The position numbers were made by a program, and so were the translations under genes. 56,247 nt of DNA. Source: a virus. Taxonomy: Duplodnaviria > Caudoviricetes. Shown here in pieces: positions 1 through 56,247 of this stretch (position 1 is its first letter; each line of letters opens with the position of its first letter). The DNA is taken from positions 1-56,247 of IMG/VR virus record IMGVR_UViG_3300020533_000001. The stretch is one strand, 5' to 3'. The notes under the pieces are model-generated. The model was given only the letters and a program-made list of their open reading frames with translations, was not told where the DNA came from and ran no database searches.

Positions 1-107
1 AACCTCCTGCTACCGCACCGACCCCAGAGTCAGTTGCAACTCAGCCCCCACCTGCCGTTCCCAGTGGTCCGCAAAAACCGGCTGGCACTCTTGAGTATTT
101 GTTGAAT
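1..107. repeat. Terminal direct repeat, copy 1 (circular assembly overlap)
   Basis: Identical to 56141-56247; lies inside an ORF that reads through the junction. Confidence 0.97.
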
Positions 108-3100
108 GCTGCCAAGAGAGGCGTGACGGGTACAACCTCCATGCTTGGTGCCGCGTATGAAACCGGCAGCGAAATGAACCGCAGATTGAAAGAGATGGAG
201 GAGCGTTCTCGTCGGGAAAATATGACTGTTCAGCAGCGAATGGACATGCTGCGTCAAAGCGGTTATTTCCCTAGCCTTGCTGATCTGGTTGATAAATATG
301 GCGAACAACAACGCCAAGCATCTCGCATAACGGGTGCTAAAGATCTTACGGCTCCGGGTCCGGTCACTGAGATTCTTGGTGCTGGCGTTGAGGCAGCGAC
401 AGATCCATTAGGCTTAATTGGCAAGGCCAAGATTCTTCCCGTTGCTAAAAGAGCGGTTGGAGAATTTGTTACTGGCACTTCTGCTGATATTGGTGGGCGT
501 GGTGGCGCTGCTGTTGAAGAAGCTATCACTGGCGAAGAATCCGGCCTTGGTCGGCTTGCCGGTTCCGTATTGGCAGGTGGCGCAAGCACTCTTAAAAGAG
601 AAACAGGCTCGCGAGTCTTTAACGAACTCCTTGATAAGTATCGTCAGGTCAAACTTACTGGCTCTCCCGATGAGGCTGCTGAAGAGTACGCCAAGGGAGC
701 GGCTAAGCGTTTGCTTGAGTTCGCAGCCAAAGAGCAAGGCGCTGGTTCTCTTCAAGAAATTATTAAAGAGGCAGGCGAAGCAGCTAAGTTTTCTACCGGC
801 GAGAATGCTCCTCTGCTGGTTGCGCTGGCTGATAATCCTGTCATTCGACAACAAGTCATTCGCCTCGCTAAAACCGATCCTGCCTTCCGTCAGCAAGTTA
901 ACGATACGTTGGCTTCGCTTGGTGATGATATGCGAGGGAAGGTCGAAAAGATCTTTGGCGTTCGTTACGAAGCTACAGGTAAAGGTCGTTCCATATTTGA
1001 GCCGGGATATGTTCCGGGTAAAGAACCGCCTAAAGGACTTGATATTGGCAATGTGGCTGAGCGTCGAGAAGTTTTGTCTCAGCGTATTGAAGACGTTGCC
1101 TCTGGATTTGAGCCTACTAAGTCCAAGGAAGAAATTGGTTCTCGCATTGAAAGCTTGATCGAAGACAAGAAGAAGCTTGCTCGTCAAGAGGTGTCTCCGG
1201 AATATGAAGCCCTTTTGAGTGAGGCTAGAGGCGCTCGTGTTGAAATGCCGCCTGATGGAGTTGGCACTATTTACGACTTTGTTCGTGAGAACAATTTGCG
1301 AGACATTTTTGGCAAAAATACTGACCTTGATAAACGCATTATGAGCGTTTTGGCTCCAAAAGAGTTTCCGGTTCCCGGCACTGCTGAAACTGTGTTGGAA
1401 CATTTGCCAATGAGCTTTGATAACGTGGAGTCGCTCAAGAAGGCAATCAATGAACTTAAGCGGCAACGTATGAGCGAAGATTCTCTGCGTAAAGTCATGC
1501 AGCTTGAAGAAATCGTTGACGAAGCCAGAAAGACCATTCCGGGTGACTTTAGCGACCGCTTGGATGCAATTGACCTGAAGTATTACGAGAAAGTTGGTGT
1601 ACCGTTTGGTGCTCAGGGAGTTAAAGACGTTGACTCCAAAAAGTACGCAACCCAAGTGGCTCCGATTATCGTCAAGAACAGCGAGTCGTTCGATCAGTTT
1701 ATTCGTGCTGTGGGCAAGGAAGACGGCTACAAGATTGCCGAAGACTCTATCATCAGTGAAATTTATGACAGAGCCGTCAAGGATGGGGAATTAAATCCCG
1801 GCGCTTTAGCCAAGTATCTCAAGCAAAAGGAAGGCATCATTCGCCAGATTCCGGGGCTTGAAAATAAGTTGCGCGGAGCATTGTCCGACGACTCCGTATT
1901 GAGAGCGCGTATTAATCAACTGGATGATGCGGCTGCTGCGGCTCAAAAGCGTATTGCGGATAACGCTCTGACCAAGTTTGAAGCGCCTAATTACACCACG
2001 CTTGCTCGTTCGTTTATGACTGATCCCAAGTCTCGGGAAAAGCTTTTACGCGACATTGGTGACTTGGATGCTGATTCTGCTAAGGCAGTTCGTCGAACCC
2101 TTCGTGCTGAGGTTATTGCCTTGGCCGATGAGAACCCGACTGGGTTTATGGATTACCTAATGAATCCAGCCAACAAGGATGCCTTGGACAAGATATTTGG
2201 ATCTGCGTTCCAGCCTGCGCTGCGTAAGGTTGGCTTGCTGTCAGATAAACTTGCTCAAGCCGACATCAGTAAGGTTGGCGTTGCCGTGACTAAAGAGGAT
2301 CTGGACCCGTTGGCTAAACTAGCTCCGGGCTTGGACATCCCATACATCTCATCTACTTTCCGAGATCGCATTACGAGCTTGCCGCAAAAGGTAGTTCGTT
2401 TGATGTCTCGCGTTAATTCAGCCCGTTTGTTGCAAAAAACCGACGAAACAATCAAAGAACTGTTGCTCGACCCCAACGGTGTTCAGAAGTTAGCAAATGT
2501 TGCTTCTGAGATTGACTTCTCGGTGGACGTTGCTGGGAGGCTAAAGAAGCTTTCTAACACGCTGTCTGATGTTATGCCTCGCGCTTTGTACACCTCTGGA
2601 AAGACTGCCGTTGCCGGTGAGGAGCGTGAGCAGCGCGGTAGAGAGCGTCAAGAGCAGTTGGCCGAAGACATTATTACGGGTGGCTTTGAAGATGAGTCTG
2701 GAATGCCTACCGAGGGCAGCGGTAATTCTTACAACATTGATGACATCATTTCTTCGCGTAATGCTGAAGATTTGGCTCCAATCATTAAGTCTATTTACGA
2801 GCAGGAGTCTTCCTCTGGAAAGGTAGATACCAGCAAAGAAAATTATGCTGGCGCAAAGGGTCCAATGCAGGTTACGCAAAAAACTTTTAATGACATGCGT
2901 AAGTCTGGATTGATTCCTGAAAACTACAGCTTTGATAATCCTTCGCATCTTGCTGAAGCTGGTGTCGCTTTAATTCAGGATCTTGCCCGTCGTTACAATA
3001 ACGATCCGGGGAAAATCGCTGCTGCTTATTATGGTGGACCCGATGCTGTTAAAGACGGTGAGATTAGCCGAAGCCGTCGGGACCCAGTAAATCCAAAAGC

Positions 3101-3512
3101 TCCAACAGTTGGAGAGTATACGGATAAAGTTTTATCACGATTAATGCCGACCGCTCAGGCTAAAGGAATGGCTCAGGGCGGCTTGGTTGAACCCGGCAAC
3201 ATTGATGTCTCAAAATTGCCAGCAGTTCGTAACGCGGATGGAACTTACAGCACCGTAAGATCCATGGGCGTTAACATCAATGGAAAGGAAGTCCTGATAC
3301 CAACGGTAGTTAACGGGCGTGTGGTTTCGGATAAAGAAGCCATCGACCATTACTTAAAAACCGGGAAACATCTTGGTGTCTTTAGCACCCCTAAAGAGTC
3401 CAGCGCTTACGCTGAGAAGCTGCACCAAATGGAAGCTCAAAGGATCAAGAAGGCTCGCGGTGGATACACTCTTGCTGAAGAACTCTTGCTAAGGCGTTAC
3501 GCAAACAGGTAG
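3..3512 (+). CDS. Large internal virion/ejection protein with lytic transglycosylase domain (3' part; starts at 56029, about 1207 aa in total)
   Basis: In frame with ATG 56029 across the junction; SLT motifs YEQES, GAKGPMQV, AAAYYGG at about 2790-3050; last gene of the structural operon. Confidence 0.85.
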   Translation, partial: PPATAPTPESVATQPPPAVPSGPQKPAGTLEYLLNAAKRGVTGTTSMLGAAYETGSEMNRRLKEMEERSRRENMTVQQRMDMLRQSGYFPSLADLVDKYGEQQRQASRITGAKDLTAPGPVTEILGAGVEAATDPLGLIGKAKILPVAKRAVGEFVTGTSADIGGRGGAAVEEAITGEESGLGRLAGSVLAGGASTLKRETGSRVFNELLDKYRQVKLTGSPDEAAEEYAKGAAKRLLEFAAKEQGAGSLQEIIKEAGEAAKFSTGENAPLLVALADNPVIRQQVIRLAKTDPAFRQQVNDTLASLGDDMRGKVEKIFGVRYEATGKGRSIFEPGYVPGKEPPKGLDIGNVAERREVLSQRIEDVASGFEPTKSKEEIGSRIESLIEDKKKLARQEVSPEYEALLSEARGARVEMPPDGVGTIYDFVRENNLRDIFGKNTDLDKRIMSVLAPKEFPVPGTAETVLEHLPMSFDNVESLKKAINELKRQRMSEDSLRKVMQLEEIVDEARKTIPGDFSDRLDAIDLKYYEKVGVPFGAQGVKDVDSKKYATQVAPIIVKNSESFDQFIRAVGKEDGYKIAEDSIISEIYDRAVKDGELNPGALAKYLKQKEGIIRQIPGLENKLRGALSDDSVLRARINQLDDAAAAAQKRIADNALTKFEAPNYTTLARSFMTDPKSREKLLRDIGDLDADSAKAVRRTLRAEVIALADENPTGFMDYLMNPANKDALDKIFGSAFQPALRKVGLLSDKLAQADISKVGVAVTKEDLDPLAKLAPGLDIPYISSTFRDRITSLPQKVVRLMSRVNSARLLQKTDETIKELLLDPNGVQKLANVASEIDFSVDVAGRLKKLSNTLSDVMPRALYTSGKTAVAGEEREQRGRERQEQLAEDIITGGFEDESGMPTEGSGNSYNIDDIISSRNAEDLAPIIKSIYEQESSSGKVDTSKENYAGAKGPMQVTQKTFNDMRKSGLIPENYSFDNPSHLAEAGVALIQDLARRYNNDPGKIAAAYYGGPDAVKDGEISRSRRDPVNPKAPTVGEYTDKVLSRLMPTAQAKGMAQGGLVEPGNIDVSKLPAVRNADGTYSTVRSMGVNINGKEVLIPTVVNGRVVSDKEAIDHYLKTGKHLGVFSTPKESSAYAEKLHQMEAQRIKKARGGYTLAEELLLRRYANR

Positions 3513-3522
3513 AGTCAAGCCC

Positions 3523-3750
3523 ATGAAAAAGAAGGACAAGTACATTCCAGTCCAAATAGAAGACGGGATATGGTACCGGGTCCGTGGGTACACACACTCG
3601 GAGTGCTGTGACTGTGCGTTGGTGCACAAGGAAGAGTATCGACTTGTAGATGGCCATCTGGAATGGCGTGCATCTCGGGACGATAAAGCAACCAACAAGC
3701 GCCGCAAGGAACTAGGCATAAAGGTGGATCGTGCCGACAAAGGTAAATGA
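3523..3750 (+). CDS. Hypothetical protein with CCDC..H motif
   Basis: 75-aa ORF coupled to the next gene. Confidence 0.65.
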   Translation: MKKKDKYIPVQIEDGIWYRVRGYTHSECCDCALVHKEEYRLVDGHLEWRASRDDKATNKRRKELGIKVDRADKGK

Positions 3751-4726
3751 TTCTGAATTCATCGAAGCTTGGAAAAAACTAAAGAGCGCCAGTAAAGTTT
3801 CAGAGTTCTTCAAGATGGACGTACGAGCCATCCGAGCCAGAAGAAGAACCATAGAAATCAGATACGGAATATCGCTGCCGTCTGAGAGTAAAGGTCTAGG
3901 AAATAGCTGGCGAGCACAAAAAGGGCAGATACTGGATAAAATCGCAGAGCATCGGTCCAAGGTCTACAAGCATGTGATGGACTACGAGCTGCACGATGGT
4001 GTGGTTCTTGTGGCATCGGATGCGCATTACTGGCCCGGTATTGTTACTCCCGGACACGAAGCCTTTTGTAAGTTAGCCAAGCAATTAAAGCCTGCAATGG
4101 TGGTGCTTAATGGCGACATCTTGGATGGCGCTCGCATTAGCCGTCACGCTCGGATCATGTGGGAAAAGCAGCCCGAGCTGAAGGACGAGATCCACACCGT
4201 TCAGGATCGCTGCGCTGAGATTGAAAGAGCCGCTCAAGGTGCTAAGTTAATCCGCACCATTGGTAACCACGACAGTCGATTTGAGAACTACCTGTCTGGT
4301 CGAGCTGGCGAGTTTGAAGAGATGGTAGGTACGACGTTGCTCGACTATCTCCCGCGTTGGGAGGCTGGATGGGCGTTGCATCTAAACCGCGAAGAGGATG
4401 GCTGGGTCTGTATACGGCACCGTCCGGTCGGAGGAGGCATTCACTCTTCGTACAACTCAACCCTCAAGGCTGGGGTGTCCTATATCCACGGGCATCTCCA
4501 CAAGCTTCAGGTTACGCCGTGGGCGGATTATCGCGGTCGCAGATATGGCGTAGACACCGGGACTCTTGCGGAACCATACGGGCCGCAGTTCAACTACACC
4601 GAGGCTGGACCGGTCAACTGGGCATCGGGCTTTGCCGTTCTTACTTTTGTGGGCGGTAAGATGCTTCAGCCGGAACTGTGCGTCGTCGAACATGGTAAGG
4701 CTTGGTTCCGGGGTAAAGAGGTCTAG
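3731..4726 (+). CDS. Calcineurin-like metallophosphoesterase
   Basis: SDAH, GDILD, GNHD and GHLH metal-binding motifs. Confidence 0.88.
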   Translation: MPTKVNDSEFIEAWKKLKSASKVSEFFKMDVRAIRARRRTIEIRYGISLPSESKGLGNSWRAQKGQILDKIAEHRSKVYKHVMDYELHDGVVLVASDAHYWPGIVTPGHEAFCKLAKQLKPAMVVLNGDILDGARISRHARIMWEKQPELKDEIHTVQDRCAEIERAAQGAKLIRTIGNHDSRFENYLSGRAGEFEEMVGTTLLDYLPRWEAGWALHLNREEDGWVCIRHRPVGGGIHSSYNSTLKAGVSYIHGHLHKLQVTPWADYRGRRYGVDTGTLAEPYGPQFNYTEAGPVNWASGFAVLTFVGGKMLQPELCVVEHGKAWFRGKEV

Positions 4727-5067
4727 GGGAATCTTACACCCTCTGAGCCGACCTTTTGGTTCTGAAGCGACTCAACGTATGCCGTGATGATGGCTTCGAT
4801 GAACTCATCAAACTGGTCGGGTTTGAACTCCAAGAAGTTATAAACCCCACAGGCTTCGATGAAGTAACCCGCAGCCGCAGCGGCATCGTTCAGGGCAATC
4901 TTTTCGTTTGGTGACTTGTCGATCATATAGTCATCCATGCAACGCATTGAACAAAAGCGAGCCTTGGTTTTGAGTACCCCCGGCGGCGGCAGATACAGGA
5001 ACCCCCGTGCCTCCCGCTTGCACACCGGGCATAAACCGAAACTCGACAATCTCTGTGTACTTGCCAT
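4723..5067 (-). CDS. Zn-finger hypothetical protein (DUF6511-like); start uncertain
   Basis: CPVC..REARGF..FCSMRC motif; follows the helicase and overlaps its 3' end. Confidence 0.65.
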   Translation of the reverse strand: MASTQRLSSFGLCPVCKREARGFLYLPPPGVLKTKARFCSMRCMDDYMIDKSPNEKIALNDAAAAAGYFIEACGVYNFLEFKPDQFDEFIEAIITAYVESLQNQKVGSEGVRFP

Positions 5068-6610
5068 TCTTACGAACCTGAATCTCGGTGGGCTTCATTA
5101 GGGAATCTGCCTTCGCAATAGCGTCTACGGTCGTGCCGGGGAGAATGCCGGGGCCGGTCATACGCTTGCGCCACCACTTGAGAGCCTTATCACGGGGGTA
5201 ACCCTTATGGTCGAAGCACACCCATTCCCGATAAATCTCCAGCCCAGCGCGATATTCAACCCGCATGGAGTCAGGCTTACCGGGCTTCTTGTGTATCCGA
5301 TAAGTGACAGAGTTGACCTTGACCCATTCGGCGGGTGCGCTCGCACTCATCACCGGCAGCGTCGTAGCCGTCTGGTCGATAGCCGGAGCTGTGGGTGGCC
5401 ATACGTAGCCGCAGTCAGGACACTCGGAGCACCCCGCAAAAACGATGCTCATGCACTTGGGGCAGTCCTTGGTCGGCGCTACGCCTTCTCCGGTCGTTTG
5501 GCGGGGCTTCTTGGGGTTCACCCGATCTACCGGACCGTGCCGTGCAATGTTCCCCGCAAAGTCCAAAACCAAGCAGTCTGACTTACCCGGCGAGTTACGC
5601 ATCCCGCGTCCCATAATCTGTATATACAAGCCGGTTGACTGAGTGGGTCGCAGCAGTGCAAGCAAATCTACAGCAGGGGCGTTAAAGCCGGTTGTGAGCA
5701 CCCCCATGGACGCAATAGAACGGATTCTCCCGGCCTTGAAGTCACGCACGATACGATCCCGCTCTGCGTCAGGGGTATCCCCGAAGATCGTTTCACAACT
5801 GACCCCATAGCGTCTGACAATGTTGGCTACGTCGGTAGCGTGCTGAACCCCGGCGCAGAAGATCAGCCAAGACTTTCTCTCGGCTCCGAACAGTACGATT
5901 TCCCGCACGATGGATTCATTCACATCAGCACGATTAACCGCACGCTCCAGCTCACCGGGCACAAACTCGCCACCCCGGACACTGACGCCGCTAACGTCAA
6001 GGCGCGTCTTGGGCTGCTTGGACATCAACTTGGTGAGATAGCCCTGCTCCACCATGTCTTTCAAATCGGCTTCGTATGACACGCCGTCGAACAGGCTATC
6101 GTTTCCAGAGTGCAACAATCCAGAATCCAACCGATATGGCGTGGCAGTCAATCCAATCACCCTGACATGAGGGTTCATAATCTTCAGGTTGTTGAGGAAC
6201 TTCTGGTACATCGTATTGGTCTTACGAGGAATCAGGTGCGCTTCATCCACCAGTACCAAGTCCACCTTCACGAACTTGGATGCCTTCCGATGCACCGACT
6301 GTATCCCACAGAATACGATTGACGGGTCATAGTCCCGCTTCTTTAGCCCAGCCGAGTTGATGCCAGCCGGAGCTTCGGGCCACAAACCTTTTAGCTCTTC
6401 GTAGTTCTGACGGATCAATTCACGAACGTGCGTCACAACCAAAATCTTTGTATCTGGCCACTGCGCTAAAACGCGCTTACAAAAATCTGCGATGACAACG
6501 CTTTTACCAGTACCCGTAGGCAACACGATCAGAGGATTACCTTCTTGCTCTTGGAAATACCGAAGAGTGCTATCTATCGCTTCTTGTTGATAGGGTCTGA
6601 GTGTAATCAC
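4931..6610 (-). CDS. Superfamily 2 DEAH helicase (RadD/YejH-like) with Zn finger
   Basis: LRPYQ, PTGTGKS, DEAH, TATP, QIMGRGMR, CPKC..CPDC; GTG start overlaps the upstream stop. Confidence 0.93.
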   Translation of the reverse strand: MITLRPYQQEAIDSTLRYFQEQEGNPLIVLPTGTGKSVVIADFCKRVLAQWPDTKILVVTHVRELIRQNYEELKGLWPEAPAGINSAGLKKRDYDPSIVFCGIQSVHRKASKFVKVDLVLVDEAHLIPRKTNTMYQKFLNNLKIMNPHVRVIGLTATPYRLDSGLLHSGNDSLFDGVSYEADLKDMVEQGYLTKLMSKQPKTRLDVSGVSVRGGEFVPGELERAVNRADVNESIVREIVLFGAERKSWLIFCAGVQHATDVANIVRRYGVSCETIFGDTPDAERDRIVRDFKAGRIRSIASMGVLTTGFNAPAVDLLALLRPTQSTGLYIQIMGRGMRNSPGKSDCLVLDFAGNIARHGPVDRVNPKKPRQTTGEGVAPTKDCPKCMSIVFAGCSECPDCGYVWPPTAPAIDQTATTLPVMSASAPAEWVKVNSVTYRIHKKPGKPDSMRVEYRAGLEIYREWVCFDHKGYPRDKALKWWRKRMTGPGILPGTTVDAIAKADSLMKPTEIQVRKNGKYTEIVEFRFMPGVQAGGTGVPVSAAAGGTQNQGSLLFNALHG

Positions 6611-6816
6611 GAATCTAACTCCGGTTTTGGGCATGACTGAACAATTGACATTGCCACTTGTTTCACTCGTTCTAATTCACCAACGGCTTGAGCCATGATG
6701 AGAGCGTAGGCATAGCAATCCAGAGCCTTCATAACGATTTCTAAATCGTCAGCGGTCAGCAGCATGGTTGCGTCTACTTCTACCTCGTCCTCATCTATTT
6801 CGATTTGTCGATCCAT
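6607..6816 (-). CDS. Hypothetical protein
   Basis: 69-aa ORF packed between exonuclease and helicase. Confidence 0.6.
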   Translation of the reverse strand: MDRQIEIDEDEVEVDATMLLTADDLEIVMKALDCYAYALIMAQAVGELERVKQVAMSIVQSCPKPELDS

Positions 6817-7745
6817 ACAACCCCACCCCGCAGTGAATACTCAACCCAGTTAGGACCCGAGTTTATCTGTTCGCCGGGGATCAGGTCAGGGACAAAGAGA
6901 TGGTTCTCGCAGCCTTTGATTTGTGCGTCCATGTCTAAGTCCGTCTTGTGCAGCTCACACTTCCAGCCGCCCGTTTTAAGCGGAGTGCTATGTAAGCAAG
7001 TACGGCAAGACTTATGACGCGGCATATCGTCGCCATGGCACATACTGTGGAAGTTGCAGTACTTACACTCATGCCACGCTGGGTCAGATGAAACCTTACT
7101 GGCCGGTCTTGGTGAGAAAATGATGCGCTTGGCCTTCTCAATAAACTTCTCGGCTTCGCCCTGATCGTACTCAGTGACAACGCTCGTAATGTCGCGCACA
7201 CCGGCAGAGGCAGCGGTCAGATAATGTTTCGGCGCATTGAAGAAGTGCATATAGATCTGAGCTTGTGCGTAATACACATAGTCCCAGTTCTTCAACGCTT
7301 CAGATTCGTTCTTGATTTTGAGCGACACCAGCTTCTTGTACTTGATGTCGTTAATGACTTTGCATTCCCAGACGTAAAGCGTGTCTGGATCTTGGATCAG
7401 GCCCGTAATCAGCCCGTCGCAGTTACCGCGAAAGTGTCCGCCTAGCGACTCAAAGGAGTGCTGAACACCGGGTTCCTTTTCCGTGGAAAGATCTAGCCCC
7501 GCTACCTTGCGGAGTAGGTCTGCAACTACCTGTTCACCCCGGTGCCCATCGTTAATTCGACGTAGCCCAGCGGCCTCAATAAACCCTCGCTTGACCCAAC
7601 GGAAATTTAACCACAGTTTGCGGTCACATACATCCCCAATAGCCGATGCCCCTAGATAATTCCTAGGGCGACTTTCTTGCTCGGCTTCCAAGGCAGCGTC
7701 AACCGCCTTCAAAGTGGGATCTTCAAAGTCTGGAATCTTAACCAT
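6795..7745 (-). CDS. Cas4-like PD-(D/E)xK exonuclease
   Basis: GASAIG..C, GNCDG, WECK, QAQIYM, C-terminal CKYC..C cluster; SD GGAGG. Confidence 0.88.
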   Translation of the reverse strand: MVKIPDFEDPTLKAVDAALEAEQESRPRNYLGASAIGDVCDRKLWLNFRWVKRGFIEAAGLRRINDGHRGEQVVADLLRKVAGLDLSTEKEPGVQHSFESLGGHFRGNCDGLITGLIQDPDTLYVWECKVINDIKYKKLVSLKIKNESEALKNWDYVYYAQAQIYMHFFNAPKHYLTAASAGVRDITSVVTEYDQGEAEKFIEKAKRIIFSPRPASKVSSDPAWHECKYCNFHSMCHGDDMPRHKSCRTCLHSTPLKTGGWKCELHKTDLDMDAQIKGCENHLFVPDLIPGEQINSGPNWVEYSLRGGVVWIDKSK

Positions 7746-7759
7746 GGCCCCTCCAAAGG

Positions 7760-7823
7760 GAGGCGTGACACCCGGAAGTAGTGGGGTTGGGCAGAGGTAA
7801 ATGCCCTCCGGATGCCACGCCTC
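7760..7823 (-). promoter_or_regulatory. 19-bp intergenic RNA stem (possible RNase III or regulatory hairpin)
   Basis: GAGGCGUGGCAUCCGGAGG pairs with CUUCCGGGUGUCACGCCUC, using three G-U pairs that form only on the minus strand. Confidence 0.7.
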
Positions 7824-7828
7824 TTTAC

Positions 7829-8305
7829 TTACTTCTTATGCCGTTCCCAAGGTTTGGGAGCAGCACCCGCAGGAGCCGCCGGAGCAGCCGTTTCCGTCGC
7901 CACAGGAGCATTCACCCCGTAGTACGCCGGACGCACTTCCAGCTTGCCTTGCTTGTTCTCTTTGTGCGTGATGACCACTTTCAGCGCCTTGTTGTGCAAC
8001 TGAACCGAGTCATTCGGCAACGACGAAAAGTTCAAGGCCGAGCAAATGTTGCTCAGAGTCTTACGAGCAATCTTCACCGCCGTCTCGTTCTTGTTAAAGA
8101 GATTCAGGCGATCCCAGAACTTGCGACCGACATACTTCGGCCCGAGGATTTCAAACTCCAGCCAGAGGTACTGACCGTCGCCCATCTTCGTATCGCGAAG
8201 CTCCGAGTTGATGATGTGCATCTGGTACTCGCCAACCGGCAGAATCTCAGGTGCGCCGTCGCTGATGTTTTCAAAGTCAGCAGGATTCAAATTAAGCAAT
8301 GCCAT
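7829..8305 (-). CDS. DUF669-like single-stranded DNA-binding protein
   Basis: LPVGEY..I..SE, YLWLEFEIL..Y.GRKFWDRLNL, Pro/Ala tail ending KPW. Confidence 0.8.
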   Translation of the reverse strand: MALLNLNPADFENISDGAPEILPVGEYQMHIINSELRDTKMGDGQYLWLEFEILGPKYVGRKFWDRLNLFNKNETAVKIARKTLSNICSALNFSSLPNDSVQLHNKALKVVITHKENKQGKLEVRPAYYGVNAPVATETAAPAAPAGAAPKPWERHKK

Positions 8306-8309
8306 GTTA

Positions 8310-9074
8310 TTACTCTCCGATCACGTTGTTCATAGAAGTGCCAAGCGCCTCTGCAAACTTGGCGTATTCAAGGGGAAGTTGATCCGGCAACGGCCAGCGG
8401 GACTTAGCCTGCCAACCCGGACGCTCTTGGGTGTACAGCACACGATTACCGCTACCGACAGCGCGAGTGACCTTCTGGTTGAAACCCACATCACTTTTCA
8501 CAGTGCTGTACTGCTGGTTCGCAAACATCAGGATGTCGCACCATTCGCTGATCAGGCTTGCGCTGCCATGATGCAGGTCCAACTGGTAACGGTCATACGG
8601 GTCAGCCAGCGGGTCATCAAAACGCTTTACTTGCGTATGTGCCAGCAGGATGACTTGCATATTCTTATCGGAGCGGAGGTGATCCAGCCCTTCCAGAATC
8701 TGCTTCCAGTAATCCGTTGCCGCCTTGTAGCCGCGACCGTAGCCGATGGCGTCGATGGTAGCCACGTTGTTGTCCTTGGCAACACGCTTGTGAACCAGTT
8801 GCTCAGCCCAGTCAGCCGAGTCAATCACAACGGTTCCGAAGTCGTGATCTTCCTGAGCCAGTGATCCAATCGCATCTATGATCTCTTCATACGATTGGCA
8901 CAGCGGGAAGGCCGTGACGTTTATTGCATCCAATCCTTCCTCGGTTTGAATGAAGACAGGATTCGGTGCTTGGGCGGCGAAAGTGGACTTACCGATACCG
9001 TGAGTTCCGTACAGAACAATTCGGGGCGGTCGTGCTACGCCGGTCTTTCTCAAACTTTTAAGTGATATGGCCAT
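8310..9074 (-). CDS. AAA_24 / Sak4-like ATPase (recombinase)
   Basis: YGTHGIGKST Walker A, VVIDS Walker B, AKSR; adjacent to SSB and exonuclease. Confidence 0.87.
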   Translation of the reverse strand: MAISLKSLRKTGVARPPRIVLYGTHGIGKSTFAAQAPNPVFIQTEEGLDAINVTAFPLCQSYEEIIDAIGSLAQEDHDFGTVVIDSADWAEQLVHKRVAKDNNVATIDAIGYGRGYKAATDYWKQILEGLDHLRSDKNMQVILLAHTQVKRFDDPLADPYDRYQLDLHHGSASLISEWCDILMFANQQYSTVKSDVGFNQKVTRAVGSGNRVLYTQERPGWQAKSRWPLPDQLPLEYAKFAEALGTSMNNVIGE

Positions 9075-9075
9075 C

Positions 9076-9450
9076 TCAAGCTCCCATTACGATAGATACA
9101 GTAGTTTTAGCGGGTTCAACAGTTAAAGCGGGTGACAACACTTTGTAGAGTTGCGGCTCGTTGTTCGCGAGGTACTTGACCCCGGTTACATCCAAGGTTC
9201 GCTTTACTGGCCACAACGTCTCTGGAATCTTGCTCGACACTTGGTCAAACAACTCCCAGTCAATCTTGCGATTGATACGACCGGTGATCGTGACTTTGTA
9301 GCTGCCAACAGCATGGGTTTTGCTGCCTTCCTCTCGTTTGCCTAGTACGGCTACGAGTTCCTCTTCTAGTGCTATCCGTCTTTCTTCGGCTTCGCGTTCA
9401 GCTTGCTTAGCCTTGAAAAGATCATCTGCTATTTCAAACTCATTTCGCAT
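9076..9450 (-). CDS. Conserved phage recombination-module protein
   Basis: Coiled-coil N-terminus; SD GAGGA; first gene of the leftward replication operon. Confidence 0.75.
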   Translation of the reverse strand: MRNEFEIADDLFKAKQAEREAEERRIALEEELVAVLGKREEGSKTHAVGSYKVTITGRINRKIDWELFDQVSSKIPETLWPVKRTLDVTGVKYLANNEPQLYKVLSPALTVEPAKTTVSIVMGA

Positions 9451-9499
9451 ATTCAGGGTTCCTCGTTCAGTGTTCAAAGTTCAGGTTTCAGTGTTCAGT
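9451..9499 (-). repeat. 7 x 7-nt tandem array in the 5' leader
   Basis: ACTGAAC ACTGAAA CCTGAAC TTTGAAC ACTGAAC GAGGAAC CCTGAAT immediately before the ATG. Confidence 0.85.
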
Positions 9500-9518
9500 C
9501 GGTTACCCGACGAAATGG

Positions 9519-9547
9519 ACTCTACACCCCCTTGTGACGGTTTGCAA
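9519..9547 (-). promoter_or_regulatory. Sigma70-type promoter, leftward
   Basis: TTGCAA-N17-TAGAGT with TG extension. Confidence 0.65.
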
Positions 9548-9560
9548 GTGCTGGCATGAT
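9532..9560 (+). promoter_or_regulatory. Sigma70-type promoter, rightward (overlapping and divergent)
   Basis: TTGTGA-N17-CATGAT; predicted +1 coincides with ATG 9567. Confidence 0.55.
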
Positions 9561-9566
9561 GTCACC

Positions 9567-9938
9567 ATGGAAACACAAATTTTATCTCTTGCAGAGTGGC
9601 TGGAAGAGAACAACTTGACACACGAAGAGTTTGCGCTTATGTGCGGCTGTACTCGCGCTGCCGTGACCCGGTGGGCCAGTGGTTCCAGAGCGCCATCGCC
9701 TAAGTGGTTGAAGGTTATTGAGCGCAAGACCAAGGGTCAAGTGGGTATAGCGATAGAAGGCCGTTTAACCGAGGGAGAACGCATCTATTTAAGCCTTCGG
9801 AAACAGGGGCTTACGCTATCTGCTGCGGCGAAAAAGATACGCATTCATCGCAATACTTTGGCTCGTTTTGTGAGCGGCCAAACAGATACGCCGTCAAACA
9901 TTGTTGAACGTATATATAAGGTAGCGGGGTTGAAATGA
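9567..9938 (+). CDS. XRE/Cro-like regulator with two HTH domains
   Basis: LTHEEFALMCGCTRAAVTRWASGSRAP and LTLSAAAKKIRIHRNTLARFVSG. Confidence 0.85.
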   Translation: METQILSLAEWLEENNLTHEEFALMCGCTRAAVTRWASGSRAPSPKWLKVIERKTKGQVGIAIEGRLTEGERIYLSLRKQGLTLSAAAKKIRIHRNTLARFVSGQTDTPSNIVERIYKVAGLK

Positions 9939-10309
9939 TTGACTTAGTGATTCATGGGAAGCCTGTGGGCAAGGCTCGTCCCCGATTTAGCCGTCGCGGA
10001 AATAAAGTCGTGACGTTTACGCCGAGAGAAACGCAGATTTACGAACAAAACGTAAAGTCTTTGGCTCAGGTTGCGATGATCGGTAAGGCCATGCTAGAAG
10101 GGCCAGTCAAAGTCACTATTACAGCGTACTTTGCACACAAGAAAAAAACGGGGTGGCACATCTCTCGTCCTGACATTGATAACGTCGTCAAGGCGATTCT
10201 GGATGGGCTAAATGGCGTTGTCTTTGCTGATGACGCAGTGGTAGCACAGCTCGTTGCCTCAAAGCATTACGGCGAGGAGCGGGTAGAGGTTCAAGTAGAA
10301 AATGTCTGA
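9935..10309 (+). CDS. rusA: RusA-family Holliday junction resolvase
   Basis: GKPVGKARPR, PDIDNVVKAILDGLNG..DD. Confidence 0.9.
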   Translation: MIDLVIHGKPVGKARPRFSRRGNKVVTFTPRETQIYEQNVKSLAQVAMIGKAMLEGPVKVTITAYFAHKKKTGWHISRPDIDNVVKAILDGLNGVVFADDAVVAQLVASKHYGEERVEVQVENV

Positions 10310-12542
10310 CAATTACGTAGAAAAATACGGCGAGAAGCTCGTCGATGGCGGCTATCGCATCATTCCAATTATGCCGGGTACAAAGCGCCCCGGTCGTTGG
10401 GATGGCGAAAAGTGGGGTGAGCTTTCACGCTGGACTGAGATGAATGCCCAGCAAGTCCATGTCGATTTGTGGTCTAAGTGGCCCGGTTGCGGCATCGGCA
10501 TTCTGACCGGTGAAGTGGTCGCGATTGATATCGACATTCTGGATGAGTCGATTGCCGTTGCCATCGGGGAGATTTTCCAAAAGAAGCTCGGTCGAACCGA
10601 TCTGATACGAATCGGCAAGTCACCCAAGGCACTTTACCTTTACCGGACATTGGAGCCTTTTACCAAAATTTCTCTGCACCCGATTGAGGTGCTGGGTCAA
10701 GGTCAGCAATTCGTTGCATACGCTACGCATCCCGAAACCGGCAAGCCCTACAGTTGGCCGCTGGAATCGCCTCACCAGATGCCCGTAGAGTCGTTGCCGA
10801 TTGTAACCCGTGAACAGGTCATGGAGGCTGCGGAAGAGGCTTACAAGGCGCTCCCGCCGTCAATGCGACGTACTCGGCTCGTCACTACGGTTATCCCCGA
10901 CAAAGACGCTAAGACTTCGTATGACGGTCTGGTGGGTACACTCGCTGCCGTTGAGGATGCGCTCAAGTTCATTCCGAATCCCGACCTTTCGTGGGATGAC
11001 TGGAACCGTATCGGCATGGCGATTTATTGCGCTACGGAAGCCAAGGGTCTACATATCTTCGACCAGTGGTCACGCGCATCTGGCAAGTACAACAGCAGCG
11101 AAACAACTCAGCGTTGGGAGCATTACAGCAAATCGCCGCCTTCCAAGATTGGTGCAGGTACTCTGTACTATCACGCACAGAAGAATGGCTGGCTCCCACC
11201 GCCGCACTTGGATTTGAATCCCATCAAGCCCGTTAAGATTGATCTGACTGGACTCAAAGAACCTAAGCGACTACCGAAGAGCACCAAGGAAAATTTCCCG
11301 AATGACTGGTTCACTAGCCCGTCATTGGTAGGGCGAGTCGTTCGCTGGATCAATTCAACGTCGCAGCAACCCCAGCCGACTTTCGCGCTGATGAATACGC
11401 TCTGCATGTTCGGGGCTATGTTCGGGCGACGGTACGCCATGGCGCATCTCAATACACGCTGCAACCTGTTTGCTATTGCCGTGGCTAAGCCCGGTGCGGG
11501 TAAGGATCACAGTCGCCAGCGCGTGAAGGAGCTTATGGCTGCGGCAGGATTGCACCAGTTGATCTGCGGTGATCGCTTCAGCTCCGGCGTGGCCATCTTG
11601 CGAACGCTGTTTGAGTTTCAGTCGCGCATCTCGCACTTAGATGAAATGGGCTTATATCTTCAAAGCCTGACTGCCAAGAACGCAGCGAGTCACCAGCGAG
11701 ACATCATCAAGACATTGCTTGAGGTGTACTCCAGCAGCAGCGGCATGTATCACGGCCAAGAGTACGCAGACTCGACCAACCGCGTTCGCCTCGACATCAA
11801 CCAGCCTAACTTCAACTTCTTCGGCACTACGACTCCGAGAACCCTGATCCCCGCGTTGAACTTCGACATGGTGGATAACGGTACGCTGAGCCGTATCTTG
11901 ATGGTTCCACCGTTTGAGGATTATCCAGACACGCAGATTCCGCAGATGACACCGCCGCCTGAAGACATCGTGAAAGACATGATGGACTCTTACAACGTCG
12001 TGCCTGCGGGTGTTGGCAATCTCACCAACATGCCATCGCTCCCCAACTCTCCGGTCGTGCCCATGATCGTGCACTGGGAAGAAGCCGCGTTTGAAGAGTA
12101 CAAGCTCGTCCGAGAATGGCAGGTCAAGCAGTCCCGTGGCGACGATGCTCTCTGGGTGCGCTACGGTGAAATTACGGTCAAGCTCGCCATGATCGAAGCC
12201 ATTGCGCGTGATCCCATCTCGCCTACGGTGACGTTTGAAGTCTTTAAGATGGCGAATGATTTGGCTCGTTGGTCGTTCAACTACACCGCTGACTTGCTGG
12301 TTCGGGAAGTGGCTGAGAACGAAATCGAAGCCTCGCACAAGCGCGTCCTGAACTTTATCCGCAAGCAAGGGGAACTCGGAGCCAGTAGCACCCAGCTCGC
12401 TAAGTCGCTCCAAGGCATGAAGGCTCGGGATCGAAACGAAATCCTACAAACGCTTTTGGAGTCGGGCGACATCGTAGAGGATGTCATCAAGAAGGATGGT
12501 CCGGGTCGGGATCGCCGCGTCTACAAGATCAGAGGGAAGTGA
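10302..12542 (+). CDS. Bifunctional primase-polymerase with PriCT-2 and C-terminal P-loop domain
   Basis: PIMPGTKRP, AIDID, WNRIGMA..FDQWS..SGKY, AKPGAGKD, DEMG. Confidence 0.88.
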   Translation: MSDNYVEKYGEKLVDGGYRIIPIMPGTKRPGRWDGEKWGELSRWTEMNAQQVHVDLWSKWPGCGIGILTGEVVAIDIDILDESIAVAIGEIFQKKLGRTDLIRIGKSPKALYLYRTLEPFTKISLHPIEVLGQGQQFVAYATHPETGKPYSWPLESPHQMPVESLPIVTREQVMEAAEEAYKALPPSMRRTRLVTTVIPDKDAKTSYDGLVGTLAAVEDALKFIPNPDLSWDDWNRIGMAIYCATEAKGLHIFDQWSRASGKYNSSETTQRWEHYSKSPPSKIGAGTLYYHAQKNGWLPPPHLDLNPIKPVKIDLTGLKEPKRLPKSTKENFPNDWFTSPSLVGRVVRWINSTSQQPQPTFALMNTLCMFGAMFGRRYAMAHLNTRCNLFAIAVAKPGAGKDHSRQRVKELMAAAGLHQLICGDRFSSGVAILRTLFEFQSRISHLDEMGLYLQSLTAKNAASHQRDIIKTLLEVYSSSSGMYHGQEYADSTNRVRLDINQPNFNFFGTTTPRTLIPALNFDMVDNGTLSRILMVPPFEDYPDTQIPQMTPPPEDIVKDMMDSYNVVPAGVGNLTNMPSLPNSPVVPMIVHWEEAAFEEYKLVREWQVKQSRGDDALWVRYGEITVKLAMIEAIARDPISPTVTFEVFKMANDLARWSFNYTADLLVREVAENEIEASHKRVLNFIRKQGELGASSTQLAKSLQGMKARDRNEILQTLLESGDIVEDVIKKDGPGRDRRVYKIRGK

Positions 12543-12584
12543 AAAAAATGCCCCGGCGGAGCAAGAGCTACAACACCGGGGCCA
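12542..12584 (-). terminator. Rho-independent terminator between convergent operons
   Basis: GCCCCGG/CCGGGGC stem next to an A7 run (U tract on minus); second hairpin at 12611-12629. Confidence 0.6.
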
Positions 12585-12619
12585 AGTCTCTAGGAGAATA
12601 GAGATAGCACGGGGGGATC

Positions 12620-12838
12620 TTACCCCCTCGGATCTTTTCCTGCAAGCCATGAGACGTACCAGAGGGTTTTACGGGCGTCTTGCTCTACGGCGTCCTTATG
12701 GCCAAGCCGCCACAGATAGGCAATCGCTGTCCCCTTCAGGAACCCCCGCCACTCATCCTCGGTCAAGGCAGACTTAATGGCGTCGATAGCCTCAATCTCA
12801 CCCTTCTTGTAATGGTTCGGGTTTATCGGATCGCTCAT
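12620..12838 (-). CDS. DUF3310 (SaV-like) protein
   Basis: DPINPNHY..GEIEAIDAI..GFLKG..Y.WR..HK..D..K..WY. Confidence 0.85.
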   Translation of the reverse strand: MSDPINPNHYKKGEIEAIDAIKSALTEDEWRGFLKGTAIAYLWRLGHKDAVEQDARKTLWYVSWLAGKDPRG

Positions 12839-13001
12839 CGGATTTTCCTTTCTTTTTGGCCTTTCGTTTGGCGTGGCTAAGTTTTGCCATTCGCTGGTAA
12901 TGCTCTCTAGATCTTCGCTTCTTATCGCCTGTAGCAGAGCTTCCGCCTCGGCTTCCGATAGACGCCAAGTATTCTCGGATTGCATCTTTATCCCCTTCCA
13001 T
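12798..13001 (-). CDS. Small basic hypothetical protein
   Basis: YLASIGSRGG motif; K/R rich. Confidence 0.65.
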   Translation of the reverse strand: MEGDKDAIREYLASIGSRGGSSATGDKKRRSREHYQRMAKLSHAKRKAKKKGKSDERSDKPEPLQEG

Positions 13002-13197
13002 TTCTTAATAACTCCAACTCAGTCTTCAAAAGATTTAATTCCATTTGGATGACCTTGTGCTCATCCCAGAGTCCGGCCTTGTGGACGTTGTTCAAAGCAA
13101 CCTCAACCTTTTTGGCTTGGCTTTGACCGTAGCCCCATGGCGCGGCTCGTAGTTCTTCTGCCCATGCTCCGGGCGGGGATTCTCTATCTATTGTCAT
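12988..13197 (-). CDS. Hypothetical protein
   Basis: 69-aa ORF packed in the operon. Confidence 0.65.
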   Translation of the reverse strand: MTIDRESPPGAWAEELRAAPWGYGQSQAKKVEVALNNVHKAGLWDEHKVIQMELNLLKTELELLRNGRG

Positions 13198-14563
13198 GGA
13201 TCATTCCCTCCACCACTTTTGTGACTTGTTCGATGACGTTATCCCAAGGTGCAATCATGTTGTCCCTCGGGAAGACTCGGATGCTGGGATACCACAGGCT
13301 CCGGTCGCCATCTTTGTTACCCCAGTACCAGAGCTTATTCGCATCCATCAACAGCACCGGTCGTCCCAGCGCCCCGGCCAGATGCACAGTCGAGCTACTG
13401 ATAGCTACGATTACATCGCACATCTGACACAGCGCAGCGAGGCCGTCGATGTCTTTGTATAGATCCACCGAAGTCGTGACGATGTTTGTGCCGTGCTGCT
13501 GGTTGAAATAATCGACCGCCTTTTTGTCGCTGCCGTATTGCAGGTTCACTAGGTTCACATCCTGCTTCATGATCGGCAGGAGCTGCTCAAGGTTGACGCT
13601 CTTATGAGGTCCGATCTTGATGGCTGCGCTCACCCACGATAGACCCACAGTCAACTTGTTCGGGTCGAGTCCTGCTTCTTCGCGATACTTCTTCACCAAC
13701 TCCGGGTCGGCCTGCAAGAAGTTCCGCGCTGCGTACTTCTGGATGTCGTCCTTCTCGTTGATGAACGACCAGCCCACACTCGCGAACGGAATCTGTTCCT
13801 CGTGCAGCGCAGCCGGTACCTGATCGCTGTTGGCGATGAAGTCAATGTCCGGCATCGAAGTCTTGAAGATCTTGATCAAGCGCGGGTCAACCATCGCGGT
13901 GACCTTATCGGTTCGCTGCCGGATAGCGGGTAACAGAGAGCCATAAATGATCTGATCACCGATGCCCTGCTCGCCCCACACCAACACAGACTTGGCTTTG
14001 GACTCCAAACTCCATTGCGGTTTCTGGGTTACGAGACGGCGGCTCTTGAACCGGTCGCTCCGCCAGCGCGTTTCATACAACGGCCAGCCTTCTTTGAACT
14101 CGTTCTGTTGCAGTAGAAGTAACCCGAGAATCCACTGTGCGTTCGGATCGTTAGGTTCAATCTCGTTTGCTTTGCGGAAGTTCTCCAGCGCCTCGTCCCA
14201 CCGTCGCATCTCCCAACTGGCTGCACCTCGCTGGATGTATGCATGTAGATAGTCCTGTTTGATCTTAAGCGCAGCCGTGAAGTCTTCGATGCCAGCGTCA
14301 TACTTCTGCTGCTCGCTCTTCACGATGCCACGATTCACCAGATCATCTGCCGTGAGTTTGCCGCGCTTCTCGGCTGCGTTGTAATACTGCTCCGCTCCCG
14401 CAAAGTCCCGCTGGATCTGTAACAGTCGAGCCTTCGCCCGGTACGCTACGATGTCCTTTGGGAACAGAGTGATCGCGTAGTTGCAGAGATCCATCGCCTC
14501 GGCGTACTTGCCAGCTTGGAACTGCTCTTCGATTCTCTTGATGACTTTTTGGTACTTGTTCAT
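13184..14563 (-). CDS. TPR-repeat protein fused to GT-B (GT9-like) glycosyltransferase
   Basis: N-terminal TPRs; EQGIGDQI, VGLSW, NLQYG, SSTVHLAGALGRP, SLWYPS; ATGA overlap start. Confidence 0.85.
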   Translation of the reverse strand: MNKYQKVIKRIEEQFQAGKYAEAMDLCNYAITLFPKDIVAYRAKARLLQIQRDFAGAEQYYNAAEKRGKLTADDLVNRGIVKSEQQKYDAGIEDFTAALKIKQDYLHAYIQRGAASWEMRRWDEALENFRKANEIEPNDPNAQWILGLLLLQQNEFKEGWPLYETRWRSDRFKSRRLVTQKPQWSLESKAKSVLVWGEQGIGDQIIYGSLLPAIRQRTDKVTAMVDPRLIKIFKTSMPDIDFIANSDQVPAALHEEQIPFASVGWSFINEKDDIQKYAARNFLQADPELVKKYREEAGLDPNKLTVGLSWVSAAIKIGPHKSVNLEQLLPIMKQDVNLVNLQYGSDKKAVDYFNQQHGTNIVTTSVDLYKDIDGLAALCQMCDVIVAISSSTVHLAGALGRPVLLMDANKLWYWGNKDGDRSLWYPSIRVFPRDNMIAPWDNVIEQVTKVVEGMIHDNR

Positions 14564-15231
14564 ATCGTCGATGCCACGGCCATCCATTCCTTGCCGTACT
14601 CCACATGAGTCCAATCCTGAAACCACGGACCACCTCGGGTCATGTGTACTGCTATCGGATTGGGGCAGTCGTTCTTGGTGTACCAACCTTCTAAGTAGTT
14701 ATATGCAATCGGCAAGTGTCCGATCACATCGTCAGATAACCACTCAAACCGGTGAAGATAACTCGGCGTCGCGATGTTCACAATCTCTGGCGTTAAGCGT
14801 TTAACTTGTTCATGCTCACAGTTCAGGAACATGAAACTAGACCAGTTCTTTCGGGGGTAAACGTGTTGCGCTTGGTTGTTCATTTTGACCGTTTCGGTAG
14901 GCCGGTAATCGTGCGGTACTACGAAGCACGCTTTTGCCCCGTCGGCGTAGTCAAGCAGAGTCGCGATGTCCCCCCGGAAAAGAAAATCGCAGTCTACAAA
15001 GACTGCCCAGCCGGTGTACCCCGCGAGGTGTGGAGTAAGAAACCGCGTGAGGCTGAACTCCGTAGACGCGAGCGTATCGACCCCACGCCAATAGATACCC
15101 TGCTCGCGCAGATCGTTTTGCTTTATGGGGGTGATGTCGAGCGGGACTGAAGTGTGAAGCTCAAGCGACTTCTTGCATACCTCATACGCTGCCTCTTCGC
15201 GGCTGTCCCAGCCAATAAAGACTTTAAGCAT
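14560..15231 (-). CDS. GT-A glycosyltransferase (GT8/CDI-like)
   Basis: VFIGWDSRE, STEFSLTRFL, DCD, YPRKNWSS, H.T.GGPWF. Confidence 0.87.
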   Translation of the reverse strand: MLKVFIGWDSREEAAYEVCKKSLELHTSVPLDITPIKQNDLREQGIYWRGVDTLASTEFSLTRFLTPHLAGYTGWAVFVDCDFLFRGDIATLLDYADGAKACFVVPHDYRPTETVKMNNQAQHVYPRKNWSSFMFLNCEHEQVKRLTPEIVNIATPSYLHRFEWLSDDVIGHLPIAYNYLEGWYTKNDCPNPIAVHMTRGGPWFQDWTHVEYGKEWMAVASTI

Positions 15232-15895
15232 TGAGGAATGCCTCCTTACGAGCGGGTCCTTTGAAGTGCAGAATCTTGGGTACGTGTCCCCCAATAACAC
15301 GCTCCGGTAGACAGGCATATTCGCTCTCCTCCATCTCGCCAACGAGGTGCGTATATAGCATGTGCGAGTAGACCTTGAGCGCCTCCTGATCTCCGTACCA
15401 CGAGCGCAGATTCTGATCCATGAATCCCATCAGGATCGCCATGCACTTCCACGCATGGTAGTTGCTCGTGATCGTCGCGCAGCCGAGATAGGGGTACAGC
15501 GTACCAAGCGGGATGTTGTGGTATTTCTTAAACACCCCACCTCGTTGCTCGCCGTTGAATCCCATATCACGATCAAACGATCTGCGACAGAAGATCACTT
15601 CTTTGTTACCCAGAATCGCCTCTGGGTTAACCGGTAGAACGAACAGCATGTCGGTGTCGATATACATAGCAGGCTTTGTTAGCCGTGCCTCTGCAAATGC
15701 GCGGGTACGCCAGTACATGATCTGCGCGGGATCGCCTTTAGAGTATTTGTACTCGTCCACGCCCTCGACCTTCGGGGTGGCGTCATCCGTACACATGATG
15801 ACTTCGGCATCGGGCATTACATCTTTTAATGAAGCCACCATCTTGGTCGGGAAGGTAACGTCTGCTCCGACATGAAAGAAAACGAACCGGCTCAT
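15224..15895 (-). CDS. Putative GT-A glycosyltransferase
   Basis: YIDTDML (DxD), WYGDQEAL, ILHFKG. Confidence 0.78.
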   Translation of the reverse strand: MSRFVFFHVGADVTFPTKMVASLKDVMPDAEVIMCTDDATPKVEGVDEYKYSKGDPAQIMYWRTRAFAEARLTKPAMYIDTDMLFVLPVNPEAILGNKEVIFCRRSFDRDMGFNGEQRGGVFKKYHNIPLGTLYPYLGCATITSNYHAWKCMAILMGFMDQNLRSWYGDQEALKVYSHMLYTHLVGEMEESEYACLPERVIGGHVPKILHFKGPARKEAFLNA

Positions 15896-16071
15896 TGCTC
15901 CTCTCGCTCCTTCAGCATGGCGTCGGCTACTCGGTAAGCATCTCGCGCAAGGCTATAGATGTTCGGGTGCGCCCCGTCTTGATGCCCCGCAAGGATTCCC
16001 TGAACAGCGGCTGCTGCAAAGTAATCCCGCAACTCCATACCGTAGGCTGCGCTATCGTCCTTCTTACTCAT
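15892..16071 (-). CDS. RDYFAA-family small phage protein (59 aa, not in ORF track)
   Basis: GMELRDYFAAAAVQGILA..AYRVADAML; ATGA overlaps at both ends. Confidence 0.8.
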   Translation of the reverse strand: MSKKDDSAAYGMELRDYFAAAAVQGILAGHQDGAHPNIYSLARDAYRVADAMLKEREEQ

Positions 16072-16373
16072 ACTTCCTCTCCTAGCGGATCTTTCAATAC
16101 GATGACGGCTGATGCAGCAGAGACATCCTTGTACTTCAAGAGTGCCTGCGCTGCCTGTTCTAGTGTCTGCTGGCGGATCAAGACCGCGAGCTTGCAGATA
16201 ATCTGCGCGTTGTTCTTCGGACCACCTTCTGGAGTCTGATCAAACTCTTTAGCAGTCTTTTCAACGAACTCCCAGTTGAAAACATCCAGCGTTCCTTTTG
16301 GTCCGATCTTGCACCAAGTCTCTTCGTCAGTCTTGGTCTTTGGCGGATCAAGATAATCAAACTCTTCGCTCAT
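16068..16373 (-). CDS. Hypothetical protein
   Basis: ATGA-coupled ORF. Confidence 0.7.
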   Translation of the reverse strand: MSEEFDYLDPPKTKTDEETWCKIGPKGTLDVFNWEFVEKTAKEFDQTPEGGPKNNAQIICKLAVLIRQQTLEQAAQALLKYKDVSAASAVIVLKDPLGEEV

Positions 16374-17083
16374 ACTTCACCTTTGCGAATGACTAAAAGT
16401 TGAGGGTAGTAACTAAACTCTGCAATCTGTCCACGCGCATCAACGATCCGCATGATCTGATCCATAAACGACATCACCGTTTCGCGACTGTTGACTGCTT
16501 GCGCGTCGAAGTATTGACGGAACTGGTTGGTGTAGGCGTCGTTGTAAGTACACTTCAAATCTTCGATGACGTAATACCCGCCGGGTCGGATTTGATCCCA
16601 CACGTTCCCAAACATCTCGACCATCTGTTCAGAAATGTGGCTCGCGTCATCAATGAACAAGTCATACATCGCGTCATCGGGCGGTGCGTTCTTGCACAAG
16701 TCGAGTATATGAATGTCTACGTTCGACAGGTCTTTACACAGGCTCGCGCACTCCTCGCGGATGTCGAAGCCCGTGATGTTCGATGCCGGTAGGTAATGCG
16801 CCCACATGTGGAGTGATGCGCCACACGCTACACCGGCTTCGGCTATCTCGAACACGCACTTGTGCCGGGGCTGTCCCTCGGTGCGGATCATCTCGGCTAC
16901 GATGCGCTCGTATACCTCTGTATAGCAATGCTTTACATTGCCCTTGTCGCTGCCGAATAGATCCGCCAGCCCAGTGAGCGTCATCTCTTTCAGATTCACC
17001 TCGCCCGTGTCGGGGATGTATTCCTCGGGCTTTACAATGTCTAAGTAGCGGCGTACTCCGCCTCGTGCCATTGGATCGTTCAT
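16370..17083 (-). CDS. Class I SAM-dependent methyltransferase (sugar O-methyltransferase-like)
   Basis: GSDKG..H.Y, EAGVACGASL..W, GFDI, IDDASH, PGGYYVIEDL. Confidence 0.82.
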   Translation of the reverse strand: MNDPMARGGVRRYLDIVKPEEYIPDTGEVNLKEMTLTGLADLFGSDKGNVKHCYTEVYERIVAEMIRTEGQPRHKCVFEIAEAGVACGASLHMWAHYLPASNITGFDIREECASLCKDLSNVDIHILDLCKNAPPDDAMYDLFIDDASHISEQMVEMFGNVWDQIRPGGYYVIEDLKCTYNDAYTNQFRQYFDAQAVNSRETVMSFMDQIMRIVDARGQIAEFSYYPQLLVIRKGEV

Positions 17084-17385
17084 GGTTCTACCTCCCACTT
17101 GATGCCGCTTTCTTTTAACATGTCATCAGAACGTGTTAATGATTTGGCTTGCTCGTTAACATGACCCCTCGCACGGATGGCAACGGCGCAGTAAAGCGGG
17201 CCAACATCTGGTAATGATCTAGCGTCCTCACACACCTTCGCACACGCCTCACGCTCGGCTGCGGCAACGAGGGCGGCGAAGCATTCCAGCTGCTCGACTG
17301 TAGTAAACCTAAAATCAAACGGGTTAGGGTTGCTATGCGTGATGATGGCCTCTTGAGCCATCGCGATAATGTCGTCGCGGTTCAT
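17080..17385 (-). CDS. Hypothetical protein (AAAEREACAKVCE family)
   Basis: MNRDDII.MA..FAALVAAAEREACAKVC..AIRARG motif. Confidence 0.75.
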   Translation of the reverse strand: MNRDDIIAMAQEAIITHSNPNPFDFRFTTVEQLECFAALVAAAEREACAKVCEDARSLPDVGPLYCAVAIRARGHVNEQAKSLTRSDDMLKESGIKWEVEP

Positions 17386-17594
17386 AACTTCGCCCCGTAA
17401 TAACGTCCCACCAACTTGAATGCGTCGATGTGCTGCTTCAGTTCAGCCAGATCCGCTGCCTTATCAGAGCTGAATATGTACATCTGCTTCCCTGCCTTGC
17501 GATCCCTGTAATCTCTCTGAAGCGACTTCAAGGTGATCTTTAATTCCGCTGCCGTGATTTCTTCAAGCAAGTCGGAGCTAACTTCAATCTTCAT
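17382..17594 (-). CDS. Hypothetical protein
   Basis: ATGA-coupled ORF. Confidence 0.7.
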   Translation of the reverse strand: MKIEVSSDLLEEITAAELKITLKSLQRDYRDRKAGKQMYIFSSDKAADLAELKQHIDAFKLVGRYYGAKL

Positions 17595-17815
17595 ATCTGC
17601 TCACCTTGCTTCCACAGCACGTAGTCGTACTGCTTGATCCCTCGGCGTATTGCGGTGCCGATAACGGACTGACGGATGCCCCACTCTTGTACGAGATCTT
17701 TGTAGCGCACTCGCTCATTCTCTTCTCTAGCTAACTTCTTGCGCTTCAGTACGATCTTGTACTGCTCAAATGACAGGCGCGGGTTGTAGCGCGAGATCTT
17801 GGTGTATTCGCTCAC
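17591..17815 (-). CDS. Small putative HTH protein
   Basis: RYKDLVQEWGIRQSVIGTAIRRG; GTGA-coupled. Confidence 0.6.
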   Translation of the reverse strand: MSEYTKISRYNPRLSFEQYKIVLKRKKLAREENERVRYKDLVQEWGIRQSVIGTAIRRGIKQYDYVLWKQGEQI

Positions 17816-17997
17816 AACACTCGCCCTGCTGCAAAGCCCAACATCAAGCCCAGAACGAACACCATGATCTCAATAAAGATCATCTCGCCTCGCTCTCTGG
17901 CCTTCTCAATTTCCATGGCGTCAAGCTGTGCCAGTAGTTTGGCAATCTCTTCCATTTGCGCGTCTTTTGAAGTGCGCGGTTTAGTTTCTATTCTCAC
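17812..17997 (-). CDS. Small protein with C-terminal transmembrane helix
   Basis: IFIEIMVFVLGLMLGFAAG; GTG start overlapping an upstream stop. Confidence 0.6.
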   Translation of the reverse strand: MRIETKPRTSKDAQMEEIAKLLAQLDAMEIEKARERGEMIFIEIMVFVLGLMLGFAAGRVL

Positions 17998-18122
17998 CAG
18001 TAGTTCCCTCCGCTGCGTCGGCGTGAGCAAGCCCAGTTCGGCTCCGGGACACTCGCCCATTCTCGGTATGCTTCTGCCTTGCGGCGCTTAATCCAATCTA
18101 GGATCGTGATCCAGATATTCAT
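17994..18122 (-). CDS. Small hypothetical protein (42 aa, not in ORF track)
   Basis: MNIWITILDWIKRRK..GGNYW; GTGA-coupled to the next gene. Confidence 0.5.
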   Translation of the reverse strand: MNIWITILDWIKRRKAEAYREWASVPEPNWACSRRRSGGNYW

Positions 18123-18127
18123 TGCTA

Positions 18128-18481
18128 TCAGTCCTCGCTAGTTCTATTTCTAGTAAGCGTATTTCTCTTTGATGATCTTTTATCCGCTGCCACAGCCAAT
18201 CGACTTTTCGCACTCGGCTTTCGACCAAGCCAACTCTTGGGTCGGGCTGCTCTCCTTCCTGCTTCAACCGCATCACACAACTCCCTTATAAGACGATGAA
18301 CCTTCGCCATCTTGATGCGCTGCTTCTTGGTTTCTAAATACCGTAGCGACTCCTCTACCGTAGTCGGTCGATGCCGCTTTGAGCGCATGAAATGGCACTT
18401 GCCTTTGTGCTCCGTCTGACAGGTCGGGCATAACTCCACCGGCTTCGGCGGTATACCCCAAGACTGTCTAAAGTCACTCAT
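18128..18481 (-). CDS. Basic hypothetical protein with CPTC..H..C motif
   Basis: ORF from MSDFRQ; 3' half overlaps alternative ORF 18088-18276. Confidence 0.5.
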   Translation of the reverse strand: MSDFRQSWGIPPKPVELCPTCQTEHKGKCHFMRSKRHRPTTVEESLRYLETKKQRIKMAKVHRLIRELCDAVEAGRRAARPKSWLGRKPSAKSRLAVAADKRSSKRNTLTRNRTSED

Positions 18482-18653
18482 CAGTCTCCTCACACTCTTC
18501 TTCGTACTCGTCGATGTTCTCGCTGCCACAAGAGGGACACACCTCCTGTTCGAAGTAACTCACGGCATAAGAGCCATGCGCGTCGTAAGCATCCCAAGTT
18601 TCATTTATGTCAGGCTCGTCAAACTTCGTATCGCATCTCAAGCAGGTGAACAT
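18474..18653 (-). CDS. Acidic zinc-ribbon protein
   Basis: CLRC..FDEP..EVCPSCGS; SD GGAGG. Confidence 0.72.
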   Translation of the reverse strand: MFTCLRCDTKFDEPDINETWDAYDAHGSYAVSYFEQEVCPSCGSENIDEYEEECEETDE

Positions 18654-18817
18654 GGCGGCTCCTCCCACAGTTGAATAGAACCGCTGCCGCAGTAGGGACA
18701 CACCTCTTTAATCAGTTCATGGCTACCCAGTTCCTCAGAGAAGTGATGCGTCTCTTTCAACTCACGATACTCAGGCTCGTCAAAGCCCTTCAAACAACTA
18801 CGGCAGCGGTACTTCAT
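18638..18817 (-). CDS. Zinc-ribbon protein, paralog of neighbour
   Basis: CRSC..FDEP..EVCPYCGS. Confidence 0.72.
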   Translation of the reverse strand: MKYRCRSCLKGFDEPEYRELKETHHFSEELGSHELIKEVCPYCGSGSIQLWEEPPCSPA

Positions 18818-18981
18818 GCAAATAACTTCGCTATAAAGTGATTCACCATCCGCAGAGCCGCTTCGCTCTCCGCTGCCATCTGCTTTGCAGTCTCCTGCGC
18901 CGCTTTCTCTAACTGTTCCTGCACCTGTGCATATTCTTGATACGCACGATCTAACTCTTGACTCTCTTGCTCGTTGTCCAT
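18814..18981 (-). CDS. Small coiled-coil protein
   Basis: SD GAGGAGG before MDNEQES. Confidence 0.65.
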   Translation of the reverse strand: MDNEQESQELDRAYQEYAQVQEQLEKAAQETAKQMAAESEAALRMVNHFIAKLFA

Positions 18982-19013
18982 GTGCGTCCCTCCTCGGAAC
19001 ACTATTGGTATAT

Positions 19014-19066
19014 ACAACCGGCTTGCTCAGGTTACGCTCCGCCGATATAAGACGCAACCCCCTTGC
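19014..19066. promoter_or_regulatory. Two RCAA-N5-TTGY operator-like palindromes
   Basis: ACAACCGGCTTGC (19014-19026) and GCAACCCCCTTGC (19054-19066); same motif at 22776 and 25256. Confidence 0.55.
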
Positions 19067-19714
19067 TTACTGCGCTACAAATCGCAGCATATTCGGGTGA
19101 ATCATTAGCGCTGTCTTGCCGCCTAATCGGGGGTACACCAGTATGTGGGGAGAAAATCGACTGCTTAAAAACAAAGTCGCATTAGCTACGCCCTTCTCGA
19201 CCCCCTCAAAGTCGTCCAAGATAATCAGCGCGTTCGGGTTCAACTCGCACATCAGATCCACATCATCAGGGGATAACCGCCCGTCGATGTAAAAGCAGTC
19301 AATGTGCTGCTTCTTGAATACGAATTGCTCTTCACAAGGCCAGTCAATTAACTTGCGAAACATCTGCGTCGATGTCGTCTTCGGGAATTGCTCCAAGGCA
19401 ACCCCAATGTCGCCCAACCGAATGTCGTTAGACGCATCACAGGTATAAATAACGCCCTGCCGCATCCCCGCAGCCAGAGCCTTGGTGGATCGCCCGATAT
19501 ATGTCCCCACTTCAGCCACCGATACTGGTCTGAAATAGTTAGCAATAGCGCGTAGCTCTCCCATGTCCATCGCCGTCAGGGAGCCAGTTTGATAGTCGGC
19601 CTGTATCTGCAAGCCCTCGTCGTCAGGCAACGGCATCGGGGTAATCCCATCAGGGGCAATCGCTCCCCATACCGCAGCCGAAAGAGTCATTCGATTTATT
19701 TTCAACGGATTCAC
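19067..19714 (-). CDS. Class I SAM-dependent methyltransferase (Methyltransf_24-like)
   Basis: AEVGTYIGRST, YTCD, FYIDG, IILDD. Confidence 0.78.
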   Translation of the reverse strand: MNPLKINRMTLSAAVWGAIAPDGITPMPLPDDEGLQIQADYQTGSLTAMDMGELRAIANYFRPVSVAEVGTYIGRSTKALAAGMRQGVIYTCDASNDIRLGDIGVALEQFPKTTSTQMFRKLIDWPCEEQFVFKKQHIDCFYIDGRLSPDDVDLMCELNPNALIILDDFEGVEKGVANATLFLSSRFSPHILVYPRLGGKTALMIHPNMLRFVAQ

Positions 19715-19914
19715 TTGGGTTCCTCCAATATCTGCCCAACGTATTTAGGAATCTCTTGGGTGTGAAAGTAAGACTTGCCCCTCGGATGCGGGTTGTTCGG
19801 ATCGTATGCCGCCCAATACACCACATCCCTCCCCGTTGCCGTTACTTGGCAGAGCAGGGGCATATTCTTGGTGTCGAGCCAATGCTTATGCTCAAAGATC
19901 GTTCCGCGCTTCAT
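19711..19914 (-). CDS. Hypothetical protein
   Basis: Coupled small ORF. Confidence 0.65.
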   Translation of the reverse strand: MKRGTIFEHKHWLDTKNMPLLCQVTATGRDVVYWAAYDPNNPHPRGKSYFHTQEIPKYVGQILEEPK

Positions 19915-20120
19915 GCGTCTCCCCCCGCGTGGTCAGTCTCCAAATAGTCCAATGCGGCCTCGTGCATCCGATCACGCTCGGTTTCGTTGCTTGTGTAATA
20001 CAGGATGAAGTTATCCAACACTTCCAGATGTTGCGTCAGGGTGAGTGTTACCCCACCCGATACCTTCCAGACGGGTTCGGATCGCTTGCTGTAATTCGGC
20101 GGCGGGATTAGGTCGCTCAT
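19911..20120 (-). CDS. Hypothetical protein
   Basis: Coupled small ORF. Confidence 0.65.
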   Translation of the reverse strand: MSDLIPPPNYSKRSEPVWKVSGGVTLTLTQHLEVLDNFILYYTSNETERDRMHEAALDYLETDHAGGDA

Positions 20121-20323
20121 GCGGCCTCCTCGCAGTCTTCTACTTCTTCCAATACAACCTCATGCCAGTCGTGTTGATCGTCACGATGCTCGTCGTCGCA
20201 GTCGTTCCAATCGCCATCCAATAATTTCTCACGCGCTTCTTGTTCGTTCTCTGCATACAGCCAAATCGTTCTCATGGCGCGGATCGTGACGGGGACAGAG
20301 AATTTGTAGAATTTCTCGCTCAT
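20117..20323 (-). CDS. Small acidic protein (DpnD/PcfM-like)
   Basis: VTIRA..YAENEQEA motif; acidic tail. Confidence 0.65.
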   Translation of the reverse strand: MSEKFYKFSVPVTIRAMRTIWLYAENEQEAREKLLDGDWNDCDDEHRDDQHDWHEVVLEEVEDCEEAA

Positions 20324-20490
20324 GCGACTTCCTCCACGCGCAGGGTTTCTTCTTCGTAGTCCTCTAAGTCGTCTGTTAAATCGACCGTGAAGTCTTCATG
20401 CGCTAACACTTGAGCAGCGTCCTCGTCCTCCGCCTCCACTCGCAGGGTTTTAACTACGGTCGCTCGGATCGTCACGTTGTAGAGTTTCAT
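20320..20490 (-). CDS. Small acidic protein (DpnD/PcfM-like)
   Basis: MKLYNVTIRA..VEAEDEDAA. Confidence 0.7.
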   Translation of the reverse strand: MKLYNVTIRATVVKTLRVEAEDEDAAQVLAHEDFTVDLTDDLEDYEEETLRVEEVA

Positions 20491-20717
20491 GCGGCCTCTC
20501 CCGTTGCTTTGATAATTGCGGCTGTAAAGTGATTGTTCCATTCGTTGAAAGACTGTGGATCGCCCAAGCCTTTTTGCCAATCGGCGCGTACACGCTGTAG
20601 TTCTTTAATTAATCGCTCGGCTTGATACAAACCTTCCTCTTTTTCGTATGAGTATTCGCTGCTCATCGCATACCAATACTTTTCCTCTCCGTCCTTATAA
20701 AAGTTTGACACTTTCAT
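20487..20717 (-). CDS. Hypothetical protein
   Basis: Coupled ORF ending AAIIKATGEAA. Confidence 0.65.
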   Translation of the reverse strand: MKVSNFYKDGEEKYWYAMSSEYSYEKEEGLYQAERLIKELQRVRADWQKGLGDPQSFNEWNNHFTAAIIKATGEAA

Positions 20718-20911
20718 GCGGCCTCCCGCTTTTCTTTAACGTCTTCGATAAAATCTTCAGCATGGACAACACCGCAATCGGTAAAAGCCTCGTCGTCGTC
20801 GTCCCATGTCTCGACGGCTATATCGTGCGCTTCATCCGGCGTGTCGGCCTCCACTTCGATTTGATAGATTCGATGCTCAACTCGGCAAAGCGAAACAGTA
20901 AAGCGTTTCAT
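20714..20911 (-). CDS. Small acidic protein (DpnD/PcfM-like)
   Basis: MKRFTV..IEVEADTPDEA. Confidence 0.7.
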   Translation of the reverse strand: MKRFTVSLCRVEHRIYQIEVEADTPDEAHDIAVETWDDDDEAFTDCGVVHAEDFIEDVKEKREAA

Positions 20912-21093
20912 GCGATCACCTCCACGCCCTCTGCATCAATACGCAATCGCTCAACAGGTTTTTCAGTAACGTCAAACACCTCCCAACCTGTTACCTCGTT
21001 GCCGATTAGTTCGTCGAATTGCCATTTCACGGGATGACAAAAACCCTCATCCCCATCTAATTCAATGTGGACTACAACGGCATACTTTTTCAT
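20908..21093 (-). CDS. Small acidic hypothetical protein
   Basis: Coupled ORF starting MKKYAV. Confidence 0.65.
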   Translation of the reverse strand: MKKYAVVVHIELDGDEGFCHPVKWQFDELIGNEVTGWEVFDVTEKPVERLRIDAEGVEVIA

Positions 21094-21296
21094 GCTGCTA
21101 CCCCTTGCGGAAAATCCGCGTCAATCGTTTGCAGTTGGTACTCGTAAGCCCAATGGTCGTTATCAAGTATGTAAACCAACTTACCGCGCTTGTCGGTCAG
21201 GCTTATAACTGTGGCGGGTTTCGGCGGCTCCGTTCCCCATGTCCCAGACCACATAACTCGTTGCCCTACTTGGTAGGCGTAATTTGTTTCTTCCAC
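21090..21296 (-). CDS. Small SH3-like hypothetical protein
   Basis: YQVGQRVMWSGTWG..NDHWAYEYQL; GTG start after the shared leader motif. Confidence 0.65.
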   Translation of the reverse strand: MEETNYAYQVGQRVMWSGTWGTEPPKPATVISLTDKRGKLVYILDNDHWAYEYQLQTIDADFPQGVAA

Positions 21297-21310
21297 TTGT
21301 GCTATTCCTC

Positions 21311-21493
21311 TCAGTTGTTCGTTTGTTCGTTTATCTTCTTCAACTCGTCGCCGCACTTCTCACAATAGAAAGCCTTGAACGGCTCACCATCTAGGTCGGC
21401 GTAACACTTGCTCTCCGGCTCCCACTTGTTGCAGCAGATACAGAGAACATTCCACGGTAGCGTCGAATACTGTTTGAGTCGTTGCAGGTTCAT
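21311..21493 (-). CDS. Small Zn-binding protein
   Basis: CICC..YCEKC; ATGA-coupled. Confidence 0.6.
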   Translation of the reverse strand: MNLQRLKQYSTLPWNVLCICCNKWEPESKCYADLDGEPFKAFYCEKCGDELKKINEQTNN

Positions 21494-21651
21494 ACGCCCT
21501 CCTCGCAGTCTCGTTTGTGATACGGGCAAAGGTTGAGCCGATTCCACTCCTCGCGGGGAACCCTCACCAGTAAAGAATCATCGAAAACCTCGACAACCTC
21601 TGCTAATTCCAAAATGTCAAAGGCCAATTCAATTTGCTCAAAGTCGTTCAC
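21490..21651 (-). CDS. Small acidic protein (53 aa, not in ORF track)
   Basis: VNDFEQIELAFDILEL..; GTGA and ATGA overlaps. Confidence 0.6.
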   Translation of the reverse strand: MNDFEQIELAFDILELAEVVEVFDDSLLVRVPREEWNRLNLCPYHKRDCEEGV

Positions 21652-21923
21652 GATTGCACCCCCGTTGCCTTGTTGATAGCGGATCGAATCGCCGCCAGTT
21701 TTTTAGAAATGATGGGTTGTTGTAAGTCGTCGTCCTCAAAGCCGGACATAAAGATTTCAGCGTCTTGCAATGCCGCCAGAAGATCAGGAGCCGCTGCCAT
21801 CAATAGCGCGGAGTTCTCGCTGCTTACTCCCTTAGCTACGGTACTCAGAGAGCGCGTGGAAATAACGTCATACGTCGGTGGTGAACCGCATCCATGAAAG
21901 TGTTTGAAGACTGACCAATTCAT
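21648..21923 (-). CDS. Hypothetical protein (AAAPDLLAAL family)
   Basis: MAAAPDLLAAL..AINKATG motif. Confidence 0.72.
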   Translation of the reverse strand: MNWSVFKHFHGCGSPPTYDVISTRSLSTVAKGVSSENSALLMAAAPDLLAALQDAEIFMSGFEDDDLQQPIISKKLAAIRSAINKATGVQS

Positions 21924-22423
21924 GCTACGGCTCCCAGAGCAGCGGATACCTGATGAGCCTTCATGCGGAAAATCTGCCCATCCGATATGCGAGTCACAAC
22001 CCACCCGCATCGATTGCCTTGTGCTTTTTCGTTCAAGACGTAAGAAACGCCGCCGTAGTTAATTCGCATTCCCATGATCGGGCGCGGCTTGGATGCTTTC
22101 TTCTTCCAGTATTCGCGCACCGCTTCGCGCCATCGGGTTGCGCTATCGTTTAACGGCTCCGTTGCCGTATCAATCAGTCGCAGGGGGCAGTCGTAGTAGT
22201 AGGGGTGCATGGTTTCGTCCATATCTTTATATCCCCATAGACCGTTAGACTTGCCTAACAGAAACAGGCCAATCAGTCGTTTACCTTCGTGCGTCTCGAA
22301 TTGCGCCCAGAGATGATTTCCCCGCAGCGAGTGATCGACAATCTTGGCGTTGCTGTATTGGTTCGGATTAAGCAGATGCTCGACTAGTGCCTCTTTCGAG
22401 GGCTTGAAAAATAACCAACCCAT
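21920..22423 (-). CDS. Conserved mobile-element protein (DUF6927-like)
   Basis: MGWLF, WGYKDMDETMHPYYYDCP, ATRWRE. Confidence 0.75.
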   Translation of the reverse strand: MGWLFFKPSKEALVEHLLNPNQYSNAKIVDHSLRGNHLWAQFETHEGKRLIGLFLLGKSNGLWGYKDMDETMHPYYYDCPLRLIDTATEPLNDSATRWREAVREYWKKKASKPRPIMGMRINYGGVSYVLNEKAQGNRCGWVVTRISDGQIFRMKAHQVSAALGAVA

Positions 22424-22474
22424 TTGTGCTACTCCTAGTTTGTGTTTGTGTTTAAGCCGCGAATTGATTGATGT

Positions 22475-22708
22475 TCAAGGACGCACCCCTAAAATCTCAA
22501 TAGCGGCCAAAAAGTACCCGTCCCATGCGGCGAATGACTCTGGATCATTCAATGCTTTACGCCAATGGTTACGAGTACGTTCAATGCGTTCGGGCAATTC
22601 ATCAGCCGTAAAATAGTTTTCTTGTAAGCACTCGAGTAAATAGTTGGCCTCATGCAAGGCTTCTTCTTTTTCGTAATCGTATGTTCCTGTGAAATCGGTA
22701 GTTAACAC
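22475..22708 (-). CDS. Small acidic hypothetical protein
   Basis: GTG start after ACTAGGAGTAACGCAA leader. Confidence 0.6.
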   Translation of the reverse strand: MLTTDFTGTYDYEKEEALHEANYLLECLQENYFTADELPERIERTRNHWRKALNDPESFAAWDGYFLAAIEILGVRP

Positions 22709-22768
22709 TTGCGTTACTCCTAGTTGTGCTTGTCTTAGTTTCGGCGGGTTAGCAGTCCCCGCCATTTG

Positions 22769-22797
22769 ATATTTACACAAGCCGCTTGTGCTTGCAA
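22769..22797 (-). promoter_or_regulatory. Early promoter with palindromic operator in the spacer
   Basis: TTGCAA followed by CACAAGCGGCTTGTG and an AT-rich -10; GC hairpin downstream at 22743-22763. Confidence 0.55.
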
Positions 22798-22808
22798 CAG
22801 TTCCAACA

Positions 22809-23120
22809 TTAAGTTTTCGTAATGATTGCTTCTAACTCTGCAATCCGTTGCTTCAGTCGCTCAATTAGCGTTTCAGACATTCGCAGCCGAGCGTTGAGTT
22901 GCGCTGTTTCGTCTAATGCGTCTGGGATCATCACAAACTTAGTGCCGACCTTTCGCGCCCTGCCGAGTGCTACATATCTAACGAGAGATTGACGGGCAGA
23001 AATGGACTCGCCGCGCACCTGATCGCCAAACATCTCTTTGGCCTTTTCGTGTATCTCTCTAACCGTTGCGGGGTCGGAGAAAGTAGCGAGTGCTTCAAGA
23101 TAAACGGTTTTATTCGCCAT
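22809..23120 (-). CDS. Putative winged-helix protein with coiled-coil tail
   Basis: PATVREIH..SARQSLVRYV; SD GAGGA. Confidence 0.6.
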   Translation of the reverse strand: MANKTVYLEALATFSDPATVREIHEKAKEMFGDQVRGESISARQSLVRYVALGRARKVGTKFVMIPDALDETAQLNARLRMSETLIERLKQRIAELEAIITKT

Positions 23121-23159
23121 ATAACATCCTCACATTTAAAAGCAAAAGTATAGACAAAT

Positions 23160-23510
23160 GAACGAAAGAATTTTAAGCATTGAATTAAAACAATAGCAAG
23201 TATGTAGCGAATTGTGGGGATAGGTTCTTACGAAAGAAATCGGGCGTGTTGAATCATTCCGTTTTTGTAAGTTACTGATTAGACAGGGTGAATCGGGTTT
23301 ATTTTCACGATTTTTAGATTGATTTGTTTCTTTCCTAGGCATACAAGAAAGAAAGGAAAGAGGGGAAAGGGGTAAAGAGAGGGGATATAGGAAAGAAATA
23401 AAAGAAAGGAGAGAATATATCTCTCTTATTACTAACTCTCTTTCTAATCAATCACTTACGAGCGTTCAATTCTTTCGTGTTGGTTCGTATATGTTCGTCG
23501 AAAGAAACAG
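23160..23510. other. Origin-like intergenic region (iterons, inverted IHF sites, polypurine tract)
   Basis: CGAAAGAA x4; WATCAR-N4-TTR at 23268-23280 (-) and 23446-23458 (+); purine run at about 23345-23415. Confidence 0.5.
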
Positions 23511-23526
23511 CGCGGCAGGGTTCGGG

Positions 23527-23555
23527 TTGCTCAAGCAGGTAGCGGCCTATATACT
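23527..23555 (+). promoter_or_regulatory. Sigma70-type promoter for terS
   Basis: TTGCTC-N17-TATACT. Confidence 0.6.
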
Positions 23556-23595
23556 CAAACACTAGGCAACGGGCTAACCATGGGAGCGCGTAAAC

Positions 23596-24147
23596 ATGAC
23601 GGAGAAGACGCAAGAGGCAACGAACAAGCAGGGGGGCTACCTAGGTAGCGGGGTAGTCGAGAAAGCCGCTCAGAGCGTCCTAGAGCGTCAGGATGAGAAA
23701 GCCGGTGTTATACATAACCACAACACCAGTTCGGCCATAGCCACTATAAAAGACAATCGCAAGCATCCAGACGTAGCAGTTGCCCAGACAGTTGCTCAAA
23801 TGGTGTTCGCAGGGATGACGCAAGACACGATAGCCAAAGTCCTAAAGATTGGCCTAGACACGCTTCACACTCACTACAAGCACGAACTCGACACGGGACA
23901 GGCAAGCATGGTGACCGACATTGCTCAGTCTCTCGCGCAACGTGCAAAGGCGGGGAGTGATACCGCTGCAATCTTCTTGCTTAAGACACGGGGAGCCGGA
24001 AAGTTTACGGAGCGCAACGGGATAGAACTAACGGGGAAAGATGGTGGAGCAATCGAGATCGCGCAACGTACAGAGATACTCCAGACTGTTAGCGGCTTAC
24101 TGAATAAGGGGATTACGATAGACGGGGAAGCCGAACCCCTAGACTGA
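23596..24147 (+). CDS. Terminase small subunit
   Basis: HTH (MTQDTIAKVLKIGLDTL..HYKHEL), AAIFLLKTR, IELTGKDGGAI. Confidence 0.75.
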   Translation: MTEKTQEATNKQGGYLGSGVVEKAAQSVLERQDEKAGVIHNHNTSSAIATIKDNRKHPDVAVAQTVAQMVFAGMTQDTIAKVLKIGLDTLHTHYKHELDTGQASMVTDIAQSLAQRAKAGSDTAAIFLLKTRGAGKFTERNGIELTGKDGGAIEIAQRTEILQTVSGLLNKGITIDGEAEPLD

Positions 24148-24151
24148 GCGC

Positions 24152-24180
24152 AAAAAAAAGGGGGAGAAAATCCCCCCCCT
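24152..24180 (-). terminator. Rho-independent terminator after ardC
   Basis: G-run/C-run stem flanked by an A8 run (U tract on minus). Confidence 0.7.
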
Positions 24181-24202
24181 AGTGTTGAATTGTGGCGGCT
24201 TG

Positions 24203-25099
24203 TTAGGCGGCTTCGGTAACGTCTTCGGCTTCGGCTTTCCCCGTGAGCATTTCGGCGGCTTCACGCGCCAGACTCGCGGCTTTGAAAATGGCTTTCTTAT
24301 CTTGCTTCAATACCGATAACCAGTTGTTAAGATACTGAGCGTGATCGACTCGCGGTTCGTTTGAAATACTGAGAGCAGCACAGCAAAAAGCCGCACCTAA
24401 CTCTGCGACCAATTCTTCAAAGGCGTAGGCATTGCTTCCGAAATTGTTCAGAAGTTTGCGATTCTTGCGCGACTCATGGCCTGTCCAATGGACTAACTCA
24501 TGTGCGAGCGTGGAGTAATAGCACTCAGTTGCGCTACTGGTAGCCGTTGCCGTGAATAGTTGCTTTTCTGGCATTTTAATAACGTCAAGCATGGGGGAAT
24601 AACACGCTCGCGGCTCCATAGAATGCCGGATGTTTGCTCCCGTATTTCGCGCCCATGCTTCTACACGCTCGATAGTTTCAACATCGTTTTTGTGATCGTC
24701 TTCGGTAACGTATCGGCAACGCTCCGCCAATGCTCCGTCAACTTGATCGGCATTAAAGACGTTGAAGTATTTAAGCATGGGAAAAACAGACTTCTTGCCA
24801 GTTTGCTTATCTTCTTTCTCTAACTTAGTGAAGAAGACGACAATGCTGCTTTTCTGCCCTTTCTTAACTGAGCATCCGGCGGCTTGCCATTGCTTGAAAG
24901 ATGCAAACGCGCAAGATTCGAACGGGGTGAAATTCAGAAGAAGACTATTCATTCCCCGATAGTTTTTTCCCGTTGTCGCGTTATATGGCCGGAGCGCGTT
25001 GCGCTTCTTATTAAATGGGTTAGTCCAATTCTTGCCGGAAGTCTCCATTTGTTTAATGACTTGATCGGTGACTGACTGATATAAATCGAATGTTGCCAT
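24203..25099 (-). CDS. ardC: ArdC-family antirestriction protein (ssDNA-binding plus zincin-like domain)
   Basis: YRGMN..L, FASFKQW..G..VKKG, VFNADQ, HELVHWTGH..R, YAFEELVAELGA, YL..WL..L. Confidence 0.9.
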   Translation of the reverse strand: MATFDLYQSVTDQVIKQMETSGKNWTNPFNKKRNALRPYNATTGKNYRGMNSLLLNFTPFESCAFASFKQWQAAGCSVKKGQKSSIVVFFTKLEKEDKQTGKKSVFPMLKYFNVFNADQVDGALAERCRYVTEDDHKNDVETIERVEAWARNTGANIRHSMEPRACYSPMLDVIKMPEKQLFTATATSSATECYYSTLAHELVHWTGHESRKNRKLLNNFGSNAYAFEELVAELGAAFCCAALSISNEPRVDHAQYLNNWLSVLKQDKKAIFKAASLAREAAEMLTGKAEAEDVTEAA

Positions 25100-25115
25100 T
25101 GTGCTATTCCCCTAT

Positions 25116-25214
25116 TTAGATATGAATGCCGATATAGATAGCGCAAGCAATCCAACAAACTACGAAAAGAAAACAATTCAGGCGAAAAAGAAAAGTCTCA
25201 AATTTGTTGCTCAT
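25116..25214 (-). CDS. 32-aa hydrophobic peptide (not in ORF track)
   Basis: MSNKFETFLFRLNCFLFVVCWIACAIYIGIHI; preceded by the shared leader CTAGGGGTAGCACC. Confidence 0.55.
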   Translation of the reverse strand: MSNKFETFLFRLNCFLFVVCWIACAIYIGIHI

Positions 25215-25247
25215 GGTGCTACCCCTAGTTAGTTATTCGACGGGGAT

Positions 25248-25277
25248 ATAATGAGCGCAAGCCGTTTGCGTTGTCAC
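25248..25277 (-). promoter_or_regulatory. Early promoter with palindromic operator in the spacer
   Basis: GTGACA-N18-CATTAT enclosing CGCAAACGGCTTGCG. Confidence 0.5.
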
Positions 25278-25278
25278 C

Positions 25279-25560
25279 GTATTTTGTTGCAGATATAAAA
25301 AATTTTTTCAGTATTTTGTTGCAGACTTTTACGGCAAGAATGTTGCGCGAATTGTGACGGCAAGATTGGTGCAAGAATGAGAACGGGAAGCAATGCGCGA
25401 ATGATTCTCAAAAAGTCCCTGAGACTCCCTATCAACTGAAAATGAGAATCAGTCGCATGGGTGCTGGCATGGGGGAGCACGAAAACGACACACGGGGGTA
25501 CGGGTCCCATCTGCCCAAACAATCTCCCAACCCGACTCCAACTTTTACTTGCACTACCCC
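25279..25560. other. Repeat-rich non-coding region at the strand switch (candidate pac/terminus) with Fur-box-like sites
   Basis: GTATTTTGTTGCAGA x2, ACGGCAAGA x2, TGCGCGAAT x2; CGCGAAT-G-ATTCTCA and TGAGAAT-C-AGTCGCA. Confidence 0.45.
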
Positions 25561-25586
25561 CTTGCGCAGGTTTACTCTAGGGTCCC

Positions 25587-26141
25587 ATGCTATATACCGG
25601 AGCCGCACCCCTACCCCGCCATACTTACTGCTACGTGCAGCCCCACACATTCGGCAACGAAGACTGGGTACGGGTAGCGTGGTTTGGGTTGGTATCCCAT
25701 CCGGGCAGAACGTGGGGATGTCATGTGATGTTGGAATGTGGGGCGGTGTACCGGAACGTCCCGCTGCATAAGCTCGCGCACAAAATCACAGGGACCCCTT
25801 GGGACCCCGCCGACGCACAGACTTGGGATTGCTACGGGAACCAGTTCAGCGTGCTGGAGTATCCGTTTCTCGAAGGGACCCGAATGCGTACCCGGCTACG
25901 GTCTAAGCAGGAACACACCGGTAACTACTTGTTTACCGCGATCCCGATGATGGACGGATTCAGTCTAGAGCCGGAGCAGAGCAAGGAGTTCTACTTCATC
26001 AAACTGGACAACGGGCGTTATACAGCGCAACCTACGAACCACGTTTTGGTGCTAGATAAATCGTTCATCACCGAAGCCAACTGGCCGAAGTTGAAGCGTC
26101 AAACTGAGATTTGGAGTGTTGACAATGGCAACGAAGTCTAA
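25587..26141 (+). CDS. Conserved phage hypothetical protein
   Basis: 184-aa globular-looking ORF; first gene of the late strand. Confidence 0.75.
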   Translation: MLYTGAAPLPRHTYCYVQPHTFGNEDWVRVAWFGLVSHPGRTWGCHVMLECGAVYRNVPLHKLAHKITGTPWDPADAQTWDCYGNQFSVLEYPFLEGTRMRTRLRSKQEHTGNYLFTAIPMMDGFSLEPEQSKEFYFIKLDNGRYTAQPTNHVLVLDKSFITEANWPKLKRQTEIWSVDNGNEV

Positions 26142-26307
26142 AGTGAACGCAGCGGGTAACTACACGAAGCCCGAGATGCGCAAGAAGTTGTTTAACGAGA
26201 TTAAGGCATCCGCAACCCAAGGCACCGCAGCGGGTCAATGGTCAGCCCGTAAGGCGCAGCTTTTAGCCAAACGCTACAAAGAGAAGGGCGGCGGGTACAA
26301 GTCATGA
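26125..26307 (+). CDS. Small basic protein (N-half of DUF5872-like)
   Basis: NYTKP..GQWSARKAQ..YKEKGGGY. Confidence 0.75.
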   Translation: MATKSKVNAAGNYTKPEMRKKLFNEIKASATQGTAAGQWSARKAQLLAKRYKEKGGGYKS

Positions 26308-26537
26308 AAGCCCCACAGAAGTCACTGAAGGACTGGACCGCGCAAGAATGGCGCACCAAATCGGGCAAGCCGTCATCAAAGACCGGCGAGCGGTATCTAC
26401 CTAAGGCAGCGATTGAGTCTCTGACCCCGCAGGAATATGCAGCCACCACTCGTGCTAAGCGTGAGGGCAAGGCGCAGGGTAAGCAGTTTGTAGCGCAGCC
26501 GAAGAAGATTGCGAAGAAGACCTCGCGATACCGGTAA
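26304..26537 (+). CDS. Small basic protein (C-half of DUF5872-like)
   Basis: QKSLKDWT.QEW.TK..ERYLPK..GKQFVAQP. Confidence 0.75.
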   Translation: MKAPQKSLKDWTAQEWRTKSGKPSSKTGERYLPKAAIESLTPQEYAATTRAKREGKAQGKQFVAQPKKIAKKTSRYR

Positions 26538-26540
26538 TCC

Positions 26541-28031
26541 ATGTCGCAACAAGCGTCTGGGACCCCGCCCAAAGTTGATCTCAACGATCCGCTGATCAAG
26601 GAGCTAAATAAGCTACCGCTGCCGGATTTGTTGGCATACAAGAGCCGGTTGGAGTGGGCGAGTAAACGTCACAAACACCAAAAGCCGCCGAAGGGTGATT
26701 GGACTGTGTGGTTGATGCTCGCTGGTCGTGGCGCGGGTAAGACTCGTGCGGCAGCGGAGTGGGTGTGGTGGCAGGCGTACAAAGCGCCGGAAACGAGATG
26801 GTTGGTTTGCGCACCGACCTCGGCTGACATTCGCGACACTTGCTTTGAGGGTGATTCCGGTTTGATCTCGGTCATGCCGGAGAAAATCGTGGGCGAATAC
26901 AACCGCTCGCTCTCGGAGATTATTTTAACCAATGGGTCCCTGATCAAAGGGATCAGCGCGGAGACTCCCGACCGGCTCCGTGGTGGTCAGTGGCATGGTG
27001 CGTGGACGGACGAGCTGGCTGCGTGGCAGTACGACCAAGAAGCGTGGGACATGATTATGTTTGCGCTACGTCTAGGGTCCCATCCACGAATCGTTGCCAC
27101 CACCACTCCGAAGCCCAAAGCCCTCATTAGAGACTTGGTGGAGCGTGACGGAGCCGATGTACACGTTACCCGCGCCAGTACTTACGAGAACATCGCGAAT
27201 CTGGCTCCGACTTTCCAGCAACAGCTCTTGAAGTTTGAGGGCACGACGCTCGGACGGCAGGAAATTCACGCAGAAGTACTCAATCCCGAAGAGCAGGGCA
27301 TCATCAAGCGCCCTTGGGTTCAGCTCTGGCCAGCGAAAAAGCCCCTGCCCATACTGGAACACATCGTGATGAGCCTAGATACGGCCTTTACGGAGCAGAC
27401 TCGCGACAAGAAAACCTCAGATTCCGACCCCAGTGCGTGTGTGGTACTCGGACTTTTCTACGAAAACGAGAAACCGAACATCATTTTGCTGGATTGCTGG
27501 GAAGATCGGCTTGGAATGCCGGATTTGATCCAGCGAGTGAAGCGGGAGATGGAGGTTTTCTACGGCGACGATGAGCAAAAGCCGATGATTAAGCCGAAAT
27601 TCGGTCCCGGTCGCATGTTAAACACCGGAAGAAAGCCCGATACCATCGTGATCGAAGACAAAGGCAGCGGAATTTCGCTTCGGCAGATGCTGGCACGCGA
27701 GGGAATCATTGCTCACGCCTACAATCCGGGCAAAGCGAGCAAATTGACGCGATTGCACATGGTTTCGCACCTATTTTCGGCTGGGATGGTGTGGTTTGTG
27801 GAGTCTGATAAGCGAAAAGGACAGATTCGCTCGTGGGCGGAGCCATTGTTGTATCAACTGTGCTCGTTTTCGGGTGAGGGAACCATCAAGCATGACGATT
27901 TGATGGACGCTTGCACCCAAGGTTTACGTTTCCTTGCCGATAAAGATATGATAAGCGTGAGTAAGCCTAAGCCGTTGCAGCCTAGGATGATTGTGAACGA
28001 GCGCCCAAGAGGTAATCCGTATGGCGTCTAA
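26541..28031 (+). CDS. Terminase large subunit
   Basis: AGRGAGKT, LRG, WTDE, TTTP, nuclease SLDTA..IEDKGSG..HDDLMDA. Confidence 0.95.
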   Translation: MSQQASGTPPKVDLNDPLIKELNKLPLPDLLAYKSRLEWASKRHKHQKPPKGDWTVWLMLAGRGAGKTRAAAEWVWWQAYKAPETRWLVCAPTSADIRDTCFEGDSGLISVMPEKIVGEYNRSLSEIILTNGSLIKGISAETPDRLRGGQWHGAWTDELAAWQYDQEAWDMIMFALRLGSHPRIVATTTPKPKALIRDLVERDGADVHVTRASTYENIANLAPTFQQQLLKFEGTTLGRQEIHAEVLNPEEQGIIKRPWVQLWPAKKPLPILEHIVMSLDTAFTEQTRDKKTSDSDPSACVVLGLFYENEKPNIILLDCWEDRLGMPDLIQRVKREMEVFYGDDEQKPMIKPKFGPGRMLNTGRKPDTIVIEDKGSGISLRQMLAREGIIAHAYNPGKASKLTRLHMVSHLFSAGMVWFVESDKRKGQIRSWAEPLLYQLCSFSGEGTIKHDDLMDACTQGLRFLADKDMISVSKPKPLQPRMIVNERPRGNPYGV

Positions 28032-28722
28032 ATATGGCAAGTTTGGATTCAAGCGTTTTTCCGAGGGTGGCCTTGGTTACGAGGAAGATCCGCCGGAGTT
28101 TCGCGCAGATCGTAAAGGCGAGGCAGCTCGCAAGTCTGTTATCAAGAAGTCCAACGAGATTAAGGCTGTTGAGAGCAAGAAAGAGAGTGCTCGCGGCCCG
28201 TCTACTCGTAAGAGCTTCGGCACTAAGTCTGAATCTCGTGTTTCCAGAAAAGAAACGGGACTTCCGAGTGATCGCGCTACTGGCTATCGCAGCCAAGTAG
28301 AAGAAACCGGCATGACTGCTGAAGAGCGCAAAAACTTGGTTAAGAGTGGCGCTTTGGCTGCGGCTTCGATGCTCCCGGCTGGTCGTGCTTTGAGGGCTGG
28401 TGATAAGGCGTATGATGCCGCCAAGGCCGCTAAGGCTGCGCAGAAAGCAGAAGATGCTGTTGTGGAAAAGGCTGCGCGTGGATTGTCGCGTCGTGATATG
28501 CCGAGCTACTCCGAAAGATACCGTGCCCGTAAGCGAGCCGAGGAGCAAAGGGCTGCTAAGCGTGAAGGCCGAGAGCCTAGAGACATTCCAGATTGGCGCG
28601 GCAATATAGACGTAGCAACTGGTAAGCCGGGGCCGGGACAAGGGTTTAGAGACAACGAAGTCTTTAAGAAAGGCGGCGCTGTGCGCAGTAAGAAGTCCAA
28701 GAGCTATTTTTCTAATTACTAA
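28021..28722 (+). CDS. Basic, low-complexity putative internal virion protein
   Basis: K/R rich; FSEGG and FKKGG motifs near both ends; between terL and portal. Confidence 0.7.
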   Translation: MASKYGKFGFKRFSEGGLGYEEDPPEFRADRKGEAARKSVIKKSNEIKAVESKKESARGPSTRKSFGTKSESRVSRKETGLPSDRATGYRSQVEETGMTAEERKNLVKSGALAAASMLPAGRALRAGDKAYDAAKAAKAAQKAEDAVVEKAARGLSRRDMPSYSERYRARKRAEEQRAAKREGREPRDIPDWRGNIDVATGKPGPGQGFRDNEVFKKGGAVRSKKSKSYFSNY

Positions 28723-31256
28723 TGGTGAGCGCCATGTCATCTGAGCCAAACGATCTGGACGAAGCCCAAGAAGACCTTGGTGAGATGTTTGAACTCCCTG
28801 AGGAGATCTCAGACGTTGAAGACACCGAGGATGGTGGGGCGATTGTTCGTTTTGGTGAAGATGAAGAAGAGCCGGAGGGTGAGCGCGAGTTCTATATGAA
28901 CTTAGCCGAGAAGCTCCCTGAAGGCGTCATGGACGAGGTGGCTCAAGACTTCTTGGGTCTAATTGCGAAGGACAAAGAGGCGCGTAAGAAGCGCGATGAG
29001 CAGTACGAAGAAGGAATCCGACGCACAGGACTTGGTGACGATGCACCGGGCGGCGCTCAGTTTCAGGGCGCAAGTCGGGTCGTTCATCCCATGCTCACTG
29101 AAGTCTGCGTGGACTTCTCTGCCCGAGCTATTAAAGAGCTTTTCCCACCCGAAGGACCAGCCAAAGATCACATCGTAGGCGACGAGACGGCCGACAAGGT
29201 AGCCAAAGCCCAGCGCAAGACGCGGTATCTGAACTGGCAGATGACCCAGCAGATGCCGGAGTTCCGGGCAGAGCTAGAGCAGTTGCTCACTCAGGTTCCA
29301 CTTGGTGGCGCTCAGTATCTCAAGCTTTCTTACGATCCGAACAAGAAGCGACCGGTGCCCCTCTTTATCGGCATCGACGATGTGTACCTGCCCTATGCGG
29401 CAACGAACTTTTATTCGGCAGAGCGCAAGACGCACGTTCAGTACGTAACGGAGATTGAGTATCTCCAGCGCGTGAAGTCGGAGATGTACCGGGATGTGGA
29501 TCTCGCTCCGACGACGATGGAGCCGGATGTTTCGAAGGCTGAGAAAGCCAACAACAAGATCGAAGGCCGTGATGGCAGCGCGTATGACGTTGATGGTCTG
29601 CGCACGATCTTTGAGATTTACGCCATTGCCGACATCGAAGAGGAATATGGACTCGCTCCGTATATCTTCTCCATCGACAAAGTGACGGGTAAAGTCCTCG
29701 CCGTTTATCGCAACTGGGAAGAGGGCGACGAGACGCTGCAAGAGATGCAGTGGATTGTGGAGTTCCCGTTTGTGCCGTGGCGCGGTGCGTATCCCATCGG
29801 TATCCCGCAGATGATTGGCGGTATCTCAGCAGCGGCGACGGGTGCTTTACGGGCGCTTTTGGATTCTGCTCATATCGCGAACTTCCCCGGCATGTTGAAG
29901 CTCAAGGGCGGTCGTGAAGGCGGTCAGTCCGAGCGTATTGATCCGACCGAGGTCAAAGAGATTGAGGGTGGTGCGTTTAGCGATGACATCCGCAAGATTG
30001 CGATGCCGTTGCCGTTCAATCAGCCCTCGCCGGTTCTGTATCAGCTCCTAGGATTCTTGGTTGATGCGGGTAAGGGCGTTGTTCGCACTACCTTAGAGGA
30101 CATTGCCGACAATCAGGGCAATATGCCGGTTGGCACGCAGTTGGCGCGTATTGAGCAGGGCATGGTGGTGTTTAACGCCATTCACGCTCGCTTGCATGAT
30201 GCGATGGGTCGCACGCTCAAAGTGTTGCACCGCATCAACGCGATGTATCTGGAGAACGACGAGGTTAAGGACGAAACCGGGCAGTTGCTCGTTCGCCGTT
30301 CTGACTTTGAAGGCCCGATGGATGTGGTGCCGGTTTCGGACCCAAACATCTTCTCTGAAGCCCAGCGTTTTGCTCAGGTTCAGGCGCTTTCCCAACGTGC
30401 GATGGCGCTCCCTCAGGTCTACAACATTCGCAAAGTCGAAGAGCGCATTCTTCAGCAACTACGGGTTCCGAACGCCAAGGAACTGCTCGTTGCAGCTCCC
30501 GAGCCGAAGGAGATGAATGCGATCAATGAGAACGTCGCAGCGACGTTGGGTCGTCCGGTGTCGGCATTCCCAGAGCAGGACCATCTTGCTCACTTGCAAG
30601 TGCATTTGGACTATTTGACCAGTCCCATTTTGGGATCTTCAATGCTGATGGCTCCGACTTTTGTTCCGGGCATCTTGAATCACATCAAGGAGCATATTGC
30701 GCTGTGGTACGCGACTCATGTGTTTGAAGTCGCCTCTAAGGCAGCGGGTCAAGACATCAGCGAGTTCCAGAAGATCCGAGACGTTGAGGTCAAGAAGAGC
30801 TTTGACCAGCTTTTGGCTGCGGCTTCGCAGAAGGTCGTTCCGAATGCCTCGCAGGCGTTTGGCGCTATTCCGCAGATCGTGCAGCAGGCCATGGGTATGT
30901 TGCAGCAGCTCTCGGGTATGAACGCGCCGCAAGACCCGCGTATGGCAGCTCAGATGGCTGAGACGCAGCGTAAAGCTCAGGCCGATCAAGCCTCGTTGCA
31001 AGTCAAACAGGCCGAGTTGCAGCTTGAACAGGCGAAGGCCCAGCAGGCAGCAGCGGAAACCGCGCAGCGTCAGTCGGATAACCTCAAGCGCGAGATGATC
31101 AAGCAAGATCGCCTTGATAACCGTCAGGCTGCGGAGCTTGAAGTTAAGATGACGACGAACCGTGAAGACAACGATACGGCGAAGCAAATTGCCGCGATGG
31201 AAGCGATCACGGGCGAGAAGGTGGGTGTTTCAACGGGTACGGGTATTAATCCTTAA
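28722..31256 (+). CDS. Portal protein with long C-terminal coiled coil (alternative start 28734)
   Basis: Position after terL; GASRVVHPML, LLDSAHIANFPG; Gln-rich barrel-like tail. Confidence 0.9.
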   Translation: MVSAMSSEPNDLDEAQEDLGEMFELPEEISDVEDTEDGGAIVRFGEDEEEPEGEREFYMNLAEKLPEGVMDEVAQDFLGLIAKDKEARKKRDEQYEEGIRRTGLGDDAPGGAQFQGASRVVHPMLTEVCVDFSARAIKELFPPEGPAKDHIVGDETADKVAKAQRKTRYLNWQMTQQMPEFRAELEQLLTQVPLGGAQYLKLSYDPNKKRPVPLFIGIDDVYLPYAATNFYSAERKTHVQYVTEIEYLQRVKSEMYRDVDLAPTTMEPDVSKAEKANNKIEGRDGSAYDVDGLRTIFEIYAIADIEEEYGLAPYIFSIDKVTGKVLAVYRNWEEGDETLQEMQWIVEFPFVPWRGAYPIGIPQMIGGISAAATGALRALLDSAHIANFPGMLKLKGGREGGQSERIDPTEVKEIEGGAFSDDIRKIAMPLPFNQPSPVLYQLLGFLVDAGKGVVRTTLEDIADNQGNMPVGTQLARIEQGMVVFNAIHARLHDAMGRTLKVLHRINAMYLENDEVKDETGQLLVRRSDFEGPMDVVPVSDPNIFSEAQRFAQVQALSQRAMALPQVYNIRKVEERILQQLRVPNAKELLVAAPEPKEMNAINENVAATLGRPVSAFPEQDHLAHLQVHLDYLTSPILGSSMLMAPTFVPGILNHIKEHIALWYATHVFEVASKAAGQDISEFQKIRDVEVKKSFDQLLAAASQKVVPNASQAFGAIPQIVQQAMGMLQQLSGMNAPQDPRMAAQMAETQRKAQADQASLQVKQAELQLEQAKAQQAAAETAQRQSDNLKREMIKQDRLDNRQAAELEVKMTTNREDNDTAKQIAAMEAITGEKVGVSTGTGINP

Positions 31257-31268
31257 ACGGGGTGAGTT

Positions 31269-31439
31269 ATGGAAAAGCAATTCATTAAGCAGCACAAGTT
31301 GCTCGCGATGGGCGTGAAATTGGACGGTCAGAAGATGCCTTCTGGCGGAAAGATGGGAGCTGATACTGGCTCAAAGGGTGTTAAGGGCGACCCTAAGGCA
31401 ACGCCTGCAATGATCTCAAAGGGTAAACAAAACGCATGA
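31269..31439 (+). CDS. 56-aa basic protein (not in ORF track)
   Basis: MEKQFIKQHKLLAMG..MPSGGK; SD GGTGAG; ATGA-coupled. Confidence 0.65.
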   Translation: MEKQFIKQHKLLAMGVKLDGQKMPSGGKMGADTGSKGVKGDPKATPAMISKGKQNA

Positions 31440-31633
31440 TTGAACGCATCATTGACGAATTGGAGTTGGCCAAGGCTCGCGTTGCACACGACGCGATGAA
31501 GCGGCAACTGGAAGGTAAGGATGCTTCGTTTGAATATGGCAAGGCAGTGGGCACTTACGCCGGGTTGCAGGCCGCATTAACTTATATTGATCGTCTTCTC
31601 AAAGCTGACGAGGAAGACGGAGAGGAGTTCTAA
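31436..31633 (+). CDS. Conserved small head-module protein
   Basis: FEYGKAVGTYAGL..A motif directly upstream of groES. Confidence 0.75.
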   Translation: MIERIIDELELAKARVAHDAMKRQLEGKDASFEYGKAVGTYAGLQAALTYIDRLLKADEEDGEEF

Positions 31634-32032
31634 ATGTCTAGTTTGGAAGAGGCTTTTCCTAGTGTAGAGCCGGGTTTGATTCCGTTTGGTTCGCGAGTCC
31701 TCGTGCAGATTCGCTCAGCAAAAAAGACTTCTGCTGGTGGCATTATTTTGCATACCGAAACTCGTGAGACAGAGATCTGGAATACTCAGATCGCAAAAGT
31801 TGTAAAGCTTGGGCCGTTGGCCTTCAAGAATCGCAACACGATGGAATCTTGGCCGGAAGGTAATTGGTGCAAAGAGGGCGAATTCGTCCGTGTACCAAAG
31901 TACGGCGGTGATCGTTGGAAGGTGCCCTTTGGCAACGACGGGGAAGAAGAAGCCCTGTTTGTAATCTTTAACGATCTCGACATCGTGGGTGGTGTAGTGG
32001 GTGACCCGCTTGCCATCAAAGCGTTTATCTGA
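31634..32032 (+). CDS. groES: GroES-like co-chaperonin
   Basis: PFGSRVLV, KTSAGGIIL mobile loop, VVKLGP, KYGG, IFNDLDI. Confidence 0.87.
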   Translation: MSSLEEAFPSVEPGLIPFGSRVLVQIRSAKKTSAGGIILHTETRETEIWNTQIAKVVKLGPLAFKNRNTMESWPEGNWCKEGEFVRVPKYGGDRWKVPFGNDGEEEALFVIFNDLDIVGGVVGDPLAIKAFI

Positions 32033-32042
32033 GGGTTAAATC

Positions 32043-33056
32043 ATGGCTAAAGACAACGTGTTATCAGAAGATGATGACAAGGGAGTGGAAGAATATGTGG
32101 CAGTTGAAACTCCTGTGGATCAACCTGAAGTGGAAGGTGAAGAGCCTTCTGGGCAAGTTGCGCAAGGATCAGATGATAGTGACGCCGACTCCGACGACGA
32201 CTATCAAGAAGACGCCCGACTCTCCGAAGAAGATTCTGAAGAAGATGAAGGCAAAGGCTCGAAAAAGCAGCTAACGCCTGAAGAGAAGCGTGCTCAGCGT
32301 CAGAACCGCAAGTTCCGTCGTCGTGCTGCAATCGAGCACAAAGAGCGCGAGCTGGCGTTCCTGCGTGCGGAGAATGAGGAGTTCAAGCGCCGCTTATCAA
32401 GCGTCGAAAAGCAGACTTCTCAGTTCAATCTCAGTGCGGTTGACCAGAAGCTGAACGAGGCTCTTAACGAAGCCCAGTTAGCTGAGCGCATCATGGCAAA
32501 GGCCATTGAGCAGGGTCAGGGCGAAGATGTCACCAAGGCACTTCAGATCCGTGATCAGGCTTTAGAGCGTGCGCGTCAATTGAAAGCGGTGAAGGAAGAG
32601 GCTGAGAAGCCCCGCCAACCGGCTAAGCCCCAGAAAGATCCCCGCGTGGCTGCGTATGCCCAAGAGTGGGTTCAGGCCAACAACTGGTACGACCCGTCCG
32701 GCAAGGATGAGGATTCGGCCATTGTGAAGGTCATCGACCAGCGTCTTGCCGCTGAGGGCTTTAACCCGGCTTCGGAAGATTACTGGATTGAGCTGGATAA
32801 CCGCGTAGCAAAGCGTCTACCGCACCGATATGCAGAGGATACCCCGATGGAAAAAGCCAAACCGGCTGCGAAACGGGGCGGTCCCCCGGTGGGTGGTAAG
32901 CGCGAATATGCCGCGCCGTCTACCCGAAAAGAGGTTTATATCAGCCCTGAGCGCAAGCAGGCGCTCATAGATGCAGGCGTCTGGGATAACCCAGAGTTGC
33001 GTCAACGCTACATAAAGCGTTATGCTGAATATGATCGTAATTCTTCTTCTCGCTAA
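32043..33056 (+). CDS. Capsid scaffolding protein
   Basis: Acidic N-terminus, long coiled coil, position before capsid genes. Confidence 0.75.
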   Translation: MAKDNVLSEDDDKGVEEYVAVETPVDQPEVEGEEPSGQVAQGSDDSDADSDDDYQEDARLSEEDSEEDEGKGSKKQLTPEEKRAQRQNRKFRRRAAIEHKERELAFLRAENEEFKRRLSSVEKQTSQFNLSAVDQKLNEALNEAQLAERIMAKAIEQGQGEDVTKALQIRDQALERARQLKAVKEEAEKPRQPAKPQKDPRVAAYAQEWVQANNWYDPSGKDEDSAIVKVIDQRLAAEGFNPASEDYWIELDNRVAKRLPHRYAEDTPMEKAKPAAKRGGPPVGGKREYAAPSTRKEVYISPERKQALIDAGVWDNPELRQRYIKRYAEYDRNSSSR

Positions 33057-33074
33057 AAAAGGGAGCGAGTTATC

Positions 33075-33611
33075 ATGAGCGACGAAAGACTGAAGAAAGT
33101 TCTTGGCGAAGGGCGGGAAAATCGGCTTGCGTATGATCGCGCAGCAACTGAGAACCGAGAGTTGTCAGACGATGCCCGAGTTGAGATGTTTCGACAGCAG
33201 TTTATTCAGGCCGCGTTGCCTGATCTGCCAAAGATTCCGGGTTACCACACTTGCTGGTTGACCACCACAAATCCGAGAGATTCGATTCAGGCTCGCATTC
33301 GGCTGGGTTATGAGCCGATTAAACCCGAAGAGGTTCCCGGTTGGGAATACTGTTCGATTAAGACTGGCGAATGGACAGGTTTTGTTGGAGTCAACGAGAT
33401 GCTTGCGTTCAAGCTTCCTCTTTCGCTGTACAAAAAGTACATGCAGGCGGTGCACTTCGATGCCCCCAATGAGGAAGAAGAACGGCTGGTCGGCACGAAT
33501 GAGCGTATGCGTGAGCAGGCTGAACGTGCTGGTTCAAGAGTGGACGAAGGTGATGGCATGTCGGCAATACGGGATTCCGCTAAGGTACGCGCACCAATAG
33601 AGTGGGCGTAA
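33075..33611 (+). CDS. Conserved head-module protein
   Basis: LPDLPKIPGYHTCW..R..LGYEP. Confidence 0.75.
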   Translation: MSDERLKKVLGEGRENRLAYDRAATENRELSDDARVEMFRQQFIQAALPDLPKIPGYHTCWLTTTNPRDSIQARIRLGYEPIKPEEVPGWEYCSIKTGEWTGFVGVNEMLAFKLPLSLYKKYMQAVHFDAPNEEEERLVGTNERMREQAERAGSRVDEGDGMSAIRDSAKVRAPIEWA

Positions 33612-33642
33612 TTAGCAATTACGTTTTGTGAGGATTTAAATT

Positions 33643-34203
33643 ATGCCTTCGACCAGTGCAGCTTTTGGCCTGCGTCCGGCTTTTCATCCGTCGGGAGTTG
33701 TTCGTCCCGTCGCGATGACTATTGAGTCGGGCTACAACGCCAACATTCTCCAGTTCCAGCCAGTCCTGATTAGTGCCACGGGCAACATTCAGGCTGCTGG
33801 TGCCAGTACCCCGTTCGTGGGTTCGTTCATGGGTGTCGAGTTCACCGATACCGATGGTCGCCGCCGCGTTAGCAACAAGTGGACCGCTGGCACTTCTGCC
33901 ACGGACATCATTGCTTATGTGACGACCGATCCGGCTATCGTCTACGAGATCCAATCGGATGCGACCTTGACGATTGCGGATATTGGTTCCCAGATGGACT
34001 TTGACAGTGTGACCGCTGGTAGCACGACGACTGGCCTCTCTGCGGCTATGTTGGACGTTGCTTCCAAGACCACTTCGGGAAGCGCTCTTTGCCGTGTTGT
34101 TAACCTCCAGCCGGATGTCAACAACAACTGGGGAGACGCTTATGTCGTTGTTCAAGTCCAGATCAGCGAGCACCAGTTTGTCGCTGACCGCGTAGCCATT
34201 TAA
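33643..34203 (+). CDS. Capsid decoration/cement-like protein
   Basis: AFGLRP..G.F.GVEFTD..DP..YEIQ; directly upstream of the major capsid gene. Confidence 0.7.
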   Translation: MPSTSAAFGLRPAFHPSGVVRPVAMTIESGYNANILQFQPVLISATGNIQAAGASTPFVGSFMGVEFTDTDGRRRVSNKWTAGTSATDIIAYVTTDPAIVYEIQSDATLTIADIGSQMDFDSVTAGSTTTGLSAAMLDVASKTTSGSALCRVVNLQPDVNNNWGDAYVVVQVQISEHQFVADRVAI

Positions 34204-34216
34204 GGAGGACTAGAAC

Positions 34217-35131
34217 ATGGCAGTCCCAATGCGTAGTACTGACTTTCGTTCCATCGTCGAGCCTATTCTTAACGAGGCTTTCGATGGCGTTTATGACCAG
34301 CGTGCTGACGAGTGGAAGCAAGTCTTCGTCCAGCAGCAGGGCATTCCCCGCAACTACCACGAAGAGCCGGTTCTGTACGGATTCGGCGCTGCTCCGGAAC
34401 TTCCGGACGGCACCGCTGTCACGTATGACGCTGGCGGCGTGCTCTTCTTGCAGCGTTACGTCTACAAGGTCTACGGCCTTGCGTTCGCGCTCACGAAGGT
34501 GCTCGTGGAAGATGGTGACCACATCCGTATCGGCCAGACCTATGCCAAGCACTTGGCGCAGTCGCTGATCGAAACGAAGGAAACCCTCTGCGCTAACGTG
34601 TTGAACCGCGCCTTCACGCCCGGCTTCAACGGTGGCGACGGCGTGACGCTGGTGAATACGGCTCACCCGATTGCTCAGGGTACGTTCAGCAACCAGCTGA
34701 CGACTCCGGCAAACCTGTCGCAGACCTCACTTGAGCAGATCCTCATCCAGATCCGCAACGCTGTTGACAACAACGGCAAGCGCATCCGTTTGAACCCGGA
34801 GAAGCTCGTTGTGTCGCCGTCGAACGTGTTCCAAGCGGAAGTGCTCTTGAAGAGCGTGCTCCGTACCGGCACGGCTGACAACGACATCAACCCGGTGAAG
34901 TCGATGGGCCTCCTCGCTGGCGGTCAGGCTAACCTGTCGCGTTTGACTTCGACCACTGCTTGGTGGGTGAAGACGGATGCTCCGGAAGGCTTGAAGTTGA
35001 TGATGCGTCGTGGTCTTGAGAAGTCAATGGAAGGTGACTTCGAGACTGATTCGACCAGATTTAAATCGACAGAGCGTTACGCAGTTGGGTTCACGGACCC
35101 GCGCACTGTGTACGGAACGGCTGGCGTTTAA
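34217..35131 (+). CDS. Major capsid protein (HK97 fold, Mu gpT-like)
   Basis: Strong SD AAGGAGG, highly biased codons, GGDGV.L..AHP, DFET..ERY..G.TDPR. Confidence 0.9.
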   Translation: MAVPMRSTDFRSIVEPILNEAFDGVYDQRADEWKQVFVQQQGIPRNYHEEPVLYGFGAAPELPDGTAVTYDAGGVLFLQRYVYKVYGLAFALTKVLVEDGDHIRIGQTYAKHLAQSLIETKETLCANVLNRAFTPGFNGGDGVTLVNTAHPIAQGTFSNQLTTPANLSQTSLEQILIQIRNAVDNNGKRIRLNPEKLVVSPSNVFQAEVLLKSVLRTGTADNDINPVKSMGLLAGGQANLSRLTSTTAWWVKTDAPEGLKLMMRRGLEKSMEGDFETDSTRFKSTERYAVGFTDPRTVYGTAGV

Positions 35132-35137
35132 GCCCTT

Positions 35138-35236
35138 GATTTGTAAGGAGTTTTTCTCCTAGACAAATCCTTGCCCGGCTCTGTGTGATGGAAGCCTACT
35201 TTGAAATAGGAAGCCGTCATGCAGCAGCCGGGCAAG
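35138..35236 (+). ncRNA. Tandem structured RNA hairpins downstream of the capsid gene
   Basis: GATTTGT/ACAAATC hairpin, then a long stem TTGCCCGGCT-CTGTGTGATGG / CCGTCATGCAG-AGCCGGGCAA with G-U pairs. Confidence 0.45.
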
Positions 35237-35244
35237 TTTTATGT

Positions 35245-35271
35245 GAGGGGCAACCGCCCCTTTCTTTTTTC
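35245..35271 (+). terminator. Rho-independent terminator
   Basis: GGGGC-AACC-GCCCC followed by TTTCTTTTTT. Confidence 0.8.
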
Positions 35272-35308
35272 TTGACGATGGCATAAACTACTTTAATGGA
35301 GGTTGTTC

Positions 35309-35899
35309 GTGCCATACGCTAATGAATTTGCTGGGATCTATAAAATTGTTAACAAGGCAAACGGTACTTGTTACGTAGGGCAATCTCAGCGTGTAAACAA
35401 GCGCATTCGCGAGCACTTCAGGCTTTTAAGGTTAAATAAACATCAAAACCCAAGACTTCAAAACGCCTATAACAAATACGGGCGCGAAAGCTTTGCATGG
35501 GAAATTGAAGCTGCCTGCGAAAATCCAGAAGATCTTGACATCATTGAGAACGCATTTTTTTCTGGAGACGCTTGGTTTGAAGAGCCTGTTTTCTACAACA
35601 TAGCTGCCTTCGCTAAGGCTCCGATGAGAAACAAACAGCACTCTGAAGAAGTGCGAAAGCGAATTAGAGCCGGAAGAAGAGCATGTGGGTTTGACTATCA
35701 ATCCGAGGAGTACAGGGCATCTCTTGTAAAGGCGCAACACGAAAGATTTTTTTCGAATCCACGATTTGTTGCAAAGGTCAAGTTTATAGTTGACAATCCT
35801 GACATGTCTTACGCTGAGCGTGCTCGTGCGCTTGGGAACGATATCAGCGCAGTCAGGAAGCTAGCGCTCAAGTATGGACATTTAAGAGGAGTTTTATAA
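35309..35899 (+). CDS. Free-standing GIY-YIG homing endonuclease with NUMOD3-like motif
   Basis: GIYKIVN..YVGQS..R..H..H.N..LQ.AYNKYG; KQHSEEVRKRI; SD GGAGG; AT-richer than flanks. Confidence 0.88.
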   Translation: MPYANEFAGIYKIVNKANGTCYVGQSQRVNKRIREHFRLLRLNKHQNPRLQNAYNKYGRESFAWEIEAACENPEDLDIIENAFFSGDAWFEEPVFYNIAAFAKAPMRNKQHSEEVRKRIRAGRRACGFDYQSEEYRASLVKAQHERFFSNPRFVAKVKFIVDNPDMSYAERARALGNDISAVRKLALKYGHLRGVL

Positions 35900-36132
35900 T
35901 GGCTCAGACACGATTTTCAGGTCCGGTTGTTTCGGACAATGGGTTCTCTGGCACCATCCTTTCTAACTCGGCCAACATCACCAATCTTGTTTGCAGCACG
36001 CTGACGATTGGTTCGACTCAGCTCACCAACGGTTCTGTGTCTGGCACGGTCGCCACTCAGGCGGGTCGCATTCCCGTTCTCGTTGGAAGCACCACGCTCT
36101 ACATCGCTCTGTACAGCAGCCTGACGCCGTAA
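35899..36132 (+). CDS. Small virion structural protein
   Basis: MAQTRFSGPV.S.NGF N-terminus; Thr/Ser rich. Confidence 0.7.
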   Translation: MAQTRFSGPVVSDNGFSGTILSNSANITNLVCSTLTIGSTQLTNGSVSGTVATQAGRIPVLVGSTTLYIALYSSLTP

Positions 36133-36136
36133 TGAC

Positions 36137-36160
36137 GAGGGGGCTTCGGCCCCCTTTTCT
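36137..36160 (+). terminator. Rho-independent terminator
   Basis: GAGGGGGC-TTCG-GCCCCCTTTT (cUUCGg loop). Confidence 0.88.
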
Positions 36161-36186
36161 CAATGTGATTGTGAGGGAAAGCAACC

Positions 36187-36816
36187 ATGCGTCCTATTAG
36201 TTTTACGAGATCACAACCGGCGGCAGATGCGGACAGTATCGTTTCAGCCCAGTCGCTGAGCGTATCTGGCGCGATTACGTTGGATGGAGTGTTGGTATCG
36301 AACGGCGTAGCCGTGTTGACGGTACCGGCTGTCTTGACAGCAACTAACGCAGCCTCTTCTACCATCAACTTTGTGGTGACCGGTACGGGTCCTGCGGGGC
36401 AGTCTCAGGTTGAGACACTGGCTCTGACGGCTTCGGGTACGGTGACGGGTTCGCTGTCGTTTGCGACGGTGACCGGCATTACGTCAAGCGCAGCAGCGGC
36501 ATCTACCATCAGCATCGGCAACGGTGTGTCTGGGTATACGTCGTGGATTCCGCTCGACATCTACACGCCGAACCAAGTGACCAACATCTCTGGTAAGACC
36601 AGCGGTACGGTCAACTACTCGGTTGAGTACACGAACGAAGATCCGTTTGATCTTAGCATCCAGCAGTTAGCGGTTCCGCACCCAAATGCGAGCCTGACAG
36701 CAGCGAGCGGCGATGAGACGCAGTTCACGACCACGTTGATGCGAGCGGTTCGCTTGAAGATTAATTCGGGCGGTGGTTCGGTTCGCTTCACGATCGTCCA
36801 GCAATCGACGGCTTGA
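36187..36816 (+). CDS. Beta-rich virion structural protein
   Basis: Thr/Ser/Gly rich; lies in the structural operon. Confidence 0.7.
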   Translation: MRPISFTRSQPAADADSIVSAQSLSVSGAITLDGVLVSNGVAVLTVPAVLTATNAASSTINFVVTGTGPAGQSQVETLALTASGTVTGSLSFATVTGITSSAAAASTISIGNGVSGYTSWIPLDIYTPNQVTNISGKTSGTVNYSVEYTNEDPFDLSIQQLAVPHPNASLTAASGDETQFTTTLMRAVRLKINSGGGSVRFTIVQQSTA

Positions 36817-36819
36817 TAA

Positions 36820-37515
36820 ATGGCTAACATCAAGATCACCGATCTTACGGCGGCGACTGCGCTTGGCGGGACTGAGCTGTTTGAAGCGGTTCAGTCTTCC
36901 TCGTCAGTCAAGGCATCGGCTCAGCAAATCAAAACGTATGTTGGGAGTTCTCTTAACATCACGGGCGGTGTGCTGGGATCGGTCACGATCACCAATGGCG
37001 TAGGTAGCTTTAGCTCGCTTTCGGTAACGGCGGGAACAATCCCGTTTAACACCATTACGAATCGCGCTATTGGCCAGTTTGAATCTCACATTGATCAAAC
37101 AGCCGCATCAGCTAACGTCGGTTATGTCGTGCAGATGAATAACGCAGCCGACTTTAACGCTGGAATTACGATTGCTTCTAGCACAAACGTCACGGTAGCA
37201 GCTACTGGTGTCTATTCTATTAATGCTAGCATTCAGTTTGCAAACTCTGACAGCACCAACCACACATCGACGTTCTGGTTCACTAAAAACGGAACAAACA
37301 TTCCGAACTCTGCATCCATTATTTCTGTGCCTAAGGTAGCGGATGGCGGTAAAACACTGGCTCAAGTGACTATTTTTGAGTCAATGACTGTTAGCAGTTA
37401 TGTACAGTTGGTTTGGTCTGCAAACAATATCGCTGTTAGTTTGGATTACTCGTCTGCAACCGTAACTGCTCCGGAAGTTCCCTCTGTTATCTTCAACATG
37501 CAGAGAATTAAGTGA
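36820..37515 (+). CDS. Fibre/spike protein with C1q-like C-terminal domain
   Basis: MANIKITDL anchor; ATGVYSINASIQF..KNG..YVQLVW. Confidence 0.7.
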   Translation: MANIKITDLTAATALGGTELFEAVQSSSSVKASAQQIKTYVGSSLNITGGVLGSVTITNGVGSFSSLSVTAGTIPFNTITNRAIGQFESHIDQTAASANVGYVVQMNNAADFNAGITIASSTNVTVAATGVYSINASIQFANSDSTNHTSTFWFTKNGTNIPNSASIISVPKVADGGKTLAQVTIFESMTVSSYVQLVWSANNIAVSLDYSSATVTAPEVPSVIFNMQRIK

Positions 37516-37838
37516 TGAAGATTCGCGGTAACTGGGAAGACTGGGAAGACTTTGAGAACTTTGCCAAGGGCGGCGGTGCATTTAAGACTGGAGCTTGGCA
37601 ACGCAAGGCTGGAAAAAATCCAGAAGGCGGCTTGAACGAAGCTGGTCGTCGTAGTGCGAAGCGTGAAGGGATGAACTTGAAGCCGCCAGTGAGCGCGAGC
37701 CAAGCAAAGAAATCTCCAAAAGCAGCGGCACGACGCAGATCGTTCTGTGCGAGGATGTCCGGAATGCCGGGTCCAATGAAAGATGACAAGGGCAGGCCGA
37801 CGCGCAAAGCGTTGTCTCTCCGTAAATGGGATTGTTAA
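37515..37838 (+). CDS. Basic DUF6321-like protein with acidic N-terminal extension
   Basis: AWQRK.GKNPEGGLN..RRRSFCARMSG..LSLRKWDC. Confidence 0.78.
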   Translation: MKIRGNWEDWEDFENFAKGGGAFKTGAWQRKAGKNPEGGLNEAGRRSAKREGMNLKPPVSASQAKKSPKAAARRRSFCARMSGMPGPMKDDKGRPTRKALSLRKWDC

Positions 37839-37850
37839 GAGGAAACCATC

Positions 37851-38837
37851 ATGGGCGTTAAGTACGTTAAAGATTTTGCTTTCCCGTCTGACCGTGGTTT
37901 CCACGGATCAAACAAAATGCCGCGAGCCGCGATGGCTTCTGAGCGCGGAATGCCGCGAGTCGTTCGCCGCCCGATGCCTTTGACGCCGGTTCCGGAAGAG
38001 CCGATGTATGGCAAAGGCGGAAAAGTTACAAAAGTTCCTGCTAAAGCCAAAGAGTCTTATAAAGATGTTCCTGCTCGCGCTAAACCAAATGCACCTGCGC
38101 GTGGCGCTCCGAAGATGGAATCCAAGCCTAAAGTTGGCAAGGGACAGGGTTACGCCGAGGGCGGATACGTTCCGGGTTACGAAATGGATCGTCTTCCGGC
38201 CAAGAAGCCGCCGGGTCGCGGAATGGACTTGGCTCCGTCAAAGCGATTCAAGGGCGAGTACGAAGGCTACGCCAAGGGCGGTAACGTAAAGGGCAAGAAG
38301 ATCGCTAAAGTCATGCGCGAGTACAAAGAGGGCAAGCTGCACTCAGGTTCCAAGAAGGGTCCTGTGGTGAAGAACCCGAAGCAAGCGATGGCGATTGCGC
38401 TGTCGGAAGCTCGTGCTGCGAAGAAGGCCGCGGGTGGCGCTGTTGACAGAGATTACGACGATGTTATGAAAAAGTTCGTGCCTTACGAGTCCAAGGGTCC
38501 GAAGACTCGCTATACCGCTGCTAAGGGTCGTCGTATGGCGAAAGAGCGTGCCATGGAACGTCGTGCTTTGGATAAGGCGCGTCACGCTGAGAAGTATGCT
38601 CCGGGCCTGAGTTTGGATATGGAAGACGAGAGCATGGTCCGTGAGGGCAAGATGCTCAAGTACGCCAAAGGCGGAAAGGCCAAGCATTCTGATGTGAAGA
38701 TGGACAAGGCCGTGGTGAAGAAGGCTGTCCACAAGCATGAGAAAGCGATGCATCCCGGTAAGAAGATGACCAAGCTCAACAAGGGCGGCGTTCCTTCATA
38801 CGGACGTAAGCCAATGTACGGCGGCGGTAAGTGCTAA
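37851..38837 (+). CDS. Basic modular protein containing a DUF6496-like segment; seven xxGG motifs
   Basis: KVMREYKEGKLHSG..KQAMAIALSEAR; YGKGG, YAEGG, YAKGG, KAAGG, YAKGG, LNKGG, MYGGG. Confidence 0.8.
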   Translation: MGVKYVKDFAFPSDRGFHGSNKMPRAAMASERGMPRVVRRPMPLTPVPEEPMYGKGGKVTKVPAKAKESYKDVPARAKPNAPARGAPKMESKPKVGKGQGYAEGGYVPGYEMDRLPAKKPPGRGMDLAPSKRFKGEYEGYAKGGNVKGKKIAKVMREYKEGKLHSGSKKGPVVKNPKQAMAIALSEARAAKKAAGGAVDRDYDDVMKKFVPYESKGPKTRYTAAKGRRMAKERAMERRALDKARHAEKYAPGLSLDMEDESMVREGKMLKYAKGGKAKHSDVKMDKAVVKKAVHKHEKAMHPGKKMTKLNKGGVPSYGRKPMYGGGKC

Positions 38838-38902
38838 AATAACTTCCGTGTAGTCAGAGGGGTCTGCTCAGTGCAGTAGACCATGGCGCAAGAGGGACCC
38901 TG
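38832..38902 (+). promoter_or_regulatory. Extended -10 promoter and structured leader
   Basis: TGCTAAAAT; hairpin GGTCTGCT/AGTAGACC. Confidence 0.45.
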
Positions 38903-39898
38903 ATGGCGACTTCCGGTACAGTTTCGACAACTCAGTTCACGACTAGGCAGGTCATTGACCATGCCTACAGGCGTTGTCGTTTGGGTGCGCAACAGATCAC
39001 CTCTGAGATGATCGACATTGCGAACGACCAGCTTTACCTGATTCTGGCTAACCTTGCGAATCGGGGCGTTCAGCTCTGGTGTATTGAGCGACTGATCATG
39101 CCTCTTTACGAGGGGCAAGGCGCTGTGACTTTGCCTATTGGCACGGTTGACGTTCTCAACACCAACTTGCGTACTTTGCAAGAAGCGACGGGCACAACGG
39201 CTACGACATCAACGACGTATCAGAATTACAGCGTGAACGGACTAACTGTCACCACGGTTGGAATTAAATGGTCTGCCACATCTCGTCCGTTTGTTATTGA
39301 GCAGTCTAATGACGGCATTCTTTGGACGGCGGTAGAAACTCAAGAGTCCACTAGCGCTCCTACTCAGGTAGCGGGTGAATGGCTTTGGATTGATACCGAA
39401 GTTCCGGTTACCGCAGATTATTTCCGCGTTCGCGTGACGAGCGGAACCCTATCGGCCTCGGAGATTTACTTTGGGAACACGCCCAACGAGATCCCTATTG
39501 CACGATTGAATCGTGATGACTATACGGCTTTGCCCAACAAGTCTTTCCTTGGCCGTCCTTTGCAATTTTGGTTTGATCGTCAACTAAATCAACCCATCAT
39601 GCGGCTCTGGCCTGCGCCAAATGCTCAGGCGGAAACCCAACAAATTGTGCTGTGGCGTCATCGCTACATTCAGGATGTTGGCACCATGACTCAGGAGCTG
39701 GATGTTCCGCAGCGTTGGTTCGATGCGATTGTCGCTATGCTGGCTTCTAAGCTTGCGGAGGAGACTCCGGAAGTGGATGCCAACTTGATGCCGATCTTGG
39801 AAGCCAAGGCTGAGAAGGCGCTGGCTCAGGCGGAGAACGAGGAACGAGATAACTCGCCAATTTATTGGACTCCGAACCTTAGCATGTATACGAGGTAA
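38903..39898 (+). CDS. Head-tail adaptor-like protein with inserted beta-sandwich domain
   Basis: MATSGT..AYRRC..NRG..LW, Y..LPNK..GRPLQFW, VPQRW. Confidence 0.72.
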   Translation: MATSGTVSTTQFTTRQVIDHAYRRCRLGAQQITSEMIDIANDQLYLILANLANRGVQLWCIERLIMPLYEGQGAVTLPIGTVDVLNTNLRTLQEATGTTATTSTTYQNYSVNGLTVTTVGIKWSATSRPFVIEQSNDGILWTAVETQESTSAPTQVAGEWLWIDTEVPVTADYFRVRVTSGTLSASEIYFGNTPNEIPIARLNRDDYTALPNKSFLGRPLQFWFDRQLNQPIMRLWPAPNAQAETQQIVLWRHRYIQDVGTMTQELDVPQRWFDAIVAMLASKLAEETPEVDANLMPILEAKAEKALAQAENEERDNSPIYWTPNLSMYTR

Positions 39899-39900
39899 TC

Positions 39901-40215
39901 ATGGGTTTGTACCTAGATACTCGTGGATTAACTTACGCAGCGATTGGCATTTGTGATCGTTGTTCTCGCAAGTTTCCTTTGGCAGAGCTGATGCCTGATC
40001 GAAACTCTCCGGGTCTTCGGGTCTGCAAAGTAGATTGGGATGAGCTTGATCCGTATCGCTTGCCTGCGCGTCAAACAGAACGAATTACGCTTCCGTTTGT
40101 AAGACCAGACGTTCCGCTCACTTCGCAGCCGTATGGCGTGATTAGTGAGGACGGCAATACGTTCTTGGTTAATGAATCGGATGATAATTATCTTGAGCCG
40201 GAGCAACCGCTGTAA
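39901..40215 (+). CDS. Small Cys-containing virion protein
   Basis: AIGICDRC..GLRVC..RPD. Confidence 0.7.
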   Translation: MGLYLDTRGLTYAAIGICDRCSRKFPLAELMPDRNSPGLRVCKVDWDELDPYRLPARQTERITLPFVRPDVPLTSQPYGVISEDGNTFLVNESDDNYLEPEQPL

Positions 40216-42323
40216 TGGCTAACGTCCCAAGTAATTTGATCCCATCGCGGATCAGCCAGTTACCGGAAGCGCCAAACGCAGATCCGGCTGGATACTTTCC
40301 GATTACGATTTCTGGCACGACCTATAAGGTTCAGTTCAGCCAGATGATGTCGAACATCGAAGTTCCGGCTTCTCGTGTGATTAATGCGGGGACGGGGCTG
40401 ACGGGTGGCGGTTCGCTCTCGGCGGACATTACGATTGCCGTAGCCAACGGTGGTATCGGTGATCAGCAGCTTGATGTAACGGGTGTTAGCGCCGGGACGT
40501 ATGGTAGCGGGGCGAATGTCCCTGTTATCACGGTCAACACGAAAGGTCGTGTTACTTCTGTTAGCACGACTCCGCTGGTCATTAGCGGCTACGTTCCGGA
40601 TTCGCGTCAGATTGTTGCGGGTACGGGTTTGTCTGGAGGGGGAAACCTCGAACAGAATCGCACTCTGGCCATCGACTTCTCAAGCGCCAACCCTCAGCCC
40701 CTAGGCTCAGTCACAGCGGGTACGGGTGTTAATGCAGCGCGTGATGATCACGTTCACCCGGCGGTGGATCTGTCGGATGCAAATGAAACTACTGGCGTTC
40801 TGCCGATGGGTCGCGGTGGTACTGGCTCAGCGATGTCGCCGGTTGCGGGTGCGGTCGTTGTCAGTAATGGAACCAACTTTGATCTGACAACCGTGGGTTC
40901 GCCGGGGCAAGTTCTGGCATCTACCGGGGCTGGTATCCCAACTTGGCAGACGCTGACTGGTGCGGGTACGGTCACCAGCATTGACGTAAGCAGTACTGTT
41001 TCGGGCGTGGTGTTCACAGGCGGTCCAGTTACGGCTGCGGGTGTCATCACGATGTCCGGAACGCTTGCCATCAGCAATGGCGGCACAGGCGCGAGCACGG
41101 CATCGGGTGCTAGAACTAATTTGGGATTGGGTTCGATTTCAACCCAGAACGCCAATGATGTGTCGATTTCCGGCGGTAGCATATATGTTACTACTGTCGG
41201 AGCGGCAAGCGGCGCGGTTACCAACTTAACTGGTACCAATTTAGGTTTTACGAATGTAGATACATCGGACTTGTCGGCCACGGTTGGAACGATTCCAACG
41301 CTAACGGGCGATAGCTGGACGGTTACTAATTTCACCGCTACTAGCGCAACGATTAGCAACTTCACGTTTACGTCATCGACCGTTACGCATTTAACGGCGA
41401 CAAATCTGACGGCTACAAGCGCGACGATTACGACGCTCACGAGTCCGAGCGCGGGTATCACGACGCTATCGGGAACATCGCTCGGTTATAGCAGCGGTAA
41501 CGTCACAACGCTCACCAGCGGTTCTTTGACGGCGACTAATCTGACTGCGACTAGCGGTACAGTTACGACGCTGGCAGCGACTTCTGCTGTAGTGACGAAC
41601 CTTGCTGTGACGAGCCTGACTGTTAGCAGCCTGTCTTTGGCTAATGCATCGTTCACCAGTGCAAGCATTACGACTCTTACCAGCACAAGCGCCGGGATTG
41701 CGACGGTATCGGGCACCTCACTGGCGTATGGCAGCGGTAATATTACGACACTGACTAGCGGATCTTTGACGGCTACGAATCTAACCGCAACGAGCGGAAC
41801 GGTTACCACGCTGTTTTCAACTTCGGCTTCGGTCACTAATCTAGCCGTTACGAGTTTGACGGTTAGCAGTTTGTCGTTGACTAACGCTTCGTTTACGAGC
41901 GCAACGATTACTACGCTGACCTCAACTTCAGCCGCGATTACCACGGTATCGGGTACGGCGCTGGGGTACAGCAGCGGAAACATCACGGTTCTAACCAGTG
42001 GTTCTGCTACGCTGACCAACCTGACGGCTACGAGTGGTACAGTTACAACGCTAACTTCTGGTTCAGCCAGCATCACAAACTTGGCTGTTACAAGCCTGAC
42101 TGTTAGCAGTCTGTCGCTCTCTAATGCGACCTTTACCAGCGCCACGATTACGACGCTGACCAGCACCTCGGCAGGTATTACGAATCTGTCCTTGGGGAGC
42201 TTGGTCATCAGCTCTAATACGCTGGTAGCAAACCTCAACGCCGATTTGCTCGACGGGCAGACCGGAAGTTATTATTTGGATCTGGCCAATGCCACGGGAA
42301 CCCTTAGCGGGGGAGCTTACTAA
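40215..42323 (+). CDS. Tail fibre protein with Thr/Ser-rich repeats
   Basis: AGTGLTGGG, GTYG, ARDDHVHP, GGTGAST..ARTNLGL, NADLLDG; C-terminal GGAY. Confidence 0.85.
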   Translation: MANVPSNLIPSRISQLPEAPNADPAGYFPITISGTTYKVQFSQMMSNIEVPASRVINAGTGLTGGGSLSADITIAVANGGIGDQQLDVTGVSAGTYGSGANVPVITVNTKGRVTSVSTTPLVISGYVPDSRQIVAGTGLSGGGNLEQNRTLAIDFSSANPQPLGSVTAGTGVNAARDDHVHPAVDLSDANETTGVLPMGRGGTGSAMSPVAGAVVVSNGTNFDLTTVGSPGQVLASTGAGIPTWQTLTGAGTVTSIDVSSTVSGVVFTGGPVTAAGVITMSGTLAISNGGTGASTASGARTNLGLGSISTQNANDVSISGGSIYVTTVGAASGAVTNLTGTNLGFTNVDTSDLSATVGTIPTLTGDSWTVTNFTATSATISNFTFTSSTVTHLTATNLTATSATITTLTSPSAGITTLSGTSLGYSSGNVTTLTSGSLTATNLTATSGTVTTLAATSAVVTNLAVTSLTVSSLSLANASFTSASITTLTSTSAGIATVSGTSLAYGSGNITTLTSGSLTATNLTATSGTVTTLFSTSASVTNLAVTSLTVSSLSLTNASFTSATITTLTSTSAAITTVSGTALGYSSGNITVLTSGSATLTNLTATSGTVTTLTSGSASITNLAVTSLTVSSLSLSNATFTSATITTLTSTSAGITNLSLGSLVISSNTLVANLNADLLDGQTGSYYLDLANATGTLSGGAY
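41418..42190 (+). repeat. 240-bp (80-aa) coding repeat, about 3.2 copies
   Basis: Units start at 41418, 41658, 41898 and 42138; near-identical protein but diverged codons. Confidence 0.85.
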
Positions 42324-44410
42324 TGCCTACTATCCTGACGAAAAAGAGTGACACTCCGGGCGCAGTCCCGGCAACGGCTAACCTGACAAATGCGGCAGGA
42401 GGGGCTGAACTAGCTGTTAACACGGCAGACAAACGCCTGTTCTCCATCAATGGCAGCAGTGTTATCATTGAGGTAGGAACCAATCCGTCAAGCCTGACTT
42501 GCGCGGATGCATCGTTTACGGTTGCTCGGGTGGGCAGTCTCACGATTACGAGCTTGACGCTGACCAACGCAACAGTGACTTCAGCTACGGTCACGACGTT
42601 GACGGGTACAAGTGCCAACATCACGACTCTTTCAGGTACAAACCTGAGCTACGGTTCTGCCACGATCACCACCGGCAACCTCACGTTCTCCAGCACCGCC
42701 CAGCGCATTACGGGCGACATGAGCAATGCGACGGTTGCTAACCGGCTGGCGTTTCAGAACAGCGTTACGAATCAGCAAACATTAATTACGGTTTTGCCTA
42801 ACGGATCAGCAACTACTTCCGGCGTTTCGTTTGAAGGCGACAGCGCCACGACAAACGGCACAACCTTCCAGATGATTAATAGTCCGGGCGGTGCTGGGGA
42901 CGCTCGTTTTATTGCAGGCATTCGCGGCACCGGCTCCTACCTCCCGATGACCTTCTACACCGGAGGCAGCGAGAGGGTCAGGATAGATACGTCGGGCAAC
43001 GTCGGTATTGGCACTAGCACGCTTGTTGGTGGCATTCGTTTAACCGTTTTGGGCGGTGGCACGCAGTTAAGCCCCGGCACGGCAGCGCAAGAAGGTTTGC
43101 GAATTCAGCGTGCCACGGGTTACGCGACCCTTACCGGCATTAACAACGACAACAACGCTTATAACGGATTGCAGTTATTCACCGGAGCAAGCGCGGCTGT
43201 CACCGTTGATACGTCGGGCAACGTCGGTATTGGGCGAGCGCCAAACTATCAACTTGACGTTTATCGCTCCGGTACGACAAACACAACGATCGCTGCTGCT
43301 AACGATAACATCGTCAACATTTTGCAAGTATCCGGCAACACGGCAGGCGTCGTCGGCACAATCACATCGCATCCGTTGATTTTTACGGCTGGCAACACCG
43401 AACGGATGCGCATTGACTCCTCCGGCAACGTCGGGATCGGCGGGACGGCCCCGGCTTATGTTAAATTTTATTTATCGGGAACGTATCCCACCAGCATCAA
43501 TGTTACGCAAGTAGTGCGTGCTGACGGAACAATTCCAAGCGGTAGCACATCAAGCGCATCAATTTTTCAAAGCGTTCCAACAACGCAAGCCGCGTCATTT
43601 ACGCTGCCTTCTTTATCTCACTTTAATGCTACGCAAACGAGTTTTGGCGCAGGATCAACCGTTACATCGCAATACGGCTTTGTTGCGGAATCCACCCTTA
43701 CCGGCGCCACCAACAACTATGGCTTTTACTCCGCAATCGCCTCTGGCTCTAACCGCTGGAACTTCTATGCAGCGGGGACGGCGCAGAATTATTTTGCGGG
43801 GAATACGGGTGTTGGAACGACTACAATTGCAGGAAAGTTTAACGTAGGCGGCGGGCGGTCGTTTTTTGGCGCAAACAGCGAAACGTATTCAATAGCCGTT
43901 GGTTACACGCAAGCGCGGTGCAATAGCGGGCAAACTTATTACATTGGCGCTACCGATTCCGCTACCCCAGATTTGGTATTCAGCAACGCCGCTGGCACCG
44001 AGCGGATGCGTATTGCAGATAATGGCGAAGTTATCGTCGGAATAACCGACCAAGGCGCATACAACCTCCAATGCAACGGCACGGGCGTATGGGGCGCTGG
44101 TGCATACGTCAACGGTTCTGACGCACGACTGAAGGACGACATTACCACGCTCAACGATGGGCTAAATGTGGTGTCACAACTTCGCCCTGTCACGTTCAAA
44201 TACAAGCCTGACTATTCCAAGGATCAAAACGTCCAGACCGGCTTTATCGCGCAAGAACTGCAAGCGGTATTGGCTGGCAAGGACTACGTTGACGGCATCG
44301 TGCAGGCTGGCCCGAATCACCTTAACGTCGCGTATCAGTCATTGATCCCGATTCTGGTGAAAGCAATTCAAGAACTGACAGCGCGTGTCGCTGAACTGGA
44401 GGCTAAATAA
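42323..44410 (+). CDS. Tail fibre with C-terminal peptidase S74 intramolecular chaperone
   Basis: ELAVNTADKRLF, ERMRIDSSGNVGIG repeats, SDARLKDDI..LRPVTF..GFIAQE..LVKAIQEL. Confidence 0.9.
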   Translation: MPTILTKKSDTPGAVPATANLTNAAGGAELAVNTADKRLFSINGSSVIIEVGTNPSSLTCADASFTVARVGSLTITSLTLTNATVTSATVTTLTGTSANITTLSGTNLSYGSATITTGNLTFSSTAQRITGDMSNATVANRLAFQNSVTNQQTLITVLPNGSATTSGVSFEGDSATTNGTTFQMINSPGGAGDARFIAGIRGTGSYLPMTFYTGGSERVRIDTSGNVGIGTSTLVGGIRLTVLGGGTQLSPGTAAQEGLRIQRATGYATLTGINNDNNAYNGLQLFTGASAAVTVDTSGNVGIGRAPNYQLDVYRSGTTNTTIAAANDNIVNILQVSGNTAGVVGTITSHPLIFTAGNTERMRIDSSGNVGIGGTAPAYVKFYLSGTYPTSINVTQVVRADGTIPSGSTSSASIFQSVPTTQAASFTLPSLSHFNATQTSFGAGSTVTSQYGFVAESTLTGATNNYGFYSAIASGSNRWNFYAAGTAQNYFAGNTGVGTTTIAGKFNVGGGRSFFGANSETYSIAVGYTQARCNSGQTYYIGATDSATPDLVFSNAAGTERMRIADNGEVIVGITDQGAYNLQCNGTGVWGAGAYVNGSDARLKDDITTLNDGLNVVSQLRPVTFKYKPDYSKDQNVQTGFIAQELQAVLAGKDYVDGIVQAGPNHLNVAYQSLIPILVKAIQELTARVAELEAK

Positions 44411-44725
44411 ATGGCTACTTGGAAAATTGAAAACATAATCGTTAAGCCGCAAGACGGCTCGCACACCGACGTTGTCGTGACCGCTGCCTACCGCTGTTCT
44501 GCCAGCGATGGCGACAAGACGGCATCCAATTACGGCAGCATGGGCTTTGCCTCACCGGGTGATGACTTCGTGGCGTATCCCGACCTGACCGAAGCCGATG
44601 TGCTGGGCTGGGTGTGGGCGAACGGCGTGGACAAGGCCGAGGTTGAGGCAAACGTGGCGCGTGAGTTGGATATGCTCGTCAACCCGCCGACCGTCGCCAA
44701 GCCGTTGCCGTGGAGCGCAGAATGA
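44411..44725 (+). CDS. Tail fibre-associated protein
   Basis: TWKI..DVV..FVAYPDLTEADVLGWV..PLPW. Confidence 0.75.
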   Translation: MATWKIENIIVKPQDGSHTDVVVTAAYRCSASDGDKTASNYGSMGFASPGDDFVAYPDLTEADVLGWVWANGVDKAEVEANVARELDMLVNPPTVAKPLPWSAE

Positions 44726-44871
44726 TTAAGTTGGAACTATCCGTTGAGGAAGTAAACGCCATCCTGCAAGTGCTGGGGCAACTTCCGACAAGCAGCGGTG
44801 CATGGCCGTTGCTTTTGAAGGTGAAGGAACAGGCCGAGTTGCAAGTGCCGAAGGTAGATGAGGATAAATAA
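44722..44871 (+). CDS. 49-aa fibre-associated protein (not in ORF track)
   Basis: MIKLELSVEEVNAILQVLGQLP..; ATGA-coupled. Confidence 0.7.
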   Translation: MIKLELSVEEVNAILQVLGQLPTSSGAWPLLLKVKEQAELQVPKVDEDK

Positions 44872-45240
44872 ATGAATGCTGTATGGAAAGTTCGGCAGAT
44901 TGAATGCCTGTCAAACAACGGAATGCAAAACATTGTCGTAACGGTCTGCTTTGACATTGACGCAGACGAGGATGGGTTAAAGGGCTTTGTGCAGGGCGAC
45001 GTTAAGTTGCTGCCCCCCGACGCTCAGAGTTTTACTCAGTTGGCCGATGTTACTGAAGATCAGGTCATTCAATGGACCAAAGATGCTCTCGGCGCTGATG
45101 GCGTAGCTCGTTTTGAGGGCATGGCCCAGCAGCAAATCGACAATCAAAAGACCCCGCAGCCGAAGACCGTTCCGCTTCCTTGGGTTCCGGTTCCCGAGCC
45201 GGAGCCAATTCCTGAAGTTGCAACTGATTCGGAGCCGTGA
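44872..45240 (+). CDS. Tail fibre-associated protein, paralog of 44411-44725
   Basis: VWKV..NIV..FTQLADVTEDQVIQW..PLPW. Confidence 0.75.
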   Translation: MNAVWKVRQIECLSNNGMQNIVVTVCFDIDADEDGLKGFVQGDVKLLPPDAQSFTQLADVTEDQVIQWTKDALGADGVARFEGMAQQQIDNQKTPQPKTVPLPWVPVPEPEPIPEVATDSEP

Positions 45241-45242
45241 GG

Positions 45243-45464
45243 ATGGAAATGCAGGTCTTGTTCAATATCGTGGTCGGTGTAGCCGCGTTCTTTGGTGGAT
45301 GGTCGCTTAATCAGATCACCCGCAGCATTGAGCGTTTGGATAAGGACGTTCGCAATATGCCGTTGACGTATGTGACTCAAACAACGTATCAGCGAGACAT
45401 TGACGACATTAAAAATATGCTGAGTAAGATCTTCGATAAGCTGGATGAGAAGGCCGATAAATGA
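45243..45464 (+). CDS. Single-TM coiled-coil protein (lysis region)
   Basis: N-terminal hydrophobic helix; IFDKLDEKADK. Confidence 0.65.
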   Translation: MEMQVLFNIVVGVAAFFGGWSLNQITRSIERLDKDVRNMPLTYVTQTTYQRDIDDIKNMLSKIFDKLDEKADK

Positions 45465-45718
45465 ATATGCAGAAGATTGTGGACATGCTGTTCCCGGTTC
45501 TGCTGGCCGCTGTAGGTTGGCTGCTGGCAGAGATCGCATCGTTCAACAATCGTCTGATTGCCATTGAGTCTAAGATCCCCATCCTGATTACCGAGGACGG
45601 TGTACCTACTGATAGCCCACTAAGCGCCGCTCGTCGTCAGGAACTCAAAGACGACATCATGGAAGACATCCACGACCTACAAGTACGGGTCAAGTTGATA
45701 GAGGAGCGCAACAAATGA
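45461..45718 (+). CDS. Single-TM protein (lysis region)
   Basis: LFPVLLAAVGWLL; ATGA-coupled. Confidence 0.65.
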   Translation: MNMQKIVDMLFPVLLAAVGWLLAEIASFNNRLIAIESKIPILITEDGVPTDSPLSAARRQELKDDIMEDIHDLQVRVKLIEERNK

Positions 45719-46200
45719 TGACGATGGTTAGCACGTTCCTGTCTTTCCTCGCGGGTGGACTTCCCAAGATCCTGCAAATCTTCCAAGACCGTCAGGACAA
45801 GAAGCACGAGCTGGCTCTAGTCGCAGCCCAAAAGGAACGTGAGTTGGCGCTGGCTGAGCGTGGCTTTATTGCTCAGGCTCGGGTCGAAGAGATTAAGTTG
45901 GAGCAGGTTCAGGTGCAGTCCGCAGCCGAAGAGCGTGTGGCCCTGTATCAGCACGACATGGAAATCGGCAAAGGCGCATCGCAGTGGATGATCAATCTAC
46001 GGGCTTCGGTTCGTCCGGTCGTCACTTACATCTTCGTGCTGGAACTGGTTGCCATCAACATCGCTGGTGTGTGGTACGCCTACAACACGGGTGTGCCGTT
46101 TGCGGCTGCGATGGCCGAAGTGTTCTCGGATGACGAGATGGCAATACTTGCCTCCATCATTGCATTTCATTTTGGTGGTAGAGCGTTTTCGCAGAAATGA
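45715..46200 (+). CDS. Holin-like membrane protein (3-TM GTA-holin type)
   Basis: QDKKHEL, LRASVRPVVTY, hydrophobic helices, F.FG.R C-terminus. Confidence 0.7.
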   Translation: MMTMVSTFLSFLAGGLPKILQIFQDRQDKKHELALVAAQKERELALAERGFIAQARVEEIKLEQVQVQSAAEERVALYQHDMEIGKGASQWMINLRASVRPVVTYIFVLELVAINIAGVWYAYNTGVPFAAAMAEVFSDDEMAILASIIAFHFGGRAFSQK

Positions 46201-46685
46201 TTGGAGTTTATGCAATTAGGAATGTTGCCGTTGGTAAGGTATATATCGGCAGTAGTGGTGACGTTAAAAAACGAATCACTTGTCAGAAGTCCTATTTAAA
46301 AAACGGCAATCATCCGTCCACCATTCGTTCGCTTCGCGGAGAGCCTCAAGACGTATCCAAGTTCTCCTTTGACATCGTATGCCAGACCGACACCATTGAT
46401 CAGGCAAGGGAACTTGAAGAGTTTTTGCTTACGGAGATTCCACAGAATCGTCTTTATAACCTTGCTTCTGATTATACCGGCGGGCGGGTAAAGCGTAAAA
46501 ACAGAGAGCGATACAAAAACGGTGCAGCAAAACGTCTTGCTGACCCCGAGTTTAGAAACAAGTTAAGTCAAGCCTGTAAGGGTAAGCGTAAGATCGTCAC
46601 CTGCCCAAAGTGCGGAATATCTGGTGGTGGCGGCAATATGCGCCGATACCATTTTGAAAATTGCAGATATGAAAGTAAGCCCTGA
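46197..46685 (+). CDS. Free-standing GIY-YIG endonuclease with C-terminal Zn finger
   Basis: GVYAIRN..KVYIGSS..KR, LYN, CPKCG..MRRYHFENC. Confidence 0.85.
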   Translation: MIGVYAIRNVAVGKVYIGSSGDVKKRITCQKSYLKNGNHPSTIRSLRGEPQDVSKFSFDIVCQTDTIDQARELEEFLLTEIPQNRLYNLASDYTGGRVKRKNRERYKNGAAKRLADPEFRNKLSQACKGKRKIVTCPKCGISGGGGNMRRYHFENCRYESKP

Positions 46686-47148
46686 TCTTATTAAACTTGT
46701 GAAATGCCACGAGGGTGTCCGAACCCGCCCGTACCAATGCCCGGCGTTAATCTGGAGCGTGGGGGTGGGTCACGTAATAGATCCTGCTCACTTGGCGGTG
46801 AAGTATGAGGAGCGCAAGAATCTACCGATACCCGAGGGCTGGGACCGGGTTCTCACGATGGACGAGGTGGACCGGATACTTTCTCAAGACCTTAGCCGGT
46901 TTGAGCGTGGTGTGGTTCGACTTTGCCCTGCTGCTGTTGGCCGTCAGGGAGTCTTCGATGCTCTCGTATCTTTTGCCTTCAACGTGGGCCTCGGCAATCT
47001 CCAGCGTTCTTCCCTTCGGATGAAGACCAATCGGGGTGAGTTTGAAGAGGCGGCGGAAGAGTTCATGAAATGGACCAAGGCAGGGGGACGGGTACTTCCC
47101 GGTCTTGTCAAGCGCCGTCAGGATGAGCAGAGGCTATATTTGTCTTAA
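46669..47148 (+). CDS. Endolysin, GH24 lysozyme
   Basis: HEG..PYQC..WSVGVGH, FDALVSFAFNVG, KW.KAGG..LPGLVKRR.DE. Confidence 0.92.
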   Translation: MKVSPDLIKLVKCHEGVRTRPYQCPALIWSVGVGHVIDPAHLAVKYEERKNLPIPEGWDRVLTMDEVDRILSQDLSRFERGVVRLCPAAVGRQGVFDALVSFAFNVGLGNLQRSSLRMKTNRGEFEEAAEEFMKWTKAGGRVLPGLVKRRQDEQRLYLS

Positions 47149-47154
47149 TTAGGG

Positions 47155-47213
47155 TATAATCGTGCCCAAATAGTCTTGCCCGACTGGTAAGACGCGGGAC
47201 TAAGGAGAGGTGT
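47155..47213 (+). promoter_or_regulatory. -10 element and structured leader
   Basis: TATAAT at 47155; alternative hairpins before SD AAGGAG. Confidence 0.45.
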
Positions 47214-47861
47214 ATGCCTGCGTCGATGACATTTACCAGTTTGCAAGTGGACATCCGGAACTATCTTGAAAGAGGTGGTGCGACGGACCCTATTGTCTAT
47301 GAGCAGATCCCCCGGCTGATCACCCTAGCCGAGCGGCGGATTGCGCGTGAACTGAAGATTCAGGGATTCCAGACGGTGGTCAATACCACCATGCAATCTG
47401 GAGTAGCGGTCTACGCCAAGCCGGATCGCTGGCGCGACACCATCAGCATCAACTTCGGCACCGGGACGAACAACAACGTCCACACACCGGTCTTCCCGCG
47501 ATCTTACGAATACGTCCGTAGTTACTGGCCGAATGAGACAACGACTGGTCAACCGCTGTTTTACGCCGATTACGATTACAAGCACTGGATCTTCGTGCCG
47601 ACCCCGGCTGCGGACTACCCGATGGAGATCCTGTACTACGAACTGCCGCCGCTGTTGGACGACACGAACCAGACCAACTGGCTGACCGAGTTTGCGCCGA
47701 ACCTGTTGCTGTACGGGTCGCTGGTGGAAGCCACGCCGTTTGTGAAGGACGATCAGCGCGTTCAATTGTGGCAGACCTACTACGACCGGTCGCTGGCTGC
47801 GCTTAACGGCGAGGATCTCCAGAAGATCGTTGATCGGTCCACGAATCGCCGGGAGGCATAA
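47214..47861 (+). CDS. Tail adaptor-like protein
   Basis: IP..I.LAE.RI.REL, G.P.FYA, TNWL..AP..LLYG.L.EA. Confidence 0.75.
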   Translation: MPASMTFTSLQVDIRNYLERGGATDPIVYEQIPRLITLAERRIARELKIQGFQTVVNTTMQSGVAVYAKPDRWRDTISINFGTGTNNNVHTPVFPRSYEYVRSYWPNETTTGQPLFYADYDYKHWIFVPTPAADYPMEILYYELPPLLDDTNQTNWLTEFAPNLLLYGSLVEATPFVKDDQRVQLWQTYYDRSLAALNGEDLQKIVDRSTNRREA

Positions 47862-47864
47862 GAA

Positions 47865-49064
47865 GTGACCACTACTTACGTGAATACGTTCGGGGGCACG
47901 AACATCTATCCAAGCGATGTCTCGTACCGCTATGTATCGCTGACGATTGATCAGGTTCTGGACTGGCCGCTTGAAGCTGCTCCGAGCACCGATGTCGTTG
48001 CGAAGATCATGGACGTTAATGCGACGACGACCAGCCTTGTCATCACGATGCCGGATGCGACCGAAGCCGGTACGGGTGAGACGGTTCTCTTCAACAACGT
48101 CGGTGCAAATACGTTCACGGTTAAGACCGCTACCGGCACCGTCATCTGCGCACCGCAATCGGGAACGACCTTTCAGATTTATCTGACTGATAACAGCACG
48201 GTTTCGGGTACGTGGCGCTCGTTTCAATACGGCGCTTCTGTATCGGCTACGAATGCTGCTGCGCTGGCTGGATTAGGTGTCAAGGCCATTGCAACGACTT
48301 TAAATCAGTCGATGCCGGTCACTAGTTTTAGCACCAACTACACGACTGGTGCGAGTGATCGCGCCAAGGTTTTAGTGTGGACTGGTGGTGCTGGCACGCT
48401 GTCGTTTGATGGCGCTCCGGTTTTGGGGAGCGATTGGTTTGTCAATATTCGCAATAGCGGTACGGGCGATCTAACGCTTGACCCCAGCAGCTCTGAACAA
48501 ATCAACGGAGCAGCTACGCTTGTATTGTCGCCGGGTGACAGCGCCATTGTTGTTACTAATGGTGTGCAGTTCTGGACAATTGGCTTTGGTCAGTCTGCGG
48601 TCTATGCATTCAGTCTGCTTCAGATTGACATTTCTGGTAGCGGTGACTACACCCTGTCTGTAGCGGAACTGAATAAAACGGCTTACGTCTTTACCGGAAC
48701 GCTGACGGGTGATCGTGACGTTATTGTTCCGACTACTGTTCAGCAATACTGGGTTAGCAATCAAACGTCTGGTGCTTACACGCTTGGAATGCGAACTGCT
48801 GGACAAGCCAGTCCCGGCGTTACCGTAGCCAGTGGTGCAAGAGCCATTCTGTATTGCGACGGCACGAATGTGGTGGATGCTGATACGGCGACGATTGCTA
48901 TCCCGGTTACGATTGCTCAGGGTGGTACTGGAGCAACAACGGCCAGCGGTGCGCGAACGAACTTGGGAGCAACCACCATAGGCAACGCTGTGTTTACAGC
49001 AGCCAGTACATCCGCAGCCCAGATTGCGTTGGGGCTGGACCCCATTGAGGGCGGTACGTACTGA
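47865..49064 (+). CDS. Tail structural protein (fibre/baseplate-like)
   Basis: Beta-rich; GGTGATTASGARTNLG; C-terminal GGTY. Confidence 0.72.
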   Translation: MTTTYVNTFGGTNIYPSDVSYRYVSLTIDQVLDWPLEAAPSTDVVAKIMDVNATTTSLVITMPDATEAGTGETVLFNNVGANTFTVKTATGTVICAPQSGTTFQIYLTDNSTVSGTWRSFQYGASVSATNAAALAGLGVKAIATTLNQSMPVTSFSTNYTTGASDRAKVLVWTGGAGTLSFDGAPVLGSDWFVNIRNSGTGDLTLDPSSSEQINGAATLVLSPGDSAIVVTNGVQFWTIGFGQSAVYAFSLLQIDISGSGDYTLSVAELNKTAYVFTGTLTGDRDVIVPTTVQQYWVSNQTSGAYTLGMRTAGQASPGVTVASGARAILYCDGTNVVDADTATIAIPVTIAQGGTGATTASGARTNLGATTIGNAVFTAASTSAAQIALGLDPIEGGTY

Positions 49065-50674
49065 TGCCTCTTCAGCCGGTCATTGTTCGCTCTGAACCGG
49101 GTATCAAGCGAGACGGTACCAAGTTTGAGGGCAACTATTACGTTGACGGACAGTGGGTCCGCTTTCAGCGTGGACTGCCGAGAAAGATGGGTGGGTATCG
49201 TGCGCTTCAAGATCGCTTGGACGGTATTGCTCGTGGTATGCATATCCACAACCATAATGCATATACATACGTGCACATCGGAACGTCAGATGGTGTGTTT
49301 CGATTTCGGCTAGATCAGAACGGTCTGTCTAGCATCGTTACTAATAGAACTGATCCCTCGTTTGTTTCAAATGAAAACAACATGTGGCAGTTCGATGTGG
49401 CGTTCAACACCACAAATAACCAGAACGAGATTCTGGCGCATGTTGCTCCAAACGTAGCTGACATCTCATCGGATGCTCCGGGGCAATTGTATGTTGGCTA
49501 TGACAACGGCACGGCTCCGCTAACTCCGGTTCCGTCGCTGACTATCTCTGGCGGTATCGTTGCTCTGGCTCCGTATGTCTTTGCGTATGGATCGGACGGT
49601 TTCGTGCAGTGGAGTCGCGCTGGCTATACGGACGACTGGAGCGGTGGCGATGCCGGTGCTGCTCGGGTTACCAGCCAGAAGATCGTCAAGGGGTTACCGC
49701 TTCGAGCCGGTGCCGGTAATGCGCCAGCCGGTTTGTTCTGGTCGCTGGACTCTTTGGTTAGAGCTTCTTACGTAGGTAGCACTGCGGTATTCCAGTTTGA
49801 CGTTATTACTTCGCAGTCGAGCATTCTCTCATCGCAGAGCGTGATTGAGTACGACGGTATTTACTACTGGTGCGGTGTTGATCGCTTCTTGATGTTCAAC
49901 GGCGTGGTTCGCGAAGTTCCGAACAGTCTGAACCTGAATTGGTTCTACGATAACTTGAACTACGCCCAGCGCCAGAAAGTCTTTGTGTTCAAGGTTCCGC
50001 GCTGGGGCGAGATTTGGTGGTGTTACCCGCGTGGTAATGCAACTGAATGCACCCATGCCGTTGTTTACAACGTGCGCGAGAATACGTGGTATGACACGAT
50101 CCTACCCAATAGCGGACGCTCTGCCGGTCAGTACGCTCAGGTCTTCAGCTCGCCGCTGGTGGTTGGAGTTATTGACACCGAAACCGTTGGCTATCGCGGA
50201 ACGCAAACCAGCGAGCTTCGCGTGACGGAAGACGATCAGCCCCGCATCATCAACGACCCCAAGGGCTACGTGGTGTGGCAGCATGAGTACGGTACCGATG
50301 AGATTAACGGTACTCAGATCCGCCCCGTTCAGTCGTTCTTTGAAACGGCGGATATGTCGCTGCTGACTTCTGAGCAACCGCAGAATATGGCGGTTCGCAT
50401 TGAGTACATGGAGCCAGACTTCATTCTCTCTGGAAACATGACGGTGCAAGTCACAGGTCGTGCAAACGCCAGAGCCGGTGAAGTCACAAGCGATCCGCAA
50501 ATCATCTATGCAACGCTGACCGACCGCCAGCAGCAGTTGGTTTACTTCCGCGAGATCCGTCGTGAGATGCGATTCCGGTTTGAGAGCAACACGCTGGGCG
50601 GTAATTACCAGATGGGCCAGATCATCGCCCACATCGAACCGGCTACGGGTACAGTCCTTGGAGAGAATCCATGA
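49064..50674 (+). CDS. Tail nozzle / DNA-stabilisation protein (beta-propeller-like)
   Basis: PGIKRDGT..WVRF..G.P.K.GG, EIWW.YP..C..VYN..W; size and position. Confidence 0.72.
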   Translation: MPLQPVIVRSEPGIKRDGTKFEGNYYVDGQWVRFQRGLPRKMGGYRALQDRLDGIARGMHIHNHNAYTYVHIGTSDGVFRFRLDQNGLSSIVTNRTDPSFVSNENNMWQFDVAFNTTNNQNEILAHVAPNVADISSDAPGQLYVGYDNGTAPLTPVPSLTISGGIVALAPYVFAYGSDGFVQWSRAGYTDDWSGGDAGAARVTSQKIVKGLPLRAGAGNAPAGLFWSLDSLVRASYVGSTAVFQFDVITSQSSILSSQSVIEYDGIYYWCGVDRFLMFNGVVREVPNSLNLNWFYDNLNYAQRQKVFVFKVPRWGEIWWCYPRGNATECTHAVVYNVRENTWYDTILPNSGRSAGQYAQVFSSPLVVGVIDTETVGYRGTQTSELRVTEDDQPRIINDPKGYVVWQHEYGTDEINGTQIRPVQSFFETADMSLLTSEQPQNMAVRIEYMEPDFILSGNMTVQVTGRANARAGEVTSDPQIIYATLTDRQQQLVYFREIRREMRFRFESNTLGGNYQMGQIIAHIEPATGTVLGENP

Positions 50675-50904
50675 GCCTGCTGACAGACCCGCGCTATCAC
50701 AAGCTTCAGGACTGGGCTGATTACACAGTCTTTGATCTTGAGCGTTACGGTCCTATTGCTCGGCTTGAGAAAGAGTCTGAGTGGCAGAATTGGGCGGCAG
50801 GCATTATTGGTATTAACGGTATCTCGCAGCAAAACCCACCGTCGCCTTATCAGTTTGATGACTGGCGTGAGTGGGCGCTTCGCTTTTATCAGGTGCTCGA
50901 CTAA
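50671..50904 (+). CDS. Small Trp-rich virion protein
   Basis: WQNWA..PSPYQFDDWREWA. Confidence 0.7.
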   Translation: MSLLTDPRYHKLQDWADYTVFDLERYGPIARLEKESEWQNWAAGIIGINGISQQNPPSPYQFDDWREWALRFYQVLD

Positions 50905-53801
50905 TGGCTATACGATTTGATGAATTTGATTTTGGAGATATGGGTGGTTTGGATTACTACAACCCGTATCAAACTATCACTCCCGAAGTGATGGTCAATC
51001 CTTATCAAAACTATTATGAGCCTGCTCTGCCCAGCGTTCAGCCGGAGCCGTCTTATTACACTTACGGTGCTGTCCCCAGTGCGGATGTTTTTGATTACGA
51101 GGCAGATAATCGCAGAGCTTTTGAAGAAGCTGAGCGTATCCGCGTTGCGGAAGAGCTTCGTCAAGCAGAGCTGATTCGTCAAGAGCAAGCTCGTCAAGCA
51201 GAGATTCAGCGCCAGCAAGAGATGGCTCGTCAAGAGGCTGCGCGTCAAGAAGCTATTCGTCAGGCTGAGCTACAGCGTCAAGCAGAACAGCAGCGTCAAG
51301 AACAGATTGCTCGCGAACAAGAGCTACAACGATTGGCTCAACAGCAAGAAGTCGCTCGTGTTGCGCAAGAGCAACAAGCTGCTCGATTGGCAGCGGAAGA
51401 AGCTGCTCGCGTGCAAGAGCCTGTTGGCGCTTTGACCCCAGTGCCGGAGCCGGAGCCTTCGGTTAAGGAACCTATTGCAGAAAGTCCGGAGCCTGTTGGG
51501 GCTTTGACTCCTATTAAGGAAGAACCCATGTACACAAGCGCATTACCATCAGAAGAGCGAAACATAGTCACTGCGCTTCCGGGAACAAAGCCTGAGCCGG
51601 GATTGCCGGTAGAAGAGCCAGTTGTTCCGACTCCTTTTGTGGAAGGCGCTGATGTTCCCGCCAGCACCGGCCTTAACATGGGTGCGCTTGACGAACTCTT
51701 TGCGAACCTTCGTAAGACAGAAGAACTGCAAAAGATGGCGCTTGAGCCGGGTCTTCTTCAGCAAGGGTTTACTGGCGCAACTGGTGCGCCGTCCGCTCCG
51801 ACTGGAACCGGCATTTATGTTCCTCAAGCTGCGCCGTCTGGTCCCGCAATTGATTTTAATGTTACGCCAGAGATGGCCGGTGCATTGCAGGCCGTTGCGC
51901 GTCCCGCTGAGATTACTGCTGCTGAAAGGGCTGCGGTTACAGAGAACCCGCGTGTTCAAGCATTGAATCGGATTAGCGGTTTGCTTGAAGCGGATGACTT
52001 CCGTGGTGCGTTTGATGCTGCTCTTCAGGCTGAACAAGATCTTGGTGGCGACTTTATTGGGAATCTCGTTGACCCCAACAAGATGAAGATGTTGCGTGGT
52101 CCGATGGATGCCAACGAGATTGCTAAGTTCTACAACGAAATGCCTGAGAGTGTATTTACCGAAAGGTATTTAGGTCCGGGTAACGAGTTCAAAAAAGAGC
52201 AGGCTATTGAGCGCAACATTGCTGCCCTTGGTGGAGAGGCTGGTTACGCTGACCCGACTCTTGGCGTCAAGAAAGAAGAAACGCTTCTTGGAAAACTGCC
52301 AATTAAAGAACTGGCTACTCTTGCTGCAATTGCAATGGGGGCTACTGCTATTCCGGGGCTGTTTGGCGCTGGCACAACTGGTGGTACTGCTGCTGGCGGA
52401 GCTACTGCCGCTGGTGGAACTACGGCTGCTGGTGGAGCAACTGCTGCCGGAGCCACTGCCGCCGGAACTGCTGCCGCTGCTGCTCCGTTAGCAGAAGTTG
52501 TTATTACTGCGTCTAAGCTTGGCCTTACTATTCCCCAAGCGGCTACGCTTCTTGCTACTACCGGCGCTGGGGTTAGTGCTTTGGGTGGTGGTGCTGCTCC
52601 TACTGCGCCGACTACGCCTACTCCAGAAACGCCGCTTGATGAAGTGGTTGTCACTGGAAAGAGGGCTTTGGACCCCGCGTTGCGTGGCTTGCTTCCAACT
52701 AGCTTGGCATCGACTAACTTAGTTCAAGGTGTAAGCGATATTCCGACGGACATTTATGGTCAGCCGGAAGCGGTTGAAGCTACTGAGCAGGTCAAAGAAG
52801 AGCCGTTTGAAAATCGCTTAGATGAGGTTGTTGTTACCGGCAGCAAATATCAACCCGGCGTTCTTGATTTAGCAAAGATTGGTACTGGCGGTTTAAGCGC
52901 AGCAGAATTGCTGAAAGGCTTTACCGAACCCACTCTTCGTCCATACGAGAAAGTTGTGCCTGAAGGGGAGCCAATGGATGAGGTTATTGTTAAGGGGACC
53001 AAGCCTTCTCCGATTGATCTTGCCGGGGTTGGCGTTGGCGGTCTTACGGCTGCTCAGCTTTTGCAAGGCTTTACTCAGCCAAAGGTTGATCCATTTACTG
53101 GAGAAACAAAGCAACCGTCTAAGACAGAGCAAGAGCTGGACAAGATTCAGGATGCTCTTAAAAAAGGCACCCCAATTCCGGGTACTGGCGGAGTAATGGA
53201 CAGGCTTAGAGGTCTTCTTGATCAATACGGAAGCCTTGAGAACGCTCTTAAACTGCTCGGCGCATTGGGTTCTGCCGGAGCCAGTTCTCCTAAGGCTCCG
53301 ACTGGCGGCTCTGGAATCGGCACTGGTGGTATGGGCGGCGCGTTGCCCAAGTACACCTACACCCGTCAGCAGTTAAGCCCGGACATTGATTACTACACCT
53401 ACGGTACACGACCGGAGGCGAAGTTCTTTGACTACACGACTCAGCTTGAGAAGCCGGTACAGCCTGAACTGCCGCCTGCTAAACCACCGGAACCCGATAT
53501 GGTAATGGCTACGGGCGGTTTGACCGGCTACGCCAAGGGTGGCTCCAAGAGTTCCCGCTACGTAGATGGTCCCGGCTCGGGACGGGAAGACAAGATCCCG
53601 GCTCTCCTGAGCGATGGGGAATACGTGATTGATGCTGAAACGCTGGCTCTGCTGGGGGACGGCTCGACCAAGGAGGGTGCTCGGCGCATGGATAAGTTCC
53701 GTGCTAATATCCGGAAGCACAAGGGTCGTGCCCTATCGCGTGGCCGGATTAGTCCAAACGCAAAATCGCCTAGCAAGTACATGGGCGGAGGGTTGACCTA
53801 A
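50904..53801 (+). CDS. Putative ejection protein: coiled coil, hydrophobic Gly/Ala segment, four TonB-box-like motifs, tape-measure-like C-terminal domain
   Basis: Q/E/A/R coil; LDEVVVTG-type repeats; YAKGG..GPGSGREDKIPALLSDGEYVI; TAATG-coupled start. Confidence 0.75.
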   Translation: MAIRFDEFDFGDMGGLDYYNPYQTITPEVMVNPYQNYYEPALPSVQPEPSYYTYGAVPSADVFDYEADNRRAFEEAERIRVAEELRQAELIRQEQARQAEIQRQQEMARQEAARQEAIRQAELQRQAEQQRQEQIAREQELQRLAQQQEVARVAQEQQAARLAAEEAARVQEPVGALTPVPEPEPSVKEPIAESPEPVGALTPIKEEPMYTSALPSEERNIVTALPGTKPEPGLPVEEPVVPTPFVEGADVPASTGLNMGALDELFANLRKTEELQKMALEPGLLQQGFTGATGAPSAPTGTGIYVPQAAPSGPAIDFNVTPEMAGALQAVARPAEITAAERAAVTENPRVQALNRISGLLEADDFRGAFDAALQAEQDLGGDFIGNLVDPNKMKMLRGPMDANEIAKFYNEMPESVFTERYLGPGNEFKKEQAIERNIAALGGEAGYADPTLGVKKEETLLGKLPIKELATLAAIAMGATAIPGLFGAGTTGGTAAGGATAAGGTTAAGGATAAGATAAGTAAAAAPLAEVVITASKLGLTIPQAATLLATTGAGVSALGGGAAPTAPTTPTPETPLDEVVVTGKRALDPALRGLLPTSLASTNLVQGVSDIPTDIYGQPEAVEATEQVKEEPFENRLDEVVVTGSKYQPGVLDLAKIGTGGLSAAELLKGFTEPTLRPYEKVVPEGEPMDEVIVKGTKPSPIDLAGVGVGGLTAAQLLQGFTQPKVDPFTGETKQPSKTEQELDKIQDALKKGTPIPGTGGVMDRLRGLLDQYGSLENALKLLGALGSAGASSPKAPTGGSGIGTGGMGGALPKYTYTRQQLSPDIDYYTYGTRPEAKFFDYTTQLEKPVQPELPPAKPPEPDMVMATGGLTGYAKGGSKSSRYVDGPGSGREDKIPALLSDGEYVIDAETLALLGDGSTKEGARRMDKFRANIRKHKGRALSRGRISPNAKSPSKYMGGGLT

Positions 53802-54793
53802 TGGGTGTTCTAGACTTTCTGTTTGAGGGCAGCGCCCCAACACCGGGTAGCACAAGCAGCAGTACCCAAATCCAATTGCCAGAGTGGTACACCCAGTACA
53901 CCACAGACATGCTGGGCCGCGCTCAGGGCGTTGCTAACCTTCCGTATGCGCAGTACACCGGCCCTCGGGTTGCTGGGTTTACCCCGACAGAGAAGACCGG
54001 CTTTGAGATGACCAAGGCAGCGGCTGGCTCATATCAGCCGTTTTTAGGACAGGCTGGTGAAGCTTTAGCGGGAGCGGGTCAAACCTTCCCTGAGGCTGTC
54101 AGTGCATACATGAATCCGTATACCCAGAACGTGGTCAATCAGATCGCGGAGCAGGGTGTGCGCCAGTTACAGGAAAAGTATCTCCCGGCAATTGGACAAG
54201 AGTTTATTCAGGCTGGACAGTTTAACGTCGGCCCCGGCTCAACTCGTATGGGTGAGTTTGGTGCGCGTGCGTTGCGCGATGTCCAAGAGGCTGTGCTGGG
54301 CGAGCAAGCCAAGGCACTTCAAGCTGGGTACGGACAGGCTGCGGACATATTCCAATCTGACGCTGCTCGTAAGGCTCAATTAGCAGGAACGGCTGCGGAC
54401 ATTGCTGGCATGGCGCAAAAATACGGCTTGACCGGAGCCGAAGCGGTGGGTGGCGTTGGCGAAAAAGAACGTGCGATGGGGCAGGCCAATCTCAATCTGG
54501 CGTATCAAGATTTCTTGCGTCAGGAAGGCTATCCAAAAGAGCAGATCAATTTCTTGGCTAGTGTACTTCAAGGCGTTCGATTGCCTCAGACGACGATTGA
54601 GCAAACAACCGAAATACCTGCGATGCCGGGGGATGCTTCAGCCATTGAGAAGGCAATTTCTGGCGGGGCTGGCGTTGGAACTTTGATTGATATGTATAGA
54701 AAGTATTTCCCGTCTAAATCTGGCGGAACTGATACAACAAATTACAGCGACTTAGCTGATTACCTTAGCGGTCTTCTCGGCGGAGGCAAGTAA
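53801..54793 (+). CDS. Putative ejection/pilot protein
   Basis: LPEWY, Y.GPRVAGF, YMNPY..VV, Q/A/G-rich helices. Confidence 0.7.
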   Translation: MGVLDFLFEGSAPTPGSTSSSTQIQLPEWYTQYTTDMLGRAQGVANLPYAQYTGPRVAGFTPTEKTGFEMTKAAAGSYQPFLGQAGEALAGAGQTFPEAVSAYMNPYTQNVVNQIAEQGVRQLQEKYLPAIGQEFIQAGQFNVGPGSTRMGEFGARALRDVQEAVLGEQAKALQAGYGQAADIFQSDAARKAQLAGTAADIAGMAQKYGLTGAEAVGGVGEKERAMGQANLNLAYQDFLRQEGYPKEQINFLASVLQGVRLPQTTIEQTTEIPAMPGDASAIEKAISGGAGVGTLIDMYRKYFPSKSGGTDTTNYSDLADYLSGLLGGGK

Positions 54794-56016
54794 TGGACAA
54801 AGAAACCGCTGAAATGCTTGGCTTGCCATACGATCCGATTCTTGATGACACTTCTGACGTTGCTGCTCCTGCTCAAGCACCATTGTCGTCTGTTGTGTCT
54901 GGCGATTCCGGCGCTTTGCAAAAAATCAGAGAGCGTGTTCTTCGGACCTTGGATGAGTCTGACGAGGAGTCTCGCCGTTATCAGGACACGCTTAATCGCA
55001 TTGAAGAGGCCAAGCAGCGTCTTTTGGCTGCGCCTGATAAACGTCAAGTTCTTCAGGGCTTTGTTAACAAACTGACTGCACCGAAAGAAAGAACTGATCC
55101 ACGTTTTTACGAGCGTCGTAATCTGTTTACATTTTTGCGTGACGTAGGTGAGTACGGTCAGGAGCAGCGTGAGGCTGAAAAAGAGCGCGAAGCCAAGCGA
55201 GTCATGTTGCAGGAAATGCAAGCTAAGTACGGTATGGAGCAGGCCGAGAAGCGTCGTAGCCGTGCTGAACTGTTGGCTGCGCAGTATTTGTCTAAGGAGC
55301 CGAAAGAGACTGAGCCTCCTCCAAATCTTCGTGAGACTCAGCACTATCAAAATGTTGTTAGGAATCCTGAAAAATTTAGCCCAGACGAGGTTCAATACGC
55401 TCAGGATTGGTTGAAAAAGTCTGTTCGCATTCCCGATAGTGGAAAAGACAAGGGTGGCTTAAGTCCTTCTGACATTCGGTCCATTCGCTTAGAAGTTGCT
55501 TCGACTCTTAATGCTCCGAAGGAGAGACTAACCTCAATTAACGAAGGTCTAAACAACTTAGGATTAGCAATTAAGGGTAATCCGCAGGCTGAAGAACAAT
55601 TAAATCGTGCTCTTGCTTCTATAAACGGCGACAAGCAGCTTAGTCTTGCTGAAGTTCAAACCGTTGTTGGAGCCGGATCGTTTGCTCAGCGTGTTACAAA
55701 TGCTATTTCCAAGTTCTTTACAGGCGGCGCTGGCGATTTAACCAACGAGCAAAAGAAAGAGCTTCTTGAGACTTACGAGGCATATCACGCAAAGCGATAT
55801 AACGACGGAAGAAATCGCCTAAAGAATATTTATTCTGGCGCTGGGTTTACTGATTTGCCTGAAGACATTTTTGAGTCTCCTTACATCAGTGTTGCAGAAA
55901 GGCGACGACGTAAAGCAGAAGCAGACGCAAAGGCTAAGAGAGATGCTGAAGCAGCAGCCAAGGGTGAATCTGGAACCATTGTGGTAAATGGCAAGACAGG
56001 CCGATTGGTAAATTAA
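54793..56016 (+). CDS. Putative ejection/internal virion protein
   Basis: Helical, charged 407-aa ORF, TAATG-coupled in the ejection cluster. Confidence 0.7.
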   Translation: MDKETAEMLGLPYDPILDDTSDVAAPAQAPLSSVVSGDSGALQKIRERVLRTLDESDEESRRYQDTLNRIEEAKQRLLAAPDKRQVLQGFVNKLTAPKERTDPRFYERRNLFTFLRDVGEYGQEQREAEKEREAKRVMLQEMQAKYGMEQAEKRRSRAELLAAQYLSKEPKETEPPPNLRETQHYQNVVRNPEKFSPDEVQYAQDWLKKSVRIPDSGKDKGGLSPSDIRSIRLEVASTLNAPKERLTSINEGLNNLGLAIKGNPQAEEQLNRALASINGDKQLSLAEVQTVVGAGSFAQRVTNAISKFFTGGAGDLTNEQKKELLETYEAYHAKRYNDGRNRLKNIYSGAGFTDLPEDIFESPYISVAERRRRKAEADAKAKRDAEAAAKGESGTIVVNGKTGRLVN

Positions 56017-56028
56017 TAGGGGTCTTGA

Positions 56029-56247
56029 ATGGCTAACAACATTTACACGATTGGCAATAAGAAGTACGAGTTTGATGAGCCGCTGACCCCGGAGGAGTTG
56101 CGCCAGCTTGAAGTGAAACTTGGCGTTAAACCATCGGGAAAACCTCCTGCTACCGCACCGACCCCAGAGTCAGTTGCAACTCAGCCCCCACCTGCCGTTC
56201 CCAGTGGTCCGCAAAAACCGGCTGGCACTCTTGAGTATTTGTTGAAT
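56029..56247 (+). CDS. 5' part of the large SLT-containing virion protein (continues at window start)
   Basis: MANNIYTIGNKKYEFDEPLT..; SD AGGGG; in frame with ORF 99-3512. Confidence 0.85.
   Translation, partial: MANNIYTIGNKKYEFDEPLTPEELRQLEVKLGVKPSGKPPATAPTPESVATQPPPAVPSGPQKPAGTLEYLLN
56141..56247. repeat. Terminal direct repeat, copy 2
   Basis: Identical to 1-107. Confidence 0.97.

Follow-up and report, generated by a model that had tools for sequence, protein, structure and literature searches.

A motif-bearing protein in a late structural module

The window analysed here, the whole 56,247-nucleotide stretch of IMG/VR record IMGVR_UViG_3300020533_000001, belongs to an uncultured freshwater short-tailed phage (podovirus). 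Its positions 1-107 repeat positions 56141-56247, and the reading frame of a large transglycosylase protein is continuous across this circular junction. The gene P0001, whose product carries four copies of a short motif, lies in the late structural module adjoining the transglycosylase gene, which is the usual context of podovirus ejection proteins (Table 1); an alternative GTG start at 50871 would give a product of 976 aa. The module is syntenic with that of Caulobacter phage RW/GB2A, and both modules end in the transglycosylase protein, annotated in GB2A as 'lytic tail protein'. The 536-aa protein encoded upstream is 51% identical to a GB2A protein and has distant matches in Bruynoghevirus podoviruses; for the 330-aa and 407-aa downstream proteins no family was found in Pfam or PHROGs. 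The portal shares 57% identity with its RW counterpart, and it is related to HTVC023P-type pelagiphages, which published work classes as Podoviridae. None of the 25 structural-module ORFs that we scanned matched a tube, sheath or chaperone family, and the phage genome has no tRNA gene.

Table 1. Features of the P0001 locus (positions in the window)
Feature	Position	Strand	Basis
Virion structural protein, 536 aa, upstream of the P0001 gene	49064..50674	+	phrog_3287, E = 6e-32
P0001 gene, motif-bearing 965-aa protein	50904..53801	+	Translation without internal stops
Long helix, residues 65-170, Gln/Arg/Glu/Ala-rich	51096..51413	+	AlphaFold2 pLDDT 75-96
Conserved helical domain, residues ~339-477	51918..52334	+	AlphaFold2 pLDDT 70-94
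Predicted disordered region, residues 459-718, containing all four motifs	52278..53057	+	AlphaFold2 pLDDT <50, no secondary structure
Membrane-like hydrophobic segment, residues 469-489, ELATLAAIAMGATAIPGLFGA	52308..52370	+	Mean Kyte-Doolittle 1.67
Motif 1, PLAEVVITASK	52485..52517	+	16.4 bits on transporter-derived matrix
Motif 2, PLDEVVVTGKR	52632..52664	+	20.9 bits on transporter-derived matrix
Motif 3, RLDEVVVTGSK	52815..52847	+	22.0 bits on transporter-derived matrix
Motif 4, PMDEVIVKGTK, weakest, Lys replacing Thr	52971..53003	+	10.6 bits; duplicate of unit 3
Widespread C-terminal domain, residues ~868-965, GPGSGR.DKIPALLSDGEYV...	53505..53798	+	Homologue search, invariant columns
Downstream 330-aa module protein	53801..54793	+	Same position as in GB2A
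Downstream 407-aa module protein	54793..56016	+	Same position as in GB2A
Transglycosylase protein, 1207 aa, start	56029..56140	+	Frame runs across circular junction
Transglycosylase (SLT domain) protein, rest	1..3512	+	Pfam SLT, E = 4.7e-12

P0001 has no signal peptide and no Pfam family, and NCBIfam returned only composition-driven matches; both collections are blind to motifs of 10 residues. A Foldseek search of the PDB with the full-length AlphaFold2 model, built on an alignment of only 30 sequences, gave nothing below E = 1, and the ESM Atlas gave viral 'hypothetical protein' clusters only. The long helix gave a sub-threshold TolA-like match, which was weak and caused by composition and was discarded. 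Within the helical domain, the family alignment has invariant columns from L354 to G447. The hydrophobic segment is the only place in the four module proteins and a 77-aa upstream ORF where a 19-aa window reaches a mean hydropathy of at least 1.5, and it is kept in the family consensus. At the other end of the protein, a search with residues 480-965 gave 5247 representative proteins at E ≤ 0.001, and the majority of the best 150 of these align through the last ~100 residues. The AlphaFold2 model of the C-terminal 245 aa (74 sequences; mean pLDDT 63.6, pTM 0.28) has moderate fold confidence at most and is too poor for a fold search.

The preliminary description had labelled P0001 a putative ejection protein. 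Gene order and podovirus relatives fit this label; the location of P0001 in the virion, like its membrane topology, is what we infer. Known ejection proteins of podoviruses include gp14/15/16 of T7 and gp7/20/16 of P22, and the tape measure pb2 of T5 offers a further comparison. Like these, P0001 is encoded beside a large transglycosylase gene in the late module and combines a long helix, a membrane segment and disordered parts. It shares with them no sequence or fold match that we could find, and no homology to a characterised ejection protein emerged from Pfam or from Foldseek against the PDB (best E-value 1.3). To our knowledge, neither the T7 and P22 ejection proteins nor pb2 carry a TonB box. 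We rejected the reading of P0001 as a siphovirus tape measure: PHROG 'tape measure' matches are weak (residues 883-921 only, E = 7e-5), they never extend beyond the C-terminal ~40-130 residues, and the relatives of the phage are podoviruses.

Four copies of a TonB-box-like motif

Translation of 50904-53801 bore out the four motifs that had been proposed, with cores starting at residues 529, 578, 639 and 691 and thus with the spacings of 49, 61 and 52 aa originally given. Units 3 and 4, described as duplicates, are identical at 23 of 43 residues (E = 5e-16), and the motifs do follow a hydrophobic stretch, residues 469-489, and then a Gly/Ala/Thr-rich run. The designation of the linkers as Pro/Gly-rich is too simple: the most frequent residues across 506-720 are Ala, Thr, Gly and Leu (A16, T12, G12, L11, V9, P9 %). 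The concern that the motif might be buried in a folded repeat domain was not borne out by the AlphaFold2 prediction, according to which the whole of residues 459-718 is disordered (pLDDT <50) and the motif segment is predicted to be accessible. We found no DNA repeat in the motif region of the gene, and the four copies differ at synonymous codon sites; the latter indicates that selection acts on the peptide. The copies are nevertheless paralogous repeats, not four independent events.

To score the motifs we took 50 TonB-dependent transporters from four bacterial genomes and derived a matrix, by unsupervised Gibbs sampling, from the 75 aa that precede their Plug domains. The sampling found the pattern [V/L]-[E/D]-[E/A]-[V/I/L]-[V/I/T]-V-[T/S]-[A/G]-x-[R/K], on which left-out real boxes had a median of 13.5 bits (quartiles 7.9-17.9, maximum 23.2). 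The motifs of P0001 score as real boxes do, at 22.0, 20.9, 16.4 and 10.6 bits, with the three best in the upper half of real boxes, which answers the call in the preliminary description for a comparison with a transporter N-terminal profile. Every other site in P0001 scored -1.7 bits or less, and elsewhere in the window, over 27,943 six-frame positions, no score exceeded 14.4. The presence of the four motifs is more than chance: 500 composition-preserving shuffles of P0001 had a mean of 0.098 sites of at least 7.9 bits against 4 observed, 45 of the 500 had one or more such sites, and the top shuffled score was 15.2, against 22.0 and 20.9 for the two best motifs.

In sequence, the phage motif is indistinguishable from real TonB boxes; the same 10-residue pattern lies in both cases in a flexible segment, which in P0001 is a predicted disordered one. 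The arrangement is different. All TonB boxes known to us are N-terminal, whereas the motif cores of P0001 are internal (residues 529-700 of 965), in four tandem copies bounded by Pro. PROSITE PS00430 demands Ser/Thr after the acidic residue in addition to the N-terminal place; the P0001 motifs would not match it, and neither would the majority of environmental transporter boxes used for the matrix. P0001 as a TonB-dependent transporter was rejected, since Pfam and a genome scan revealed neither a Plug domain in the protein (PF07715 had 0 matches in the whole phage genome) nor a 22-strand barrel.

Conservation in homologues and cultured relatives

It had been proposed that a functional motif would be conserved while the linkers diverge, and this is what we observed. 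Sites that reach 13.5 bits occur one or more times in 87 of the 121 close homologues, with 225 hits, and in 29 of the 123 distant representatives, with 47 hits, but in none of the shuffled versions of either set (0/121 and 0/123). The 291 unique motif instances are informative beyond the search pattern at P -3, L -2, E -1, R/K +7 and P +8, and the flanks, at ~0.3-0.8 bit per position, and the copy number, from 0 to 7, vary freely. Judged by these comparisons, the motif is conserved under selection. The remaining 34 close homologues lack a site of 13.5 bits, and some of them have other repeat cassettes in the slot (P0120 and the DSL-LC04 homologue), so the box is not essential to the core role of the protein. 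Counting against a TonB function, ~27% of instances carry Glu instead of the usual Thr, which only 2 of 50 real boxes do.

Homologue loci in genome contigs numbered 22, all from metagenome bins whose taxa contradict one another; they are probably mis-binned phage contigs, and we drew no host from the bins. Across these distant contigs (152,272 positions), 6 of the 14 sites of at least 7.9 bits fell in the homologous ORFs. The strict motif pattern matched none of the 22 loci and the transporter matrix found divergent copies in three, which indicates that the strict pattern is too narrow.

Among cultured phages, RW/GB2A belongs to the Riverwalk cluster (PMC11053796), and the GB2A homologue is annotated as 'tail length tape measure protein'. 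This homologue occupies the same place in a syntenic eight-gene module, is 47% identical to P0001 over the last ~140 residues and likewise shows a Pro/Thr linker behind a hydrophobic Gly/Ala tract. Unlike P0001, it is 580 aa long and has degenerate copies only (VDEIVVTPSQ, 12.7 bits; VDELVIK). That the closest cultured relative has a degenerate motif although Caulobacter is rich in transporters counts against the TonB reading. The homologues of pelagiphage HTVC023P (316 aa) and cyanophage MinM2 (294 aa) have neither linker nor motif, and Table 1 of PMC3400609 lists 0 TonB-dependent transporters for HTCC1062, the host of HTVC023P. We counted this coincidence of a missing motif with a transporter-free host in favour of the TonB reading; the host pattern comprises four cultured lineages only. 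Roseophage CRP-902 gave no clear P0001 homologue.

TonB as a candidate energy source for entry

For short-tailed phages, the passage of ejection proteins and of the first stretch of DNA through outer membrane and periplasm still awaits an explanation, as does its energy source. Among bacteriocins, group B colicins, pesticin and S-type pyocins each have a disordered translocation domain with a TonB box of its own, and infection by phages T1 and phi80 needs TonB and the proton-motive force, the box being supplied by the energised receptor FhuA. In the phage studied here the box-like motifs are on the phage's own protein rather than on the receptor, and their four copies suggest that the phage, like certain bacterial toxins, draws on the host motor when it enters the cell. 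We give a probability of about one half to the reading that the motifs are colicin-like TonB-box mimics, located in the disordered linker of a virion-delivered podovirus ejection protein and used at entry. No description of a virion protein with a TonB box was found in our literature searches, in line with the initial impression, the nearest topics being T5-FhuA, HasB and bacteriocins.

According to this reading, P0001 would leave the particle at infection together with the other three module proteins, including the transglycosylase protein, and its single hydrophobic segment would enter a host membrane so that the linker comes to lie in the periplasm. We infer such periplasmic exposure from the structural-module context and the membrane-like segment. 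Each box might then add a beta-strand to the C-terminal domain of the host's TonB, in the manner of transporter and group B colicin boxes. TonB-ExbBD, driven by the proton-motive force, would pull or anchor P0001, helping the protein, and the DNA conduit in whose construction it may take part, across the envelope. With several boxes at intervals of 37-61 aa, engagement of TonB could be repeated or multivalent. The likeness to group B colicins and pyocins would consist in a foreign protein bringing a box-like motif in a predicted disordered region so as to use the host motor for entry. These bacteriocins, however, are soluble toxins with one N-terminal box and with receptor-binding and killing domains, whereas P0001 belongs to a structural module, has a membrane segment and four internal boxes and lacks a toxin domain; Pfam, PHROGs and NCBIfam revealed in it no receptor-binding or cytotoxic domain.

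Alternatively, the motif may be a short, conserved beta-strand whose partner is not TonB, its likeness to a TonB box reflecting convergence on a Pro-bounded Val/Ile strand. Such a partner might be other copies of P0001, zipping together in a trans-envelope channel, or the portal or tail inside the particle, or another periplasmic host protein. The slot does tolerate other cassettes, Thr is replaced by Glu, Gln or Lys in ~44% of instances, the Pro at -3 and +8 that bounds the phage motif is absent from the transporter motif, and the GB2A copy is degenerate. A generic strand, however, leaves unexplained the match at positions that are not hydrophobic, namely the acidic residues at -1 and 0, the Thr, the Gly/Ala and then the Arg/Lys two residues on, and a matrix made from transporters only gives no hits in shuffled versions of the family and at most 14.4 bits in the rest of the window. 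AlphaFold2 forms no sheet from the repeats, a weak argument given 30 sequences in the alignment. On balance we regard a non-TonB strand as rather unlikely, if well worth keeping in mind.

The same sequence evidence would be expected if the boxes bound TonB merely as a decoy, blocking transporters against competing phages or bacteriocins or shutting uptake, and several boxes per chain would raise avidity. The preliminary description had considered such titration of TonB as a block to superinfection. Without a signal peptide, newly made copies of P0001 stay cytoplasmic, so that only the few copies of an incoming particle would reach the periplasm, and the copies from one virion would be few beside the TonB pool of the cell. 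Moreover, exclusion functions are usually encoded among early genes, and P0001 is in the late structural module; a decoy is therefore improbable. Least credible to us is that the motifs are functionless leftovers, either captured 5' fragments of host transporter genes or products of low-complexity repeat drift. The repeat tract varies in copy number, and transporter-like genes occur on phage contigs, but homologues with little else in common retain the peptide while its flanks vary freely, synonymous codons differ between the copies, and these are not accompanied by remains of a Plug or barrel.

Returning to TonB-driven entry, we tentatively extend it, with the odds somewhat against the extension, to a large group of uncultured freshwater podoviruses that would bring their own TonB boxes on an ejection protein. 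TonB-ExbBD would pull this protein across the envelope, perhaps together with the front of the DNA conduit, and the central slot would be a swappable adaptor cassette. By analogy with the Ton/Tol split among colicins, homologues with other repeats (the P0120 and DSL-LC04 types) may engage other periplasmic machines. If TonB-driven entry is correct, a virion-borne TonB box would be a concrete, testable energy source for entry, and a colicin-style import step would be present in a virion, extending the colicin/pyocin strategy from toxins to viruses. Mutations in tonB or exbBD would then confer resistance whichever surface receptor the phage uses, and the motif would make such phages easy to recognise in metagenomic sequence. 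A complex prediction of E. coli TonB 150-239 with P0001 566-660, run without controls, scored 0.00 in both runs and is counted neither for nor against TonB binding.

The family consensus core, EEVVVTG, occurs in at least 120 stretches of viral contigs, with 80 loci among the matches listed and many of them out of frame; a single in-frame occurrence in another phage protein is not separable from chance, and we claim no enrichment beyond the P0001 family. In 151 genomes of one bacterial class the core has 5 matches and the reversed pattern 0. Three of the five sit 15 residues ahead of a Pfam Plug domain; of the other two, one is a signal-peptide N-terminus cut by the contig end, and the remaining one lies in an Arg-rich, probably non-coding frame. 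Phage contigs, for their part, can carry transporter-like genes.

The motif protein in its genomic setting

The virus record is complete (56,247 bases) and, since its two ends overlap by 107 identical bases, its assembly is circular. It encodes a terminase, a portal, tail fibres, a capsid protein of Mu-gpT-like type and two 'virion structural proteins'; a scan of 25 structural-module ORFs gave no match to tail tube, sheath or chaperone families. Caulobacter phage RW/GB2A has a portal 57% identical to the one here, which has more distant relatives in roseophages CRP-901/902, pelagiphages HTVC023P/027P, and cyanophages MinM2 and Pag-Yong1; the abstract of PMC9599517 classes the HTVC023P type as Podoviridae. 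Distant relatives of the 536-aa protein upstream of the motif-bearing protein (the motif protein) belong to Bruynoghevirus podoviruses. The gene order (structural protein, tail fibre, structural protein, small ORF, motif protein, two unknown proteins, large transglycosylase protein) is identical in phage GB2A, whose homologue of the motif protein carries the annotation 'tail length tape measure protein', and is shared by Manatee Spring phage and DSL-LC04. The motif protein matched no Pfam family, its matches to PHROG 'tape measure' families were weak and limited to the C-terminal 40-130 residues, and its residues 480-965 retrieved 5247 representative proteins at E <= 0.001, with the last ~100 residues accounting for most matches among the 150 listed. 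Based on the podovirus relatives, gene order, transglycosylase context and C-terminal matches, we read the motif protein as a putative virion-delivered ejection protein of a podovirus.

The four peptides of the preliminary description are present in this protein, 49, 61 and 52 aa apart as it had reported, and the duplication that it saw in units 3 and 4 is clear (23/43 residues identical, E = 5e-16). They indeed follow a membrane-like hydrophobic segment (residues 469-489) and then a Gly/Ala/Thr-rich run; this segment is the sole membrane-like one across the small upstream ORF and the module's four proteins (motif protein, two downstream proteins and transglycosylase protein). YYTYG occurs near the N-terminus and again about 130 aa before the C-terminus, and MANYYTYG is the start of most homologues.

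Features of the window, with nucleotide positions (starts for the four motifs)
Feature	Position	Strand	Remarks
Terminal identity	1-107 and 56141-56247		107 bases
ArdC-type ORF	24203-25099	-	ArdC N-terminal and zincin-like metallopeptidase domains; may have an anti-restriction function
GIY-YIG-type homing-endonuclease ORFs (two)	35303-35899; 46197-46685		within structural module
702-aa protein	40215-42323		contains the tandem repeats
Tandem repeats	41328-42633		240 nt (three copies), 68-nt sub-repeat (eight copies); extend into tail-fibre gene start
Motif protein	50904-53801	+	965 aa, stop-free ORF
YYTYG, first copy	about 51051-51068	+	residues about 50-55
Motif 1, PLAEVVITASK	52485	+	core from residue 529
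Motif 2, PLDEVVVTGKR	52632	+	core from residue 578
Motif 3, RLDEVVVTGSK	52815	+	core from residue 639
Motif 4, PMDEVIVKGTK	52971	+	core from residue 691
YYTYG, second copy	about 53391-53405	+	residues about 830-834
Transglycosylase ORF	56029-56140 plus 1-3512		1207 aa, in frame across circular junction

Comparison with transporter TonB boxes

Scored against transporter N-termini, as had been proposed, the motifs fall within the range of real boxes. A Plug domain (PF07715) search of four bacterial genomes gave 51 matches, and a Gibbs sampler was run, without a prior pattern, on the 75 aa upstream of Plug from 50 of them. Its consensus was [V/L]-[E/D]-[E/A]-[V/I/L]-[V/I/T]-V-[T/S]-[A/G]-x-[R/K], mostly 19-45 residues from the end of the upstream segments. 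On the resulting matrix the motifs scored 22.0 (motif 3), 20.9 (motif 2), 16.4 (motif 1) and 10.6 bits (motif 4), and real boxes left out of the matrix had a median of 13.5 bits (quartiles 7.9 and 17.9, maximum 23.2). The fifth-best site in the motif protein reached -1.7 bits; elsewhere in the window, the six-frame ORFs, covering 27,943 positions, gave at most 14.4 bits, in a minus-strand frame. Over 500 shuffles of the motif protein the best score was 15.2 bits, and sites of at least 7.9 bits averaged 0.098 per shuffle, versus four observed.

The family consensus core EEVVVTG, searched as a DNA-encodable pattern, had five matches in 151 genomes of one bacterial class, and the reversed pattern had none in the same genomes. 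Three matches lie 15 residues ahead of a Pfam Plug domain, one is in a signal-peptide N-terminus interrupted by a contig end, and the fifth falls in a probably non-coding frame. By these matches, EEVVVTG is close to diagnostic for a transporter TonB box in bacteria.

Conservation and variation among homologues

A word-based search retrieved 393 homologues, all metagenomic, of which 120 were analysed together with the query. The relaxed core pattern was present in 112 of these 121 proteins (0-7 copies per protein), most commonly spaced 37, 48, 49 or 44 aa apart. The logo of 291 unique instances reads P-L-E-E-V-V-V-[T 48%, E 27%, Q 9%, K 8%]-[G/A/T]-x-[R/K]-P; positions left free in the search pattern (-3, -2, -1, +7, +8) carry 1.2-2.8 bits of information versus about 0.3-0.8 bit in the flanks, in keeping with the idea of a motif kept while linkers diverge. 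On the independent transporter matrix, at least one site of at least 13.5 bits was found in 87 of the 121 close homologues (225 sites) and in 29 of 123 more distant representatives (47 sites), which have mainly the C-terminal domain in common with the motif protein; after shuffling, such sites occurred in 0/121 and 0/123. Of the 14 sites of at least 7.9 bits at 22 distant metagenome-bin loci, 6 fall within homologous ORFs, in one case about 50 aa apart. The four window copies encode the same residues with differing codons, and no DNA repeat was detected at the motif region, indicating that the peptide, not the DNA, is being kept.

The remaining 34 of the 121 proteins have no site of at least 13.5 bits, and different repeats occupy the motif slot in some, e.g. 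P0120 and the DSL-LC04 homologue; the central slot behaves as a swappable module. Slot cassettes in the homologues P0120, P0021, P0053 and L213:2955-5234 (L numbers denote viral contig loci) consist of about five copies of either '..EAPEVGGKQEVKVEAP..PVETPPVVT..' or 'YAGMDLSSAQGTLGGPS', and the homologue of Manatee Spring phage MW202545 (L212:3480-5399) has a very Cys-rich centre and a tandem-duplicated C-terminal DGEYV motif. Glu stands at the usual Thr position in about a quarter of phage instances versus 2/50 real boxes. The cultured relative GB2A has degenerate copies only (best 12.7 bits), roseophage CRP-902 has no clear homologue, and short homologues, with linker and motif absent, occur in cyanophage MinM2 (294 aa) and pelagiphage HTVC023P (gp79, 316 aa). 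The absence in HTVC023P fits engagement of TonB, because Table 1 of PMC3400609 gives no TonB-dependent transporter of this kind for its host, HTCC1062; this host pattern comes from very few lineages.

Possible function and related sequences

TonB boxes of transporters and group B colicins pair with the TonB C-terminal domain. The best-supported reading, to which we give roughly even odds (about 0.5), is that the four motifs mimic such boxes. The motif protein would be ejected and its hydrophobic segment would insert into a membrane; the boxes, then exposed in the periplasm, may pair with the TonB C-terminal domain, and the proton-motive force would in this way serve to pull on or anchor the ejection machinery. 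An AlphaFold2 model, confident over residues 65-170 (one long helix) and about 339-477 (a helical domain), places the motifs outside any predicted folded repeat (residues 459-718, pLDDT below 50, secondary structure absent); this is moderate evidence, given the shallow alignment of 30 sequences, that they are accessible in a disordered linker. The earlier proposal of TonB-powered entry is supported in part: every sequence-level test run was positive, and exposure, binding and pulling are what we infer.

The motifs might instead be a conserved strand with a partner other than TonB, the main competitor, which we consider possible though less probable; it leaves the match at non-hydrophobic positions unexplained. 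A decoy role for the boxes is unlikely, since the motif protein lacks a signal peptide and is encoded in the late structural module, and a functionless relic is likewise unlikely given the peptide conservation and the synonymous differences among copies. The motif itself is already known, and so is the principle that a foreign protein uses its own box to exploit the host motor. If the motifs do act as TonB-box mimics, their tandem internal arrangement in a virion protein would be a new form of that principle. A full-text search (most subscription journals lay outside its scope, so a precedent in print is possible) found no virion protein with a TonB box; 'TonB box' stood together with phage entry or virion terms only in work on T5-FhuA, in one paper on HasB and in a review of bacteriocins.

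Among the matches listed in other viral contigs, EEVVVTG also occurs in ~547-aa ORFs with a signal peptide and a Pfam Plug domain, at L085:5969-7609 (-) (Plug 36.2 bits; same protein in L072, L088 and L094) and L132:6136-7782 (+) (Plug 30.6 bits; same in L136). They have the look of small TonB-dependent-transporter-like genes carried by phages. Single EEVVVTG-x-[K/R] copies, which could be chance, were listed in other large phage proteins: L086:4750-6915 (-), L106:3-2537 (-), L113, L116, L105:2-1447 (+), L100 and L107:930-2840 (+), the last a lambda-type tape measure protein (Pfam Tape_meas_lam_C).
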